Below, one piece after another: positions 1-64,000 of a DNA stretch of 64,000 nucleotides. Position 1 is the first letter of the stretch. Every line of letters begins with the position of its first letter. Origin of the DNA: Lophium mytilinum (lineage: Eukaryota); assembly GCA_010093605.1 (NCBI GenBank), contig MU004185.1:2315334-2379333 (forward strand), in the 5' to 3' direction. Under the pieces are notes generated by a model, which was not told the DNA's origin, searched no databases, and worked only from the letters and a program-made list of their open reading frames with translations. Both the position numbers and the translations under genes were made by a program.

Positions 1-1158
1 GGTCGCTATGGCGAGGATAGAGTTGAAGGTTGTTCGACATGTCAAACTGACGAGAGTGTACCAAAGAATGGCGTTGGATGTCGCGTGTACCGTGCAGAAT
101 TTGCTGCGGCTGACAAAATGTATCATCCTTGTAACTGGTGCCGGCTTAAGCAAGGAAGGAAATGCTGGTTCAGGAAACCCGCATTCAGAGAAACATGATG
201 TAGTCCTCCGAAGCATGGCATGAAATGCCAGCACTTTCTGTAGATCAACATACGCATAGCCTTATTTGCAAGTGCGATTAATGTCCCTTTAAGACACCAA
301 AGCCCCTCGTCCGAATCAAGCAAAGATCAAGGGCACTACAGCCTGCGCAAATGAGAGAGGGCAAACTGATATACCACCTACATGTTTTTTCTTGAAATGC
401 TGCGTACGCTGGGGTCGCTTACTAGAAAAAAGAATCATATATAAACATCCGTGCATTTTCACAGCCACTTAGATTAAGGAACTAGTCGTTGGCATCTAGA
501 AATCACGTGACACATGATGAGGGTGTTTTTGAGAGCCGTATACCGCTGTAAATCTTTCCAGGGAAGGATGCCTCCTTGCAAGCACGCTCTCGTAGTTCAA
601 TGTACTGACACCGATTGATCTTTAAGGAGGTCCCCGGTCTCTAATAACGTCTCACTGTTTACTGCTCATTCCCGCGTGAAAGGAAGCTGTAAAGGAGAAA
701 GAATAATATTACCGGTCCAAAATGGACATTCGAATAAGGGCTTGGGTAATAGCATTCGTGCTAAGCAAATACTATATGGCACAGCTCGGCGTTAAACAGA
801 TATGGTATTAATTTTAGTATGGAGCGGTTTCGGATGTTAGGGATAGGTAGGGGTTAAGGGGGATCCGAAAGACTGTTGGTCTATGCGTGGGCGCACGAGT
901 AAAGGGTGGGTTCTGCGCTCTACGTATAGAGAAAGGAATTTCTTGGGGCGAGCTAAAGTATACATAGTAGAGCGCAGAAACCTCATTTTACCTGTTACTC
1001 CCGAGAAAGGTAGCTCTTGGCGCAAATGGAAAAGGGTAGAGCTCACAACCCCGAATTTACCCCGGCAGAACTCGGGTTACGTTGGCAGAACTCGGGTTAC
1101 GTTCGGGGTCCTGTGCTCCACACTTTTCCTGTTTAGGGTTGCGCACGGGTGAAAAGTA

Positions 1159-1755
1159 GGTTCTGCGAAAGGAAACTCTTGGCGCGAGGACAAGTGTGGA
1201 GGACAGACAGCAATTTCTCATCCGAGATAACCCCGCTAGAGCTCCCGCGCTAAGGTCTTTTCCTCCGAGGGTTTCCCCGGCCCCGGGAGGTAAAATATTC
1301 GGTTCTGCAAAAGGAAACTCTTGGCATGGCGAGGACAAGTGTGGAGGACAGACATCAATTTCTCATCCGAGATAACCCCGCTAGAGGTCTCGCGCTAAGG
1401 TTTTCTCCTCCGGGGGTTTCTCCGGCCCCGGGAGGTTGCGCGGGGGTAAATACCGGGTTCTGCAAAAGGCAACTCTTGGCAAGGCGAAAAAAAAGTGTGG
1501 AGCATAGAGATGAATTTCTCATCCGAGAGAACCCCGTGTAGGGCTTACGCTAAGAGCTTTTTTTCTCCGGAGGTTTTTCCGGCCCCGGGGGATAATGAAC
1601 AGGTAAATTCAGGTGAGAATTTGATGTCTGTCCTCCACACTTTTTCTACCCATGCCAAGAGTTCCCTTTGGGGCAACGCATAGGTAAATTTAGGTGAGAA
1701 ATCGGTGTCTATCCTCCACCTGCACACTTTTCCATGCGCGCCAAGAGTTTCCTTT
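1159..1755. repeat. Satellite: three ~145-bp direct units followed by two inverted partial units
   Basis: GGTTCTGC..AAGGAAACTCTTGGC..AAGTGTGGAG..AATTTCTCATCCGAGA..CCGGCCCCGGG starts at 1159, 1301 and 1456; reverse-complement partial copies at ~1615-1668 and ~1695-1755. Confidence 0.9.
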
Positions 1756-2639
1756 AAGGGCAACGCACAGGGAAAAAAGGATCAGCTTCGCGCCTATGCA
1801 GACATCCCCGCTCACGATGTTTGTCTTCTCCCGTAATTCTCCATCTTTCAACAAAACATCCCACGCCAGGTCTCCTACACCTGCCAACCACGCCTCTAAT
1901 ATATTCCAATATCCCCGAATACAGTGCTAACCTCTTCCTCCGCGCGTTCAGGTGGAGATTAACCGCCTCCAAAGCTCTGGCTAGGGATTACGATTCGTCG
2001 TCAAACTTGCACTTCCCGAATGCCCTAGTCTTTTCTAGGGCAACTTAATTCGTGGTATCCATAGGTTTATAAACCTCTAGTCGCCATGTCGAGGTTCCAG
2101 GCGGTGCAGATTGGACAGCGTCTTGACTAATTGGCTGTTTAGTAGACAGGCTACCCCTTGCGGTGGTATCCGAGTAGTACCAGAGTCCATTAATGATGAA
2201 TTCGTGTGCCCACATTTTTAGTCCTGTATTGTAGAGATAATATCCTCGGAGTTTACCGCTTGTTGCCACTACTTAGGGTACCCCTACAGGAGTTAAAAGA
2301 CGTAAGGGTAACGTGAAGTTCTAAGCAGTGCAGATTAGATTATGTCTTAACTAATTGGCTGTTTAGCAAGCGGGCTACCCCTAACAGTAGTGTCGAGTGA
2401 GCAAAGTTGGAGCAAAGAAGAAACCATTGCAAGTGCCCGTACTTATGGCCTAGTACTGTAATGTCGAGGTTTAAGCAGTGCAAGTCAAACTGCTACGCCC
2501 CTCACCACCTTCACATCTCCCTAGGAGCGATTTGATAGACCACCCCAGCAAGGAGTCCGTAGTGTTGAGTCTCCAGCAAAGCCGTCTAGAGCTACGCTAG
2601 TGCATGATTCTATGACAGGCTTGGACTTGGATCCTGAGG

Positions 2640-4460
2640 CAGAGCCCACTTCCCGCAGTGTATGTCTGCCGAGTTCGAAGAAGGTACGTCCTGTCCAGGA
2701 ACCCAGACGGCGGCCGCTCATGTGACTGTGTGACAGAATCCATTTGAGTTGGAAATCCACAGTCAGGCGCACTCCATTCTTCTATTGCTTCTTCTTTTTC
2801 TTCTGCTTCATCTTCCTCTTCTTCTTCTGAGTACTGAGCATGAGGCCCGGTCGCAAATTTCCAGAGCGAGGCCAGTCCATGTATATGTTTTGCTGCTCTT
2901 TGAAAGCTCTCAACTGAAAGCGTTCAGAAGCAGGACACGCTCCATGGTTCCGTTGGATATATTTTCTAAACATATACGCCCCTCTCCGAGAAGGCTAGAG
3001 CGGGACAACTCCATGGGCAGATAGCCGGTAGGAATTTTAGTGGGAGAACCACAGACAAGCTCACTCCATCCCACTGTTCCAAGGAACTGTGAAAGCATCA
3101 GTCGACGACTCAAGAGCAGGGCTAGTCCATGAAGCGACCCGAAAGTACTTATTGGCAGTGTTTAGTTGATGACCTGAAGGCGGATGGCACTCCCAGCAAT
3201 TCTGACCATGTTTGTATTCAAACAGAGACATGAGGGGCAAGAGCCAGAGCGAAAACGGCCCATTTCTCCATCCTCCAGTCTTCAAGAGAAGATGCAAAGA
3301 CGAAGCGCACTCCATGCTACTGTTCACATGCTCTGTTATTTCTAGGAAGTAGTCCATACCCGAGGACCCCAAAGCGAGAACACACCACATAATGATTCCA
3401 TTTGCCTGTTCGCACACAAACACAGCGCGCACTCCATTTGCTCGTTGGCATCCGTAGGGTTGAAATCGAGGCCATAGTCAAGGCGGCAGATTCCGGGCTC
3501 GACCAGCCCATGATATCTCTGAAGACCTTGTTTTGACTAAAGCCACACAAACAGAGCGCTCTCCATCCCAGACCAATGCCTTCCCAGCTGAAGCTAAAGC
3601 CATAGCCAAATCGTCTAAAACGACATCATATCACATTCTTCTCTCCGCACCAGTCTGATGAAAGGCACGGACAGCGCGCGCTCCATGGTAGCAACGTGCT
3701 TCTATAGATTGAAGTTGCGGCCCAAGGCAGAGAGTCCAGAGCGAGACGGCCCATCACTTCGTGCTGTATATATGTCTGTCGAAATGCACAGAGGCAGAAT
3801 GCGCTCCATATGCTTCTGAGATCTCTGATGTTGATTCCCCAAGCAATGAGTCCAGAGTGATAACATCCTTCTCATGAGCGTCCATGTGCTACCGCAATAT
3901 AAGGGAATAAAGGCAAAGTTCCCTCCATCCGGTCTTGTGCTTAAGAGATTTGATGCTTCTACCCCAGTTGGAGGGTTTAGAGCGAGTCCGGCCGACATAG
4001 AAAGAAATTCCTTCCCGTTTCTTTCATGAGAACCACAGCGGCAAAGCGGACTCATGTCGTCATATCCGACCAGATTTTGATTTTGAGAGGATGCCTCAGC
4101 CAGTTTCCCCAAACACGACTAGCTCATGCCGACTGATGCTTCTTTGTTTTTGTCGATGCGCGAAGAGAAGCGCACATCCTGTTCCGTAAAATGCCTTCAT
4201 TCAGACATTGGACTGGATTGCACGGTCGAAGACCCCCGAGCGAGATCATCCCAAAAGAGGAGGCCATATCAAAGTTTGGGTCAACCACACAAAGGCCGAA
4301 ACGCAGTCCATGCCACAGTGACGACTTGGGTGTTTGAGCGACAAGACCACCAATCCACCACCCAGGCCCCAGGAAAACCGACGCCGCACCATAGTCTGAT
4401 AAGTTTCTTCTTTTGTGTCTTGGTTACGGTTGACGATCCCGACAACCCTCTCCACCCCAT
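2640..4460 (-). pseudogene. Decayed ~41-codon tandem-repeat protein gene, WD40/beta-propeller-like
   Basis: Plus-strand motif (GCGC)NCTCCAT recurs with ~119-131 bp spacing; minus-strand translations give x-[DHN]-G-x-R-hydrophobic (WDGERSV, YHGARAV, ANGVRAV, HGVRFVF, PDGGNFAF, WHGLRFG); many stops and frameshifts. Confidence 0.45.
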
Positions 4461-5691
4461 GACGGTCCATGACCCTCCGTGTTAAATCTTTGAAAACCCA
4501 GCCAGAACCCAAACCCCAGCACAGCCACCACACCACCACCATCCCCCTGCTCCTTAGTAGAGTTTGAACGCCGCTTCCAACCCCCCAACTACTCCTTCGC
4601 CACCCATTACTTCGCCGAGACGCGTTTTTCGAACCCCCCTCCCCTTCCCCACTCCCAAACTCCACCTCTGACAAACTCAACTTTTCGGGGCCTTACACTG
4701 TTCCTATATACCTCCTAGCCCCTGCCTCGTTGACTCGTTTCTCTGACACCCGCCAGCGCAGCGCCGATCTCGCTCCGTGTGATCCCGGTGAGCGGTGAGG
4801 GGGTGGCCCATCGGAAGGAAGAGCTACAGAGATTAGGAAAGGGAACCGAGGGGTGAAGACTTGTGACTATAGCTTGGGGGCTTCTGTGGGCGAATAGGAA
4901 CGTAGACAGGGGATAGCATGTGAGAAGGTAGGAAAGTGACGGAGAAAAGGGGACACGAGGTGGGATCGCAGAGGTTTAAACCAACCGCTGACGGTCCGAG
5001 GGGATTGCATGAGCAAATGGGATGTAAGAGTATTTTGACATGTGGAGTCTGGACGAGAATGGGGATGTGATGGAGCGCGGGACCGGAACTGGAGTCGCGC
5101 GAGAAGGCGGTGATGGCTCAGATGCTTCCGATTTGCTAAGATTGGAAGTAATGGAGGTGAACATGTGAGAAGGGAGGAGGATTGAGAGGATTTGACGTTG
5201 CATAGATGATTCGAAGGTTGCCGATTTGCTCGAAGTGCCGCGTATGAAAGGTGTACTAACGAAGAGGGGACGATGATTGAGAAGCCGAGAGATGATGCGG
5301 ATGGTGGGAACGCTTTGACTGGCTCAAGGTACGAAAAGTGACGATAGACAGTTGAAGAAAGGATGGACGGGAGAGCACATGAGAGGTTATGATACCAGAC
5401 CGCTGCATTCAACGCATCCACTATTCTCGGAGCACGGTAATGGAAGAAAAGCATATGATGGAGACCAGATGCGCCTGATGAAGGAATCACGAAGACGCAC
5501 CGATATGTTGGAAATAATTCTATTGGTCAATTCAAGCAGCAATGGCACCTAACACCGGAACCCTTGAACCTTTTGCCTACCATCGTTATATGACTGCCTC
5601 ATTTAGTACCCGTGGCACATGGTATACGCATCGTGCCATCCAACCGTGTCGCATCAGACCCCCCAACGTACTCACGCTTCACTAACTCCTT

Positions 5692-6666
5692 TCATGCAGT
5701 CTGCGCTTGAGCCTGGGGCGCAGCCGGGCCGCCTGCATTTCGCTGCTTGCTGACGGTGTACTCGGCGAGGAAATCAGCATCGTTCTCGAACTCCTCCTTG
5801 ATCTATCACATTACATTAGCTTCGATACACCGCCAGCGCCACGCCAGTCATACTACGCGGAGGAAGGGGAAACTCACAATATCCAATCCACCAACTAACT
5901 CTCCACCCACCCACAGCTGTGGAAATGTCGGCCAGTCCGCAAACTCCTTCAGCCCCTGCCTGACATCATCATCTGCCAGAATATTGAAGAACCCATAACG
6001 CACACCCTTCTCCCTTAGCAGCGAGCTCGTCTGCCGACTGAATCCACACTGTGGCGCCGACGGCGTCCCCTTCATGAACAGCATCACCGGCGCCGCCTTG
6101 ACCAGCTCTCCCAGCCGCGCAAACAGCTCCTCCTTTGTCTCCTTTGCGCCGGAGCTGTACTCGGGCGCGGTCTTGGGGTCGTTGTTTGAAGGCGCGTATG
6201 AGGCGAGGTTCTTTGCGCCATTTGTGCCGTTTGTCGCGCCGGTTCCCAGGTCAGTAGTAGGTGCTGCGGGCTTTGTGACTGATTGCGCAGGGGGTAGACC
6301 CAGTTTCGAGGCCTCTCCTGCACTGCCGGCGCCAGCGTACTTCTCCACTGCTGCCCGTACCTTTGCGGCGTCGGAGCCGGAGACTGTCTCGAGTACCGAA
6401 TCGTCCTTTTGTAGCACGATGTAGGGAACCGCGGTGACGTCGTATTGCTCTGAGATTTCGGGGAGCTCTTCGGCGTTGAGGGAGAGGAAGGCGAGGGGTG
6501 CGGAGGAGGGGTATGTCGAGGCGAGAGTAGAGAGAACGGTAGACATCTGCTTGCAGGGCGCGGCCCAGGGCGCGTGGAAGTATATCACCACAACGGTGGC
6601 GGGAGGGAGAGAGGTGATGGTTGATGCGAAGTCGGACTCGGTGGGGATGTCTGTGACGGAGGCCAT
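5692..6666 (-). CDS. GRX4: Monothiol glutaredoxin Grx3/Grx4 (Trx-like + Grx domain), 2 exons
   Basis: WAAPC Trx-like motif, KGTP..PQCGFS active site, WPTFPQL and GGLDI; intron 5877-5803, last exon IKEEFEND...QTA*. Confidence 0.95.
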
Positions 6667-7001
6667 TGTAGCGGTTTGTTGTATCGTGGAGGGTCTTATG
6701 GCAGTGTGGAGGTCTTATGGTAGTGAGGAGAAAGCTGAGGTTGTGTAATTAGTTGAAGAGAGACAGAGCAGAAGACGATGGGTTACTTGAGAGGTGAAGA
6801 AGCAAAAGTGATCAGATGGATTGATTAGAAAAAGAACTGACGTGCTCCGTCCCACCACGGAATGCCCCGCAGAGCGCCGCAAGCTCCGGCTTCTCCTCGG
6901 CATGCCGTTGCGCCGGCCCGAAAAAAAGAGAAATCTTGGCATCTTCACTTTCTTCAACACCATCGCGAACGAAGTGCATCTGCATCCCCAACATCGCCAC
7001 T

Positions 7002-8073
7002 ATGTTGCGCACAATGTGAGACTAAATCCCCAGTAACACAAGAATACAGCTAATAGCTCTACAAGAAAACCCAAAACCGCCCGCACCAAGCGCATCCTCG
7101 AGAAGCGCGAGCCCCAGGTGCACGAAAATGTGAAGCAATGCCTGTTCCTCAAAGGCACCTCGAGCAGTGAAATCCTGAAGCTCGCCGTGACTGGTACCTA
7201 CAATAGCCCGTCTCTACCAATGCCTCATGCTAAATTATCATCCTAGACCTCAACTCTCTCCTCAAACCCCACACCAAAAAATTCACAAAACCTAACCCGA
7301 TCCACCCCTTTGAGTCCGTCGACTCACTCAACTTCCTCTCCCTCAAGAATGACTGCTCGCATCTTGTCCTCTCCCACCACAAGAAGAAGCGCCCCCACAC
7401 GCTTACTTTCATCCGCACCTTCGCCCACACCGTGCTCGACATGCTCGAGCTGCACATCGACCCCGAAACCTTCCGCACAATCAGCCAATTTAAGAACAAG
7501 AAGTGCGCAGTGGGGCTGAAGCCGATGCTCGCGTTCTCAGGAACTCCATTTGAGGGGCCGGTGGAAAGCCGATTTACGCTGGCGAAGAGTATGCTCCTAG
7601 ATTTCTTCCGGGGTGTAGAGGCAACGGGGGTGGATGTGGAGGGCTTGCAGTATATGATCCATTTCTCCGCGTCGGATGAAATACCCGGAGAGCCTGCGCC
7701 TATCATCCGCATGCGCGTGTACCTCGTCAAGACGCGCCGCTCAGGTCAGAAAGTCCCGAGAGTGGAGGTCGAAGAGATGGGCCCACGGATCGATTTCACC
7801 GTTGGCCGTGAGCAGGTTGCGGAGGAAGCCGTTATGAAGACGGCGCTGAAGAAGCCAAAGGGCTTGGAGCCAAGGACGAAGAAGAACATCACGACGGATG
7901 TGGTGGGCGATAAGATGGGCAAGATCCATCTTGGCAAGCAGGATTTCGCGAACTTGCAGACGAGGAAGATGAAGGGGTTGAAGCGGTCAAGAGAGGAGAG
8001 GAAGGCCGGGGAAGAAACAGATGCGGAGGAGGATGGAGGGGTGGAGGTCAAGAGGGTGCAGTTGGAGGCATAG
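7002..8073 (+). CDS. RPF2: Ribosome biogenesis protein Rpf2 (Brix domain), 3 exons
   Basis: Spliced MLRTI-KPKTARTKRILEKREP; KKKRPHTL, PRVEVEEMGPRIDF, GKIHLGKQD, LQTRKMKGLK. Confidence 0.93.
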
Positions 8074-9926
8074 GTAGCGGCTGTATACCCACGGTCTTCT
8101 GGTCGGCGTTAAGAGGTAAGGGAGGCGTTTCGGCGTCAAGAAAATCGCTTTCGGAGATTCGTGGACAACTAGAATATTTCTGTCTCTATGGTGGTCCATC
8201 AAGCTCTCTCCGTCATCTCATCGACTCTGCACGAAGTGACCGCATCATGATCGACCACCTTGTCAACTTTCCTTGTCTGTATCGCACCGTTACCTCCTCT
8301 ATTATGGTCCTTGGCCGCGTTCTTGTGCACACACCCCGACCCTGTCTCCGTCCCACCCAAAAACAACCCTCCCGGTCGCTGTGCCTCGCTATCTTCACTC
8401 TTGTCGTAAGATTAGGTGCTTCCTATCTCGTATCTACGTCGAAGTTTAGACAGAACCCGCTATTGCAAAACATAACGATTCGCAGGTACAAAATAGAAAG
8501 TACTTAGCTATTCAACATCTCAGCACGCCAGAAGACGAAGACCTATGAAGATACTGCCCATATTGGACGTGGGTGTGAGATGGGAAGCATGCGCCGAAGC
8601 AAAGAAGACGAACCCCGAGTACGAAGCCGCTAAACCTTAATCGACTTTCAGTGTGTAGGAAGTTCGACCTTGCGACTATGTCATTGTCGCATGCAACACG
8701 GAGGAAACGAATGAATGCGATCTGCCAGACTTTGCCAGAGTTGAAAGATTGCACCATAACGATCAACTCGATGTCACGTAGATGTTTGATGCATGATTGA
8801 TTCTAGACATAAGTTGAGCCCGCACCTCATGAGTCGCTGTTCTCCGTCCACAGGGATACCATTTATGGAGACATCTTGATAGCGTTTACTGAGGTGAATG
8901 AAAGTTTTTGATATTGCAAGCAGACAGAATATTGGTATTGATATGCTCGGGGCCCGAGAAGACAATATGGAGTCCGCTAGAAAAGGGTTACAGATGAAAA
9001 TATACCAATTCTTGTTACGTAAAAATCCATGCTCTCGCCAGTCACTCGGTGTCCGTGCAGTCTTTATTTTCTGGTTTCTCCTGATCTTCTCATGGTTTCT
9101 TAGTAGGGTAGGGTTGTGTGAGTTCGACCTCGTCTACTCTAAGGATGAGTTACCTAGAACTTGACATTGTACAACTTAACGTGCTCACATGCTCACAAAA
9201 CTTACAGGTTCGTCGCACAGCTAGTTGTTGTCGGGAAGGCTGACTCAAATAAGTAATTGTTAATCCTTTGAGCAGGCACCGCCTTCATACGTCCGTGTTT
9301 TTCTCGAAACGTACGCGCCATAAACTTAGTCCACACACGCCATTTATCAGGCACACGCGCATTGCTAGATGAAAGATCGAATAGCCAAGTTAATAAGTTC
9401 AATCCTTAGGAGGCTGTACTCGATACGTTGCGTGATATCTAGTGATCCTTGGAACGACGAAAGGAATACGGACTGGGAAAAGTTCCAGGTTAACATTGCG
9501 TAGCACGACACGGCTAGAGGCTACTTACAGACCTTTGCATTCCTCATTGTAGCCAAGGAGCCTCCATCCGGGTGCGCACGGCGTGTAGCTCCGAAGTCGG
9601 ACGAGACTACGGTCTCCTAAGCTAAGCCCTATGAAGTGAATGGGCATTCTCTCGTCGTCCCAACTCACGCGAGGACATGTCTAAACAGAAGGCTCTTCAC
9701 CGGCCATTCAGTACAGATATATTGAGCCTATACGCCGGCCGGAGTGGTGATCAAAGGAAGAAGCGCTCAAACTCAGGGCCAGTGTAATGAACCACGCATG
9801 AGAGCAACGACAACTCCCAGATTTGTGGTATAAAAGCATACAAAATGGCTCTCTCAACGACTTCTTTCTAGCATCCAGAAACTCTACATCAAATCCCCAT
9901 CGAGAAGTCCTCCAGCTACCATAATC

Positions 9927-10444
9927 ATGGAATTCCTCGCCATCATTTCGATCTTCGCTCTGGCCCTCCGCAGCACTGCTGCTCCCGTCAACACCACCGT
10001 ACCAAGTGGGCTGTCCCCCATTCCCGCTCTTCAGAATGGCACGGAGCCGTACGTCTATTTTGCCACTCCTATCACTCCCTAAGAATTGATCTCACACTCC
10101 GCCGTGTCCAGCACGGCCCAGGACTCCTGCGCGTTCGACGTCTGGGATGACGTGAACTACAGCGGCCACCACGAAACCGTATACACAAACCTCGGCGTTT
10201 GCTATAACTTTGGCGGCAACTGAAATGACCAACTCAGCTCGCTCGCTGTCCAAAGTGGTTTCGACTGTAGCATCTACGAGTAAGATATCGAGACTTTTGT
10301 CGTTTCAAGATGATAGGGCGCTGATTCTTTGGCAGTGATATTGGATGTGGTGGGGGTTCGATCGAGTTTTGGGGCAGTATCCCTGATCTTCGTGTTTGGG
10401 GTTGGAATGAGAGGGCCAGCGCCTGGTCCTGTCGCTATGCGTAG
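9927..10444 (+). pseudogene. Small secreted beta/gamma-crystallin-like protein with in-frame TGA
   Basis: Signal peptide MEFLAIISIFALALRSTAAP; GT-AG introns 10049-10111 and 10280-10335; DDVNYSG...CYNFGGN*NDQLSSL...DLRVWGWNERASAWSC; TGA at 10221-10223 where W is expected. Confidence 0.75.
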
Positions 10445-11069
10445 CCTGGGGTTTGTCTGCCTGTGTTGCTGCGTGGCCTATTTCGGAGAACACGCAAGGA
10501 TATATGAAAAGACGACGATGCCGATAAGAAAGGCGAAGATGATGGTTCCGGGAGGGGGAGTGGACTTTCTTTCAAACGTGTAGGATGAATGTTTGGTCAC
10601 TCATTTGATTTGGTGAGAAGGAGGGTGCTCGAACTGAGATAATTGAAAATTGGTTTCACGTGGCTTCAGGACACTTGAGCTGATACATGAATGTCGAATC
10701 CGAGTTTCTTTGCCATTTAGGGCCGTTATACTCGTTTATATACCTTCCAGTTGCCAATTCCTAATACTGAGAGAAGCAGAAAAGATTCGAATGGACGGGA
10801 GGTTGGACAGACTTGTATTTACGCACGGATAGTACGGCAGAATGTAGATTTCGTAGCGCTGCTCATCATTCTGATGTCAATTGGCCGAGTTCTGTAAGAT
10901 TTCTACTCTTCAGCTTCAACGTTAGAAAGCGGAGGGGAGAGGCTTTTAATGGTATCACGATAGGGGATGGTGTTGTGATTGTACCTGCATAAGTCGACTA
11001 GAAGCGAGTGCCAGGCGGCGATCCCTGCGTTAGTGTGGGGAAAGCTCCTGTGCGTCACCAATGTTAATA

Positions 11070-13162
11070 CAGTAAAACCTTGGTATAGTGTTTTCGGGGT
11101 ATAGTAATATACTCTATAGAGTGATATATTTTAGCTAACTATATATTTTTATATAAGGATAGTAATATTACTACTTATAAAGGTATTACTAGTACCCTCT
11201 TACTAAAATTATACTAACTAGGGGGCTACACCGCTGTTTTAAGGTTATCCGGAGGCGGTTTTTCCGCGCCGGCTATACAGCTTTTTATATTCTCTATCTA
11301 AACAACGTTATATATCTATTAAAAAGCCATTAATTTCTATTATTTTTGCACCTAAATATTAATTCTATAATGCCTCGCGCCTAGAACTCTAACTAATAGC
11401 GTTGCTATAGTATTACAGACCTTAAGCGTAAGCAAATCTATAATTACTATGCTAAACACCCTAAATTATAATAAAAATAGCTTGCCCTATAGGCTATAGA
11501 TTAATTTTAACGCTATATTAGCTAGTCCTTAGTATTATTAATCCTTAGCTAAAAATATAAGGATCTAGATAGAATTAGGCTATAAAAAGAATAAGGTAGA
11601 AGAGAGAAAAAAAGGGCTGCCGAGCACCCCCTTCTAGATAAGGCCCTTTTTAAATAGCACTAGGTTCTATAAGCTTTATAGGTTTCTATTATAGGAGACC
11701 TTCTATAGATAGCCGCTTAGAGTCTATAGTAGTCTATTATAGCATTAAATTGTAAGCTAATGCCCGCCTTTTCTAATAGCTGGCTGGACGGCTAGAAGAT
11801 AAGAAATAGCGTGCAGAAAAGGAAGTAATATAGAGAGGCCGGATCTATTTAAATTAAGAATACTAAGAAAGAGATAGTAATAGTATATTAAAAAGTAGAG
11901 AATTACTAGCTATTAAATATATATAATATAGATAAATATAGCCTCTTTTAAAAGGCTATACCTAATATTACCTTAGCTACTAAGTAACTACCTAGTTTAA
12001 AGAAATAGAAAGTACGTATTACTATTGTTAATTATTTAAACGGCGATGGAACTAATAAGCTTCTACTTTAGATTATTAGAATAGCTATTAATCTATAGTG
12101 TTTTAGTTCTAATAGGGTAAATGTAAGGGGAATAGACTTTAGCTAGAAGAATAATAAGAAAGCGTGGATAACTAGAAGCCTAATACTAGAGTATCTATCC
12201 TAGTTTAATAAGAGGATAAATAGGAGAAAGGTAGTACTTCTTTTAGATGGCTTTAGCGCTTATAAGAGTACTATAGAAATAGTAAATAATAATAACACCT
12301 TAAAGAATACTAAGGTAGTATTTTTACCCCCTAATTACACGTCTATCTATTAGCCTATAGATTAGGGCATTATTCGCAATTTTAAGGCCTATTATTAGCG
12401 TTCCTGGCTACACTTTATAGTTAATTAGACTATAGAGAAAAAGAATTCTCTTAAGAAAATCCACGTATTATAGGCTATTTAATAGGCTATTACCGCATAG
12501 AACCTTATTAAGCTATTAACTATTTTAAATTACTATATTAAATTAACTATATTTAGTAACTATAAGGGCCCTTCTTAGCGTTCTAAGAACTATATAGAAC
12601 CCCCCCTATTAGATAATATATAGTAGTACCTAGATACCTTAGAAATAGTAGAAAGAATCTAGTAATATATAGATATATCTAATTTTATTTATCTAGATAA
12701 AGAGGAAATTGTTAAGCTATTAGAGAACGCTATTTCCTTTATTATTAGGCTGTATTCTAGGCAGAAAGATAATAAATTAGATGCTAAGGAGATATAGAAG
12801 GATTCTATAATTAAGATCTAGAAAGCTATTAATACTTTAGCTACTCTTAGGCTGTATAAGAAGCAGTAGAAGGATAGTAAATTAGCTCTAATTTAGGCTC
12901 TCTATTAGCACAACTAACGCCTAAGAGGACAGAAGATCTAAAACACTAAGCAATTATATATATCTAACTTTTTCCAGTAATCTTGGCAGCCTTAGGTAGC
13001 TTAGGATACATCTATTTTAGCTTCACAGGCGAGAATATAAGATATCATTAACTAATTATTATTTACTAAGCAGATTACTAATAAACCTAAATATAGTAAT
13101 ACTCTCTATATAGTAATACGAAACGGCCTAAAAAACCGTATCACTCTACCGAGGTTTTACTG
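11070..13162 (+). mobile_element. pogo/Tigger-type (CENP-B/DDE_1) DNA transposon, heavily RIP-mutated
   Basis: TIRs CAGTAAAACCTTGGTATAGTG / CACTCTACCGAGGTTTTACTG; TA at both ends; very TA-rich; relic FLPPNYTSIY*PID*GIIRNFKAYY near 12320-12395 and WLDG near 11780. Confidence 0.92.
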
Positions 13163-13271
13163 TACCTAGGAGGTAGCTCCAGCACGCCTCACTACTGTCC
13201 CCCTTCATCCATCGCTGCTGCTCTCATATTGGAATCTCTGGCAGTGACTTTGCGTCATCTTTCTTCCCAAC

Positions 13272-15846
13272 ATGGCTTCTAAGAAGCAGCCGTTATTGGT
13301 GCCCTCGTACCCGGCGGCAACAGTCGGAGCTCCCTCTCATCACTCATCTCCAACCAAGCAGCGTTGTGCAGGACGACGGTTCTTGGGAGCTGGTGCTGTC
13401 ACCCTTATGGCCCTGGGACTACTGTATGGTTTGTATGCCGCATCTTTAAGGCAGATCCAGCTGGCTGACACGAAGTAGGTGTTCCGTTCGCCAGCGAGCC
13501 CACATCAACAGCACCATGCATGTCCGCCAGCTGTGTCCACGCAGCCTCCGAGATCCTCTACAACCTTCATCCCAATTACAAGAGCCTCGACCCCTGCGAG
13601 GATACCTATGAATACATTTGTGGGGGATGGGGTGACCGACACGATCTTCGTCCCGACCAGGGAGATGCATCTTCACTCAGCGTCCTCTCCGAGGAAGGAC
13701 AACTCCTCTCTAGGCATATTCTTGACTCGCCCTATCCAGGAGATGACCCACTCGAGATATTTATTAACTCATACTCTGCGAACGGGGTAGATAAAGAGAA
13801 CTTCGAACAGTTAAAGGCTGCCTATACCGCATGCATGGACGAAGATACCATCAAGAAGGCCGGTGTCAGTCCGCTGAAGTCATTGCTGGAGGATATTGCA
13901 GGGAAGAACATCACTGAAACGGTCTTGTCGCTACTAGAAAATGGCGTCGGGGCACTGGCTTCTTTCTATACTTCAGTGAGTGCAATCGATGTTCCCCTAG
14001 TCAACGAAACTGTCAAATCTAACACGACATCAGGGCGACGATCGAGATCCTGATTCCGTTGCTATCTTCGTTACCCCTCCGAGGTCCATTGGCCTCCCCT
14101 CGAAAGAATACTACGACGATGAAGCCGTCGTAAAGGAGTACAAGGAAGTGCTTTCAAAAGTTACAAGTGCCCTCGTGGCCGCCGATGTTCTGTCGAGCGA
14201 ACAGGCAGCGTTGTTTGCTACTACGCCCGACACCGATGGCATCGTAGACTTCGAAAAGGAGCTTGCCAAAGCTTCTCCTCCCCCGGAAGATTTGGAGAGT
14301 GTCGTCAAGTACTATAACCCTCGGACTCTCGAAGAAACCTCCAAACTACTCCCGCAACTCTCAGTCAGCCGTATCATATCCGCTCTTGGCCCTTCAGACT
14401 TCACTGCGAAGCGCATCATTGTCGGGTCACCCGAGTACATGAAGTCTCTATCTGACATCCTCGACAAAACGCCAGAAGGATCATTACACGGCTACTTCAT
14501 GTGGAAAGCCGTTCAGGCGTACGCTTCCTCGGTCGAGCACGACGCACTGAAGCCTCTGAAACAATTCAGGAACAAGCTTCAAGGTAAAGACCTCGACGCC
14601 GTGCCAGACCGCTGGCGAACTTGCATTGCAGTAGTGGACGATACCCTGGGGTGGACCCTAAGCCGCTTCTTCGTCCAGAGAGCATTTTCCAAGGCTGCGA
14701 AAGAGTTTGGCGACCGCATCATCCACGACATCAAAGATCAGTTCAAGATCATACTCGGCCGTACCGAGTGGATGAGCAAGGACGTGCAGAAGCTGGGCCA
14801 GAAGAAGGTCGACAATATCGTGCAGAAGATTGGATACCCAACCGCCAGTCCTGACATCATGGACCCGGATAAGCTGAAAGAGTACTACACCGGGTTGACT
14901 ATCACCAACTCAAGCTTCTTCGAAAACAATCGCAACGCCGCCAAATTCGACATCAAGCGCGAGTGGTCCAAACTGGGAAAGCCAACAGACCGCGACGAGT
15001 GGGGCATGACCGCTTCAACCGTCAACGCATACTACAATCCTGCTGGAAACGAGATCGTGTTCCCGGCCGGTATCATGCAAGCGCCGCTGTTCTACGACCC
15101 GGAGGTGCCACAATACTTGTCGTATGGCGCATTTGGGGCTGTTAGCGGGCACGAACTGTCGCATGGTGGGCTCCCTTTACCAACTTTCCTACAAAGTTAT
15201 ACAATCAGTACTAGATCAACATACTAACACATCCACAGCCTTTGACAGCAGCGGCCGCCACTACGACGAAATCGGCAACTACTCCGACTGGTGGGACACC
15301 AAAACCGTGAAAGCCTTCGAGGAACGGGCTCAATGCTTCGTAGACCAATACGCGAACTTCACCGTCGCGGGACCGGACGGCAAGCCCCTCCACGTCAATG
15401 GCCGCTTGACATTGGGCGAGAACATTGCGGATGCAGGCGGGTTGAATGCGGCGTTCGCGGCGTGGCAGAAGCGCGATGAGGAGAAGCCAGACAAGTCTCT
15501 CCCGGGACTGCTGGACTTCACTAAAGAACAGGTTCGTGACAAGCATTCCATCCTAGAACATGCGCTGTATGAAGAGAAGGCTAATCAAGTGATGCTAGCT
15601 CTTCATGCTCAACTACGGCAACACGTGGTGCGGACTCACGAGGACGGGGACGGCGATTCAGAGGATTTATCAGGACCCGCACTCGCCCAAGTTTGCAAGA
15701 GTTGCGGTATGTACCTTCCCACACCTTATATATGCTCTGCCTGGTCTCATTTGCTAATTGATACGAAGGGCACATTGGCCAACACGCGAGCGTTCAGAGA
15801 GGCGTTCAAATGCCCCGTCAAGGAACCAACGTGTAAGCTTTGGTAA
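13272..15846 (+). CDS. M13 family zinc metallopeptidase (neprilysin/ECE-like), type II membrane anchor
   Basis: N-terminal hydrophobic anchor, DPCEDTYEYICGGW, VNAYY, HELSH (HExxH), GENIAD, C-terminal CKLW; several introns. Confidence 0.93.
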
Positions 15847-16410
15847 TGGCGCGAGAAGGTCCTGAAGTGTCTTTCGGATGGGTGGGACGTGTACATTAGC
15901 ATCAATTTGGTTAATAGCAACGCATTCTTCAGTTCTCAAATTAATATCTATGATTCAAGCTGCGTGGAACGAGAATTAGGAAGCACGCGGCTACGAGAGG
16001 TTCGCCGCTTTGGATATTCAGTCGAAGCTAGTTCGTGAAAGGAAAACGACGAGCACGTGGATATGTGACGAGTCTCCACACACAGATTCGCGTTGCAGTG
16101 GGTATGGGCATTGCCAAATTTGTGAAAACCTCTGGAGTCTTCGACTTCATCATTCACGACTACACATACAGTCTTGCATGGCTAACTCGTTTTCTGTTTT
16201 GAACATACTCTATCCATCACACTCGTCGCCTCACTTCTACAGGTAAGCCTCTGCAGCAACAGATCTGAGATAAGGCAGTCAAAAAGCCGCCCATCGCCCT
16301 CCCCCCGATTCACAGAAGAGGAATGCTTTTTCATCAAAGTCGCCAAGTGCCAAACCAACGTGCCCCTCCCCCCTCCCCCCTCCCCCCCAGACTTGCAAAT
16401 CTTATCTACT

Positions 16411-19152
16411 CTACTCATCCAGCTGCACATAGTTGGCCGGGAAGAGCCCAGATTTGCCGCCGAAGTGGCCGAGCCACCAGTCCTCGTCTGGGAACTCCTA
16501 TAGCAGGCTATTAGCATCCTCATCTAGGCATTTTGAAGGTTGAAGAGCATCACTTACCACACCAGTAATTGTCGCCCCATCCGGGAAACTCAGCTCGTTG
16601 TCTTCCGCAGCCTCGTAGTCATACAGCGCCGTCGCCGTCGGGCCGGCACCTCCAGACGGCTGTGGCGGGCCAGCCGGTGGCGCTGGCTCATGCTCTTCCT
16701 CTTCTTGCACGGCGGCCCTTGCCGGCTGCGGCGGTGCTTGCTCCTCCTCCTCCTCCCCGTCGTCGTCAACGAGCTCAACGTAATTACTCGGGAACAGGCC
16801 TGTCTCGCCCGCTCCGTTCTGACCCATCCACCAATCGTCGTCCACAAAATCGATGTTAGTGACGTACTCGCCCTCGCGCAGCTCGAGCTCGTTGTCCTCC
16901 GCCTTCTCATAATCGTACTGGATGAGCGCGCGCTTGCCACCGTGGGACTCGCTGTGTGCGGCCACGGCTGCGGCGCCAACACCCGCGCCAATGCCAGCGG
17001 CTGCGACCGCCATGCCGGCAGCACGGGCGGGGTCGTGGGATTCGACTTTGGGCTCGGCGGGGATATCACGGGAGGCGGAGACGGCTTGGTCGAGGGAGTG
17101 AGTGGGCATCGGGGGAGGCGAGAAGCGCTCTTCTGGGGCATGCATGGGTTCAGGAGTGGCGCCGCGCGCGACGGGCATGGCGATGCGGACCGGGGAGCCT
17201 TCTGGTTCCTCGAGCTCGGGGGACGGGGTGCGGACATGGCGAGGAGGAGATGGGATGTTTTGGTGTTGTTCCGCTGGGATCTCTTGCTGGGAAGGACGGG
17301 ACGGGAGGCCTGGGATTGGGATGCCGCGGCCAGCATTGGGTTTACTGGAGAAGTCCATTGGTGGTGGCATTGCGGGTGCTTCTGGTTCTGGTGCTGCTCG
17401 CGTACTGGGAGCACCCATCGGAGCGGCTCCCTTGAAGCGGTCACGAATAGAGCCGACCCCTCCGGCGGGAGAGGATGGCTCTTCTGGTGTGTGCTCTTGT
17501 CCGGTGTTGCTGGCTGAGATGACTCCAGTGTTTTGTTGGCTGAGAGAATTGCTTCCCGCGGATTGGCCGGTACGGGTCGTCTGAACGGGCGCCCACGACT
17601 TCCCAGCATAACCACTATGCCATCCGCCACCTCCGCTCTTTTGCCCAGATAATTGGCCTGCTAATGGTGCTGCGGGCCCACCAATGCTGGGAGAGGGCGC
17701 AGAGGGAGCTCCACCTTGGCGAGCCTTCTTCTCAGCCCACAGTTGAGCCGGAGTCTTTCCACCTTCGTCGGCAAAGGTACGGCTAGCAGTTCCGACAGGT
17801 GCAGCAGGCGCGGGTTTCGCTCCAAACGGTGTGGGTGCGGGAGCTTTGGTACCTGTGAAGGTACTCGATCCGCCGAACTTGTTTGCAACTTTCGGCTTTG
17901 GCAATGAGGTCAACCTTTCGGATTGCTTGAAAGCAGCGGACCTGTCTGCGAGCGACTTGGGCGCATCACCCTCCTCACTTCGACCAGAGGCTTCAGTAAT
18001 AGCAGGAGAGAGATTCGATGGTGGTGATGCGGTATCGGACGGTCCTTGAGCTCTAGCGCGAATGGCTGCAATATCAACTTTTCCGACTGGCTCATAAGCA
18101 CCTTTCACCGGCGCAGGCCTTAGATCTTCCTTCTCCTTGGCCTGGCGACGCAGTGCAGCAATATCGACCTTTCCAACGGGTTGATAGCCTCCTCTTACAA
18201 CATCACTCTGATCATTGTTCGGTTGTGGGGCGCTGAACCTCGATGGTGCCTGTTTCTGCGATGTAAGGTCGGATATGTTTACTTTGGTGGGTTTATATGC
18301 CGAATCCACCTTTTCCAACTGCGACCTCGTAATCGGAGGCGCATCTGAGCCCCAGCCGTCGGCATCCACGTTGGTGTCTTTTGGCGCAGCTCGCGCGCCT
18401 AGTGGGTTGAAACCACGTCCTCCAGCTCCGCTCTGCGAGGGTGTAAATACTGGCTTCGAGGAAACGGGCGGGGGTGGCCCTCCGGAGCTGTGTAAGGCAG
18501 GTCCGCCAGCGTATTTGGAGCCCGAGGCATCCGAAACCTTTTGCACGATGCCTTCGGGGGTGAGGTCTCTGTCTGATCTGGCTGTGACTTGGACATGGTA
18601 TCCCTTCGAAAAGTCAGAATTGTGATCTTAAAATAGATTTGACTGAAATTACATGTAAAAGCTTCGAGACAACGCCCAGGTGGCTGCCGAAATAGCCCTT
18701 GGTTCGTTCAGGTACACCTTCGCCGCACTGAGATTCAAATTACAGTCAGCCGTGCTCTAAGAAAGAGGGGTGAGTAAGCATACCCAGGCTATCAGAACAG
18801 ACTTGGGAAGAGAGGTATTCGGATCCTTGACTTTCAGGAACGCAAACTGGATCCTGCCGTCGTTGAAGTCCTCTATCAGATCGGAGAGTTCGCCCTCTGT
18901 AATCCAATTAGCACCGTGCAGTTGCTGTCCTACGTGATATAGCTAACCTCCCACAGTTTCTACCTTCAACACGCTCTCCTTTCCCCCATCGTTCTGGAAA
19001 GCGCTGACTAGTGGGGCAACGACAGTGAACAGTGCCCATTGACCATAGGTAGGAGAGCTGGCAGAGGCGCCGGATGGCTTCGGAGCATCAACAATGGACT
19101 GGTAGCTGCGCTTGATGTTGACACCATTGGTGGAGGTGTTGAGGGAGGCCAT
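16411..19152 (-). CDS. ABP1: Actin-binding protein Abp1/App1 (ADF-H domain, Pro-rich linker, two SH3)
   Basis: MASLNTSTNG start; ADF-H exons (DFNDGRIQFAF, PERTKGYF); SH3 motifs YDYEKAEDNEL..DDDWW..GLFPSNYV and YDYEAAEDNEL..EDWW..GLFPANYV*. Confidence 0.9.
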
Positions 19153-19930
19153 GGTGAATAGGCGTAAGCCGGCTGAGGGGTTGCAAAGCTGGCTGGAAAG
19201 AGGGCCCTTGGGGGAGTGGGGGGGTAGAGAGAGAGACGAGGAGGGTGTATAGCTTGTTAAGGGTCGACAAGGAGAGTGGCCGGAGGCGGCGCGTGGATAG
19301 TCCGGGGCTGAGTTGGACTCGACAGCTCCCAACTATGCCTGTGTGCTATTAGCGATGACGAAGGCGAGGGCATCGGAAACACCGAGTCTGCCAAGAGCTA
19401 TCTGGTACGGCGTGTGATTTTAGTCAGATTCACCACTTTGATATTTGCTAGTCTCTAGAACGCAAGGACTCATCTTGATATCTATTCAGCTGCCTCTGTG
19501 AGAGTTTCTAGTTGGAAATCGACCTATGTCGTGACTATTGCTCCAGTATCCGGTGTTGGGACAGACTGCCACTAGTTCCCGGGCACGTGCCGGGCATGCA
19601 GAAAGGGCAGCTGAAACCGCACAGCTCGCCTCACCTTTCCGGCCGCTTTGATTCGTCCAGCGTAACATGAAAGTGAAGCTCTCACGCGCTTCTCACGTCT
19701 CCTTATACTCTTCCCCTCCCCATACACTGCCAGCCCATCTTACTCCTGCCTCTATACCCATATTCTCTACTCTGCTTGAGCTACCCAGCTGAGAAGCGCA
19801 TCGACCTGCCAACTGCAGCCGTCTACCGCCTACCTTGAACAGCCATCCTCGCTCCAACACGAATATCCTCATGGCGGCGGCCTATCGAACCACTGTCGCA
19901 TGAGAGGCGCTGCGGGGGCTGGGAGGCGCA

Positions 19931-22900
19931 ATGGAGGAGGAAGAGCGCGAGCCCAGTGTCGCATCCTCGTCAGACCTCTACTCTGAGTCTGATACTCCCG
20001 CGGCTATTCAACACCATGGCCCGACGCCAACAAAGCGCAAGGCAGAGCGTACAGACTCTGGCCCGGACAAGAAGCGCAAACTTGATCCCATCTCAAGCTC
20101 TCCTTCCTCACATCTTCTTCCCTGCGTTGGCCTTCCGCCAGAAATCTGGCAGAATGTTTTCCTTTCCTGTTCGCCTGCAACCCTCGGAAGACTGTTGCAG
20201 GTAAATCGATCTTTTCGTTCATATCTTCTCGACGTCCAGTCTCCCTCCAGTGGGACTGGTTGTCTCTGTCTTGTCAGATCCGACTCTATTTGGATCGCGG
20301 CGAGAAAGGCTCATCCAACGCGACCCTCGAAGCCTCCTGAAGGCTTCTCTGAGGTCGACTTATGGAGCCTCATACTGGGCAAATCCTGCCAGTTCTGCCA
20401 CCGAACTCCTTCTTCCTCGCCAGGAGAGAAACCCTGGGAGAAAGGACCGGGTCCAAACGGCGTGCGCATCATATGGCCCTTCTGGGTCCGCGCGTGTGGC
20501 AGCTGTTTGCAAGACAGATGCGAAAGGGTAAGTTAGACGCTTTACGGACTGCTGTATTATGCTGACAGCGCGTAGGATACGACACTGCTCTTTTCTGCCG
20601 CGTCCGCCCTGCGTCCAGCGCTTCCCTTCGCCTTCATGACCTCCGATCTCAACGTCATTGCGGCTTCATCCTTGCAGGATCCCGCCCTACCTCCAAGTCT
20701 CCAAATATTCAAAGTCTACTACAAACCACAAATACAACAGATGGAAATAGAACTCGTTGAAGCGCAAAGCCGTGGCCCAGCAGCCGCCGAAGAGTGGCTC
20801 AAGGGTCTGGACAGTCGGGGACGGGCCCGTATGAGCAACTCCGCTGGTTGGGAGCGATGGGAGATCAAATACCAGTGGTGGCTCAGCCACCAAGATACTC
20901 GAAGCACACCGATGTCTACATCTACAACCCCAGGCCCGCCTTTTCCACAAAAGACAGCCTCGCCATTCCGTGCTGCTATTACTTCTGGAACTAGCAATGG
21001 AGTACCCGTGGCCTGTAAGTCCATTTCATCTATTCCGTTAATCAGTCTCCACGATCATCCTAGTGTTCGTCACCTCGCCCCATGGAAGTCTGATCAAAAG
21101 CTAGCGACATCCACGCAACTGTTGCCTCCTCGTCCGGCCGTTTCAGCACAGCCCATGCATGTTCCGCAGCACATATCGCAGCCGCCATTGCATCATCCTC
21201 GCCCAGAACGAAACATCCATGATGCCAACGAAGCCAAGGCAGCCCGCAAAGCCGACATCGAACGTCGATGTGAAGCCCTGTCTCCACCAATTCCAGCCAA
21301 CGTACTTCGCCATATGGAATCCTTCAAAGCAGCAATACAAATCTCACAGCCAATGACGGAGTACTCCTGGGAAGTCCTCAAGCCTCGTCTACTTGCTCAG
21401 AGAACAGACGCAGAGAAATCTGAAAGCGAGCAGGCAGCACGTATGGCCCACCTGCAAACGCGTGTCGCTGACCGGCGCCAGAAGGACGCCAGCCTCAAAG
21501 AAGTGAAAGAAGTGATTGATCGAGACTGGGAAGACTCCCAGAAGCCCGTTCGCGATCGCCTTTCCTCATATGCAGATGGTTTCATCCAGTCAAAGTGGGC
21601 TGGTGACAAATTAATTAATCATGACAGCAGCCCCAGGTTTGCCGCGGAGCTTCTTCTGCATGTTCGCCAGAAATTTTATTCTGATGTTTCCAACGAGGAT
21701 AGGACGGCTAATGATGCCCCGGACATGGACTTGGACCAGCCAGAGCAACCTGCCCGGCGGACCCTTATCTTGGAAAATATGAAATGGACATATGACAACA
21801 AGATCAAGCCTCTAACCGAACAGTTTCGTAAAGAGCTTTTCCTTTGCAACGGCTGTGACGGAAACTTCCGCTACTACGGCTTTGAAGGAGTGATTCAACA
21901 TTACGGAGCCAAGCACACCAGTGCTTTCAGTGTAGGGAATGTCGTCGTTTCTTGGAGAGAAGCCGAGTGGCCAGAGGAACCTCCTTTCCATCCGGATCCC
22001 AGTGCGGCTAAGACTTATGGTCACTCTGTGCCAACTTCTATGCCAAGCCATGGTCAATCTGCCTATGCGCCTTACTATGGTGGGTATTCCCGTGGAGGGA
22101 CGACTACTCCCCAAATGCCCCTCCATCTCCAAAGTCCAAGCCCGTACATGCCGTACGGAACGCAGTTAAATGGCCCGTTTCCACCCCCTCCACCTCCCAA
22201 TCCGGGTCATGGAGCGAGTTACAGCTATTCGCAAGGGTATGCGCAGCAACAGCCCATGGATCCGTACAACGGGTATCAGCCAGGATACCTAGGTTACTCG
22301 ACGTCCCCACTAATGAATTCTTCCGTCCCAGCTGGAAATGGATACAATGGATTTGGCCTCCAGACTTCTCCGCATCATGCACCAGTTGCCCCAGCCCCAA
22401 TGCCACAAGAGCCCGATAAAGATGAGCCATTCCGCACTACTCTCTTCGACAAACAGGTGAGAAGCCTCGTGGAAATGGCTCGGGACATCTGGACCAGTAC
22501 TTCTGGGATTAAGGATTTGCCAAACAGTGTTAGAGTCTATGTGTTGCTACATCGCGTTATTTCCAAATTTCAACTTCAATTTGATCACGAACCAATTTTG
22601 GATCATTTCGCCGAGGCTGTTCAAAGTCATTCCCTGCCAGGGTTGAAGTCTGCCGCCGGACTTGCCTGTAAGGCGTGTCATTCTGAGCATCTCAGTCAAT
22701 TTCCCATGCCGCATGTACCTCGACCTGAGGAAAGAAAAACATATCATGTACTTTCTCTTTTCTCTCATTTCAAGTCAGTACACTTAGAGCGGTTTGGACC
22801 CCGGCCAACCTTCCAAAATGGCCAACAACTCCGCCTTCTAGATTGGAAAGAGGACATGATCGAACTTCCCAGCGATCGATTGATATCTGGCCTTATTCAT

Positions 22901-24592
22901 GCTCCCGGAATGGATGATGAGAAGCTGCATATCATTGCAACAGTGTTTCCTACGCTATTCCCAACTCCTCTGCCGAGGATCGGGGTAGTGGATCAGTCTG
23001 GCGTAGCATCGGCATCTCTGACCAGACCAAAGAGTGCAAAACTGGACAGAGATACGCCTGACGCTTTGGCTGAAGATTTGCAAACCACTCCACGTAAGTC
23101 TCCACATGGACGGGCCAATCTACCTCCCCGCCCGGGTGAGGAGGAATATGATCCACTTCGACCAGCCCTGGTCAGAGACTCTAGGCTTCCCGTCGGGGCA
23201 TCTTACAGGAGGCCGTCTCATTCATGGAGCCCACCACCGGATGATCGTAGGCAGGTCTACAATGCCGAGCCGAGATATATCGTAGGTGGACCGCAGTACT
23301 ACCCGGTAAACGGTTCCGACACTGACGCATTTACTTTGAAGCGACCACGGGATGCCATGGACGATGAATACGCCGGTCCTCCAACCCGCCAATACATGGA
23401 AGTAAGCCCTAATGGAACACGTTACATTCGCGATGCTAGTCCGTTGTACCCGGAAATACGGAATAGAAGACCGGTCTATCACGATCGTGAAGCGTATCCT
23501 GGTCTTCCACCCAGACAGTCCAGGAGCTTTTTCAGAGGACCAGGCCAAGTTGGTGCAACTGAAGGTCTTCCAGGAACGGACGATCGATATCGCTACCCTC
23601 TCGAGAGTGCTGGGCCTCGTTCACGTAGCGAGTCGCCCGCCAGAGCAGAAACTGACGCAGAACGCTTCCTCAACGAATTCGTGCCCCCGGCTCCTCTACC
23701 GCAACACATCCGCAAGGAAGAGGAAGACCGTCGTCAGGCCTGGCCTCCAGAAGACATGGACGACGGTTCCAGATACACGCCACCCCCTCCAATCCTTGTG
23801 GCGCCCGCAGACGATCGTCCAGACCCCAACACACCCTTAGGACCTCAGCCCATCCCCATAAATAGCTCCCTCCAATACGAGGATCCCCGTCACGGCAGAT
23901 ATACACCGGATCCAGGACATGCACCTAGGAGACCGGGGCTTGGACCCTACCGCCGCAGAGAAGTGCCGGTGCCTTCGCGCTACGCGAGATACATGAGTGC
24001 GGCTGACCGCGACACATACGCCCGCGGCCACAGCATTCAGCGTTCGCATAGCCGATATGAACGGAGGTATGAGAGGTATGATCAGCAACGGAGGCGGTTG
24101 GACCAAGAAGGAGAAACGCCAGGGCCGCCCACAGCCGCAGAACGAGAGAGGGACATGAGCATCGATCGCTACGCCGATGAGCGGGAGCATGAAGGGTACT
24201 ACCACCCACTCCGCCACGGGTCGAGGGATTATGTCCCGATCGAAGATCATCGTGGTGCTGGGCCCCCACCCTCGCGATACCTGTCTCGCTTCGCGGCTGA
24301 CCCGGCGGATGCGCAGCCGCCGCAGTTTGTGGATGAGTTCGGTGAACCGGTGCAATACGTCCGAGTCCGGAGTGAGGCGTACCCACCTCGCTATGCCGAT
24401 GAGAGGGAGAGGGTTGAATACGTCCCGGTTGGCTATGACCGTCGCGAAAGGGAAAGAGAAAGACAATACGTTTACTACGATGAGCCGGCGCCGCTGGTGA
24501 GGGGAGGCGAGGTTGGGGTGGAGAGGGTGCCTGTACCTGTGGCCGCGCCTGTCCCTGGGGCGTTTGAGGGCGAAGTGGGTGAAGAGAGATGA
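19931..24592 (+). CDS. Large fungal F-box protein with Cys/His motifs and long disordered C-terminus (DUF7892-like)
   Basis: F-box LPPEIWQNVF..PATLGRLLQVNRSF; CQFC..CGSC; CNGC..HYGAKH; intron ~20530-20575; 1318-aa ORF. Confidence 0.85.
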
Positions 24593-25382
24593 GGGAAGGT
24601 TCTGTTTATGGAGTTTGGGATCCATGGGCTGGGTGGGTAGAAAAGTGTGCTTCTGTGTAGCGTTGCTGCAAAGGGCGGTTAATGGGAGAGAATGTGTGTA
24701 TGAGTATGTACTGCGGGAATTTGCGTGGAGTTGGCTTTGTCTTTGTTCAAGTGGGCGGGTCTTTGATGTTTGAACGAAAACCTAATAATGTGAGCGCTGG
24801 TTTGCAGAAAACTATCTTGGCGGTGATATCGTTGCTGTGACTGGGAGAGGCTCAAAACCCCTGCAAAGACCTACCCGTCCTATCAGTCTCCGTTTGCCAC
24901 AGTGTCACAGCACAGATCGCGACTTTTCCCTTCCGTCATTTGAGAGGATATGGAGAAGCAAGTACGGACTTACAACCTCGTACCGCACCGTACATAGCGT
25001 TGTTAGCTCCGGAGCACCGCGGTTCATCGATCATCCTCGTCTCCCGCTAACCCCAAGACGGTATGCAGGTTGTGCATATGCAAGCGCTGATTGGCTGCGT
25101 CAACGTCGCCCCATCAGCTGTTCCGAGATAGGTATACAAAGAGGTTTTTAGCTCCTCGCTTTACACGTCTTATATCCGCTCCGACTCTCTGGTTTCGTCA
25201 GCCGTTTAGGTTTTGCGATATATAAACACTAGGTCTGCCGTGCTACTCCGGCGCTCGCTTTCCTACCTCTACTAGCTCTCTTCTTTCATCTAATCTTCCT
25301 GCTTCCCTACTTATCTCTCACAATTCTACAACCTAATTAACTCCATCTCCACTTTCCAACTCTCTAAGTTCCTAAAGATACA

Positions 25383-26386
25383 ATGCCCTTCACACCCACC
25401 CGCGTCCTCCTCATCGGCGCCACCGCCGGCATCGGCGCCGCCGTCGCCGACCACCTCATCCACGCCGGCAGCAAAGTCACCGCCGTCGGCCGCCGCCAGG
25501 ACCGCCTCGACGCCTTTGTCGCGAAGCACGGCGCTGAGAAAGCGAGCGCTGTACGTTTCGATATTGGCGACGGTGCGGGAATGGATGGGTTTGTTGAGAC
25601 GTAAGTAGCCCGAGACCCGGAGGTGAAGGGTGGAGTTGGGCAGAGAAAGCAACGAAATGCGAAACTGATATTCAACTTCGGCAGCATCACAAAGGAGTAC
25701 CCCGACATCGACTGCATCTGGCTGAACGCCGGCGTCCAGACCCACGTCGACTTCACGAAGCCGGGGGAAGTGGATCTAGCCGCGTTTCATCGGGAGACGG
25801 CGGTTAATTTCACGGCGATTGTTGACCTAACCGTCAAGTTTCTGCCTTTTTTGATGCTGAAGGGGGAGAGCAGTCTAGTGTTGTGAGTACACATCCCTCC
25901 CCAGAGCAAGTCGGGGAGTTTTTGCTAATGATGGTCGGTGTAGCACCGGCAGTCACCTCTCCTTGATCCCTGCGGCGGGGTTGCCGGCGTACTCGGCGTC
26001 GAAAGCGGCGCTGGGGTCGTTTGTGCTCAGTTTGAGGGAGCAGTTGCGGGCGTCGAAGGATACGCAGGGGGTGCGGGTTGTGGAGGTGTTTCCGCCGGTC
26101 ACGCAGAGTATGTTACCAATTCTTTTGCTCCTTTCCGGCATTTTGAGGGGAATTCTAATGGCTCGTGATAGCGGAGTTACATGATCACATGGGTCCCTCT
26201 GGCCGCTCGTTCGGGATGCCGGTGACTGAGTTCGTGGAGAAGGCGTTCGAGGGGCTGGATGCTGGGAGTGATCAGGTGGTCGTTGGGACTATAGCGGGAC
26301 TGCCTTATGAAGATTTTGTTAGGCTGGCGGGGGAGAGGAGGGCGGCGACGGAGGGGTTGGCGAAGATTATGAGGGGTGGAAAATAG
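25383..26386 (+). CDS. Short-chain dehydrogenase/reductase (DltE-like), 4 exons
   Basis: GATAGIG Rossmann motif, NAG, YSASK catalytic motif, VVEVFPPVT. Confidence 0.9.
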
Positions 26387-26607
26387 GGAGTGCGTTGGAG
26401 ACTGGGGTAAGAGTGAAAGGGAAAGCGGACAGGAAATAAAGCATATGAGTGAATCAGATTTAGGCGAGTATGTTTCACGAAGTTGCCTCCGTTCTCGCAA
26501 TGATATGACTGGTAATAGCGACTTTGGAACTCCCTAAATTTGCTTAGAGTAGCTTAGTAGGTCTTTTAACACTTTGGGTACACCCTAGATCCGCATGCAG
26601 AGGAAAT

Positions 26608-27312
26608 TGTTAAAATACGGAAACCCATGCCCTCCGTTAGGAGGGGGTTGATTCTTCTAATATAGGCTACAGATGGGTTTTATCTCAAACAGCTTGCCTT
26701 ATCCGATATTTTTGGGGTTATTCAGTCCAACACTCCCCCGGAAAACCACAAACGACACTCTTGGCTCCCTTCTCGATGGTGAATACTGGCTCCCCTTCCT
26801 CCGCGATGAACAGCTTTCTTGTCTAGTAAATGCCACCCCTATTCTCTCTTCCTTATCCTCCGTATCCCCCTTTCCTTTATATTATCCGCTCCGGCAGGCT
26901 CTCTAAAGACGGCTCTTAAACAACTCCAGGTATAGGCTCTTATTACGGCTCTTAGGCTTGTAGGAAACGGATTTATCTACCTAGGTGTTAGATACAGCTG
27001 CTTGGATCCAGCTGGTCGGCAACGGTACAATCGCGAGTGGTGAATAGGCGCAAGTGGTGAACAGTCGTGGGTGGTGAGCAGATGTTTTACACCCCCTGAT
27101 AGGGTGGATGGGCCCCGGCGAATCGGTGAGTAACCAACTAAGCTACTATGAAAGATACGGAATAAACTTCTGAATTCACTAAAGAAGAAGAGAGAGACTA
27201 TCTACTAGGAAGAACGCTCCTTTACTATCCTCCACGGGCTTGCTCCTTAGGCTTGCTCTACTACGTACAAATAGCAATCCTTCATTCACCTAGACAAGCT
27301 TTCTCCATGACA
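26608..27312 (-). mobile_element. LTR-retrotransposon relics (putative short LTR with adjacent polypurine tract, plus a second LTR-like segment)
   Basis: Minus strand reads GGGGGAG-TGTTGGA at 26739-26726 (PPT/LTR junction pattern); TGTT...AACA ends at 26608-26732; second TGTTA...TGACA segment 26986-27312; partial TA enrichment; no TSD found. Confidence 0.4.
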
Positions 27313-27469
27313 AACGGATTGGATGACACCGTTCCAACAGAAATGGGGCTACCAGTTAACTATAAGTACATGCTAGCTAGGACACTCCTTACAGAACGAT
27401 CGCTACGTTCGCAAACTCATATTACCGGTAGTAGGAAGTAAGCTCTATTTAAAAGGCAAAAAAAGAAAA

Positions 27470-27584
27470 TCAATCCATCCGCGATTCGAACCTCGGTCGT
27501 AAAAATCGAAAGCGCAAAAGAAATTCAAATCCCATGATACGAAGGAGCTAGAGAGCTGCTTATGACCAACTAGCCATGAGTGTC
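27470..27584 (-). tRNA. Degenerate tRNA-like / Pol III element (pseudo-tRNA or SINE head)
   Basis: Minus strand TGGCTAGTTGG (A-box-like) ... GGTTCGAATC (B-box) followed by T-runs; stems pair imperfectly, isotype not assignable. Confidence 0.4.
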
Positions 27585-28329
27585 TCATTGCACTTGTTAG
27601 GATGAGAATTTCTGAAAGAAGGGCGGAATATCTTGGAATATATACCCCAACACAGCGCGGTCTATGCTAAAAGCTTTGGATTATAGTAGATGACGGAGTG
27701 ATGTCATTCACTACCGCTGGAGAATAGTAGTGCAGTACGCCACTAGGTTGTTGATTATACCTAGGTACTTTACGACCCAGACTCCCACACGCCCCACTCT
27801 ACACGTCAATTCACCAATTCATTCTCACGTCCCGCGCGACGGTTCGTTTTCACCTACGTAGTTTCAAAGGCTTTGCTGACATCACGAGTGAGGCAACTGC
27901 TTACTCCGGTGGTATTCGTGATGAGAGACTCAAGCAGCTATATACAAAATCCTACCCCGTTCAGCTTCGAAGATTCGAAGGAGTGAAAAGAGCGTAAACA
28001 ACTGAATGCGAATGACGTTACGTTTTCTTGAATGGCGGCCACATTCTCGAGGGTACCATGGCTCTGCGAAGGCGAACGCAGCCGCCATCTAAGAAGCACG
28101 TAAGTACACCATAGCGGTCCTGCACGGCTCTCTTGCAATGAACAGTTCCAAGAAGGTGAATACCATAGGGTTGAGCCCCCAGCCACCCATAACATCGACC
28201 TGCTTGAAGAAGGCCCCACGCGTTAACCTAAACCTACCACCCCATATTCTTGCTCCGTAGCTTGAACTCCCACAGCCAGCCAGCCAGCCAAATCACCGGC
28301 ATCTGCTATCCCGTCCAGCAAGAGACAAA

Positions 28330-29063
28330 ATGCCCTCGGAGGCTAGCAACACCGAGGAAGGCCTTCAGCAGCCAACGCGGATCAAGAAGGAGCCGTTCGA
28401 AGACGAGAAAGCGGGCATGTTGGAGTCGATCGAGCACTTGCCTGCGGATTCTGATGCAGCAGTTCAACACCCCTCGGCCTCACCTCAAACCTACATCAAG
28501 ACGGAAGCGGCACCAGCCTCTACACTAGGCAAGCATCTAAGGGCTGATTCGGGGCCAGTGAACTCGCGTCAGAGCGCCCCTCCCAACGACCGAAGACGGA
28601 GGACCATCATCTCACCATCCGAGAATCCTCCTTGATGCCTCTGGAGATCGTCCATCGGCGAAATGCCCCTCAGCAAGCCTTAGAGAACAGAATCGGATGG
28701 AAGTCGACGAAGGAGATCCAGGACGACCTCAAGATATTGGAGGCAGAGAGGGAACTTCTCAGAACAGAGAAGATTGCATGCCAGCTCGCCGCCCAAGAAC
28801 TCGAGCAGCACCATCACGACATCCGGCCGCCTGCCCCGCCAAAGGACATGAACAGTCGAGCGTATCTGCAATGGGCGACGCAAGATGTTCAAGACTACAC
28901 GGAGAGAGTCCAGGCCGAGACGGAGGTGCTGCAGAAGGAGCTTGAGATACGCAAGCGCAGAAAAATGATACTCGACCTGAAAGTCGAACTGCGGTGTCGA
29001 GAGGAGTGTGTGGTGTGGTTCAGCCTGAGTGAGAAGGGAGTTGTGACGGCGGCTCGGTCTTAG
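28330..29063 (+). pseudogene. Hypothetical coiled-coil protein split by an apparent frameshift
   Basis: Coding-like ORF 28330-28635 (IKKEP, IKTE) overlaps second-frame ORF reading ...QRPKTEDHHLTIRESSLMPLEI to 29063; no clear intron. Confidence 0.45.
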
Positions 29064-29938
29064 CTCATCTCGGTGTAATTTGAGGCTGTCTCGCGCTTGC
29101 ATGAGGTGCCTTGAGACTGTCCAGGTACCCAAGTACGATGTAGAGCTCAGACAGTTCAAACCAAGTAGGCTGTTCAATGAAAGGATACTTATTTGGGTCA
29201 CTTTAAGCGCTTGGCGTTGTGATCAAGACTGTCTGATGACCTTCCAGGATTTAATCACTAAATTGTGACATCTCGCAGTATGAGCGGCAGCTGGACAGCC
29301 TCTTAACTCCGTTTGATCAGTGCCTCACATATTCACAGCGCTTTTATTAGTTGGGATGCCTACTTAAAATGGCGCCTTAACAGTCGAATCTACAGGCTTG
29401 AATTATTGAGACAGTAGTATACTTAACGAACACGCTGTCTTGCTATTAGCATCCTCTAGGATGACAAAGGTTTGACGAACGTACCGACACTTCATAGTGG
29501 TAAACACGTGAGATTCTCCTTTTGTTCACTTGAAGCAGAGTCCGGTGAGTCGGGGCTGCGTATATGATCCCATGTGCCACAGATATTGCATGAAGACATC
29601 ACAGATTCATTTCCGGGAATAAAAATATCAGACCATATTGAAAGTTCTTGATAGGCTCGAAAGGAGAATAGAAGGATCGCCAAAGCATTGTTCACAGTGA
29701 CTCTATGGACTATGGAAACAATCAATCTGATACATAGAACACGTGTCGGCTGTACACCGGTGGAGATTGATAGAACAAAAGTGGACAGAAAGCCTGGTAT
29801 ACCGCCCAAGACGCCTGTGACCAACCATACAAGAAGCCGTCGCCGCCCACAGGTACGCCCATTTCATTGCTTCGGTCCTCTACTTCCGATAGCCCCATGC
29901 CATCGGGAGAGTTGCCTAAGCAATCACCTCCAGATCTC

Positions 29939-32087
29939 TTAGTAATAGAAAGTCGAGACCGGGTCAAACTCTTCCCGAGGAGGCGTGACAGTGCTGTCTT
30001 CGCCCGCGCATCCTAACTCTTCGCTCTCAGACTCCCAAGCATCGGGATCCTCTTCAACAGACTCGTCCTCTGTGACATCAGTAGGCCAGGTCTTAGACGG
30101 CGCTTCCACGGGCTCCTCTTCTTCAACGTCGGATGTGTAGTCGCTCTCCTCACCAGAATCCAAATACTCCTCGTCCGGCTCAGAGCCCGACTCCTCGTCA
30201 GACTCTTCATAGTCCTCATCCTCGTCTTCGTCATCCTCCACTCCAGCAAAGGGGTCTATGAAGCTCGGCTGATCCACATCGTTTTCCTCGTCATCCAGAT
30301 CATTTGCCTCGTCGTCGTTCTCAGGCTTGAGTTCGGGATCAAGGAAAGTTTCGTCCGACTCGCTGTCCGATTCGTGATCACGATCACGAAAGTCACGCTC
30401 CAAGAACCCCATTTTCTCCACAGCCTTGCTCTTCCAGACAAGCGGGTCGTCAATCATTGGGATGAACGATTCGAAGTGTTCCTTGTGCGCGACCTGCAGC
30501 GTCGGTACTTGTTTGCGGTTGAGGTGCAACGCATTGTGGAACTCCTCGTTCGCGCGACAGAAACTGTGCTGTTCTTCATGGCCCGGATAGGAGAGGAGAT
30601 GTAGGCCGTCGAGTTGGGTCTGCAGGCTCTGAATGGTGAAAGGGGATGTGTCCGGAGGTGGGTATGGAGGCCAGAGACCGATGGACTTAAGACCACGCTG
30701 GAGCGAGCCGAGGGCAATGCAGTCGCACAGCTCTGAATGGTCGTCCCCGGTCACGCAGTCCTCTGATACCCGGCAGGATTTGGGGCTCCTCTCGTCGGAC
30801 AGCTGGCTGACCTGGGAGTTACAAATGGAGAGGATGTCAGGGATGACTAGATTGCGAATGCGTAGAATGTTGTCTGTACAGAAGGAATTAGTTTTCGGTA
30901 TCCGGAAAGAAGCACACATGAGATGTTGTGGTTGAAAATCGAGTGGACCGGGTGTACCTACCGACAATAATAGTGCGCAATTCCAGATCGAAGAGCTCAA
31001 GAACGTTTTCTGGGATATCAACTCTAGATGGCGCAGCCGTGGAAGCAAGCCGCTGTGTGAGCGCATCGAAAGTCTCCTGGTACCCAAATATCCACGCGAC
31101 GAAGATGCAACCCTCGTATCCCGGATCAAGAGCTTTTCCCATCCACGGATCAACCCAAATGTGCATCCACGGCCTCACTAGTTCTGTGACCTCGTAGACA
31201 CGACAGATACGGGCAAAAGCTAGGAGTTCGTCGAAGATAGTGTGAGTAGGAAGTCCAGCGAATTGAGCGTGGGCAATGCGCAAGAGATCCAACACCATCT
31301 CAATATCCTCCTCGAGGTGAATCTCAGTTGGAGAGGCGTCGATGAGAGCTTTCCACTTTGGACTAGCGCGGCGAAGGCATGGCGAGGAACAAAGCGCGGT
31401 GATCTCGCTCCCGATCGTTCCAATTGTGACGCGAAGATCTCCTTCTGGGTCGATGATGGTAAGTTCCTCGCCTGGTGTCAGGGGTGACTCGTCGACGGAT
31501 GAGGCTTGGGAGTGATTTACGGAGTGGTCGTGAGTTTGCTCACCATGCTCCACATTCTCCCGAGAAGATGGTGCTAAGGCATCTGGAGCAATGGAGTTGT
31601 CTTGGTGAGCTTGGGAAGGAAGGCCGCTGTCCGCACTGGCAGTGGTGTCCTTGTCCAGAGACATATGTTGGTTCATAGGCGGAGCACCAGTATCGGCTCC
31701 CGCGACGTCTTTCGCTTGGTGACCTAGTCCTTCGAGCCATGAGATAGGAAGCGCCCATGAGCTAGCAGAAGCCTTGACATCAGAGCCACTTAGAGATGGG
31801 TACCCCCTAGGTACGTCCTCGCGCTTCCGCTTCTCGAGAAGGGATCTCTTTTGGACCGGATGGGGCATGACGCTGTGAGCCGTAAGGCTAGTATCGGCGC
31901 GTGTGAGATCCCCCATGCACGATCCCGTTCCCAACTCCTGCTTCTCTATCTCCGGCCCAGTACCGTTATGCTCAGCTGTCTTCTGCGCTTTCTGCTTGCC
32001 CAGATTCAGGAATGCCAGAAACTGGTCGCCTCCGGCATCGGGCTTGGAGGGTTTGATCAACGTGGGATAGCCGGTGGAGGATGACAT
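29939..32087 (-). CDS. Fungal BTB/POZ-like domain protein with acidic C-terminal tail
   Basis: IIDPEGDLRV..CSSPCLRRASPKWKAL..LLRIAH motif; CDCIALGSL; intron ~30955-30900; D/E-rich tail; start uncertain. Confidence 0.75.
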
Positions 32088-33020
32088 CGTCGCGTCTCCC
32101 TGGTGGAATAGGTTCACTTTGCCAAAGGTGCACGATTATGAGGGCCTGGATAGTTGTTCTGTCGCGTTAGATCTGAGTAAATATACAGTTACGGAGGCTT
32201 GGGAGAGTAGAGGAACTCGACAAGGCTGACGCGGGGGGGCGCGTAAAGTGCTTACCTTTGGAGCTGAATATGAATGAAGTGAAGGGCAAGGCCTTGTTCG
32301 AAGTTTTGCCCACTGGAGCTCACAGTTTCCAAAAGAAGTATGGGTGGACACGTATGTGTTGAGAAGGTGGTGAAGTGGGATTGACGCGGCGGCCGTTCCG
32401 TGGTTGAAGATGTATTCTAGACGCGTTGGCAGCTCGGCCGATCATTCGGCACGTCCGCACGTGATCATTCTCGATGCCCTCAACTTTCGCTGTACAGAAG
32501 ATTAAAGTCATAGCCAACGGCTTTGATTCGGCATGAATAATTTTATGAGGGTAATTTGAAGGCGCCTTAGGCGGTATACCATGCTCTCTGGTCATTTTCC
32601 GTCTTATTACTAAGGTTTACATGTGGGAGTTGGACATGGTGCGAGCATGGCGCTTTCGCCTTCACAGCTCCACGTGACGCATTACTCTATGAGGCAAGCC
32701 TTGGCATGGCGAGGAAAAGCGTTGGGTGAGATCGAGAAGAGGCCCTTCACTTTGGTAATGGCTGGTCTCGATCTGGTGTCCTATCGAAGGTCGATGATTC
32801 ATACTTAAACCGCATTCGATTTCATTCGTGTGTAGTGCATTCTGCTTCTGCCCGAGATCTTTCAAAAGGACACATTTGCTTTTCTATGGATCGCGGTTGT
32901 TTGAAAAGATCTCGATGCCCGAGCTGGGATGTAAGAATGAACCGCAAACGCTTGCCTGTACTCAAAAACCCCTTGGCCGTCCGTCAGAGCACTTATGAAA
33001 ACCACATGCGCATCCACCTC

Positions 33021-35114
33021 TCAAGGTATGAAAGAAAAGAGACCACCAATAAGCGCCACCCAGCACATCCCTTGACTGATACTCAGCTGTCCATTCGCCC
33101 CATTCTTTACTTTCGCCGTTTCATTCTTCTTCACCGCATTCTCGACAACCTCGGATGCAAGCACGTACGTGTGGGTTGTCTTATCGAAGTTGAGACACGA
33201 CTTTCCAAGCGTAGTAATGGTGCCGTTAAGGATTTGAATATCAAACGAATCCTCTACGAGAAGAGCCTGTAGCATATCCCGTCAGTGCTGTGAAAGCAGT
33301 CTACACATTGCGGTGTTCAACGATCCATGGGAAAAAGTACTCACGTAAGCATCTCCTTCGAAGCCCGCCGCCCATTGCACCTCCGGGCTTAGACGATACG
33401 CGTCCGTAAGCGCCTTCTGCGCGATTTCCTGCTCCTTAGATAGTGCTCCAACCAGCGCGGTGCAGTTCTCATCGACGTTGGAGACTTGTGCAATATCTAG
33501 CGCCAGATTCGGAAGATCTAAGTATATACCGACTTCAGCACCAGCTACTGCGTCAAGTATGAATCCGATCTGCACTTGGTGTCTGAGTCCGAAATTTATG
33601 AGCGCGGCGTTGACGTCGACAGAGTATTGGAAAGGGAGGGCGGTGAGCGATGTCTCGTCGAAGCCGCTTACGCTTGAGTTGGTGGGGTCGGTAAGGTCGA
33701 CGAAGATTTGGGAGCCGTCGGGGATCTGGGGTGCGCAGTAAGAGAAGTGATCTAGAGATGAAATTTGATCTGGAACCTAGCATACCAAGAGCTCAAAGCC
33801 GTATTCAAAGCCGCTGTCGCGTAGTGTTAGCGAGGTATCTTGCTCTAGGAGAGTTGGGTGGCGTACATCGAGCCGTTCATGCTAGAATTTGCCGTCAGAG
33901 CTGGAACATACATAAGACCCGCGGTCCCGATCAGGGGGATCTATCGACGAAATTTAGTACTGTGAAGGCCACGACGCCACAACACTTGGGACGCGACCTA
34001 CTTTTATTGCAAACAAGAACGGAACCTCAAACACGTTGAGTTTGATGTCGATCCCGGAGATTTTCGTGGTGAGGTCAACGATCGCACCCATACCGTTAGC
34101 GACAATGGTGGCCTCTCCGCCCGTGAAAATATCGCCTAAAATGAATCCGTCACGGACGCCAAGGTCGAGCTCAAAGTTTGCGAACTCGAAATCTAGACTT
34201 CCGAAGGTTGAGCAGTTTTTACATGTAACTTGGAAGGATGAATTGGCCGGGAAGAAATCATGGCCTATGAGTGCATGGCTCAAGTCAAGAGTGTTCTTGG
34301 TGGCATCGGTAGTGGCAGTCGGTACGGGAACGTTAAGAGTGCTCGTGTATTCGATGCTAGACACCGCGGTAGCCGCTTGGCGGCCACGGAGTTCTTCATG
34401 GGGTCGGAAGCGATGAGTCTCTTCAGTGTGATACATTTGAACTTGAAGTGAAGTGAATGACTGTGCCCAGGAGGCAGGCTCGGTCTGAAGGGTGACCTCG
34501 GAGTCATCTGCACTAACTTTCACTTCTACAACCCTGCGTTCCATTAACAGCGGGTTCTTCTTGAAAAGAGAGTCTAAATTCACTCACCGGAGAACTCTTC
34601 GTTCACCGCGGTCATTGCAGCCGTAATGAGACGAGATGACGAGGCCACCATCCTCAAGGCCAATCAGCGCTGCTTTGGTTGATTCGCAGACAACGCCTAG
34701 ATCGAATTTGATGGTTATGGAGCCTGGTCGACACACAATGTCCGCAGCCAAGTGTTCAAAGTCTTCAAGTAGTAGGACTGGATCTTCAGATTTGGCATAG
34801 ACGCTGGCCACAAAATTGAGTTCGTAGTCGGAATTCTCCCCTAAACAACATCAGCGGGGAGCATTTGAAGGAAGCATCCAAGAACCATTACCTTCTGCGT
34901 AAATTAGATTTACCTCCTTCGTCGTGATGATTTTGGTGTACCGTTTGGCAAGATCCGTCTTTTTCGACGAGGCAACCAGATCGCGTCCGGGCGTAGAGCT
35001 GTCACGCCCTCGCAAAGCTGTGGCGAGATCAGCAGCATACGCATGAAGCTGGTTTGCACTCAGTAGAGTTATAACTAGAAGAAAGAAAAGCGAAGTTGAG
35101 GAAATGAAGAGCAT
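33021..35114 (-). CDS. Secreted, probably GPI-anchored protein (DUF7029/DUF7223-like), multi-exon
   Basis: Signal peptide MLFISSTSLFFLLVITLLSA; LEDFE..IVC, SHYGCNDRGER, VTCKNCSTFG; hydrophobic C-terminus CWVALIGGLFSFIP*. Confidence 0.75.
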
Positions 35115-36680
35115 CGTGAGGTTCGTACTGACGGCAGCGTAAAGCGGGGTTTGTGGAGCTACTATTATCTAGCACCGTCTAGAGACGCTATGCGACTACT
35201 TATATGGCCATATAAGCACAGTTACCGTGGGAGGGCTGTACAGGCAGGCTGAAGGGTAGCATGGCACTTCAGCCCCAAGCGAAAGCACGAAACTTTTCCC
35301 GAACGAGGCGTTGATCAGCCACCGCCAGAATCAGGCTCATCGTGGACCGGTCGCGGCTCTGAGTTTGAGTCTTCGGTGTTGCTTAGGTCGAGATGTAGAA
35401 CCTCCAACGCGTGCAATGCCCATTCGGCTCTGAAGAATACATGTATAATGCAGGGGAGAAATACGACACCTACTTCTATGCATTCATTGTATGAAAAACA
35501 GTTACAAAAGATAGCGAGTGGACGCTTGGAAGGAGCTCCATAGGTACTTCGGTGTCCCCAGGTCCTCATCAGATCGAGGCTCCACGTTACAGATAATACG
35601 CCGTGATCATGTTGTGTATAGCTTCATGGGGCACTGATTGGATAGTATAGAGACTGATAGGGGCCAAGAACCATATTGAGCAATCTGGAGCCGTCCCTGG
35701 GTGTCCACTTGTACGACGTGACAACGCAGAGAGTTTTCAGTAACAAGGAATACTTGAGTGTAAGTTGTGATAGTGGCGCTGAGAAACCTAAGGATGGGTC
35801 GTTCTGCAAGGCTGAGACAGCCACGCACCTCGGACCCCAAATCTTTGCTTATTCAAAGCCGTTTGCGGCGGCCTGACCAGCTATCTTGTGGCCAATTGGC
35901 CAAGGAATGATTTGACGTGGGGAGTATTTACCCTCGTGTAGTATAAATAGTGCTGTGCTCTGCGCAACTTACGCCTTGCTGCGGTCGAATGCAACCTGGC
36001 GTTTACGTGGAATTGTATTAGGTCTTGGCAGTTCACGTCGATGGACCCGACATAATGGCGCGAAAAGTGGAGATCGCCTCTCCATGCACTGAACAAATCC
36101 CGTTAGAGAACGAAGAGTTTGAGACTGGAAACCGGTGTTTAGGTAGACTTTATCAACGATGCGAGGGCAAGGCCAAAGAGACGCTAAGGCTAGTCTTGCG
36201 AAACCGCTGGAATATATTCTGAAAAGTGCTGAGTGTTGAAGTAAAAAAGAATTTGTGGAAGGCTGCTGGTGTCGAGGTGTCGGAGTGTCGGAAGGTGAAA
36301 AGTTGAGGTTCGGGTTCGGCTCCCAGCCCAGCCTTGCTCGCCAAGAGCTAGTCACGTTACTTGCTCCGAAGTCCCAGTTCTGGGCTTTTATTCGACATGG
36401 ACAAGGACCCTTCCCCGGTCTCGAAAGGCTCCGAGAATAGCCAGGTTTCAATTGCCGGGCCCTAAGTCTGGAATACACTTTACGCTACGCTAGTCACGTT
36501 CTTAAGACCGCATGTTAACAAGACGACCATGGTCTTAAAACAGTGGCATCTCAACCTTGGAAGATGAGGGTGCTCTCCAAACAGTGACGCTCTTAAGATG
36601 ACTCATCTTGAGACAGTTATACTCTCAAGACGGATATGGACGTAGCAAGACGATCATGCTCTTCACAAAGTTATCTTTCC

Positions 36681-36782
36681 AACTCGGGTATTATACAAAC
36701 TCGGGTATTATATAAACTCGGGTATTATATAAACTCGGGTATTATATAAACTCGGGTATCATATAAGCTCGGGTATTATACA
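36681..36782. repeat. 17-bp minisatellite x6 (AACTCGGGTATTATATA)
   Basis: Six consecutive near-identical units read directly. Confidence 0.95.
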
Positions 36783-37409
36783 AACCTAATGTAGAAATCC
36801 TCCGACTCCGGCTCTCCACAACATTTTCCACCCCCTTTGTCTAGGCAGGCAAGTGTATCTGTAAGCCTAACTGTGCAATCAAAGCTTAGCGTCCCGCATG
36901 TATATATATACACGCGCGCACCTACACAATACAGCCCTTTTGCATACATTTCGTGCGCCCACAAGCTTGCAATTATAAGCTCGGATATCGCTTTATATAC
37001 TATAATATCTTATTCTAAATACCCACTTATGCCTAAGGCGAGCTAAATACATGTATACTTTGTACTGGAGTACCGTGAGTCTCCCTGGTTTTCGGGCATG
37101 TTTTTAAAGTTCTAATGTGGAAAGACCGAGCCCCGAAGCCCGAGAGTGAGTAAATTACTCCGATACTCCGGTACAACAACTACCAAGCGCCTACATGAAA
37201 CATCCTTCGCGATAAATCCCCCACAAAATCGCGGAGACCCCGCACAAAGCTAGTCATGGACGCGGGGTTCCAGAGGCGAGGGAGTATTTACTGTCTTTCA
37301 TCCCTCCAGAGAAACCCTGGAGTATCTCGTTTGGCCTTTTGTGATTTTGTCCCATTTGGCGCGAAAACATTCCCGCGCCCACAACTATTTCTAGAACTTT
37401 TTCGCAATC

Positions 37410-39556
37410 ATGCTGCACCTTTCTATACAGTATTTGGCCATCCCCGTGCTGGTGGGAGTGGTTGTACTTTGGCGACTGCTGAAAGTCGGCCAAAGACCTA
37501 AAGGCATGCCCCCTGGGCCGCCGACTATCCCAATTCTAGGCAATCTTCATCAGGTAGGCAGATCTGAGTGCGGGAAATCAGTTTGTATTGACTGTACACC
37601 AGATGCCCAAGGAAAGCCCACATCTACAATTTCAAAAATGGGCCGAAGAATATGGGTATGATGACGGAGGACGATTCTGTTGAGTCTGCCTAGATCGCTG
37701 ACCTTCTCCAGACCAGTCTATTCTCTCATGCTGGGCACGAAACCAACGATTGTTCTTTCCTCGGACGTTGCGGTCAAGGATTTACTGGACAAGAAAGGTG
37801 GCATCTATTCCGATCGTCCCGATATGTTCATTAGCCAGCGTGTGGCAAGTGGAAATCACAGATTGGTGGTGATGGTAAGTTATAAGTTCCGCAGCACCCT
37901 GTGATGCATTCCTTCCTTCTCGGCTTGTCAAGCGCAATGCACTATCGCAAGCCCGTTTCTCTACAAGATCCCTACCGCCGTAATGCTAAGCATGAGCGCA
38001 TCTTGGCGATCGTGAATGCTGAGATTAAGCCTGCTAACCCATGACAGAGATACGGTGAAACGTGGCGATTGATCCACAAATTAGTCCACAACATCCTGAA
38101 CATCAAGGTTGCCGCGAAATATATACCCTATCAGGATCTCGAGAACAAGGTTCTTCTCGCCGGCCTGCTGGACACGCCTGACGCGCTTTTCAATCATATT
38201 CGGAGGTTCAGCTACTCGCTATCGACTCAGATGATATTTGGCTTCCGATGCCCGGATTTTGCCGATCCGATGCTGAAGCGACTGTTTGAGGTTAGCGTAT
38301 CCCAGTTCATTTTAGAATTCCATGACAACTGACAGTACTCTAAAAGACCGTCGAAACATGGGGCGTGGTGTCCGCGAGCGGTGTCGCTCAGGTCGCAGAT
38401 TTGTACCCAATTGTACAGAAGCTCCCACACTTCCTCGTGCCAACTGTGAGTCAGGCAAAGAAAGTGCATGAAGTAGGGAGGGAGCTTTATACTGGCCATT
38501 GGTTGAAAGCAAAGCAAGGACTGAAGGATGGAACCGGATTGGTATGTAACTCACTCCCCGCATTCCGTGTCTTTCACGTATTTTGTATATTGATGGTGGC
38601 TTTTCCAGCCCTGCTTTTGCAATGACCTCCTTCTCGCGCAAAAAAGTGAAGAACTATCAGACGAGGCTGTTGGCTATATTGTCGGTTCCTTGCTAGAAGG
38701 TGGTTCCGACACGACTTCTTCGACACTCTATGCATTCGTCCTGGCAATGATGGTTTGGCCCGAGGTACAAAAGAAAGCCCAAGAGGAGATTGACCGAGTC
38801 GTCGGACCCGATCGCCTTCCAGAAGTCGACGACTATCCTAACTTGCCGTACATTCGCTGCTGCGTCAAGGAGACCTTACGGTGGATGCCGACGGTCATCC
38901 TTGGCGTGCCTCACAGTGTCATACAAGATGACACTTACAAAGGCTGGGTGATTCCAAAGGGTGCAACGGTTATCAACAATGTTTGGTATGTTACACCTCT
39001 CCATTTTTGTCCCACTCACAATGTCCTCCAACGGTCTTGGCCTCTTCGATCAGATATCACTACCATCGAGCCAGTCAACTTTTTCTCACGCATTCGCAGG
39101 ACAATTCACATGGACCCCAAGCGATCCCCTGAGCCCCGTCGGTTCAACCCGGATCGATTCGCGAATGACCCTACAACACTCTATCAGTCGGCAAATGGTG
39201 AACCAATGGACCGTGATAATTTTAATTTCGGAGCTGGACGTCGTCTCTGCCAAGGAATCCACATTGCCGAGAGATCGCTCTTTCTGGGTATGTCTAGGAT
39301 TCTGTGGGGATTCAACGTGTCGCAACCTCTCGGCACTGCCACTCCGGACATCGACGATCTTGTCGGTGGTATTACAGTCCATCCTAGGCCCTATAAAGTC
39401 GATATCAAGCCAAGAAGTACGAAAACGGTCAAGATTATTAGGACTGCGGTGAAGGATTGTGAGGATCTGGTCCATCCGGACTCTGGCCAGTGGAAGAAGG
39501 TACCAGATGGTATGGTCTTTGGCTCTTGGAAGCCAGACAGCAAGGTCAAGGTGTGA
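37410..39556 (+). CDS. Cytochrome P450 monooxygenase, multi-exon
   Basis: N-terminal anchor, PPGP..PILGNL, EGGSDTT I-helix, ETLR, PDRF, FGAGRRLCQG heme motif. Confidence 0.95.
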
Positions 39557-41579
39557 GCGGTGTGAGCGGTGTGAGCAGGCGACGCTCTCTTTTGTTCGCT
39601 AGGCCATCCATTCAATTTGTCTGGCTTTTACTGTGCGGGAGGACTGTGTAACGGCATTGGCTGTCACACGCGCTACACTATGCGTATAACTTTTCTGCTA
39701 GCTTCTGTCGTTGCTCTATACCTATATAGATATAGATTATCCGCCCCAGCCTGTATTTAGGTCCAGCAGCTCCTACCTCCTTTCACTTCTTCAGCAATCC
39801 TCTTGAGTCTTCATAGCGGCTGTACGTAGCTATCCGCAATCGGACCCACTAGCTGTTCATCTTGAGTTCGTGCGGGATACGTCGTCGCCGTGACATCCGC
39901 TTGCACAGAGCCTCTTACTTGTCAACTTATCCTATTTCTTTTGAACTGTTGCTGAAGACCCCAGGATGTTAACTCAGAAAGCCTTACACTCTGTCCCGTT
40001 AAAATAGTTTCTAGTACAGTATATATGAAAATACCGAAGCAGGTTAGTGAAAGTGAGCAACACACCTGAGAACGCTACCATGTGGGGCGAGCTAAGCCAC
40101 AGCGGCGCATGATCACGTGAGCAGAGGGGTCAGACATGGCGTGGAAACACTTATTGCAAGGACGAGGCTAATCATCACCGCCCCCCTTAGTGGATTATAA
40201 CAGCTCGATGGTATCGCTGTAGATCGGAAGTGTATTCTCGAGCTCCGCAGTTTACACTAAAACATCCCAAAAGGCGTGCACGGTTTGTAGCCGTCGTGGT
40301 GAACAAACCGCCGCCCTCAGGTCCGGTTTCCTAGCCGTCTTTACCCTCTCCGTATGCCTTCGCGCTCTTCCTACACCTCCACTGTTGCCACTGGTCTCAC
40401 TCATATGGTCCCACATTCTACTTTCCTCAGCCCTCCTCGCGCTAAGACTTTACGACTACATCAAACCTATTTTGTCGCCGCCAGGCCTAAGATACACTCC
40501 CAAGCGTACAGGCGCATCTCAGATAAAGCTCCAGCCTACCTCATACAACGGCGTCTCTGCTCACGTTACGAAGATGCTCTCAAAGGGGAGTGGTAAAGGC
40601 CCGATCAGCTGGAACCCCCAGGCCGTTCCCCAGGGGACAAGCGTCGATGGAGAGGACAAGATATCACCTCTTTTGCCTAGGAAAGTGGGTCAGTCGGTAG
40701 CTTCATCCCATCCAAACGGACCCCCGAACCTTCTTTTGACAAGGGAGAAATACAAGGATAGAAAGGAACTTGATCAGGGTAGCCTTCTTCAGGTTCTGGG
40801 CAAGAGATCTCGATTCGAGCAGCCGGACTTTTATCCCTCACGTACCTCTCGTTATCCTTCTGCATCTGCGCTACCGCCACGCGCAGCGTTACCTGCACGA
40901 GTAGACTACAGACGTCGGACAGACCTAGCTTCGTCGGCTCCGCTCGTAGCTTCTTCGAAATGGGCAAGTTCAGGCCATGGGGAGTTAAATAATACCGGCC
41001 TCCAGCGCAAGCGTAGTCCAGTGGTTTTCGACATGAATCCCCCAAATTCTGCACGGCTGGCTGCTATTCAGGGGAATCAACCGGGGAATTTCTCCATCAA
41101 CTGGGATGATTTCCCTCCTCATACCCAGCAACAACGCCTCCAGTATGGACAAATGCTGCAGCTGCAAGCTCAGGCTCAGGCCCAGGCGAGAATGAACCCT
41201 TCCATGTTGGGCGGTGTCGGCGGCATTAAGGCAATACAGCCCGTGACCCCTCGAGAGTCAATAGAACCGCAAGATTACGCAAAGCAGATTTTCGACTCTG
41301 TGGCACTGGCGAACGCGGGCGCTGCGGCGGCGAGGGGGCAACAGATCACGCTGACGATTGAGGGAGAGAGTAGAGCCGCGAGCAGCGATGTCGACGTGGA
41401 AGATTTAGATCACGAAGAAGTCTCATACCTTACCCATGGCGTTCGTCCTTTCCAAATGGCGCCCGCTCAAAGCGCCGGCTTGGGGAGCAGATCTAGCGAT
41501 ATTAAACAAGGCGGAGGAAAGGACCGAAGTTCCTCAAGCCTGTTCACAAATTATACTATATCTCAGGACATGACAACTG

Positions 41580-44500
41580 CGGGCGGTCTCCGGGCAGGCC
41601 CCTCAAAAAGGCCCCTTCGTCACGTGCTCGCTAGCTTATTTTATAAACAACACAAAATCTTTAAAATTAACACTGCCACGTCAGTAGCCCCCCACGTAAA
41701 AAATCACAACTCTACTAATATTCGTCGCAATTAGGATCTAACGCAATAGATTAATAGCTACGTGTCTACGCATTACAGCCAGCGCGTAGGGTTTAAATGG
41801 AAGTAAGAATGCGTTATTAATTAATAGCAGGGAACCGCGCACTTAACGCGCCCGTATAGGTGTATTTAACATAGAAATCCTTACTAATTTTATTAATTTT
41901 AACGTTAAACAGCTTCTCTCTCTTCTATCTTTATTTTCTATCTATTCTCTACGTGCGTAATGTCTAATCTATTATTAGATAATAAAGGAAGCCCTCTTTC
42001 TTTATATAAATCCTTAATTAAAAGGCCTCCTCTACTACCTTATATTATTCTATTACTATACTTAGCCTATATGCAGTCTTTCTATTAATAGCCTTCCTAT
42101 TTTATGCAGCCTTTATACCTGCGGCCTACTTAATTTACTTAATTATACGCTTATATAAACGGCCAGGCCTATAGCTATACGCCTAGCCGTAAAGAGAGGC
42201 TAATTCTAATTAAATTAACACCTCTCGCACCTACGTAGAGTATACTTTTATACCGGCCGAGTATCTAGAGCTCTAGTCCTATACCTTTTATAACTCTAGC
42301 CCCTATAAATTACACTAAAAGTAGTCTACTAGCGTATTCTACTAAGTTTCTATTACTTTTAGATTCTATTAAGTTATTACCTACTCGCCAAGAATATTAT
42401 ATATATATAACTTCTTACTACTATACTTCTACCGCCCTAGAATATTACTATATACTCTCTAATAAGCCCTAGCTTAATTTTAACCCTTTAACGCCCCCCG
42501 CGCCTCGCCCTTTATAGGTTCCAAGCCCCTAATTACACCCCTAATTAGTGCCTATTATTAAAGGGATAATTAATTAAATTCTAGCTTACTACCTCTATAA
42601 ACTAAAGAACGGTAAGGCGTATAAGACGCTAGATAAGGCTATTAAGAGGTACCTTAATTACTCCTTTTTTAAGGGGTTTTTAGGCGTATGTAATGGCGGC
42701 TTACTATAGAAAGATACTAAAAAATAGCATATTTATATTATTTATAAACACTATAGTAAAAATACTTAGAACTATTATAAGCTTACGGACTTTAAGAAGA
42801 AGGGGCCTAGTAGCAGGTAGAGAGAGGACACTATAGTATTATAATTTAACTACTTATAGGTAGTCTATATAGCCTATAAGAAGCTATATAAAAACCTAGA
42901 GGACTATATCTAGATTTCTATAGTTATATACCCTAATTACGTCCGTAAATACAGCGCGGTTCCGCACGCCGCGCACTTAATAATGCCTAATCTAATAGCC
43001 TATATTACTTACTAAGATCGCCAGCCTAAGGCTATTAAGGCCTATTACTATGCTATTAAGCTATGCCGCATAGAAGAGACTTATGCAACTACGGCGCGTT
43101 AACTAGGGCTCCGGGAATTAAAAATATCTAAAAAAAAGTACTATAATATAGCTTATAAGCTGTATACTCTTCTATATAACGCGCGTATAAAGTAGAACGC
43201 CCTCTCTATCTTAGAGCTATCTCTCTATAAAAACGGCTTTAAATATTGCTCTTGCTACTTCTATAAAGTTAACCCGCGCACTAGCTACTATATTACCCGT
43301 AATCTTAAGTAAGTAGTCTTCTAGCTACTAGGCTAGAAGAATTTTAGCAAGCGCTTTATTATAGACTACTGTTGTTAAATAGACGCTATATTTAATATAA
43401 ATAGGGTAAAGCTAAAGCTTAGCCTTATTACGGGCGTAATAAATACTAGATACTTCTTTCCGGCTATATAGTCTCTTATAAAGGAGGAGGATAAGGCCTT
43501 CTAGGCCTTTCTATTAGCCGTAGCTAATAGAAATATATAGTAAGAGAACCGCGGGCCTAAGGTAATTATAGCTAACTTTAGAAAGGGGCTAAGGGCTGCC
43601 CTTTTAGCGGGCAAGTTTATTAGTATTATTCTACAGCTTTATTAGTGGCATGCTGTAAAGGCAATAAAGAAGTATATTAATAATAGCGTTAATAAAGGTA
43701 AGAGCTATACCCAGCCTAAAAGGGAGGCAGCTAAGGCTATATTCTAGCTATATATTTAATCTAAGATGGAAGAAGAGCTTAAAAAAAATCGCTAAGCGGT
43801 TTTAGATTACCTCCTTAAAATTAATAAGCCCTGGTTCTAGAATATATACATAAAGAAAGAAGAGTACTTAATAACAGTCTATATCTAGTAAGTTTTAGAG
43901 CTTCTTTTATTATTATTTTAAATTTTTCTATTATTTTTATTATCTATATACTCCGCGCGTATTAAAGATAGGTATATTATAAGGATTTAGCGTATAGAGG
44001 CATACTTAGCACGCCTTCTATATTAATTCTATATATAGGCAGGTGCGAGCTTATATATAAGGCTCTATAGCCTACCTATTTTTGCCTATATACTCGCTAT
44101 AAACTAAAAATATATAAGAGTAGCCTATACACGGCCTGCGTATATTATATTACGCCGGCGTACCCATTATACTACCTACCTTATCTTATTTTCTTATTTA
44201 ACTTTATTAACTTATACCTTGCTAGAAAGCTTCTAAATTTTAGAGCTACCGGCTCTATACACTCTAAAGGTATAAATGGAGCCTTAAAGTACTTTATAAA
44301 CCCCCAGCTAAGCCTTAATAGATGCGTAAGAAAATTAAAAGAGTGGATTAATATTCTAGAACACTATTTAAGAGAGGAAGAATATTAGTATAAGACCGCC
44401 CTACCTAGGAAAATTACTCTTAATTATTACTAAATGTTCTTTACGTCTATTAATAGAAAGATTACTTACTTTGCGCTCCTCCGGGTATTTAATTTACTCC

Positions 44501-45844
44501 ATAAAGCTTACGCCTTGCCTTTTCTAGAGCGCACGCGGTATACTAATAAGGATTAGACTCCGTCTTATTATATATGCAATAACCTGCGTTAATTTAGCCT
44601 ACTATATATATATTACCTCCTGCGTGTAATTCTTATAGGCACGCCTATTCCCTTAGAATATATTTACCCCCGCTGGCGTATTATATTAGCCTATAAGGTT
44701 TAAAAGAATTAGTAGCTTTATTTTATAGAGGGTATAGTTCTCTATAGTAATTTAGTATTAGAATATATCCTTAAGCTTAATAAAATGCGAGACTTGGCCC
44801 TCTATATTATTAACGCCTGCGCAGGCCTTCTAGATAATAACGCGGCTAAGATTACTATATAAATTAAGGCCTTAGAGGCTAAGATTATAAAGTAATTAGA
44901 GAGAAAGGCTAAGCTCTATTAACTATAAAGTAATACAGAATTTACTATTATACTATTAAGGCTTTCTTAGCTATAATATAGAAAATAACACGGGTAGATA
45001 AATAAGCAGGCTTTAACTAGTGTAGAGGTTGCTAAGCGTTCTACTAACACTTATTTATAAAAAGAGGCTTAGACTAAGAGAAGAAGAACTCTATAGATTA
45101 ATACTAAGCTAATATATAACCTTATAAAATTTAACGCTAGTATTATAGAGAAGCTAAACAACATTAACAAGAGTAGCAGTAATAAGGATAAGGATAAGAA
45201 GGAGGAGGAGCCCGTGGAGCACGCCGAAAGGTATAAGGAAGAAGTAGGGGTGCTAGAGGAGGATATTAAAATTAATAAAAATATATTTCTTAGTAATCTA
45301 GATAATAAGAATATTACGCACGGTACGCCGCACGGAGATCTATACCTAAATTTACAGCTAATCCCGCCTCTACTAGCTTCTTAGCATGCTAAGAGTATAG
45401 GGCTACCGCTCTAGAACCCTATTTAACGTAACTATAAGCGTGTAAACGTTAGAGGCTTAGATAAGTTAATTCTTAATACTAAGCCTATTCTGGATAATAG
45501 TTCTAGTCCTTCTAGGAAGGCTAAGAGAGGTCGTCCTAAAGGGAGTAGAAAAAGAGGTAAAAAAAGAGGTGGAAAAACGGGTAGAAATTTAAAGCGCCCG
45601 GCATTATCCCAGGGACCTAATAAGGCCCTAGGAACAAAACGCGCCCGCAAAAATAATAATCTAATAGTATTTAATAAGGCTGCAATATAGTAGAAGAAAT
45701 GCGTAAAATTTAATAGAGTTATTAATTTTTTAGTATTATATATAAGGCCCGTAAGGCCTATAAGTATTATAATATTTATAAAATTTAGCTATATTAGCAT
45801 GTAATAAAGGGGCCTTTTTAAGGGGCCTGCCTAGAGACCGCCCG
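41580..45844 (+). mobile_element. Mutator-like element (MULE), RIP-mutated
   Basis: TIR CGGGCGGTCTCCGGGCAGGCCCCTCAAAAAGGCCCC mirrored at ~45809-45844; 9-bp TSD TGACAACTG / TAATAACTA; relic motifs DA.FN.NR.KL.L, PKVIIA.F.KGLRAA, LQL..WHAVKAIK, SWIM-like segment, AT-hook KRGRPKG. Confidence 0.9.
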
Positions 45845-46241
45845 TAATAACTAAAGACTAGACCCGTAAAAGATGCCGACTTATTACTATAGAAGGCCGG
45901 AGCATAGGTAGAACCTAAAATTATATTAAGTCTACTGCTTTAAGTAGTTAGTTTCTATAATATTTCTAGGTCGACACCGCAACGTATAAAGGGTGCGGCC
46001 GAGTGTATATTTACCTTATATAAGTATCTTACTAAAATCTATAATATAGCTCTATAATAACTATAACCGCATAATAAAAGTTCTTTTCTTAAGGAATATA
46101 ACAATTAGGCCTTTCTAAATATCTCTAACTTTTTAGGAACTTAATATCTTGTCGTGGTGCTAAAATACAGGTCTAAGAAGCTACTAATTTAGGGTTACTT
46201 TAATGTTCCTCGCCTCGCGTAGCTAGTAGAGATGTAAATAT

Positions 46242-46900
46242 GTGCGCCCCTAAATATTAATTAAAGAATATTACTAATTTTCGCTAATTATTGGCAATCG
46301 GGAACAAAATTAACTAATTATTTTAACATTGGCCAATGCTTAATTATTAGGCTAATTAGACTAGTTACTTAACGGGGGGGCAGCCCTCTATTTATTAAAC
46401 AGGGTTATATAAGCTAAGAATTACTAATAATTAAGGTTATACACGCCCCTGATTACTAATTAGAAGGGAATACAAGTTAATTGCCGAAATATTAAGGTTG
46501 TATAAGCCTCTAATTGCTAATTAGGAGGGAGTATAAGATTACCCTAATTTTGCAATTAGGAGGTGTTTCCCCCCCGTTCACTAATAAGGTAAAATTAGCT
46601 AATTATACCTCTAAGAAATAAGACGGCTAGTTCTTAAGATAGAAATTACCGCCTAAGGTAGCTATAAGTAGTATTAGAATATACCTCTATACTAGGTATT
46701 CTAAGTGTTTCTTAGATTTAGAAGGTAAATCTCCCCTCCCGATTAGCAATTAGGGGCTTATGCTACCCCCTGTTCGCCAATTATCCTAATTACCCCAATA
46801 ATCAAGCATTGGCCGATGTTAAAATAATTGGTCGATTTCGTTCCCAATTGCCAATAATCAGCGAAAATTGACAATAATCGTCGATTGGTGTTTGGGGGGG
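46242..46900. mobile_element. Non-autonomous TIR element (MITE-like, ~660 bp)
   Basis: ~115-bp inverted repeats (~46247-46360 vs ~46787-46900); candidate 9-bp TSD TGTAAATAT (46233-46241) / TGCAAATAT (46901-46909); no ORF. Confidence 0.8.
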
Positions 46901-47888
46901 TGCAAATATACACTCGGCGGCACCCTTTGTACGACGATCTCGAACTCAAGCGCGGTCCAGCTCTCGACTTCCCCGAGATCCTGGGTGAGGAGCACCGAAA
47001 ATCCACATGGACCGAGATCGGGAGGGGGTATAAAAATCATTCGCAGCGATATCCTCTCACAGAGGTCCTCGAAGAGTGCTTCCAGCAGCAGCACAAGCCG
47101 AGCGCCAGCACGAAAAAGGAAATTTCCAGGAGGTACAGTATACCGATTGACAAGATCAACGTATGTATCTCTAATCAGACGCTGTTAAAAAGCTGATATG
47201 TGCAGAACTGGTTCCAGAATCGCAGAGCAAAGGTGAAACAGGACTTGAGGAACCAAATGGTCAACTTCGATGGACTTTGGAAGCGGGTCTAAGTATTGTT
47301 TAGTTCATTGATCATATATAATAGACGAGGCAGGTCTCATTTCTCTGGTGCGTGGGTTTGGAGTATGCTATCATTGTCTCATGAGCTCTCTCTAGCGCGA
47401 GCTACTCTATTTGCTATCAGCTAACTCTTATTTATTTTACTGGATCACCTTCTCATAGAGCTAGGCTTGTCTGTTTTCGCGCTCGCCCATAGTGTGGTTT
47501 CTCCAACGTCAATGAAATGTAGCAAAATCTCCGCGGTGAATATAAAGCCGCTAATCACTCGGTGCTATCAGCAGAGAGGCATGTATGTCCCATTTCGACC
47601 GCGTAGTAGACCTTCTATGAATGGGTTACGGGAGGATTTTCTCTATGTGCTGCGGGGAACTGCGCGGCGGTAATATGCACGGTATCACGGCTGTACAGTA
47701 CATATCACTCGTGATATGCTAGGTCTACTATTACAGCTCGAATTCGCTGATTATGAGAACTCGCATAGTAATATAGTTGTTATGCACACGCTCCAAAGCG
47801 TTTTCTGACTCTGTATTGACACCTCTATCAATAAGTTAACTTTCAAGGAATCCGATGCGTTGCATCCGTTAATGATGAGAAATGGAGC

Positions 47889-49913
47889 TCAGATTTTGGG
47901 CTGCAATCTTTCCCAGCCGTTATTTCTTCTCATTCGATTTCCTGGACGCCTCAAACGCACTGGTGTCATAGTTGGTCGCTGGACTACTGTAGAAACTCGA
48001 TTCTCGTGGCTAGAGTTCCGGAGCATCGCAAAGGTGGTGCCATAGCCGACTACAAGAATCTTGAGAGAACTACCTGTGATCGCAACATCATCTACAATAC
48101 CCTGGAATAACTGCAGGAACATTTCCGCCCACCGCTCGTCATCTCTGTTCGCTTCAAAGAGATCTTGGGCTTCCACGACGACGAAGCACTTTGAGAGTCT
48201 GGTGAAGATTCCACGTAACAATTGTGCCCACTCTGCGTCTGTATGATCCGCCCCGATCTTTACAAAGTTTAGTTCGTGAAGATGGTTCTGCAGAAGAGTC
48301 GGTTGGTTTTGAAGTAATTGAAAGACTAGGCCTTTTAGGACCTCTGCTACTGTAGGAGGTCGGTCGTGGGAGCGCAGAGGTGCAATGTTCCAGATTACGT
48401 GGATGGACCTTTTCTGTAAAAATTTGACAACATCCGCGGCGAACTCTTTAGCTTTTGCTTCTGCGCGAGGGCCGACTTTGACCAGAAAAAGCGAAGATCC
48501 GTCGGTTGACATCCAATTTCCTAGAGCGGCTAAAAGGCTCGAAAGTTGCGTGGTTCGTGTGTTTCGAGTGTTTGACCGAGTAGCAATAGAGAGTACTTTG
48601 TAGAGTATTTCGTGTGGACAGGTCTTGGGTTTCAGGACGGACAGTATTTGAGAGAATTCGATCTCGTAAATACGAGGCTTCATGTGGGAAACATCAACGT
48701 GAATGCTCTCGGTGATAGCTTTATTACCTATAGGATTCCAGTCAGCATGACACCCTCGATAATTATGCGCGGTGCGGTGTAAGGTCATAGAGTGTATACA
48801 CCGTAATTTTATCATAAACTTACATGTAGCAACTTGCAGCACATTGATGACCGTCTCTTCAACTCTAACCTGCATTTCCTTCAGCTCTAGTTGCATAGCG
48901 TGTAGCTTTTCGTCTCTTTCCCTTGCCTCTTCGTCTCTTCTCCTTGCCTCTGTGTGTAGTATTTGCATAGTGATGTTCATGTCACGAACCTCCGCTCGGT
49001 TTCCGGAGGTGGCCACATCATCAACCGTTCTCGCACATAGTTTGATCTGTTCGACCGTGTCTTGGTATTCGAGTTTGTACGGCTTGAAGATTGCCGAGCG
49101 TATGCGTGCTGCAAGGCCACGCTTGTACCAGTTCACTGCTTTCTGCAGGAACAAGATGATGTGAGCGTATAGGCGGGATATTGCCGCTTGCATATCTTCA
49201 GTTTTGAAAAGCTCGGCGCTTAATTTGGTTTGACGTAATGCTTCGCCGATAATGGCAAGGGCCTGAGCGAATTCCTCGACTAATTCAGCGTAGACTATGA
49301 TACCCTGGGGAAGTGTTAGCGTATGGTAAAAAGGGCCTAATATAAGTGTACATATGTAATCACAGCCCCATCAATTTTCGTGTAAAGAGGCGTGGGACGG
49401 AAATACATACAACGTACCTGAAGAACGAACTTGACTGAGCCCCAGGCCAGGCATAGATATTCCGGGTGGTGCTGGGCTAGGACGTCCAAAACATTACTGT
49501 AGTATAGTATTGTTCCAGAAAATCTCTGAAGCCATTTCATAACCCCAGTCCTCTTCTCCCTTTTCGTGTCGTAACGCTGCTTTATATCCTCCATGACATC
49601 TACCACATCTTTCATGCAAGTGTTTCCATCCAGTATCTCGCTGGCCTTCCCCGGGAGCTCCGTTTCGACGAATTTCTTTGCCTCATCGTAGGCTTCCTGG
49701 GCTATATCCTTCCTAGAGGTGGCATTCTGTATTAGCGCATGCTTTCGTGAAAGGGCGGAACTGCCCGTGCTCAGATGTAGCGCAGAACAGGTACACACAG
49801 CCTTCAACAAGGGTTTTTACGTACTTCGGAACGGAACAAGGTCTGTACGAGGATCTTATGAAGCATCTATTCGTGACAGCAGCGATGCCGTCTTCTGAGG
49901 TAGGGACGGGCAT
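47889..49913 (-). CDS. DUF7708-like helical N-terminus plus degenerate NACHT-like P-loop domain, no C-terminal sensor repeats
   Basis: YSNVLDVLAQHHPEYLCLAWGSVKFVL, LYAHIILFLQKAVNWY, coiled coil, WMSTDGSSLFLV, VLKGLVFQLLQ, CFVVVE; start (49913 or 49866) uncertain. Confidence 0.75.
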
Positions 49914-50353
49914 GGCGACAGGTTTGGACGTGTTGGCCGAGAGTGCTTGGAGTATTTAGGGGCACTGCCCGGCCGGAAGGAAACACGAAACATGAGAGTT
50001 GTTCTCATAGTAAGGGCTGGGCAGTGGTGGGGAGAGTTGAGGCGAAGCTGGCAGGCTGGTTCTGCACCCACCTGGCCACCGAGGCAGACTTCAGCCTCGT
50101 GGAAAAAGAAAACATGCCAAGCAGTATCCTGGGGCACATTGCATTTGGGGGCCAAAGTCGTTGCCCAAGGCAAACCTCAGCCTTGGCCATGCTTATATCT
50201 CAGCTTTTTCTTTCACAACGACAACGGTCGAGTCTGTCGTCTTCTACAATCATTCACTGTCTCTTTTCAAAATTGTAGAAAACAAGGATTTCAGATTCAG
50301 AGATATCAGTTCAATGACGATAAAAATCCGACGATCTCAAGAAGACTCGTAGA

Positions 50354-52662
50354 ATGAATCCATCCTTGGGATCCAGCGCGAATGCATCCACGAGTCAGCC
50401 GAGGAAACGAGACCGAGAAGAATGGAGCAACGGGACGACCCCCAGTGTGGAAGAGCCTCAAGAAATACTTCGTAATGTCCAGGATGCAGATGTCAAAGGA
50501 AGAACTACAAAACGCGCCCGTAACTCTCCAAATCCAGTTCCATTTTCTCCGAAGGGTCCTCGAAAATATATAATCGCTCATCTAGTTGAATGCGATCGCG
50601 AAGGAAACCATAAAGACCATGCCTCTCGGGCAACTTATCTGGACACTCCACGACTATATGCTGGAGATAGCAAAGCCAGCGTTCTTCGTGGTAAGAAGTT
50701 CATCGCCGAAGACGGGCTCCATACCGATCTACTCGAAGAGCGCGGCATCCACTTTGTTGTCTACAGGAATTACGACTGCAGAAATTATCACGAACATGTC
50801 AAAGACGACTTCAATCCGCTTCCACTGCCGCAAATAAAACGGGAAGTTCTGGCAGGCCTGAAAGCCCACTTTTTTGATCTCCCAAAAGATGGCGACGATG
50901 CTGTGGCCCGATGGGAGAACATTGGAAGCCTTTCGATAACTCTACAGCAAACGCTTGAAACCATCAGATATCCTGGACAACTCAAGCTCGAAGCTCCTTA
51001 CACAGCCTTTTATCATGGGCGATCTCTTCTTGCAGACCACGCGTCTGGTCGCTCTGGTATCTTGGAGCCTTTACATCAGGACCACCTGCAGTCGCTTCTG
51101 GACTACGTACTGGGTTTTTGCGCGGATGACTACAAAGCTGCAGATGTGCTTTTTGCGATGGGACTAGTTGATAAGCAGCATTTCCAGAAACTCTTTCCAC
51201 CAAACGAAGTTCTTGTCGACGCTAAGGATCCGCAACCGTTAGCATACAGTACCATCGACTGCGCACAAAATCATCCCCTCGAGCTTCTTTTGACCGTTTG
51301 GAACTGGCAGTATGACGGCCTCTTCCGACAAAAGAATAGTCTACTCACAGTGACTTGGCCGTCCTATGATGGTCAGATCCCAATATCAGCATTACCGGTA
51401 TATCCGCTACGGTATGATACCACCGGATTAAAAGAGAGACTGATCGAGCGAGGTCAAATGTTTTGGGAATGTCGCAAGCGGAAGTTCGTTAGCTATGAAT
51501 CTTCAAATTCTGCGTTGGAGCTACAAACGGTAAGCGCCTCAGCTCCCCAATAAAACTGGCTACTAACCCGAAAACTGAAGAGCAACCCGAGATACATGAT
51601 AGACATCGCCACTTACAGGCAGCTGCATCTTGACGCGTTTTCTTCCCCGCAGAACGATGAGACAGAGCTCGACGCCACGGACCTTGAAGAACCGCCCGAA
51701 GGCCCTTTCCTTTTGCTTCTGCCCGCTACTATTCGTGGTTACGGATTCCATGACAAAAAGTGGAGTAAGGAACGCTCTCGACCGAAAAGTGACAAAGACT
51801 GATGAAAGCAGAGATGCTCTCCTTGGAGCATATTCGAGAAGTCGTCTGGAACAAAGAAGCTTTCGAACGCCGACTAGTGCTGAAATCCCAGAAGAAAGAG
51901 CTGATCAAGGCCCTTATATCTGTTCATATAGCCGTCAATGGCTCATATACCAGTGATATCATTGAGGGAAAGGGAAAGGGCTTGATCATCATGCTCCACG
52001 GCGGGCCCGGTACCGGGAAGACTTTGACGGCCGAAAGCGTAGCGGAGCTCGCCGAAAAGCCGCTTTACAAAGTCACCTGTGGGGATATCGGCACAGACCC
52101 CGAGGGTGTGGAGAAGTACCTCGAGTCTGTTCTCTATATCGGAACTATCTGGGGCTGTGTCGTTCTTCTGGACGAAGCCGACGTCTTTCTGGAAGAACGC
52201 GTTCCGACTGATCTTCAGCGAAATGCTCTCGTGTCCGTTTTTCTTCGCGTCCTGGAGTACTACGATGGCATTCTCATCTTGACGTCGAACCGAATCGGCA
52301 CGTTCGACGAAGCATTCAAATCGAGAGTGCAGTTGGCGATGCACTACCCATCTTTGGACCGGGATGGACGGTGGCAGATATGGAGCAACTTCCTTAAATC
52401 TATGGTACGAGAGGGAGAGAATGTCAATATCGACGAAGTCGGAGATAAACTTGATCTTTTAGCACGGTATGAGCTGAACGGTCGACAAATCAGGAATACC
52501 GTGAATACTGCGAGGCAGTTGGCACGCTATAAGAAGGAGACGCTTGCATACGCGCACTTTGAAACTGCGATAGATGTTACGAATGAGTTTGAGGAGTACA
52601 TCACTAAAGCTCGAGGACATACAGACGAGGAAAACGCGCGGATGCAAGGGCACAGGCACTGA
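50354..52662 (+). CDS. Fungal AAA+ ATPase with DUF7025-like N-terminal region, 3 exons
   Basis: LIERGQMFW, RYMID, GYGFHDKKW, DIIEGKGKGLIIMLHGGPGTGKTLTAE (Walker A), VVLLDEAD (Walker B), FDEAFKSR, LNGRQIRN. Confidence 0.93.
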
Positions 52663-52698
52663 ACATGACGATTCCTACACTTTCCAGCAACCAGTATA

Positions 52699-53694
52699 TC
52701 AATTATAACCGCTGAACTTGCACGATCGTCTCTTGTGCCGCTTCAGATGCTCGAATTCTGCAAAGGACCGTATGCAAATGTCGCATACATGAGGCCTAGG
52801 TTTGTGGAGTTTCGGGGGCGGGTATAGTTGGGTAGTGTTTTGGGAGCCTGTAGCGTTCCCTGGTTTGGATGGGACATGCTCCCATGCAAGTTGATTTGGA
52901 ACGACACTCCAGTCATACTCCTTTGCTAAATCCTTCCAAACTACATCATCTATCATTCTAGATCTTGTTGATGTATAAATCGATTGAATTAGACAAGCGT
53001 GGCTCTCGGACACAGGGATGGTCGATAAAATTATATCTGTAGTGCTCGATGCACGAGTTGCAAGGTGTTCCGGCGTCGCACTACTCTAATTTTAGTTCCT
53101 GAGGCCTGGAAAAAATGTTGCTTAGAGAACCGACAGCTACTTTCCGAATTCTACAGTTACTGCAAGCTCTCACTACGAGACTGTCAGTGATGGTTTTGCG
53201 GAGTAGTACCGAAACCACTTACAGCTACGCATCGAGAAAGCACCCATTCGCTGGGCAGAGATCCACCCGGGCGATAGGAACGGAACGAAAGGAGAATCCT
53301 CTCGCACACGCTTTCGTCCTTTCGTCAACTCCAACTTCCGAGGCTTAATAGCCATCCACTCGTCCGTGCTGTCCCGAGATGGTAAAGCCGAATCGGTAGC
53401 CACGCTAGTTACGCAGGTGCGCCGGTTCTCAAGAGCAGATAGTCGACATTTATAGCGGACGTGATCTCCGGTCGTCATGTCCTGGGAGATCGTGTACTTC
53501 GTAAATAAACTAGAAGGCCTTCGACCATGCTCTTCAACCATAACCTTGTGATTTCCCACTGAAAGTCGCCTGCTTCTAAGGCTTGCCGTTTTTATTGGTC
53601 CAGTGGTCCCCTCGTTGTTTTTCTCTACCTCCTTTCGCACGTCCTTAGCATCGTCGTCGTCACCGGGGCCTTTGAGCAGAAGTGAGATGTCCAT
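52699..53694 (-). CDS. Small Zn(II)2Cys6 transcription-factor-like gene followed by an out-of-frame C2H2-type finger (possible pseudogene)
   Basis: Spliced RACSNCRIRKVA|CDAGTPCNSCIEHYRYNFIDHPC (introns ~53222-53173 and 53134-53081), stop at 52960-52958; next frame KPRPHVCDICIRSFAEFEHLKRHKRRSC. Confidence 0.7.
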
Positions 53695-54412
53695 TCTGAA
53701 TGACCGGAGCTGGGTGGAATAGTAAATGACCTAGGGTTCACACAGCAAAGAGATGTTGGAAGTTGTGTGCAATTTTCTCCCTGACCCTGTCATACGGAGC
53801 GGCCTGTCAGAGCAGCTTACTGAATGCCTTCAGCTAAACGTACTAAGATAAGGCTATAAGTTCGAAACACATCAGCTATAGAAATTCCAGGGCCGGACGG
53901 CGCATGAAGATGGTTTTAGGAGAAATTGAAAGCCTGAGCGCCCATATCGCGAAGGCGGCATCCTAGCCTACTCACGGAGTGAGGCGCAGTATTCCCTCGC
54001 CTTGGGATTCAGCCAAGGCTACCTAAGCCAATCGGGGGTCAGATACGTGGACTAATCAGACGCGGCGTATAGACTTACGTACCCGAACCCAGCCTCTCAG
54101 AACAAACCTTCTACGTCTGAGAATTGACCCACATGTATACCCATATTAGCCCCGAGAACCGGCGCGGAACAGACTTTCTTCGGTGAAAGTAGCGGACTAG
54201 CTGCTTATGCAACTAGAAGACAGTAGACGATCTTTGAACAAATCAGAACGTCCGAAGGTCACGTGGATTAGTCGAAGGGGTATGTCTAATTGTTGGCACT
54301 TTCACTAAAAAGCATACTTTTGAAATTAAATAGCTCTACGTGATAGGGCAGTAGGCGTGTCTGGGGTCTCTCTGATGCGCACAGCCACGGCTTATTGAAA
54401 AACATTGTGCAA

Positions 54413-55993
54413 CTATAGAGCACTCCCAGCCTTAGCAGCCCCCGAGAAGGACACAAGTTTCGTCCAGAGGTCAGTTCCACCTGTCTGGAGATCCTCAAAC
54501 TCAGGGCACGCGAGGCTCAGAATTGGCGCAGCAATAGTGTCTGTGATGAGCTCAAGCGGCGTCGCCAGCGTCTTGAAGATAGTAGCGAGGCTGTTCGGTG
54601 CAAATGTCTTGACGACTTCCAGAACGAAGCATATGAGGCCGTTTCCTTCGAGAATAGTGGCACTATTGAGAACGCCGCCCGTGATGTCGTCGAAATCGAC
54701 CCCAACGAAGGAGTTCACTTTGCCCATGTTCCCTCCAATGGACAGAGTAGCGGGATACTTCAGATACCACTGGAGGAGGTCGACGTTGAGTTGTACAAGG
54801 CTGTAATCTACGGGAATTCGGTACCAGTTGGAAGGGATCTGCTCTTGACCTCTCTTGTACACTAGGCCGGATGGCTGCTTGCTGTCTTCGTAGACGGCCC
54901 AAAATGACTTCAATACGTTCTTGGCTGCATTGTGTAAGCTTCATTCTTCTGGAAAAGGTGGGGGACAGCCCAAAGGTACGTACTCATTTGGCCCAAAGGA
55001 TGTTCAGCGGAGTGGTTGCTCAATAGACGAGTAGTAAAGGCGTACCCAGCATTTCGTCCGATCATACCGGTGTAAGGCCCGCTGTAGAAATGTGGATTGG
55101 ACGCCTTGCTTTCCTCGAATCGCTTGGCAATGCGGGCACCAACGTCGTCGAAAGTAAGGACGTCTCCCATTGAATTATAGATGTCCATGAACAAAGTCAT
55201 GTTCATAGTAGCTGCATCTCCAGTAACATAGAGATCATCTCGCGTGTTGGAGGCGTCGGCTTCGATGAAGTTGTGAGCGGCATCTAGGCCGCGGGGGGTT
55301 CCTGTACACTCTCAATATGCGCCTATATCAGTTCGGACACTTGAAGGCCTTTCATACCAAGAAGTCCAAGCACGTTGCCGAGAATGTTGGACACTTTGCT
55401 AGACTCTCCGCCAATCGAGAATCCAGGGTCAAGAGAGAGCGGGTTACCGGAATACACTGTGCCCATGACGCCAATCAAAGTGCCTAGGTCGATGCCCATG
55501 CCGTACACTGTTCTCGATGAGTATCTGTGCATCATCTTGCTCATACCTCTTCTACTGACCTTCATTTACGGCCACGATTGTTTCTACCAACTGCATTCTG
55601 TCAGATAAACCATTGACACGATGCTGTAGTCTAACATACACTCGCAATTCCATCTCGAGGAAGATACCCGTGGTTCGCGAGGGCATTTAAGCCGGGACAA
55701 GGCCCTCGCTGATCACCAGCGTCGAAGTTTGGAGGTTGAAATGCATGTTTGCCAGAAACTGTTCTGAAGTGTCAGCTTCGTGTGCAAAGTTGGAGTGACC
55801 TGTTGGGCATACCATCTACTGGTTTTCCAGTTGAGATAAGCAGGCGTTTGTCTCGAATCTCTATCAGCGCCCTGTGAAGCTGTTCGGGGGATGCCTTCAA
55901 TTTTGCAAAATTATCTGAAGTGGGAAAAGAGTGGACGAACGAAGAGAGGCTCAGCAGCGGAAGTGTGAACCACGCCGAAGAAAGCATCATCAT
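54413..55993 (-). CDS. Heme-thiolate peroxidase / unspecific peroxygenase family, secreted
   Basis: Signal peptide; DQRGPCPGLNALANHG proximal Cys motif (~55670-55715); HNFIEADASNTRDDLY distal motif; multiple introns. Confidence 0.9.
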
Positions 55994-56850
55994 TGCTAAA
56001 AGAACGGAAGGAGTGAAGGACAGTAGGATAGGTCACAGAGACTATTGGCTGTGAGGCTGACAATATGTAGTAATACAGAGACCCCTAATGGTCGCGGCGA
56101 TCGTGACTCGGATATTGGGCAGCCATTATCTGACCCTTTCGGCCCATGCCGAATGGCCCTGCTGGTCATGAAGCTCTCAAAGACGTTGAGAACTGTCTGA
56201 TAGCGATCGTCATGATGCAGGCCCAGCCACCGGGTTGGCCCACTAGCGTCAGTGCTTGAACAAGGGCCCTGGACCTGGGGTGAGCAAGGGGTGAACAGAC
56301 AAAACGGGGGGTGACCTGCAAACGTAATGTACACAGTAAGATTTCCCGGGGTCGAGTCATTGACTACTGCGGGATTGTTTTTCCGTGCCCTAGCTAGATA
56401 TGGCCTGGTGCGTAGAAATAGGATTATTGCTTTCCGAATGCTTTGCATCCCCTCTGCACAATGAAAGAACATAGCTCAGCATGAAAAAGAAAGGCCTCGA
56501 ATATGCTTTCATCGCTGTGAACCGAATGCCAAGCTCACTCGAAGCGTTCTAAAGCCTATTCTAGGAGCGCCTTTGAAGGCCACAAAAGAACAAAAGAAGC
56601 CCTTTGGCGTTCACAAGAAGCTTAGTTGGGTTACACATGCGTGTACAGCGCTAAGTCTATTATAAAGGCTATTTGTTCGGTTGTAACCCAAAGTACTAGC
56701 TAACACTAAATGATGACAGTCAAAGAAAGAACATATTTCTACGTCAAAAGGACCCTATTTGCGCCAAACCGCCTGCAGGTGTTTATCGACTCTATACGAC
56801 GCTCAACTGTATCGCTACTCCGAGCAAATTGGTCGACTCTCAACACTGTG

Positions 56851-58765
56851 TCACACTGTTGCCTCCGAGCCACCAACTTCCTTTCTTGCCATTTCTCTCA
56901 GATCTTTCCTTAAAATCTTTCCACTGGGCGTACGTGGGATGACTTCGATAAAAAAGACGCCACCACGAAGAGTCTTATTCGGATCGACTTTTGCCTCAAT
57001 GAATTGCGAAATTTCCGATGCAGAAAGTCTGGATTTGTCCGCAACGACATAAGCTCGAGGCACTTCATCACCATCCTTGGTTTGGACGCCAATGACGGCG
57101 GCGTCCACGATGAGCGGGTGACCGATAAGCAGCGCCTCAAGCTCACCGGGAACGATCTGGGTGCCCTTATAATTGAAAAGTTCCTGCTTGCGATCGACAA
57201 CGAAAATCTTCCCATTCTTGACTTGTGCGATATCGCCCGTTCGCAGCCAGCCATCAGTGAAGCATTCTGCGTTCGCGCGGGCATTGTTGTGATAGCCTGT
57301 TGTTATGAGAGGGCCCTTCAGCAATGCTTCTCCAGCCTTACCATCGGGCACATCATTGTCGTTCTCATCCACAACTCTACGAGAGACGTTGTTAGCAAAT
57401 CGTAATCCCTTCGGGAGTCTGTCTATGAATAGACTCCGAGAGCAAACACACGAACCTTAGAAGCATATTCTGCATCAAGGGGCTGACACTGCCTAGAAAC
57501 CCGTCTGTTTCATAAGGAGGCATGTGAGTGCAACCTCCACAGGCTTCGCTCATTCCCCAAGTCTGGCTGATGAAAACTGAGCCTTTGCCCATCTTGGCAC
57601 CAGCAGCCTTCTGCAGCGCTGCGCTAATAGGAGCAGCCCCAGTGTAAGCAATACGAATGCTTTCAAGCTGATCTGTTACCATGGGGTGCTTTGCAATAGC
57701 AATGCAGATAGGTGGGACAGTGAAGAAGGTTGTGACGCGGTGGTTTTTGCAGTATTTCAGGAACTCGGGGAAGGAGAATCTGGGCATCCAGAAAACGGTC
57801 CCGGCATCGTAAAAAGGATTGACAAAGTAACCTTGAATACCGGATATGTGAGCCGTGGGAAGATGGGCGAGAGTGCGTATTTCGAGGTGAGGCTCGTTTC
57901 GAGCGGCGTATGTTCGACGATTGGTGGCCGCAGGAATCATAGCCTCCGCGATAATGTTACGATGAGAAAGGCGAACACCTTCGATAGCGAAATTAGTTTT
58001 GATCGAGATGTGTTCAGGAGTATGATGAAGGGTTACCTTTGTGTATTCCAGTAGTGCCAGAAGAATACAACAAGCAGAGCAAGCTGTTCGTCAGCTCATC
58101 TACATCTGTGATACGCGCCCAGTCCAATTCTGGGCCCAAACTGCATTTCCACTCGCCAGTGATGCTCTCTAGCTTGCGTTCTGGATACGAATCCAAAATC
58201 AAAACATTGCCGAGATTGAGGCCACAGGTCTGTGCAGCCTTTAAGGCTACTTCCTTGAGATCGCGGCTGCAGACAATGAGCTTTGCAGGCCCATCTTTGA
58301 TCTGGCGGGAAAGCTCTAAAGCGGTGAACGTGGGATTTGCTGCCGAATAGACACCTCCGGCAGCTACCACACCATAGAAAAGTACGGGTAGGAAATGTTG
58401 CCCAGTTGAGATAGTCAGTACCACATCCTTCCCAGTCCCGTTGGCGCCGATGCCAAATTCGGTTCTCAGCACATAGGCAATCTGCCTGGTGAGCTTTCTG
58501 GCTTTAGACTTGGTGATAGCGACACTGGGATCGTGTGCCTCCGCATGTAGAACAGTGTCTTCCTTTGCGGTACAGTACGGCGACTCTGCGGAATATGAGA
58601 TCAGTTCCTATCCGACAAACAAGTAGGATATAACAAGGCTGTGGTGACGCCAGGGAATTGACCAGGGCTCTTACCAAACAGTAGGGTCAGCAGATCTACC
58701 GCCGGAATCTCACATTCTGGAATGTCAGACTTGTAAGTCTTGTCGGCAAGTCTGTTCGTGGTCAT
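56851..58765 (-). CDS. 4-coumarate-CoA ligase-like AMP-binding enzyme
   Basis: LYSSGTTGIHKG, TGAAP, QTWGMSE, GWLRTGD, DRKQEL, IPRTPSGKILRK. Confidence 0.92.
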
Positions 58766-59783
58766 TATTGCAACTAGGTCAAAATGCTGAAAAGGATAAC
58801 TATCGAAATGGCGAGGAAGTGTGGTTGAATACCACACAAAGACGACGGCAGCAAAGGGGTAGAGCGCTTTGAGGAGAATCGAAGCCAATAAAGATCAGCA
58901 AGTCAACGACTCAATGAAGCGTCGGACTAACGGCTTACTTGCCGCCGCAGAGGAATGGCGACTCTCTCAAAATGTAGTTCTGCAGTTCTCCACAATTGGG
59001 AGGCCCTGGGCGTTGAGGGTTGACACGGATGCCGATGTGGAGTGACGACCAGGGGGCTGGGACGGGCCCCGGGAAATTGGCCATCAGTGCAAGGGCAGGG
59101 TACAGTATGTACACTTCTGAGAAGCACGGACAGTGGACATGACCGTAGAAAGACTTGATGATTGTCATTTACTTCGTTTGGTTAGTGGTTTCCAGCTTTC
59201 AACATTGGTCTTACCGCTCTTTCCTTTCAGTGAATGCTTTTCCACTTGGTAGTCGAGATGTTCTGCTTTTGTTTTCCTCGGACAAGATAACAGTAGCAAG
59301 ATTATATCACGTTTTCGCATGACTGTTTCATTTGAGTCCTCCATTTTTCAATCCTGAGCAGACCATAGACGTCATGTTAAGAGGAGATAAATAACACAAA
59401 TATCACGACTTAATGTCCGAGGCGTGCTCGAGGGTGCCCTAATTTTTTTATTGGATGACTCAAATGCATGAGTACAGTAGATGCGCGTGTAATGTTCCCG
59501 AGAAAAGCTCGATACATGGCTTGATGATATTGGTAAAGATATTCTATGAGACGTACGATCTCTGTAACGAATCCGAGACCCGATAGCCATATAACACGAT
59601 TTCACGTCTTTGTAATAACAGCGTGATGCATTGCCAGCAAGCGAATACTATTGTGGAGAAGGTGATGTCGAAAAGAAATTCACTTAGCAAATTCCTGACG
59701 AGGCAAAAACGAGTATGGAAAAAGGAATCGAAAGGTAGCGTTACAACCCTACAAACTCAATCAAGCAGATACAACCATGCACC

Positions 59784-61375
59784 TCAGAAATCCAAAGGGC
59801 GCACACTGCCATCTGCTGACTTTCCATGCATACTTTCTCGGTCTTCCAATCGTATGAAATCTGAAGTGCTGAGTTCCGGATCGACTTGGGCGCGCGAAAG
59901 CTTCTTGTCTGACCTCTGGCTGGAGTACGGCTGCGAGCCCTTCGTAGTGCCGGTGGAAAACAACTTCGGGAAGTAGCGTAACACAAGCGCTCGAAGGGAA
60001 GGCATGCATGCACATATGATGCCGACATCGAACTCAATGGTACTCCAGTATGAGCCCGGGACGTAGTCCCATGTGAGATTTTGGGAGTTCGCGAAACTGA
60101 TCAGAGCCTGTAACCGAAGAATACTGACAATGAGGACACTATCACGAGTGAGCTAGTATTCCTTGGAGTGCAAATACGAATGTCTGCAACTTACAAGGTG
60201 CCGACTAAGAACATAGACATGACGGCCATCTTTTTCCTCCAATTCATATTCAACCGGGAGAGTTGCCGTAAGGGAAGAACCATGACAAAGATGTCCAAAG
60301 TAATATTGGCAATTGCGCTCAGCCAGCCCTGGATATGGATGTTGTTGCACTTTCCCGGATGCAGACCGTCCCATTGGGTCCAGGTATAGCTGACCGGGGT
60401 GCATTGGAAGATGGTCGCAAACAGGAACGCAACACAGTACGCAAGACACAGCCCTATCACTATGAAGACATACTTTCGAAACTGCTTGTCCGGGAAGATG
60501 GATAGGAGGAACCACAGGATGGCGATCTTGAGGATGCCCATTCCCTCGATATATGCAATCTCCCCAAGGAAGAAGTACTGTGAATATGTCAGATTGGTAT
60601 CCGTTGGAGAAGTTATGTATGAGCTTACGAAAAGAAAGTGTGTTATTTGATCGGGCTTTAGTGTCCACATGTCTTTACCTAGGCCGGCATCTCTCACTGT
60701 CAAGCTTGATTAGCTACCACTTCAATTCCCAAGCGACGAATAAGAACTTACGGAAGCCAGACAGGAATCCAGGAATAAGTGAAAGCGCCTGAAACATGTT
60801 AGAAGCCATGTATGTAGGCGATGGACTAGACGACCTACTAAACACAAAAGCAGCATCGCATCGTCCCAACCCGGTTTCTTTCCACCCGGTGTGAAGATGA
60901 CGAAGAGTCGGAGGATCACGAACACAGCGGCAAGAGCGGATCCAACAATTGCACAAACGTACGGGACTCCTGCGTTATCCCGCACCTCGGCACCGCACAT
61001 CGTCAAAGAAACATTCTTTGTAGCTACATTTGATCAGATCCGAGAAGGTTGGAGGTTATGTTGCAGAACTCACTAAGGGCATCGGGAATTGTACATCCGC
61101 CAGCAACACACAGCCCGATTTCTTGGTTGAGAGGAACGTTCGTGCATATGCACGTTGTGTTGGTGAGGGAGCAGGGAGACTTTGGAATGTACTCCACCAT
61201 ACACTTCAACTAATACTCCTCAGTAAAGAACATCCACGAGCTACAAACATTTACTTACTGCACAAGGTGGCATCGCCTCCTTGAGAAATGCCAGTGCTGC
61301 ATCCGAGGAATCGGCTGCTGTCGTGACGGCAGTCATAATGGCCAGCGGGGCCATGAGGGCACTGAGAAATCTCAT
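59784..61375 (-). CDS. CFEM-domain Pth11-like 7TM receptor
   Basis: Signal peptide, 8-Cys CFEM (PPCA..C..C..CIC..C..C), GWDD, GLGKDMW, FQCTP, GIICACMPSLR. Confidence 0.92.
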
Positions 61376-63001
61376 GGTAAAGGACTAAATGATTCCCTTA
61401 TCGAGACAGAGCAGTGGGTGTGAGACTGGTGTCTTCCTGATAGCACAAACAACTGAGAGTGGATTGAAACCCAAGGACTCCAACACAGAAAACTCTAAGT
61501 GAGGTTCCCGGTGCGATTAAATAGCTAAAGTAGGAATGGTTCACTCCATGTACTATAGCTATATACGATGAAGACTATCACTTCCTTACGCAGCGAAAGA
61601 ATCACAGCGCCGTATCACACAATGCAATCTTCTACTGCAAAGGTCACCATGGTCAGGTCTCAGTTGGCGGTCTAGGAGGCTGGGATGAGATCCTGCAAGC
61701 CCTCCCACGCGTCAAGCCGGGAAACTTCCGGATCAGCGCGTGGGGCATGGAGGCGTGGTATGGGGCTCAGTTGGCCTTGGAACATGCCGTGACTTAAGAC
61801 TTCGTCAAGTCCTTGGCAACATCGGTACTGCTTTCTCACTTTCGTATCAGTTCCACGAAGTGCCAACTACATAGGCTACATGAAGTCGAGCGCTAAGAAA
61901 TGGCCTCCGGCAGGCATAGTGGCTTGGTAAATTAGGCATTGGCGCTGTGAACTGACTTCCACCATGAAGCTTTCCCGCGCTCGAACGCTCTGTGGCCCTT
62001 ATTAGAAAGGACAAGGTATAGGCAGGTCTTAGGAGAGCATATGATATATGATTCAGTTTATGCATCTTGTATGTGGGGCCCCGGGGTAGGGTCAACATCT
62101 GTTCCGCTACCGCCAAGTTTGGAGTGTCTTACTTAATATGTCACCATGCCTGCTACGTAAAATACCCGAGAGCGGGAGGCTGTGGAGAAAAGCGGGAATT
62201 CCAATCAATCGGTTAGGCGGGGAGCTGGAACAAGGTGGTTGACAGGCACGACAGGGTCTGCATCCATCCTGTGCTAGGGTCTGTCGCAGGCACCTCGCCC
62301 AGGATGTTGATGTATATACGGTTAGTGATATGCAGATCATGCGACGGTTAAACGGGCGTCCCGCAACCTCCCCTGTCCGCCTAAACCTTCCGGTTCATTT
62401 GGTGAAAGCCGTTGAACTTTCCCTATTGCGACCTCATCATTCCAACTGGGAACGTAGCGTACCTAGGATCGTTTCCTAGTTAGTCATAGTGCTATACTGT
62501 GCCGTTCAACCTCCTCAAAGCCAAGGTCCGTGGCGTCAACTCTTCCAAGATGTAAGAGGACTATTTACATCCAAGCCTTTAGTCTGTAAAAGGCCCCAGA
62601 AATCCTGCCGTACAGCTCTTGTAAGCCCGTTCCCCTTTGTATGCGAAGTCCAGAGCCTTATAAAGCCGTATAGGCCGGACAAGTGTTAGTTCTCAAGCCC
62701 CTGTTAAGAAGCAGAGATACATGTCTTAGCTTCAAGGAGATTGTGGTGCGTGTTGCGACGACCCACCGTTGCAATTCCCCTGAGTTCTATGGAGCAGAAG
62801 CGAGTCAAGTTGGCCCCTGATAACTTGATCTTACAGTGCCTAGTTAGGTAGTATGATTGTCGGTCCTCCTGACCAAGGGCATATAAATCTGGGCGAAGAA
62901 AGCTTCTTTAGCCCATCAGTCGCTCTTTCGCACCCGTCACTCGTTTATTGATCGCTGTGAGCATATCACTCAGGCGTTTTCTTCCCACGAAGTAGTTCAT
63001 C

Positions 63002-64000
63002 ATGCTTGTCCTCAAGGCCCTCTCCCTTCTTTCGCTTTTGTCCTCTAATGTGTTGTAAGTTTTCAATCTCCCCACTCTGAATAGAGGTGTACTAACTTAG
63101 TGTAGTGGTCATTCCAACCATGGAACGCTTCACAAACGAGGCAAAGTGAGCTCAGGGAAGGACGCTTCCTTGTTGGAAGAGTACGAATATGTCGTTGTTG
63201 GTTCCGGCCCAGGTGGCTCTCCCGTGGCCTCCCGCCTCGCTCTAGCCGGCCACACTGTCCTCTTGATTGAGGCCGGGCAAGACTTCTCGGGCGACCCAAT
63301 CTATGAGGTCCCCGTGATGCACATTTTCGCCTCCGAGTATAAGGACATGCGATGGTCGTTCTACGTGAACCATTTTGCGGACCTCGAGAAGCAGAAGAAG
63401 GATCCCAAGATGACTTACAAGCTCGCCGACGGTAGCCACTACATTGGTCTCGACCCCCCTGCTGGTGCCGAGCCCCTGGGTATTCTCTACCCACGCGCTG
63501 CGGCACTAGGTGGTTGCGCCGCCCATAACGGGATGATCACTGTGTATCCCAACAACAAAGACTGGACATACATTCAGGAGCTCACTGGTGATGACTCCTG
63601 GGAACAGACCAAGATGAGAAATTACTACAAGAAGGCCGAGAAATGCCAGTATCTCCTGAACGACCCCACCAGCCATGGATATTCTGGATGGCTTACCACG
63701 ACAACGACGCCTCTGTATCTCGTTGTGCAAGATCTCAAGATCATCTCTCTGGTCCTCGCTGCTGCAAGTGCCATTGGAAAGCACGTGGTTTCCTCGCTTG
63801 TTACTACTGTTACCGGCCTCGCAAACATTCTCGCCAACGATATCAACAGTGAGAACTTCGGTGCCGACTCCTCCCTTCACCAACTCTACCAGATCCCTCT
63901 CTTCATGCACGCCGGGAGGTACCATCGTGGTGGCCCGCGTGAGTTCGTGGTTGATGCTGCCTCCAAATCCCGCTTGGATGTGGTTTTGAACACATACGTA
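63002..64000 (+). CDS. Secreted GMC oxidoreductase (5' part, runs off the window)
   Basis: Signal peptide, intron, YEYVVVGSGPGGSPVASRLALAGHTVLLIEAG, YPRAAALGGCAAHNGMI. Confidence 0.9.

Follow-up and report, generated by a model that had tools for sequence, protein, structure and literature searches.

Organization of the locus

The window, that is, the 64-kb stretch of Lophium mytilinum DNA analysed here, contains four genes whose features are collected in Table 1. Genes B (minus strand) and C (plus strand) are placed head to head, with gene A (plus) and gene D (minus) on either side. The first-pass annotation had described B and C as divergent and the right-hand gene as ending near the stop of the ATPase gene, and both descriptions are correct. 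A distance of 36 nt separates the stop codons of D (52699-52701) and C (52660-52662).

Table 1. Positions of genes, gene parts and transposable elements in the window.
Feature	Position	Strand	Remarks
Gene A, 5′ part	40574-41579	+	ORF; 335-codon open frame from ATG, peptide (41534-41578) at its end
TE1	41580-45844	.	4265-bp RIP-degraded Mutator-like element, in the coding frame of A, directly 3′ of the peptide
Gene A, remnant between TE1 and TE2	45854-45986	+	RIP-scarred; 5 in-frame TAG/TAA stops
TE2	45987-46929	.	943-bp non-autonomous element, ~30-nt terminal inverted repeats; repeats I4 (93%) and I1
Gene A, 3′ part	46932-47160, 47206-47292	+	Homeodomain exons; stop 47290-47292
Gene B	47889-49816	-	DUF7708, then long helices, then P-loop-less STAND/AAA-like domain; 5′ end approximate
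Gene C	50354-52662	+	Three exons; DUF7025-AAA-AAA_lid_13 (Pfam)
Gene D, motif protein	53694-52699	-	First exon 53694-53222; peptide 53514-53470
Gene D, candidate Zn2Cys6-like exons	~53170-53020	-	By eye

Genes A and D have in common the peptide SSLFT[NK]YTISQDMTT, identical at 14 of its 15 residues, and a six-frame scan of the whole window detected these two copies only. Similarity between the two proteins extends over ~75 aligned residues ending with the peptide, plus ~15 residues beyond TE1, and BLASTP aligned them with 28 identities in 72 positions (E 9e-7). The peptide-coding sequences match at 32 of 45 nucleotides; 3 of the 15 codons are the same, 11 differ synonymously and 1 carries a replacement. 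Taken with the BLASTP match, the 11 synonymous differences indicate that A and D are old paralogs whose shared segment is under selection at the peptide level, in agreement with the paralogy already proposed for these inward-pointing genes. An origin of the peptide by chance or as a recent DNA copy was ruled out.

Gene A and its transposons

No domain was found in the 5′ part of gene A by a Pfam search. TE1, which interrupts it, has terminal inverted repeats of 49 nt (86% complementary, repeat I2) and is bordered by a duplicated target site of 9 bp (41571-41579 on the left, 45845-45853 on the right; TGACAACTG / TAATAACTA), in which 6 of 9 positions match and all three differences are RIP-type transitions (G>A or C>T). 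Three contigs begin matching exactly at its left edge, position 41580, with unlike flanks. Terminal inverted repeats and a target-site duplication of 9-11 bp define a Mutator-like element, and both are present in TE1; the MULE profile (PF10551) matched in one of six frames, with stops read as X, at E 3.9e-5 and 24.4 bits, below the cutoff of 27.6. The long terminal inverted repeats and the 9-bp duplication of TE1 are as in RIP-degraded Mutator-like DNA transposons of ascomycetes, the MULE signal is weak, and its AT richness (GC 0.35) and dinucleotide indices (TpA/ApT 1.71) are typical of RIP. TE1 is an insertion that broke gene A and no part of the module described below.

What is left of gene A between TE1 and TE2, a RIP-scarred stretch of 131 nt, extends the A/D homology (D..R..CRL...E.R), with a local score of 38 that was reached by 5 of 1000 shuffles. 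TE2 is bordered by TA dinucleotides (45985-45986 and 46930-46931) and is putatively Tc1/mariner-like, by this TA-flank criterion only. The 3′ part of gene A, split by an intron (47161-47205), encodes a homeodomain (PF00046, E 1.6e-12 on public model P0001) with WFQNRRAK in helix 3. The coding sequence is thus interrupted, two transposons and five in-frame stops separating the peptide from the homeodomain. Judging from its sequence, gene A is a homeobox pseudogene, inactivated by RIP and by the insertion of two transposons.

Gene D

Gene D is intact, and its product aligns with a Mytilinidion protein (26 identities in 47 positions, E 1e-12). A six-Cys pattern emerges, by eye, only after removal of an unannotated 53-nt intron; Pfam Zn_clus was not found in the unspliced frames. 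The C-terminal finger, ending at 52702, is of the C2H(C) type, its last ligand being Cys and not His, and stays below threshold (zf-C2H2 13.2 bits against a cutoff of 25.2, E 0.08-0.13). The view that both flanking genes end in DNA-binding domains holds for the left one, which has a homeodomain in a broken gene; in the right one the candidate DNA-binding domains are weak, the finger being sub-threshold.

Gene B lacks a P-loop and gene C has a classical AAA domain

Gene B, which is probably intact, carries DUF7708 matches in each of its two exons (E 8.7e-29 and 1.7e-15). B and C had been annotated as a NACHT-like/AAA+ pair; the AAA+ half of this description stands, whereas B is not a true NACHT protein because it lacks Walker A: none of the 20 sequences in the family alignment, the window copy among them, has the GK[ST] signature, and the consensus reads V.VG.RA...AKE. 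Pfam gave no NACHT match for B, and NPHP3_N scored 23.1 bits, below its cutoff of 24.8. WD40, ANK or TPR repeats are absent, the frame stops ~50 residues past the alpha/beta domain, and homologues align to query residues 492-493, ending at the same C-terminus. Without Walker A and without ligand-sensing repeats, B cannot work as a canonical NLR switch. Its structural model (pLDDT 73) has an ASCE alpha/beta fold of STAND/AAA+ type, for which the Foldseek matches included Orc5 (E 3.4e-4) and CED-4, Dark and the plant CNL Sr35 (E<1e-2), with an overall range of 3.4e-4 to 8e-3 and probability ~1.0. B has in its C-terminal half the same alpha/beta fold as STAND and ORC-Cdc6-type NTPases, but differs from them in the family-wide loss of Walker A and in having no winged-helix or repeat region after this fold.

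Gene C is intact and encodes a disordered N-terminal tail, a conserved N-domain (HxVxC...H..H; DUF7025, a small beta-barrel; E 1.1e-10), a classical AAA domain (PF00004, E 2.6e-15) and a lid (AAA_lid_13, E 1.7e-11). Walker A (GPGTGKT), Walker B (LLDEAD) and the sensor-1/arginine region (TSNR...FKSR) are near-invariant across the family, and from these residues the ATPase looks active. Among proteins of solved structure, Msp1 (E 1.8e-8) and VAT come closest in sequence to its AAA domain. The KWYG of Msp1 aligns to GTDPEG in C, which has no aromatic pore loop 1, and the segment VTCGDIGT is near-invariant in the window and in the 61 groups formed from the best 80 of 224 relatives. Lacking the aromatic pore-loop-1 residues of threading unfoldases, C is doubtful as an unfoldase of clients, and remodelling is the looser claim. 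The N-domain model is confidently folded (pLDDT 78, pTM 0.70), with a small SH3/KOW/Tudor-like barrel at its end that is a weak match (Z 5.8); the only solved relatives of the DUF7025 region were generic small barrels. This barrel shape is common in peptide-binding modules, and classical-clade AAA+ ATPases such as Msp1/ATAD1 and Cdc48/VAT engage partners via short linear motifs. C resembles these enzymes in having one AAA domain of the classical type, preceded by an N-terminal domain, and, as proposed below, in docking through a peptide motif; unlike them it has no aromatic pore loop 1, an N-domain without solved relatives beyond the generic barrel, and presumed partners whose genes lie beside its own, an unusual arrangement in eukaryotes.

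The ATPase gene recurs with motif and B-like genes

Comparison of the AAA exon of C with metagenome contigs yielded 224 relatives, of which the best 80 were kept and reduced to 61 non-redundant groups. These groups are not independent lineages, several coming from the same few samples and possibly being paralogues of one genome; the sampling was from the ATPase side, and the fractions below are ATPase loci with the motif, not motif genes with an ATPase. The peptide is part of a motif of ~25 residues, h-x-Y-T-I-S-[EQ]-D-x-[TS]-x(5-6)-[RK]-x-[RK]-x2-[LF]-x-A-[LIV], which is polar (T-I-S-E-D-x-T) with a basic R/K-x-R/K patch. Its HMM was built from 27 sequences, mostly of these loci, the independent evidence being 9 matches (iE<1e-3) outside the build.

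Among the 61 groups (best 80 of 224), the motif (iE<1e-3) was found in 25 and a B-like gene nearby in 27; 14 groups had both and 23 neither, the latter mostly short contigs. Conversely, 13 of the 27 B-positive groups had no motif at this threshold and 11 of the 25 motif-positive ones no B. Linkage of the peptide to NACHT-like/AAA genes in other genomes, anticipated in the first-pass annotation, was thus recovered from the AAA side. In the 22 groups with long flanks (at least 5 kb upstream and at least 3 kb downstream), the motif was present in 12, B in 15, both in 9 and neither in 4, and three of these four (L052, L073, L078) were judged by eye to carry in-frame stops or damage in the ATPase motifs. 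Of the 25 groups in the clade of at least 64% identity, 18 had the motif and 12 had B. The two closest relatives of C among the best 80 of 224 (L001, L002; flanks of 7.6-10 kb on each side) have no B nearby.

In 12 groups the motif gene precedes the ATPase gene on the same strand, whereas in 8 it follows in convergent orientation and in 2 in tandem, so that its linkage to the ATPase survives rearrangement. B-like genes are upstream and divergent in 21 of the 27 groups (best 80 of 224), downstream tandem in 3 and downstream convergent in 3. The density of motif matches declines with distance from the ATPase gene: 24 matches lie at 0-2.5 kb (203 kb surveyed), the bins of 2.5-5 kb and 5-7.5 kb have 5 and 3, and that of 7.5-10 kb (69 kb surveyed) has none. 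When the same sequences (1.2 million residues) were reversed, the motif HMM gave 0 matches at iE<1. When 1833 ORFs were clustered by blastp, the C family covered 62 sources, the B family 28 and a motif-protein subfamily 9, with no recurrent fourth gene family. The whole A and D exons and the homeodomain found no tblastn match in the 80 loci.

The module recurs in many fungal contigs, and its core is the DUF7025-AAA-AAA_lid_13 ATPase gene. The counts define the conserved unit as this ATPase plus one or more motif proteins, with or without B, and not as the symmetric quartet initially proposed: the A/B/C/D layout occurs again in one other of the 61 groups (best 80 of 224), L014, in a degenerate form, and gene A of the window is a pseudogene. 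We infer that the four-gene symmetry is a local accident of duplication. The joint occurrence in many fungi suggests that ATPase, B and motif genes probably form one working system.

Carriers of the motif

Outside the motif, the flanks of motif proteins do not align. Their partner domains comprise two C2H2 fingers, Zn_clus, a C2H2 finger just below cutoff, UBM, a weak PHD-like match or none, 16 of the 24 scanned motif ORFs having no Pfam family; with the homeodomain of the window, the earlier description of these proteins as domain mosaics is borne out. Usually one motif gene is present per module, with two in the window, three in L008 and L010 and five in L014. Protein databases contained three motif proteins, including Mytilinidion P0004 and Logan P0003. 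The motif HMM matched none of the B-like ORFs.

In four groups (L057, L063, L069, L080), the motif and DUF7025 share one stop-free frame, the motif lying in the N-terminal tail of the ATPase, with an in-frame Met ahead of it in three of the four (not L080). These ATPases are more distant relatives of C. At loci of the upstream, same-strand class, a single long-intron gene could account for both the motif ORF and the ATPase ORF; in that case the split arrangement becomes a fused one and the link between motif and ATPase remains.

A proposed docking motif for the ATPase and alternative explanations

The explanation that we favour, to which we give somewhat less than an even chance, is that the motif docks the proteins carrying it to the ATPase, most likely on the conserved N-domain. 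The ancestral state would be the motif in cis, in the tail of the ATPase; in the clade of the window it would have split off as a separate gene, whose later duplicates were joined to DNA-binding domains and others. The outcome would be 'tagged' nuclear proteins serving as clients or adaptors of the ATPase, which would bind them and remodel or release them. The part of B would be facultative, as a third subunit or as a regulator.

Alternatively, the locus might serve surveillance or non-self recognition: the NLR-like B would monitor motif-bearing transcription factor mosaics that act as baits or decoys, and the AAA ATPase would execute or reset the response. This follows the first-pass annotation, whose proposals of signalling, non-self recognition or a decoy role are speculative. 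We regard this as unlikely. In its favour, B has the plan of fungal NLR-like proteins (N-terminal DUF7708, STAND-like fold, matches to CED-4, Dark and Sr35), motif genes vary in copy number and fused domains, and gene A is a pseudogene in a stretch affected by transposons and RIP; such gene turnover is typical of fast-evolving recognition loci. However, B has neither Walker A (0 of 20) nor ligand-sensing repeats and is missing near the ATPase in 11 of 25 motif-positive groups, L001 and L002 included (best 80 of 224), and no cell-death or effector domain was found at the loci. Fusion of the motif into the ATPase tail in four groups makes a docking element of the ATPase the simpler reading. In fungi, a gene cluster often includes the gene for its own regulator, and the motif proteins could be ordinary transcription factors controlling B and C, the motif being a lineage signature, perhaps an activation or localisation element. 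Several of them do carry a homeodomain, C2H2 or Zn_clus and the motif holds a basic patch, but the DNA-binding domains come from unrelated superfamilies, most motif ORFs (16 of 24) have no Pfam family while others have UBM or a weak PHD-like match, and a regulator signature leaves the four ATPase fusions unexplained. We consider this improbable.

Still less probable is that the trio is cargo of a mobile or selfish element, moving or amplifying as a unit. This would explain paralogous copies, variable arrangement and patchy presence, in a family with 224 relatives of C, varying arrangements, closest C relatives without B and transposons at the locus; yet no transposase, recombinase or terminal repeat recurs in the 61 groups (best 80 of 224), TE1 and TE2 are insertions into gene A and not module boundaries, and strong conservation of the AAA core fits a cellular enzyme. 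Finally, four gene types that are common in fungi could be neighbours by chance, with the peptide as a remnant of local duplication. In fungi DUF7708 and AAA genes occur in multiple copies, A and D resemble each other over a short stretch, and the whole A and D exons or the homeodomain found neither gene in the 80 loci by tblastn. A chance neighbourhood is contradicted by the co-occurrence counts, the decay with distance, the reversed-sequence control and the fusions, and we hold it to be extremely unlikely.

Relation to known fungal systems

To our knowledge, few conserved multi-gene modules exist in fungi outside metabolism, and the function of fungal NLR-like genes is mostly unknown. A description of this module was not found in the literature. 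Fungal NLR/effector gene pairs such as NWD2/HET-S have a short amyloid signalling motif in common (PMC4344463, PMC9815663). The adjacency, an NLR-like member and a motif of ~20-25 residues in otherwise unrelated sequence are the same in both systems, with genomic linkage as the main evidence. Unlike NWD2/HET-S, our module has no motif at the N-terminus of the NLR-like protein, as no B ORF matched, and usually one motif copy, hence no templating pair; the gene linked to it encodes an AAA ATPase, P-loop and repeats are both absent from B, and the motif is polar. The passages of PMC9815663 that matched our search do not mention an AAA-ATPase neighbour.

More broadly, a widespread and undescribed three-component system of Pezizomycotina, in which a dedicated AAA+ ATPase lacking an aromatic pore loop and a pseudo-NTPase NLR-like partner act on proteins tagged by 25 residues, is in our view unlikely. 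If true, the tagged proteins, a diversifying family with many mosaics of transcription factor domains, could serve as baits in fungal surveillance or non-self recognition, or the ATPase could, in a new way, switch DNA-binding clients encoded next door on and off. The module ties together three families, DUF7708, DUF7025/AAA_lid_13 (both known only as domains of unknown function) and the new peptide motif. Their linkage, gene fusion included, provides a direct testable hypothesis for all three, namely that the motif docks proteins to the ATPase, and the 25-residue HMM offers a handle for finding presumed partners of the ATPase in any fungal genome.

The locus also has two public gene models that are probably wrong. 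BU16DRAFT_559021 (165 aa), at gene D, contains neither the Zn2Cys6-like stretch nor the C2H2-like finger. BU16DRAFT_559018 (446 aa), whose first 319 residues are 100% identical to the 5′ part of gene A, spans the transposons with a ~5.3-kb splice and skips the peptide.

The conserved peptide links two genes that flank a divergent pair

Lophium mytilinum belongs to the Mytilinidiales (Dothideomycetes). Four of its genes are considered here: gene A at the left and the ATPase gene C on the forward strand, the DUF7708 gene B and the right-hand gene D on the reverse strand (see table). B and C form a divergent pair as the first-pass annotation had read them, head to head and ∼540 bp apart. Outside the quartet lie ordinary, unrelated genes: on the upstream side a P450, on the downstream side a family-2 peroxidase and an AMP-binding enzyme. 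Among L. mytilinum proteins at NCBI, BU16DRAFT_559018 is 100% identical to the open frame of A at 40574-41734, and BU16DRAFT_559021 is 99% identical to the first D exon (53694-53176). Contigs of a public sequencing run (X1) cover only small pieces of the locus, e.g. 49049-49231 and 52794-52945, at a depth of 2.5.

Positions of the features in the window and in metagenome loci (L numbers) carrying relatives of C
Feature	Position	Strand	Description
Shared peptide, A copy SSLFTNYTISQDMTT	41534-41578	+	six-frame scan
Shared peptide, D copy SSLFTKYTISQDMTT	53514-53470	-	six-frame scan
Transposon TE1	41580-45844		begins right behind the shared peptide; terminal inverted repeats of 49 nt, 86% complementary
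Transposon TE2	45987-46929		TA on both flanks; inverted ends of ∼30 nt, 93% complementary
Gene B	49816-47889	-	DUF7708 on two exons (E 1.7e-15, 8.7e-29); NPHP3_N 23.1 bits, cutoff 24.8
Gene C	50354-52662	+	three exons; DUF7025 (1.1e-10), AAA (2.6e-15), AAA_lid_13 (1.7e-11)
Second tail peptide	L034:8094-8798
Second tail peptide	L046:8096-10837
Second tail peptide	L057:1857-4163
Second tail peptide	L069:7578-9671
Motif gene array	L014:11119-17778		3-5 motif genes per ATPase gene
Motif gene array	L008:1457-6769		3-5 motif genes per ATPase gene
Motif gene array	L010:1380-7445		3-5 motif genes per ATPase gene

The paralogy of A and D, proposed earlier from their common peptide, was borne out by BLASTP (28/72 identities, E = 9e-7) and by the codons of the peptide, of which 3 are identical in the two genes, 11 carry synonymous differences alone and 1 encodes a different residue (32/45 nt identical). 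Since these differences are almost all synonymous, we concluded that the two copies are old and that the peptide itself is under selection. Besides them, a six-frame scan of the whole window found no third copy. The remnant of A that follows TE1 extends the similarity (D..R..CRL...E.R) with a score reached by 5 of 1000 shuffles; likeness past CRL...E.R (an LEL.KG match) was reached by 793 of 1000 shuffles and was dismissed as chance.

The first exon of D is intact. Its terminal finger, C-x2-C-x12-H-x4-C, scores below the Pfam cutoff (E 0.08-0.13), and a Zn2Cys6-like pattern is visible by eye only once an unannotated 53-nt intron is taken out. The public model of D, BU16DRAFT_559021 (P0002), ends in ...LRACSLRN, short of both of these downstream zinc-finger-like stretches.

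Gene A is a pseudogene split by two transposons

From 41.5 to 46.5 kb, GC content drops to 0.33-0.37. Removal of TE1 and TE2, together with one copy of each duplication, leaves gene A with a single frame, which starts at the ATG (40574), takes in the peptide and then the remnant, and leads into the homeodomain exons. The remnant, 131 nt between the two elements, contains five in-frame TAG/TAA stops. The RIP index TpA/ApT is 1.71 in TE1, 2.00 in the remnant and 0.55-0.70 in the flanking exons, and each of the three mismatches in the 9-bp target duplication of TE1 is G>A or C>T. Possibly, one stop among the five is original and the homeodomain formerly belonged to a separate gene. The public model of A, BU16DRAFT_559018 (P0001; 40574-47292), splices ...GGGKDR to TKIDNN... 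across ∼5.3 kb made of the two transposons and leaves the peptide out; this splice is probably an annotation artefact.

TE1 gave a weak match to a MULE transposase in one of six frames, with stops read as X (E 3.9e-5, below the cutoff). Three X1 contigs match it from exactly 41580 on, preceded by sequence unlike the window, and because all three diverge exactly there, this end of TE1 must be repeated elsewhere. One of the three contigs matching the terminal repeat (41580-41629) has a word depth of 139.9, which indicates that further TE1 copies exist and that they may be transcribed or abundant.

The motif is carried by otherwise unrelated proteins and, in some loci, by the ATPase itself

When 1.84 billion representative proteins were searched with a profile of the A/D region, three matched at E ≤ 1e-3: the two models of the genome itself and P0003. 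The latter, 359 aa long and encoded on an 8.9-kb contig of a Logan assembly, starts inside a homeodomain helix 3 and has the motif close to its end. A homologue search with the A open frame or the first D exon returned only the genome's own models, and a word-based search with the motif region of P0003 added only P0004. This 576-aa protein of Mytilinidion resinicola, named in its source as a C2H2-type domain protein, has two N-terminal C2H2 fingers by eye and, 45 residues before its C-terminus, the motif; D matches it with 26/47 identities (E = 1e-12). No usable feature match was obtained for the C-terminus of P0004 in the protein atlas, and its structural likenesses (including Bro-N/KilA-like) were given no weight (TM < 0.5). 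The pattern F[NT][KN]YTISQ matched 148 stretches in metagenomes, none of which was confirmed by tblastn.

The motif proteins align only over the motif, ∼25 residues including YTIS[EQ]D, in which T, I, S and D do not vary among 28 sequences, and their flanks are unrelated. Pfam analysis of 24 motif ORFs gave C2H2 in two (one just below the cut-off), Zn_clus, UBM, weak PHD-like matches and a stray sub-threshold match in one each, DUF7025 in four and no match in 14. The motif can form part of the ATPase itself: in the four loci with DUF7025 (L057, L063, L069 and L080) it shares one stop-free frame with the ATPase N-domain, and an in-frame Met precedes it in all of them except L080.

TISxD look-alikes (iE > 1) occur in the tails of the distant ATPase relatives L048, L055, L061 and L065. 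Near the TISxD motif, the N-terminal tails of more distant ATPase relatives contain another conserved stretch, LQDYQMQLMLLEQQNKKRL(M)MARQEQ (second tail peptide in the table). Gene A contains, by eye, a faint look-alike of it, LQYGQMLQLQAQ.

ATPase, motif and B recur as a neighbourhood

We surveyed unannotated metagenome contigs with the AAA exon of C, keeping the best 80 of 224 relatives (50-78% identity) and taking ORFs stop-to-stop without splicing. Merging at ≥97% nucleotide identity left 61 groups, which may include paralogues from few samples. Results showed that in these contigs the ATPase recurs in one neighbourhood with the motif protein and B, and that this neighbourhood tolerates rearrangement. 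The two B exons were found by tblastn in 34 and 35 of the best 80 loci, that is, in 27 of the 61 groups, where the B-like gene lies upstream in divergent orientation (21 groups), downstream in tandem (3) or downstream in convergent orientation (3). The motif, searched by regular expression and then by HMM, was present in 25 groups at iE < 1e-3 with an HMM built from 27 sequences, mostly of the same loci. Nine hits at this threshold lie outside the build (L008, L010, L014, L018, L026, L027, L030, L077 and gene A of the window), and the reversed-sequence control for the HMM gave nothing better than iE 2. Motif and B occur together in 14 of the 61 groups and are both missing from 23. Among the 22 groups with an upstream flank of ≥5 kb and a downstream flank of ≥3 kb, 12 have the motif, 15 have B, 9 both and 4 neither; the clade at ≥64% identity (n = 25) has the motif in 18 groups and B in 12.

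Motif density declines away from the ATPase gene, from 24 hits in 203 kb surveyed within 2.5 kb to 5 in 140 kb (2.5-5 kb), 3 in 109 kb (5-7.5 kb) and 0 in 69 kb (7.5-10 kb). Where B and C are separated by 2.3-3 kb, an ORF in the gap carries ...LKYTISEDRTTDAFKRRKVQFMALGQP.... Searched by tblastn, the A N-terminus or whole exon, the A homeodomain, the D exons, the P450 and the peroxidase were each found in 0 of 80 loci, and no other widely recurring family emerged when 1833 ORFs, taken from the window and the 61 groups, were clustered by blastp.

Individual loci bear on the symmetric arrangement emphasized in the first-pass annotation. L014 has the layout of the window, with a motif fragment converging on B, B and C divergent and a motif gene converging on C; it also has three more motif genes in tandem. 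In L001 and L002, the closest relatives of C among the best 80 (77-78% identity), a convergent motif gene lies downstream, the same as D, and no B occurs within 7.6-10 kb on either side. The symmetry of the quartet is a by-product of motif genes duplicated on both sides. Upstream of the motif, the convergent copy in L014 has leucine-zipper-like heptads by eye. Arrays of motif genes were observed in L014, L008 and L010.

Features of the ATPase and of B

Across the family, the AAA core of C hardly varies (GPGTGKT, VTCGDIGT, LLDEAD, TSNR..FDEAFKSR). Among solved sequences, Msp1/ATAD1 and VAT are closest. C has GTDPEG at the place of the aromatic pore loop KWYG of Msp1. At the start of the C N-domain, H-x-V-x-C-x5-H-x2-H (50579-50620; residues 76-89) is invariant in 23 of 23 aligned sequences and is a possible metal site. 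The N-domain (residues 68-377) was modelled with confidence (pLDDT 78, pTM 0.70); Foldseek gave no matches at E ≤ 1e-3, and in VIA wide the highest Z was 5.8, for small beta-barrels of a generic kind that matched only the DUF7025 part (267-357).

In the model of B, long helices precede an alpha/beta domain resembling Orc5, other ORC/Cdc6 subunits, TnsC, MuB, CED-4 and Dark (best E 3.4e-4), and the family ends soon after this domain, without repeats. Walker A GK[ST] is present in 0 of 20 aligned members. Compared with PDB sequences, B gave nothing significant (best E 0.57).

Possible function of the neighbourhood

The first-pass annotation had envisaged a candidate signalling, non-self-recognition or defence module, in which the flanking genes would serve as regulators or as decoys or guardees for the ATPase pair. 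A surveillance or decoy role keeps some probability but is made less likely by two features of B, which has no switch and in many loci no motif near it. We propose instead that the motif would dock its carrier proteins to the ATPase, and that the separate motif genes would have arisen by fission, the proposed direction, and diversified later. Complex prediction of the C N-domain with the D motif region gave a score of 0.00, without alignments or controls, and weighs neither way. Literature searches returned nothing on DUF7708, DUF7025, AAA_lid_13 or their accessions, and those on fungal NLRs, AAA ATPases and the neighbourhood returned no paper on the trio.

Solitary ATPase copies may be decaying. 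Damaged ATPase motifs were observed in three of the four long-flank loci that have neither B nor motif: L052 reads GPETWKT, L073 reads LLEEAD, and L078 has in-frame stops.

Follow-up and report, generated by a model that had tools for sequence, protein, structure and literature searches.

The stretch of DNA analysed here (the window) comprises 64,000 nucleotides from Lophium mytilinum and includes two genes, A on the plus strand and B on the minus strand, each of which contains a copy of a short conserved protein module. Judged by its sequence, gene A is a homeobox gene, which is now divided into three pieces by two insertions. The first coding part (40574..41579, plus strand; 335 codons, starting at the ATG used in the public model, P0001, and ending at the first insertion site) lies in an ORF at 40223-41734 and, over 95% of the query, is 100% identical to P0001. 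The 15-codon core of the module (41534..41578, plus strand) ends exactly at this insertion site. A 129-bp remnant between the insertions (45854..45982, plus strand) contains the second half of the module (approximately 45854-45900) and is damaged by RIP, with 36% G+C, a TpA/ApT ratio of 2.0, a second RIP index of 0.33 and five in-frame stops (TAG, TAA, TAG, TAA, TAG). The homeodomain part (46934..47292, plus strand) consists of an exon reaching to 47160, a 45-nt intron (47161-47205) and a last exon with the stop codon (47206-47292), and is in frame with the earlier parts once both elements are removed exactly. The Pfam Homeodomain profile (PF00046) matches residues 385-430 of P0001 with an E-value of 1.6e-12 (47.5 bits; cut-off 22.9), and the module lies outside this domain. 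Pfam recovered no family in the first coding part, and a search for its relatives yielded none but its own record (the only one of 6977 candidates to reach E ≤ 0.001). The public model bridges the pieces by a 5333-nt "intron" that conceals both insertions, the five stops and the module. Copy A is dead.

The first inserted element (41580..45844, 4265 bp) has 49-nt inverted ends that are 86% complementary, and is flanked by a 9-bp target-site duplication. The left copy (41571..41579) reads TGACAACTG and the right copy (45845..45853) reads TAATAACTA, the two being distinguished by two G>A changes and one C>T change and nothing else, that is, by transitions of the RIP type. Mutator-like elements are characterised by long inverted repeats at their termini and by target-site duplications of 9-11 bp, and both features are found at 41580-45844; the insertion thus fits the Mutator-like element originally proposed for it, with no readable transposase. 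It is a RIP-degraded element (35% G+C, TpA/ApT 1.71, (CpA+TpG)/(ApC+GpT) 0.41), and its longest open stretch after RIP is a low-complexity run of 118 codons. Its depth of about 380-2100 in one DNA run (X1) and 290-1080 in another (X2), against about 160 in the flanking DNA, marks it as multi-copy, and the differences are mostly C>T and G>A; both runs may come from the source of the window. The second element (45983..46933, 951 bp) is MITE-like and RIP-like, with 30-nt inverted ends that are 93% complementary and inner inverted arms of 147 nt; no target duplication was recognised at it. Copy A was thus broken by a Mutator-like element that inserted within its module, by a second element that inserted 129 bp beyond the first, and by RIP mutation that extended into the piece of gene A between them.

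The first exon of gene B (53223..53694, minus strand; 157 codons plus one base) is identical to residues 1-157 of the public model P0002. It contains the module as 34 codons (53422..53523, minus strand), with the core at 53514-53470; this copy is intact and lies in a small ORF. Two downstream exons are predicted (52958..53172, minus strand; 53172-53135 joined to 53080-52961, with the stop codon at 52960-52958), and when joined these would encode a zinc-cluster-like pattern, C-x2-C-x6-C-x5-C-x2-C-x12-C. The fungal Zn2Cys6 pattern is C-x2-C-x6-C-x5-12-C-x2-C-x6-8-C, and the last spacing (x12) in gene B is longer than this allows. The predicted splice requires a GTCGGT donor; P0002 splices 53172-53161 to 53105 and then runs into an immediate stop. 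A Pfam search with the third exon alone returned no match. We infer from the predicted splicing, on a provisional exon structure, a zinc-cluster-like exon in gene B, and the public model may lack such an exon. Further downstream on the same strand, an ORF at 52699-53085 contains a C2HC/C2H2-like finger (52719..52805, minus strand) whose matches to zf-C2H2_4 (E = 0.023) and to zf-C2H2 (E = 0.075) both fall short of the Pfam cut-offs. A candidate decayed homeodomain in B (W-F-x-x-x-x-A-K, on reading through the first intron) did not rise above shuffled sequences.

Translation of 41534-41578 (plus strand) gives SSLFTNYTISQDMTT and that of 53514-53470 (minus strand) gives SSLFTKYTISQDMTT, so that both 15-residue peptides of the original prediction are present where it had placed them, with 14 of 15 residues identical and 12 of 15 codons different. 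At the base level 13 of the 45 positions differ, twelve of them third positions, one a first position and none a second position. The lone first-position difference is the synonymous pair CTG/TTA, and the sole residue change is AAT/AAG (N/K). By the Nei-Gojobori method there are 12 synonymous differences over approximately 9.7 synonymous sites, which amounts to saturation, and one non-synonymous difference over approximately 35.3 sites; if differences were spread evenly over codon positions, at least 12 of 13 would fall at third positions with a probability of 1.7e-5. The two loci align over 106 nt with 65% identity in blastn (E = 5.6e-10) and over 34 codons with 65% identity in tblastx (E = 2.3e-10). 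When the copy B piece was searched against the whole window with tblastn, it recovered itself and the pre-insertion part of copy A (E = 1.3e-5), all other matches in the window having E-values of 0.59 or worse. The match between the two peptides is beyond chance. As synonymous sites are saturated and the core shows a single amino acid change, a recent DNA duplication is ruled out, and the view that the peptide is old and under purifying selection holds. The similarity reported to continue across the insertion is likewise real: it resumes immediately beyond the right inverted end with its 9-bp duplication, and stays in frame after removal of the first element and one duplication copy, through a stretch of copy A with RIP-type damage and stop codons.

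The description of the two genes as inverted paralogs is not borne out, as they are alike over approximately 34 codons only. The 335 residues of A that precede the insertion show, before the module, no likeness to B. Past the module the best local alignment of A and B scores 22, against 25 ± 4.5 for shuffled sequences, with 392 of 500 shuffles reaching 22; an L-E-L-x-x-G match in this region was also not above shuffles. A and B are neighbours that are otherwise unrelated outside the module. A short peptide, with two predicted strands, as the sole similarity of unrelated neighbouring genes is reminiscent of the amyloid motifs of the HET-s/NWD2 type, which are common to a fungal NLR and an adjacent effector gene, and an NLR-like gene does lie between A and B (47889-49816, minus strand), with matches to DUF7708 (E = 8.7e-29) and NPHP3_N (E = 9.3e-5; 23.1 bits, just under the 24.8-bit cut-off). 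However, tblastn across the whole window finds the module in A and B and not in the NLR-like gene, and its carriers are DNA-binding proteins rather than known effector types. The described amyloid motifs are rich in Gly and Asn, a character that the module sequence does not share. An amyloid-type signalling role is accordingly extremely improbable.

In agreement with the original failure to assign the peptide to a family, no described domain was matched. In searches of Pfam-A (2025 copy) none of the four module pieces matched a family at E-values up to 10. Neither exon 1 of B nor the first part of A matched one at E ≤ 0.1, and the 83-residue piece of B, the last 66 residues of P0004 (see below) and P0002 matched none at E ≤ 10. 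Among PDB sequences nothing fell below an E-value of 0.6; the best profile match (E = 0.61), to part of cytochrome bc1 core protein 2, was judged to be due to chance. When exon 1 of B was compared by phmmer with 1.84 billion protein representatives, its own record was recovered and no credible relative; a match to a 2886-residue repeat protein (E = 4.4e-4) was judged spurious. A metagenome scan with a 3-row profile gave 148 pattern matches and two confirmed loci. Both are bacterial-looking ORFs in which a 12/14 match stops immediately after the forced pattern, and they were taken as chance. A full-text literature search with the core hexapeptide string gave no match, and none of the titles listed under the species name refers to this locus.

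The peptide has relatives in two further proteins. The first, P0004, is a C2H2 protein whose record bears the name Mytilinidion resinicola, and its residues 528-574 are identical to B at 26 of 47 positions (pairwise E = 1e-12); the zinc-finger part of P0004 matches C2H2 proteins named DvrA, Bcr1 and Usv1 at E-values of approximately 1e-30. The second, P0006, is an unnamed ORF from a relative that opens with a homeodomain tail, identical at 12 of 17 positions to the end of the homeodomain of A; its residues 302-333 are 62.5% identical to B (E = 1.4e-8 in the window search). Across the four carriers the module shows an invariant core, L-F-x-x-Y-T-I-S-Q-D-M-T-T, followed by a looser second half (G/E, D/E, x, x, R, x, K/R, C, R, L), and its boundaries are the same in four different contexts. 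P0004 and P0006 are 45% identical across 344 aligned positions, and the nearly identical module is the best-kept part of this alignment, which indicates selection in place. A module of approximately 32-34 residues is thus very probably a real protein-coding unit under selection. It may occur either before or after the DNA-binding domain: in A it lies about 60 codons before the homeodomain and in P0006 about 290 residues after it. Gene A resembles other filamentous-fungal homeobox proteins in its bona fide PF00046 homeodomain, and P0006 has the matching tail; unlike in those proteins, the module stands apart from the homeodomain and is also present in B and P0004, which have none. A regular expression search detected it in none of the other 118 C2H2 matches (P0007-P0124).

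These inferences are drawn from four known carriers, two of which have uncertain gene models: P0004 is possibly a fusion of two genes, and P0006 is an ORF and no more, with its first residues already within a homeodomain. On the sequences at hand the module seems to range over the source fungus, which is wood-dwelling, and its close relatives only. As the searches for carriers covered gene catalogues, which are blind to unannotated fungal DNA, and as P0006 had been missed by a word-indexed search, both this range and the repertoire of domains fused to the module are incompletely sampled.

The paucity of annotated carriers could also be accounted for if the copies were debris of a transposable-element protein in host ORFs, with the synonymous pattern reflecting selection on the element prior to insertion, because gene catalogues usually omit repeats; the region is indeed rich in elements and RIP. 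Yet both module sites have single-copy depth (about 160-205 in run X1 and 105-168 in X2), unlike the first inserted element, and the module is not part of a repeat. Moreover, homology stops at the same boundaries in all four contexts, the module is in frame in long ORFs (at least 450 open codons precede it in A, and the ORF in B has 185 codons), and its conservation between P0004 and P0006 points to selection in its present setting. Derivation from an element is therefore very unlikely.

An AlphaFold2 model of the B exon-1 protein (157 residues), of low confidence and based on a 4-row alignment, contains a hairpin (67-72 / 80-85) as its only secondary structure. The two hairpin blocks have the highest pLDDT (63 and 62; mean 52), and the surroundings of the module are of low complexity and without predicted structure. 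The module is proposed to fold as a β-hairpin whose two faces are hydrophobic and basic, respectively. A complex prediction for two copies of B residues 52-106 scored 0.00, which carries no weight either way. Given that such a hairpin is predicted and that every carrier is a DNA-binding protein, the module might be an accessory nucleic-acid-binding hairpin, perhaps the first two strands of a degenerate WRKY-GCM1/FLYWCH domain, recruited beside other DNA-binding domains. The WRKY-GCM1 superfamily includes the WRKY and FLYWCH domains and the DNA-binding domains of Mutator-like transposases (PMC1702500). The aromatic-x-K-Y of strand 1 and the R-Y-K-C of strand 2, in which the second residue before the Cys is aromatic, echo the WRKY core as described (PMC1702500). 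When B residues 55-135 were searched by their features in a protein atlas, three FLYWCH clusters also came out on top, with scores of 0.87, 0.87 and 0.85, although scores below 0.9 are leads only by the calibration of the tool, and the lead did not recur when P0004 residues 505-576 were searched, no usable match being obtained. The set of zinc ligands of the WRKY-GCM1/FLYWCH domains, two Cys and a His-x-His or His-x-Cys dyad, is absent from the module copies. Only one Cys is conserved (4/4 copies), and no such dyad follows the module in B, P0004 or P0006. In B a second Cys occurs 10 residues later, with neither His nor Cys across the next 60 residues, and P0004 has a single Cys. The superfamily has a four-stranded core in which the signature strand comes first; AlphaFold2 gives the module two strands (pLDDT about 60). 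Pfam gave no match to WRKY, FLYWCH or FAR1 at E-values up to 10. The module thus differs from the superfamily in having neither the full set of metal ligands, nor a predicted third or fourth strand, nor a profile match, and a role as a nucleic-acid-binding hairpin is unlikely.

Ser, Thr and Gln are also among the invariant residues of the core, in which an S-Q dipeptide precedes an acidic residue, and the setting looks disordered. This arrangement resembles the sites of PI3K-like kinases, and the module could on this ground be a regulatory switch built around I-S-Q-D and T-T, either a phosphorylation-dependent degron or a localisation signal. However, the conserved stretch far exceeds a kinase site in length, and the second, basic strand is conserved as well, which makes a switch of this kind improbable.

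Co-regulator docking motifs of transcription factors, such as eh1/FxIxxIL, WRPW and the Hox hexapeptide, are peptides of 4-8 residues. Like these the module is a short, strictly conserved peptide in fast-evolving unstructured parts of regulators, and is found with several classes of DNA-binding domains at variable positions. It differs from them in bearing no sequence resemblance, in being known from one fungal lineage, and in its length of approximately 32 residues, which is long for a classical linear motif and counts against a docking role. The preferred reading, though held at somewhat less than even chances, is that this lineage-restricted module accompanies different DNA-binding domains and acts as a docking site for a common partner; the docking function as such is put forward tentatively. 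The regulators would bind one shared partner, be it a co-regulator, a modifying enzyme or a transport factor, through the module, which is combined with a homeodomain in A (and with a homeodomain tail in P0006), a pair of C2H2 fingers in P0004 and the candidate zinc-cluster-like exon in B. Purifying selection has kept the module as its surroundings diverged beyond recognition. Between P0004 and P0006 one DNA-binding domain seems to have been exchanged outright for another ahead of a common linker and module. Whether the module is a portable part that moved among homeodomain, C2H2 and zinc-cluster regulators, plugging all of them into one partner or into mutual assembly, is more doubtful.

Should the module prove to serve shared docking or assembly, it would single out a group of regulators, peculiar to this lineage, that have an input in common, and provide a small, well-bounded example of module shuffling between DNA-binding proteins. 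Were it in addition a portable part, it would represent a young and traceable case of networks gaining a common input by means of a coding piece of approximately 100 bp. As its range is narrow, with four carriers, and its function putative, its general importance is modest. At the level of the locus itself, the public records of genes A and B both need revision.

Two copies of a conserved module of ~32-34 residues lie where the original prediction had read its two peptides, with cores at 41534-41578 (+; copy A, in a homeobox gene) and 53514-53470 (-; copy B, in a small ORF); a search of the whole 64,000-nt window found the module nowhere else. The proteins encoded in the window match, without a difference, database records named for Lophium mytilinum. 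Between the 45-base cores there are 13 base differences, 12 of them in third codon positions and one in a first position (synonymous), and the sole residue change between the core peptides is N/K. Such a third-position skew has p = 1.7e-5 if differences are even across codon positions, and the divergence is nearly all synonymous, with synonymous sites saturated as against ~3% of non-synonymous sites differing. The copies match as DNA with 65% identity over 106 nt (E 5.6e-10) and as translated sequence over 34 codons (E 2.3e-10), and both sites show single-copy depth in the DNA runs. The argument from selection is sound: the module is coding sequence under purifying selection.

The term "paralogs", applied earlier to these genes, is too strong, because only the module is shared and the flanks are unalike on both sides. 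Comparison of the two loci found no counterpart in gene B for the 335 residues that precede the module in gene A, and 3' of the module their similarity is no greater than in shuffled sequences. A and B are two unrelated genes with a piece of ~100 bp in common. The earlier failure to assign the module to a known family is borne out: Pfam offers no family for it even at E 10, and PDB sequences give no match below E 0.6. A protein-atlas feature search with the piece from B pointed to FLYWCH fingers at 0.87, and the K-Y ... R-Y-K-C pattern of the module, which is reminiscent of the WRKY core as described in PMC1702500, fits this lead. A FLYWCH/WRKY identity was nevertheless rejected, as the lead is absent with the P0004 piece (see below) and the zinc ligands that define the superfamily are missing in the module.

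Carriers beyond the two copies do exist. A word-indexed profile search with the A and B modules returned P0004 (E 7.5e-8) besides the record of B itself, and a search with P0004 recovered, among the matches listed, P0006 and 118 other C2H2 proteins. P0004 (576 residues, named for Mytilinidion resinicola) carries its C2H2 pair at 140-195 and the module at 528-560; its fingers resemble proteins named DvrA, Bcr1 or Usv1 (~E 1e-30). P0006, an unnamed ORF of 359 residues, has 45% identity to P0004 residues 229-568 with a nearly identical module, and residues 1-18 align with the last part of gene A's homeodomain and the tail beyond (12/17). Hence the linker and module are common to both proteins, with zinc fingers in one where the other has a homeodomain. 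Ahead of this linker and module, residues 1-228 of P0004 hold the C2H2 pair, as against the homeodomain tail in residues 1-62 of P0006; the contrast is either a true swap of DNA-binding domains or a gene model fusing two neighbors. The module was seen in 0/118 of the other C2H2 matches of P0004 among those listed. A phmmer search of 1.84 billion representatives with B exon 1 gave no genuine match except itself; for the first 335 residues of A, a protein search gave its own record only. The family is surely under-sampled, as the word-indexed search did not pick up P0006 and the protein searches cover annotated proteins only. A metagenome scan gave two bacterial matches, taken as chance. The metagenome locus L001, with 12/14 core residues in a bacterial-looking ORF (2256-2628 of L001), was rejected as a chance likeness; this ORF changes frame after position ~2396, probably through an assembly frameshift.

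In four contexts the module has discrete boundaries. It goes with DNA-binding proteins of more than one class, and it can precede or follow their DNA-binding domain. An AlphaFold2 model of the exon-1 protein of B has strands at residues 67-72 and 80-85 as its sole structure (mean pLDDT 52), which weakly indicates a β-hairpin. With residues pointing alternately to the two sides, one face of such a hairpin would carry Y, I, Y, C and L and the opposite face K, R, K and R; this would suit a docking element that folds on a partner. Strictly conserved peptides that are independent of position and domain, in the disordered parts of regulators, are usually docking sites; by this analogy we favor a docking site for a shared partner, and a direct contact of the module with nucleic acid is less likely. 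As a sequence family the module is new; in kind it belongs with the short conserved modules already familiar from transcription regulators. Four carriers are known so far.

In gene A the module comes last in an open stretch of >450 codons (+ strand). Element 1, a 4265-bp insertion (41580-45844), starts directly after the module core; its 49-nt inverted ends and the 9-bp duplication on both sides are compatible with a Mutator-like element, and the right copy of the duplication departs from the left by G>A and C>T changes only. Its coding capacity is destroyed, with 35% G+C and strong indices of RIP (C>T/G>A mutation of repeats), and its depth is several-fold that of its flanks in both DNA runs, the differences being mostly C>T and G>A. 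As predicted, similarity resumes beyond element 1: a 129-bp gene A piece, RIP-like and with 5 in-frame stops, carries the reading frame on into the module's second half. Element 2 (951 bp, 45983-46933; 30-nt inverted ends) lies 3' of this piece and is followed, with the frame still kept, by the homeodomain exons (Pfam PF00046, E 1.6e-12). The public model P0001 corresponds exactly to three joined segments, 40574-41528, 46862-47160 and 47206-47292. Its 5333-base "intron" (41529-46861) contains the module core, both insertions and the stops, and 24 residues of the model derive from the terminal part of element 2, so that the protein it annotates is unlikely to be produced in that form. In our reading, gene A was inactivated recently; its parts run N-terminal region, module, homeodomain. 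Directly upstream are ORFs judged by eye to be cytochrome P450-like (38045-39556, +). In a run of another organism, a 4434-letter contig agrees with element 1 over its left inverted end (41580-41629) except for 2 differences/50 bases, and so the element family may occur in another species as well; some low-depth sequences of that run are identical to the window and look like carry-over.

Gene B is small and intact. Its module occupies residues 59-92 of the first exon (157 codons, - strand), which is followed by a canonical intron (GTAAGT ... CTGAC ... TAG); beyond this intron the exon structure is uncertain. The second intron of the public model P0002 leads directly into a stop. An alternative splice (GTCGGT donor, TAG acceptor) would bring two pieces together as C-x2-C-x6-C-x5-C-x2-C-x12-C, a pattern resembling a zinc cluster. 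A contig from the other organism's run aligns to both halves with shorter spacing (22 letters between them vs 76), a weak hint that they belong together; Pfam has no match for the half-domain in gene B. A second, C2HC-like finger downstream scores under Pfam cut-offs.

Between the module carriers lies an NLR-like gene without the module (47889-49816, -; DUF7708, E 8.7e-29), starting with an NPHP3_N/NACHT-type NTPase (E 9.3e-5, just under the Pfam cut-off). An AAA+ ATPase gene (50324-52662, +), in which DUF7025 (E 1.1e-10) precedes AAA (E 2.6e-15) and a lid domain of the fungal AAA type (E 1.7e-11), converges on gene B. A second AT-rich block at 10001-14000 (40% G+C; TpA/ApT 1.33, second RIP index 0.86) is probably another RIP-affected repeat island.
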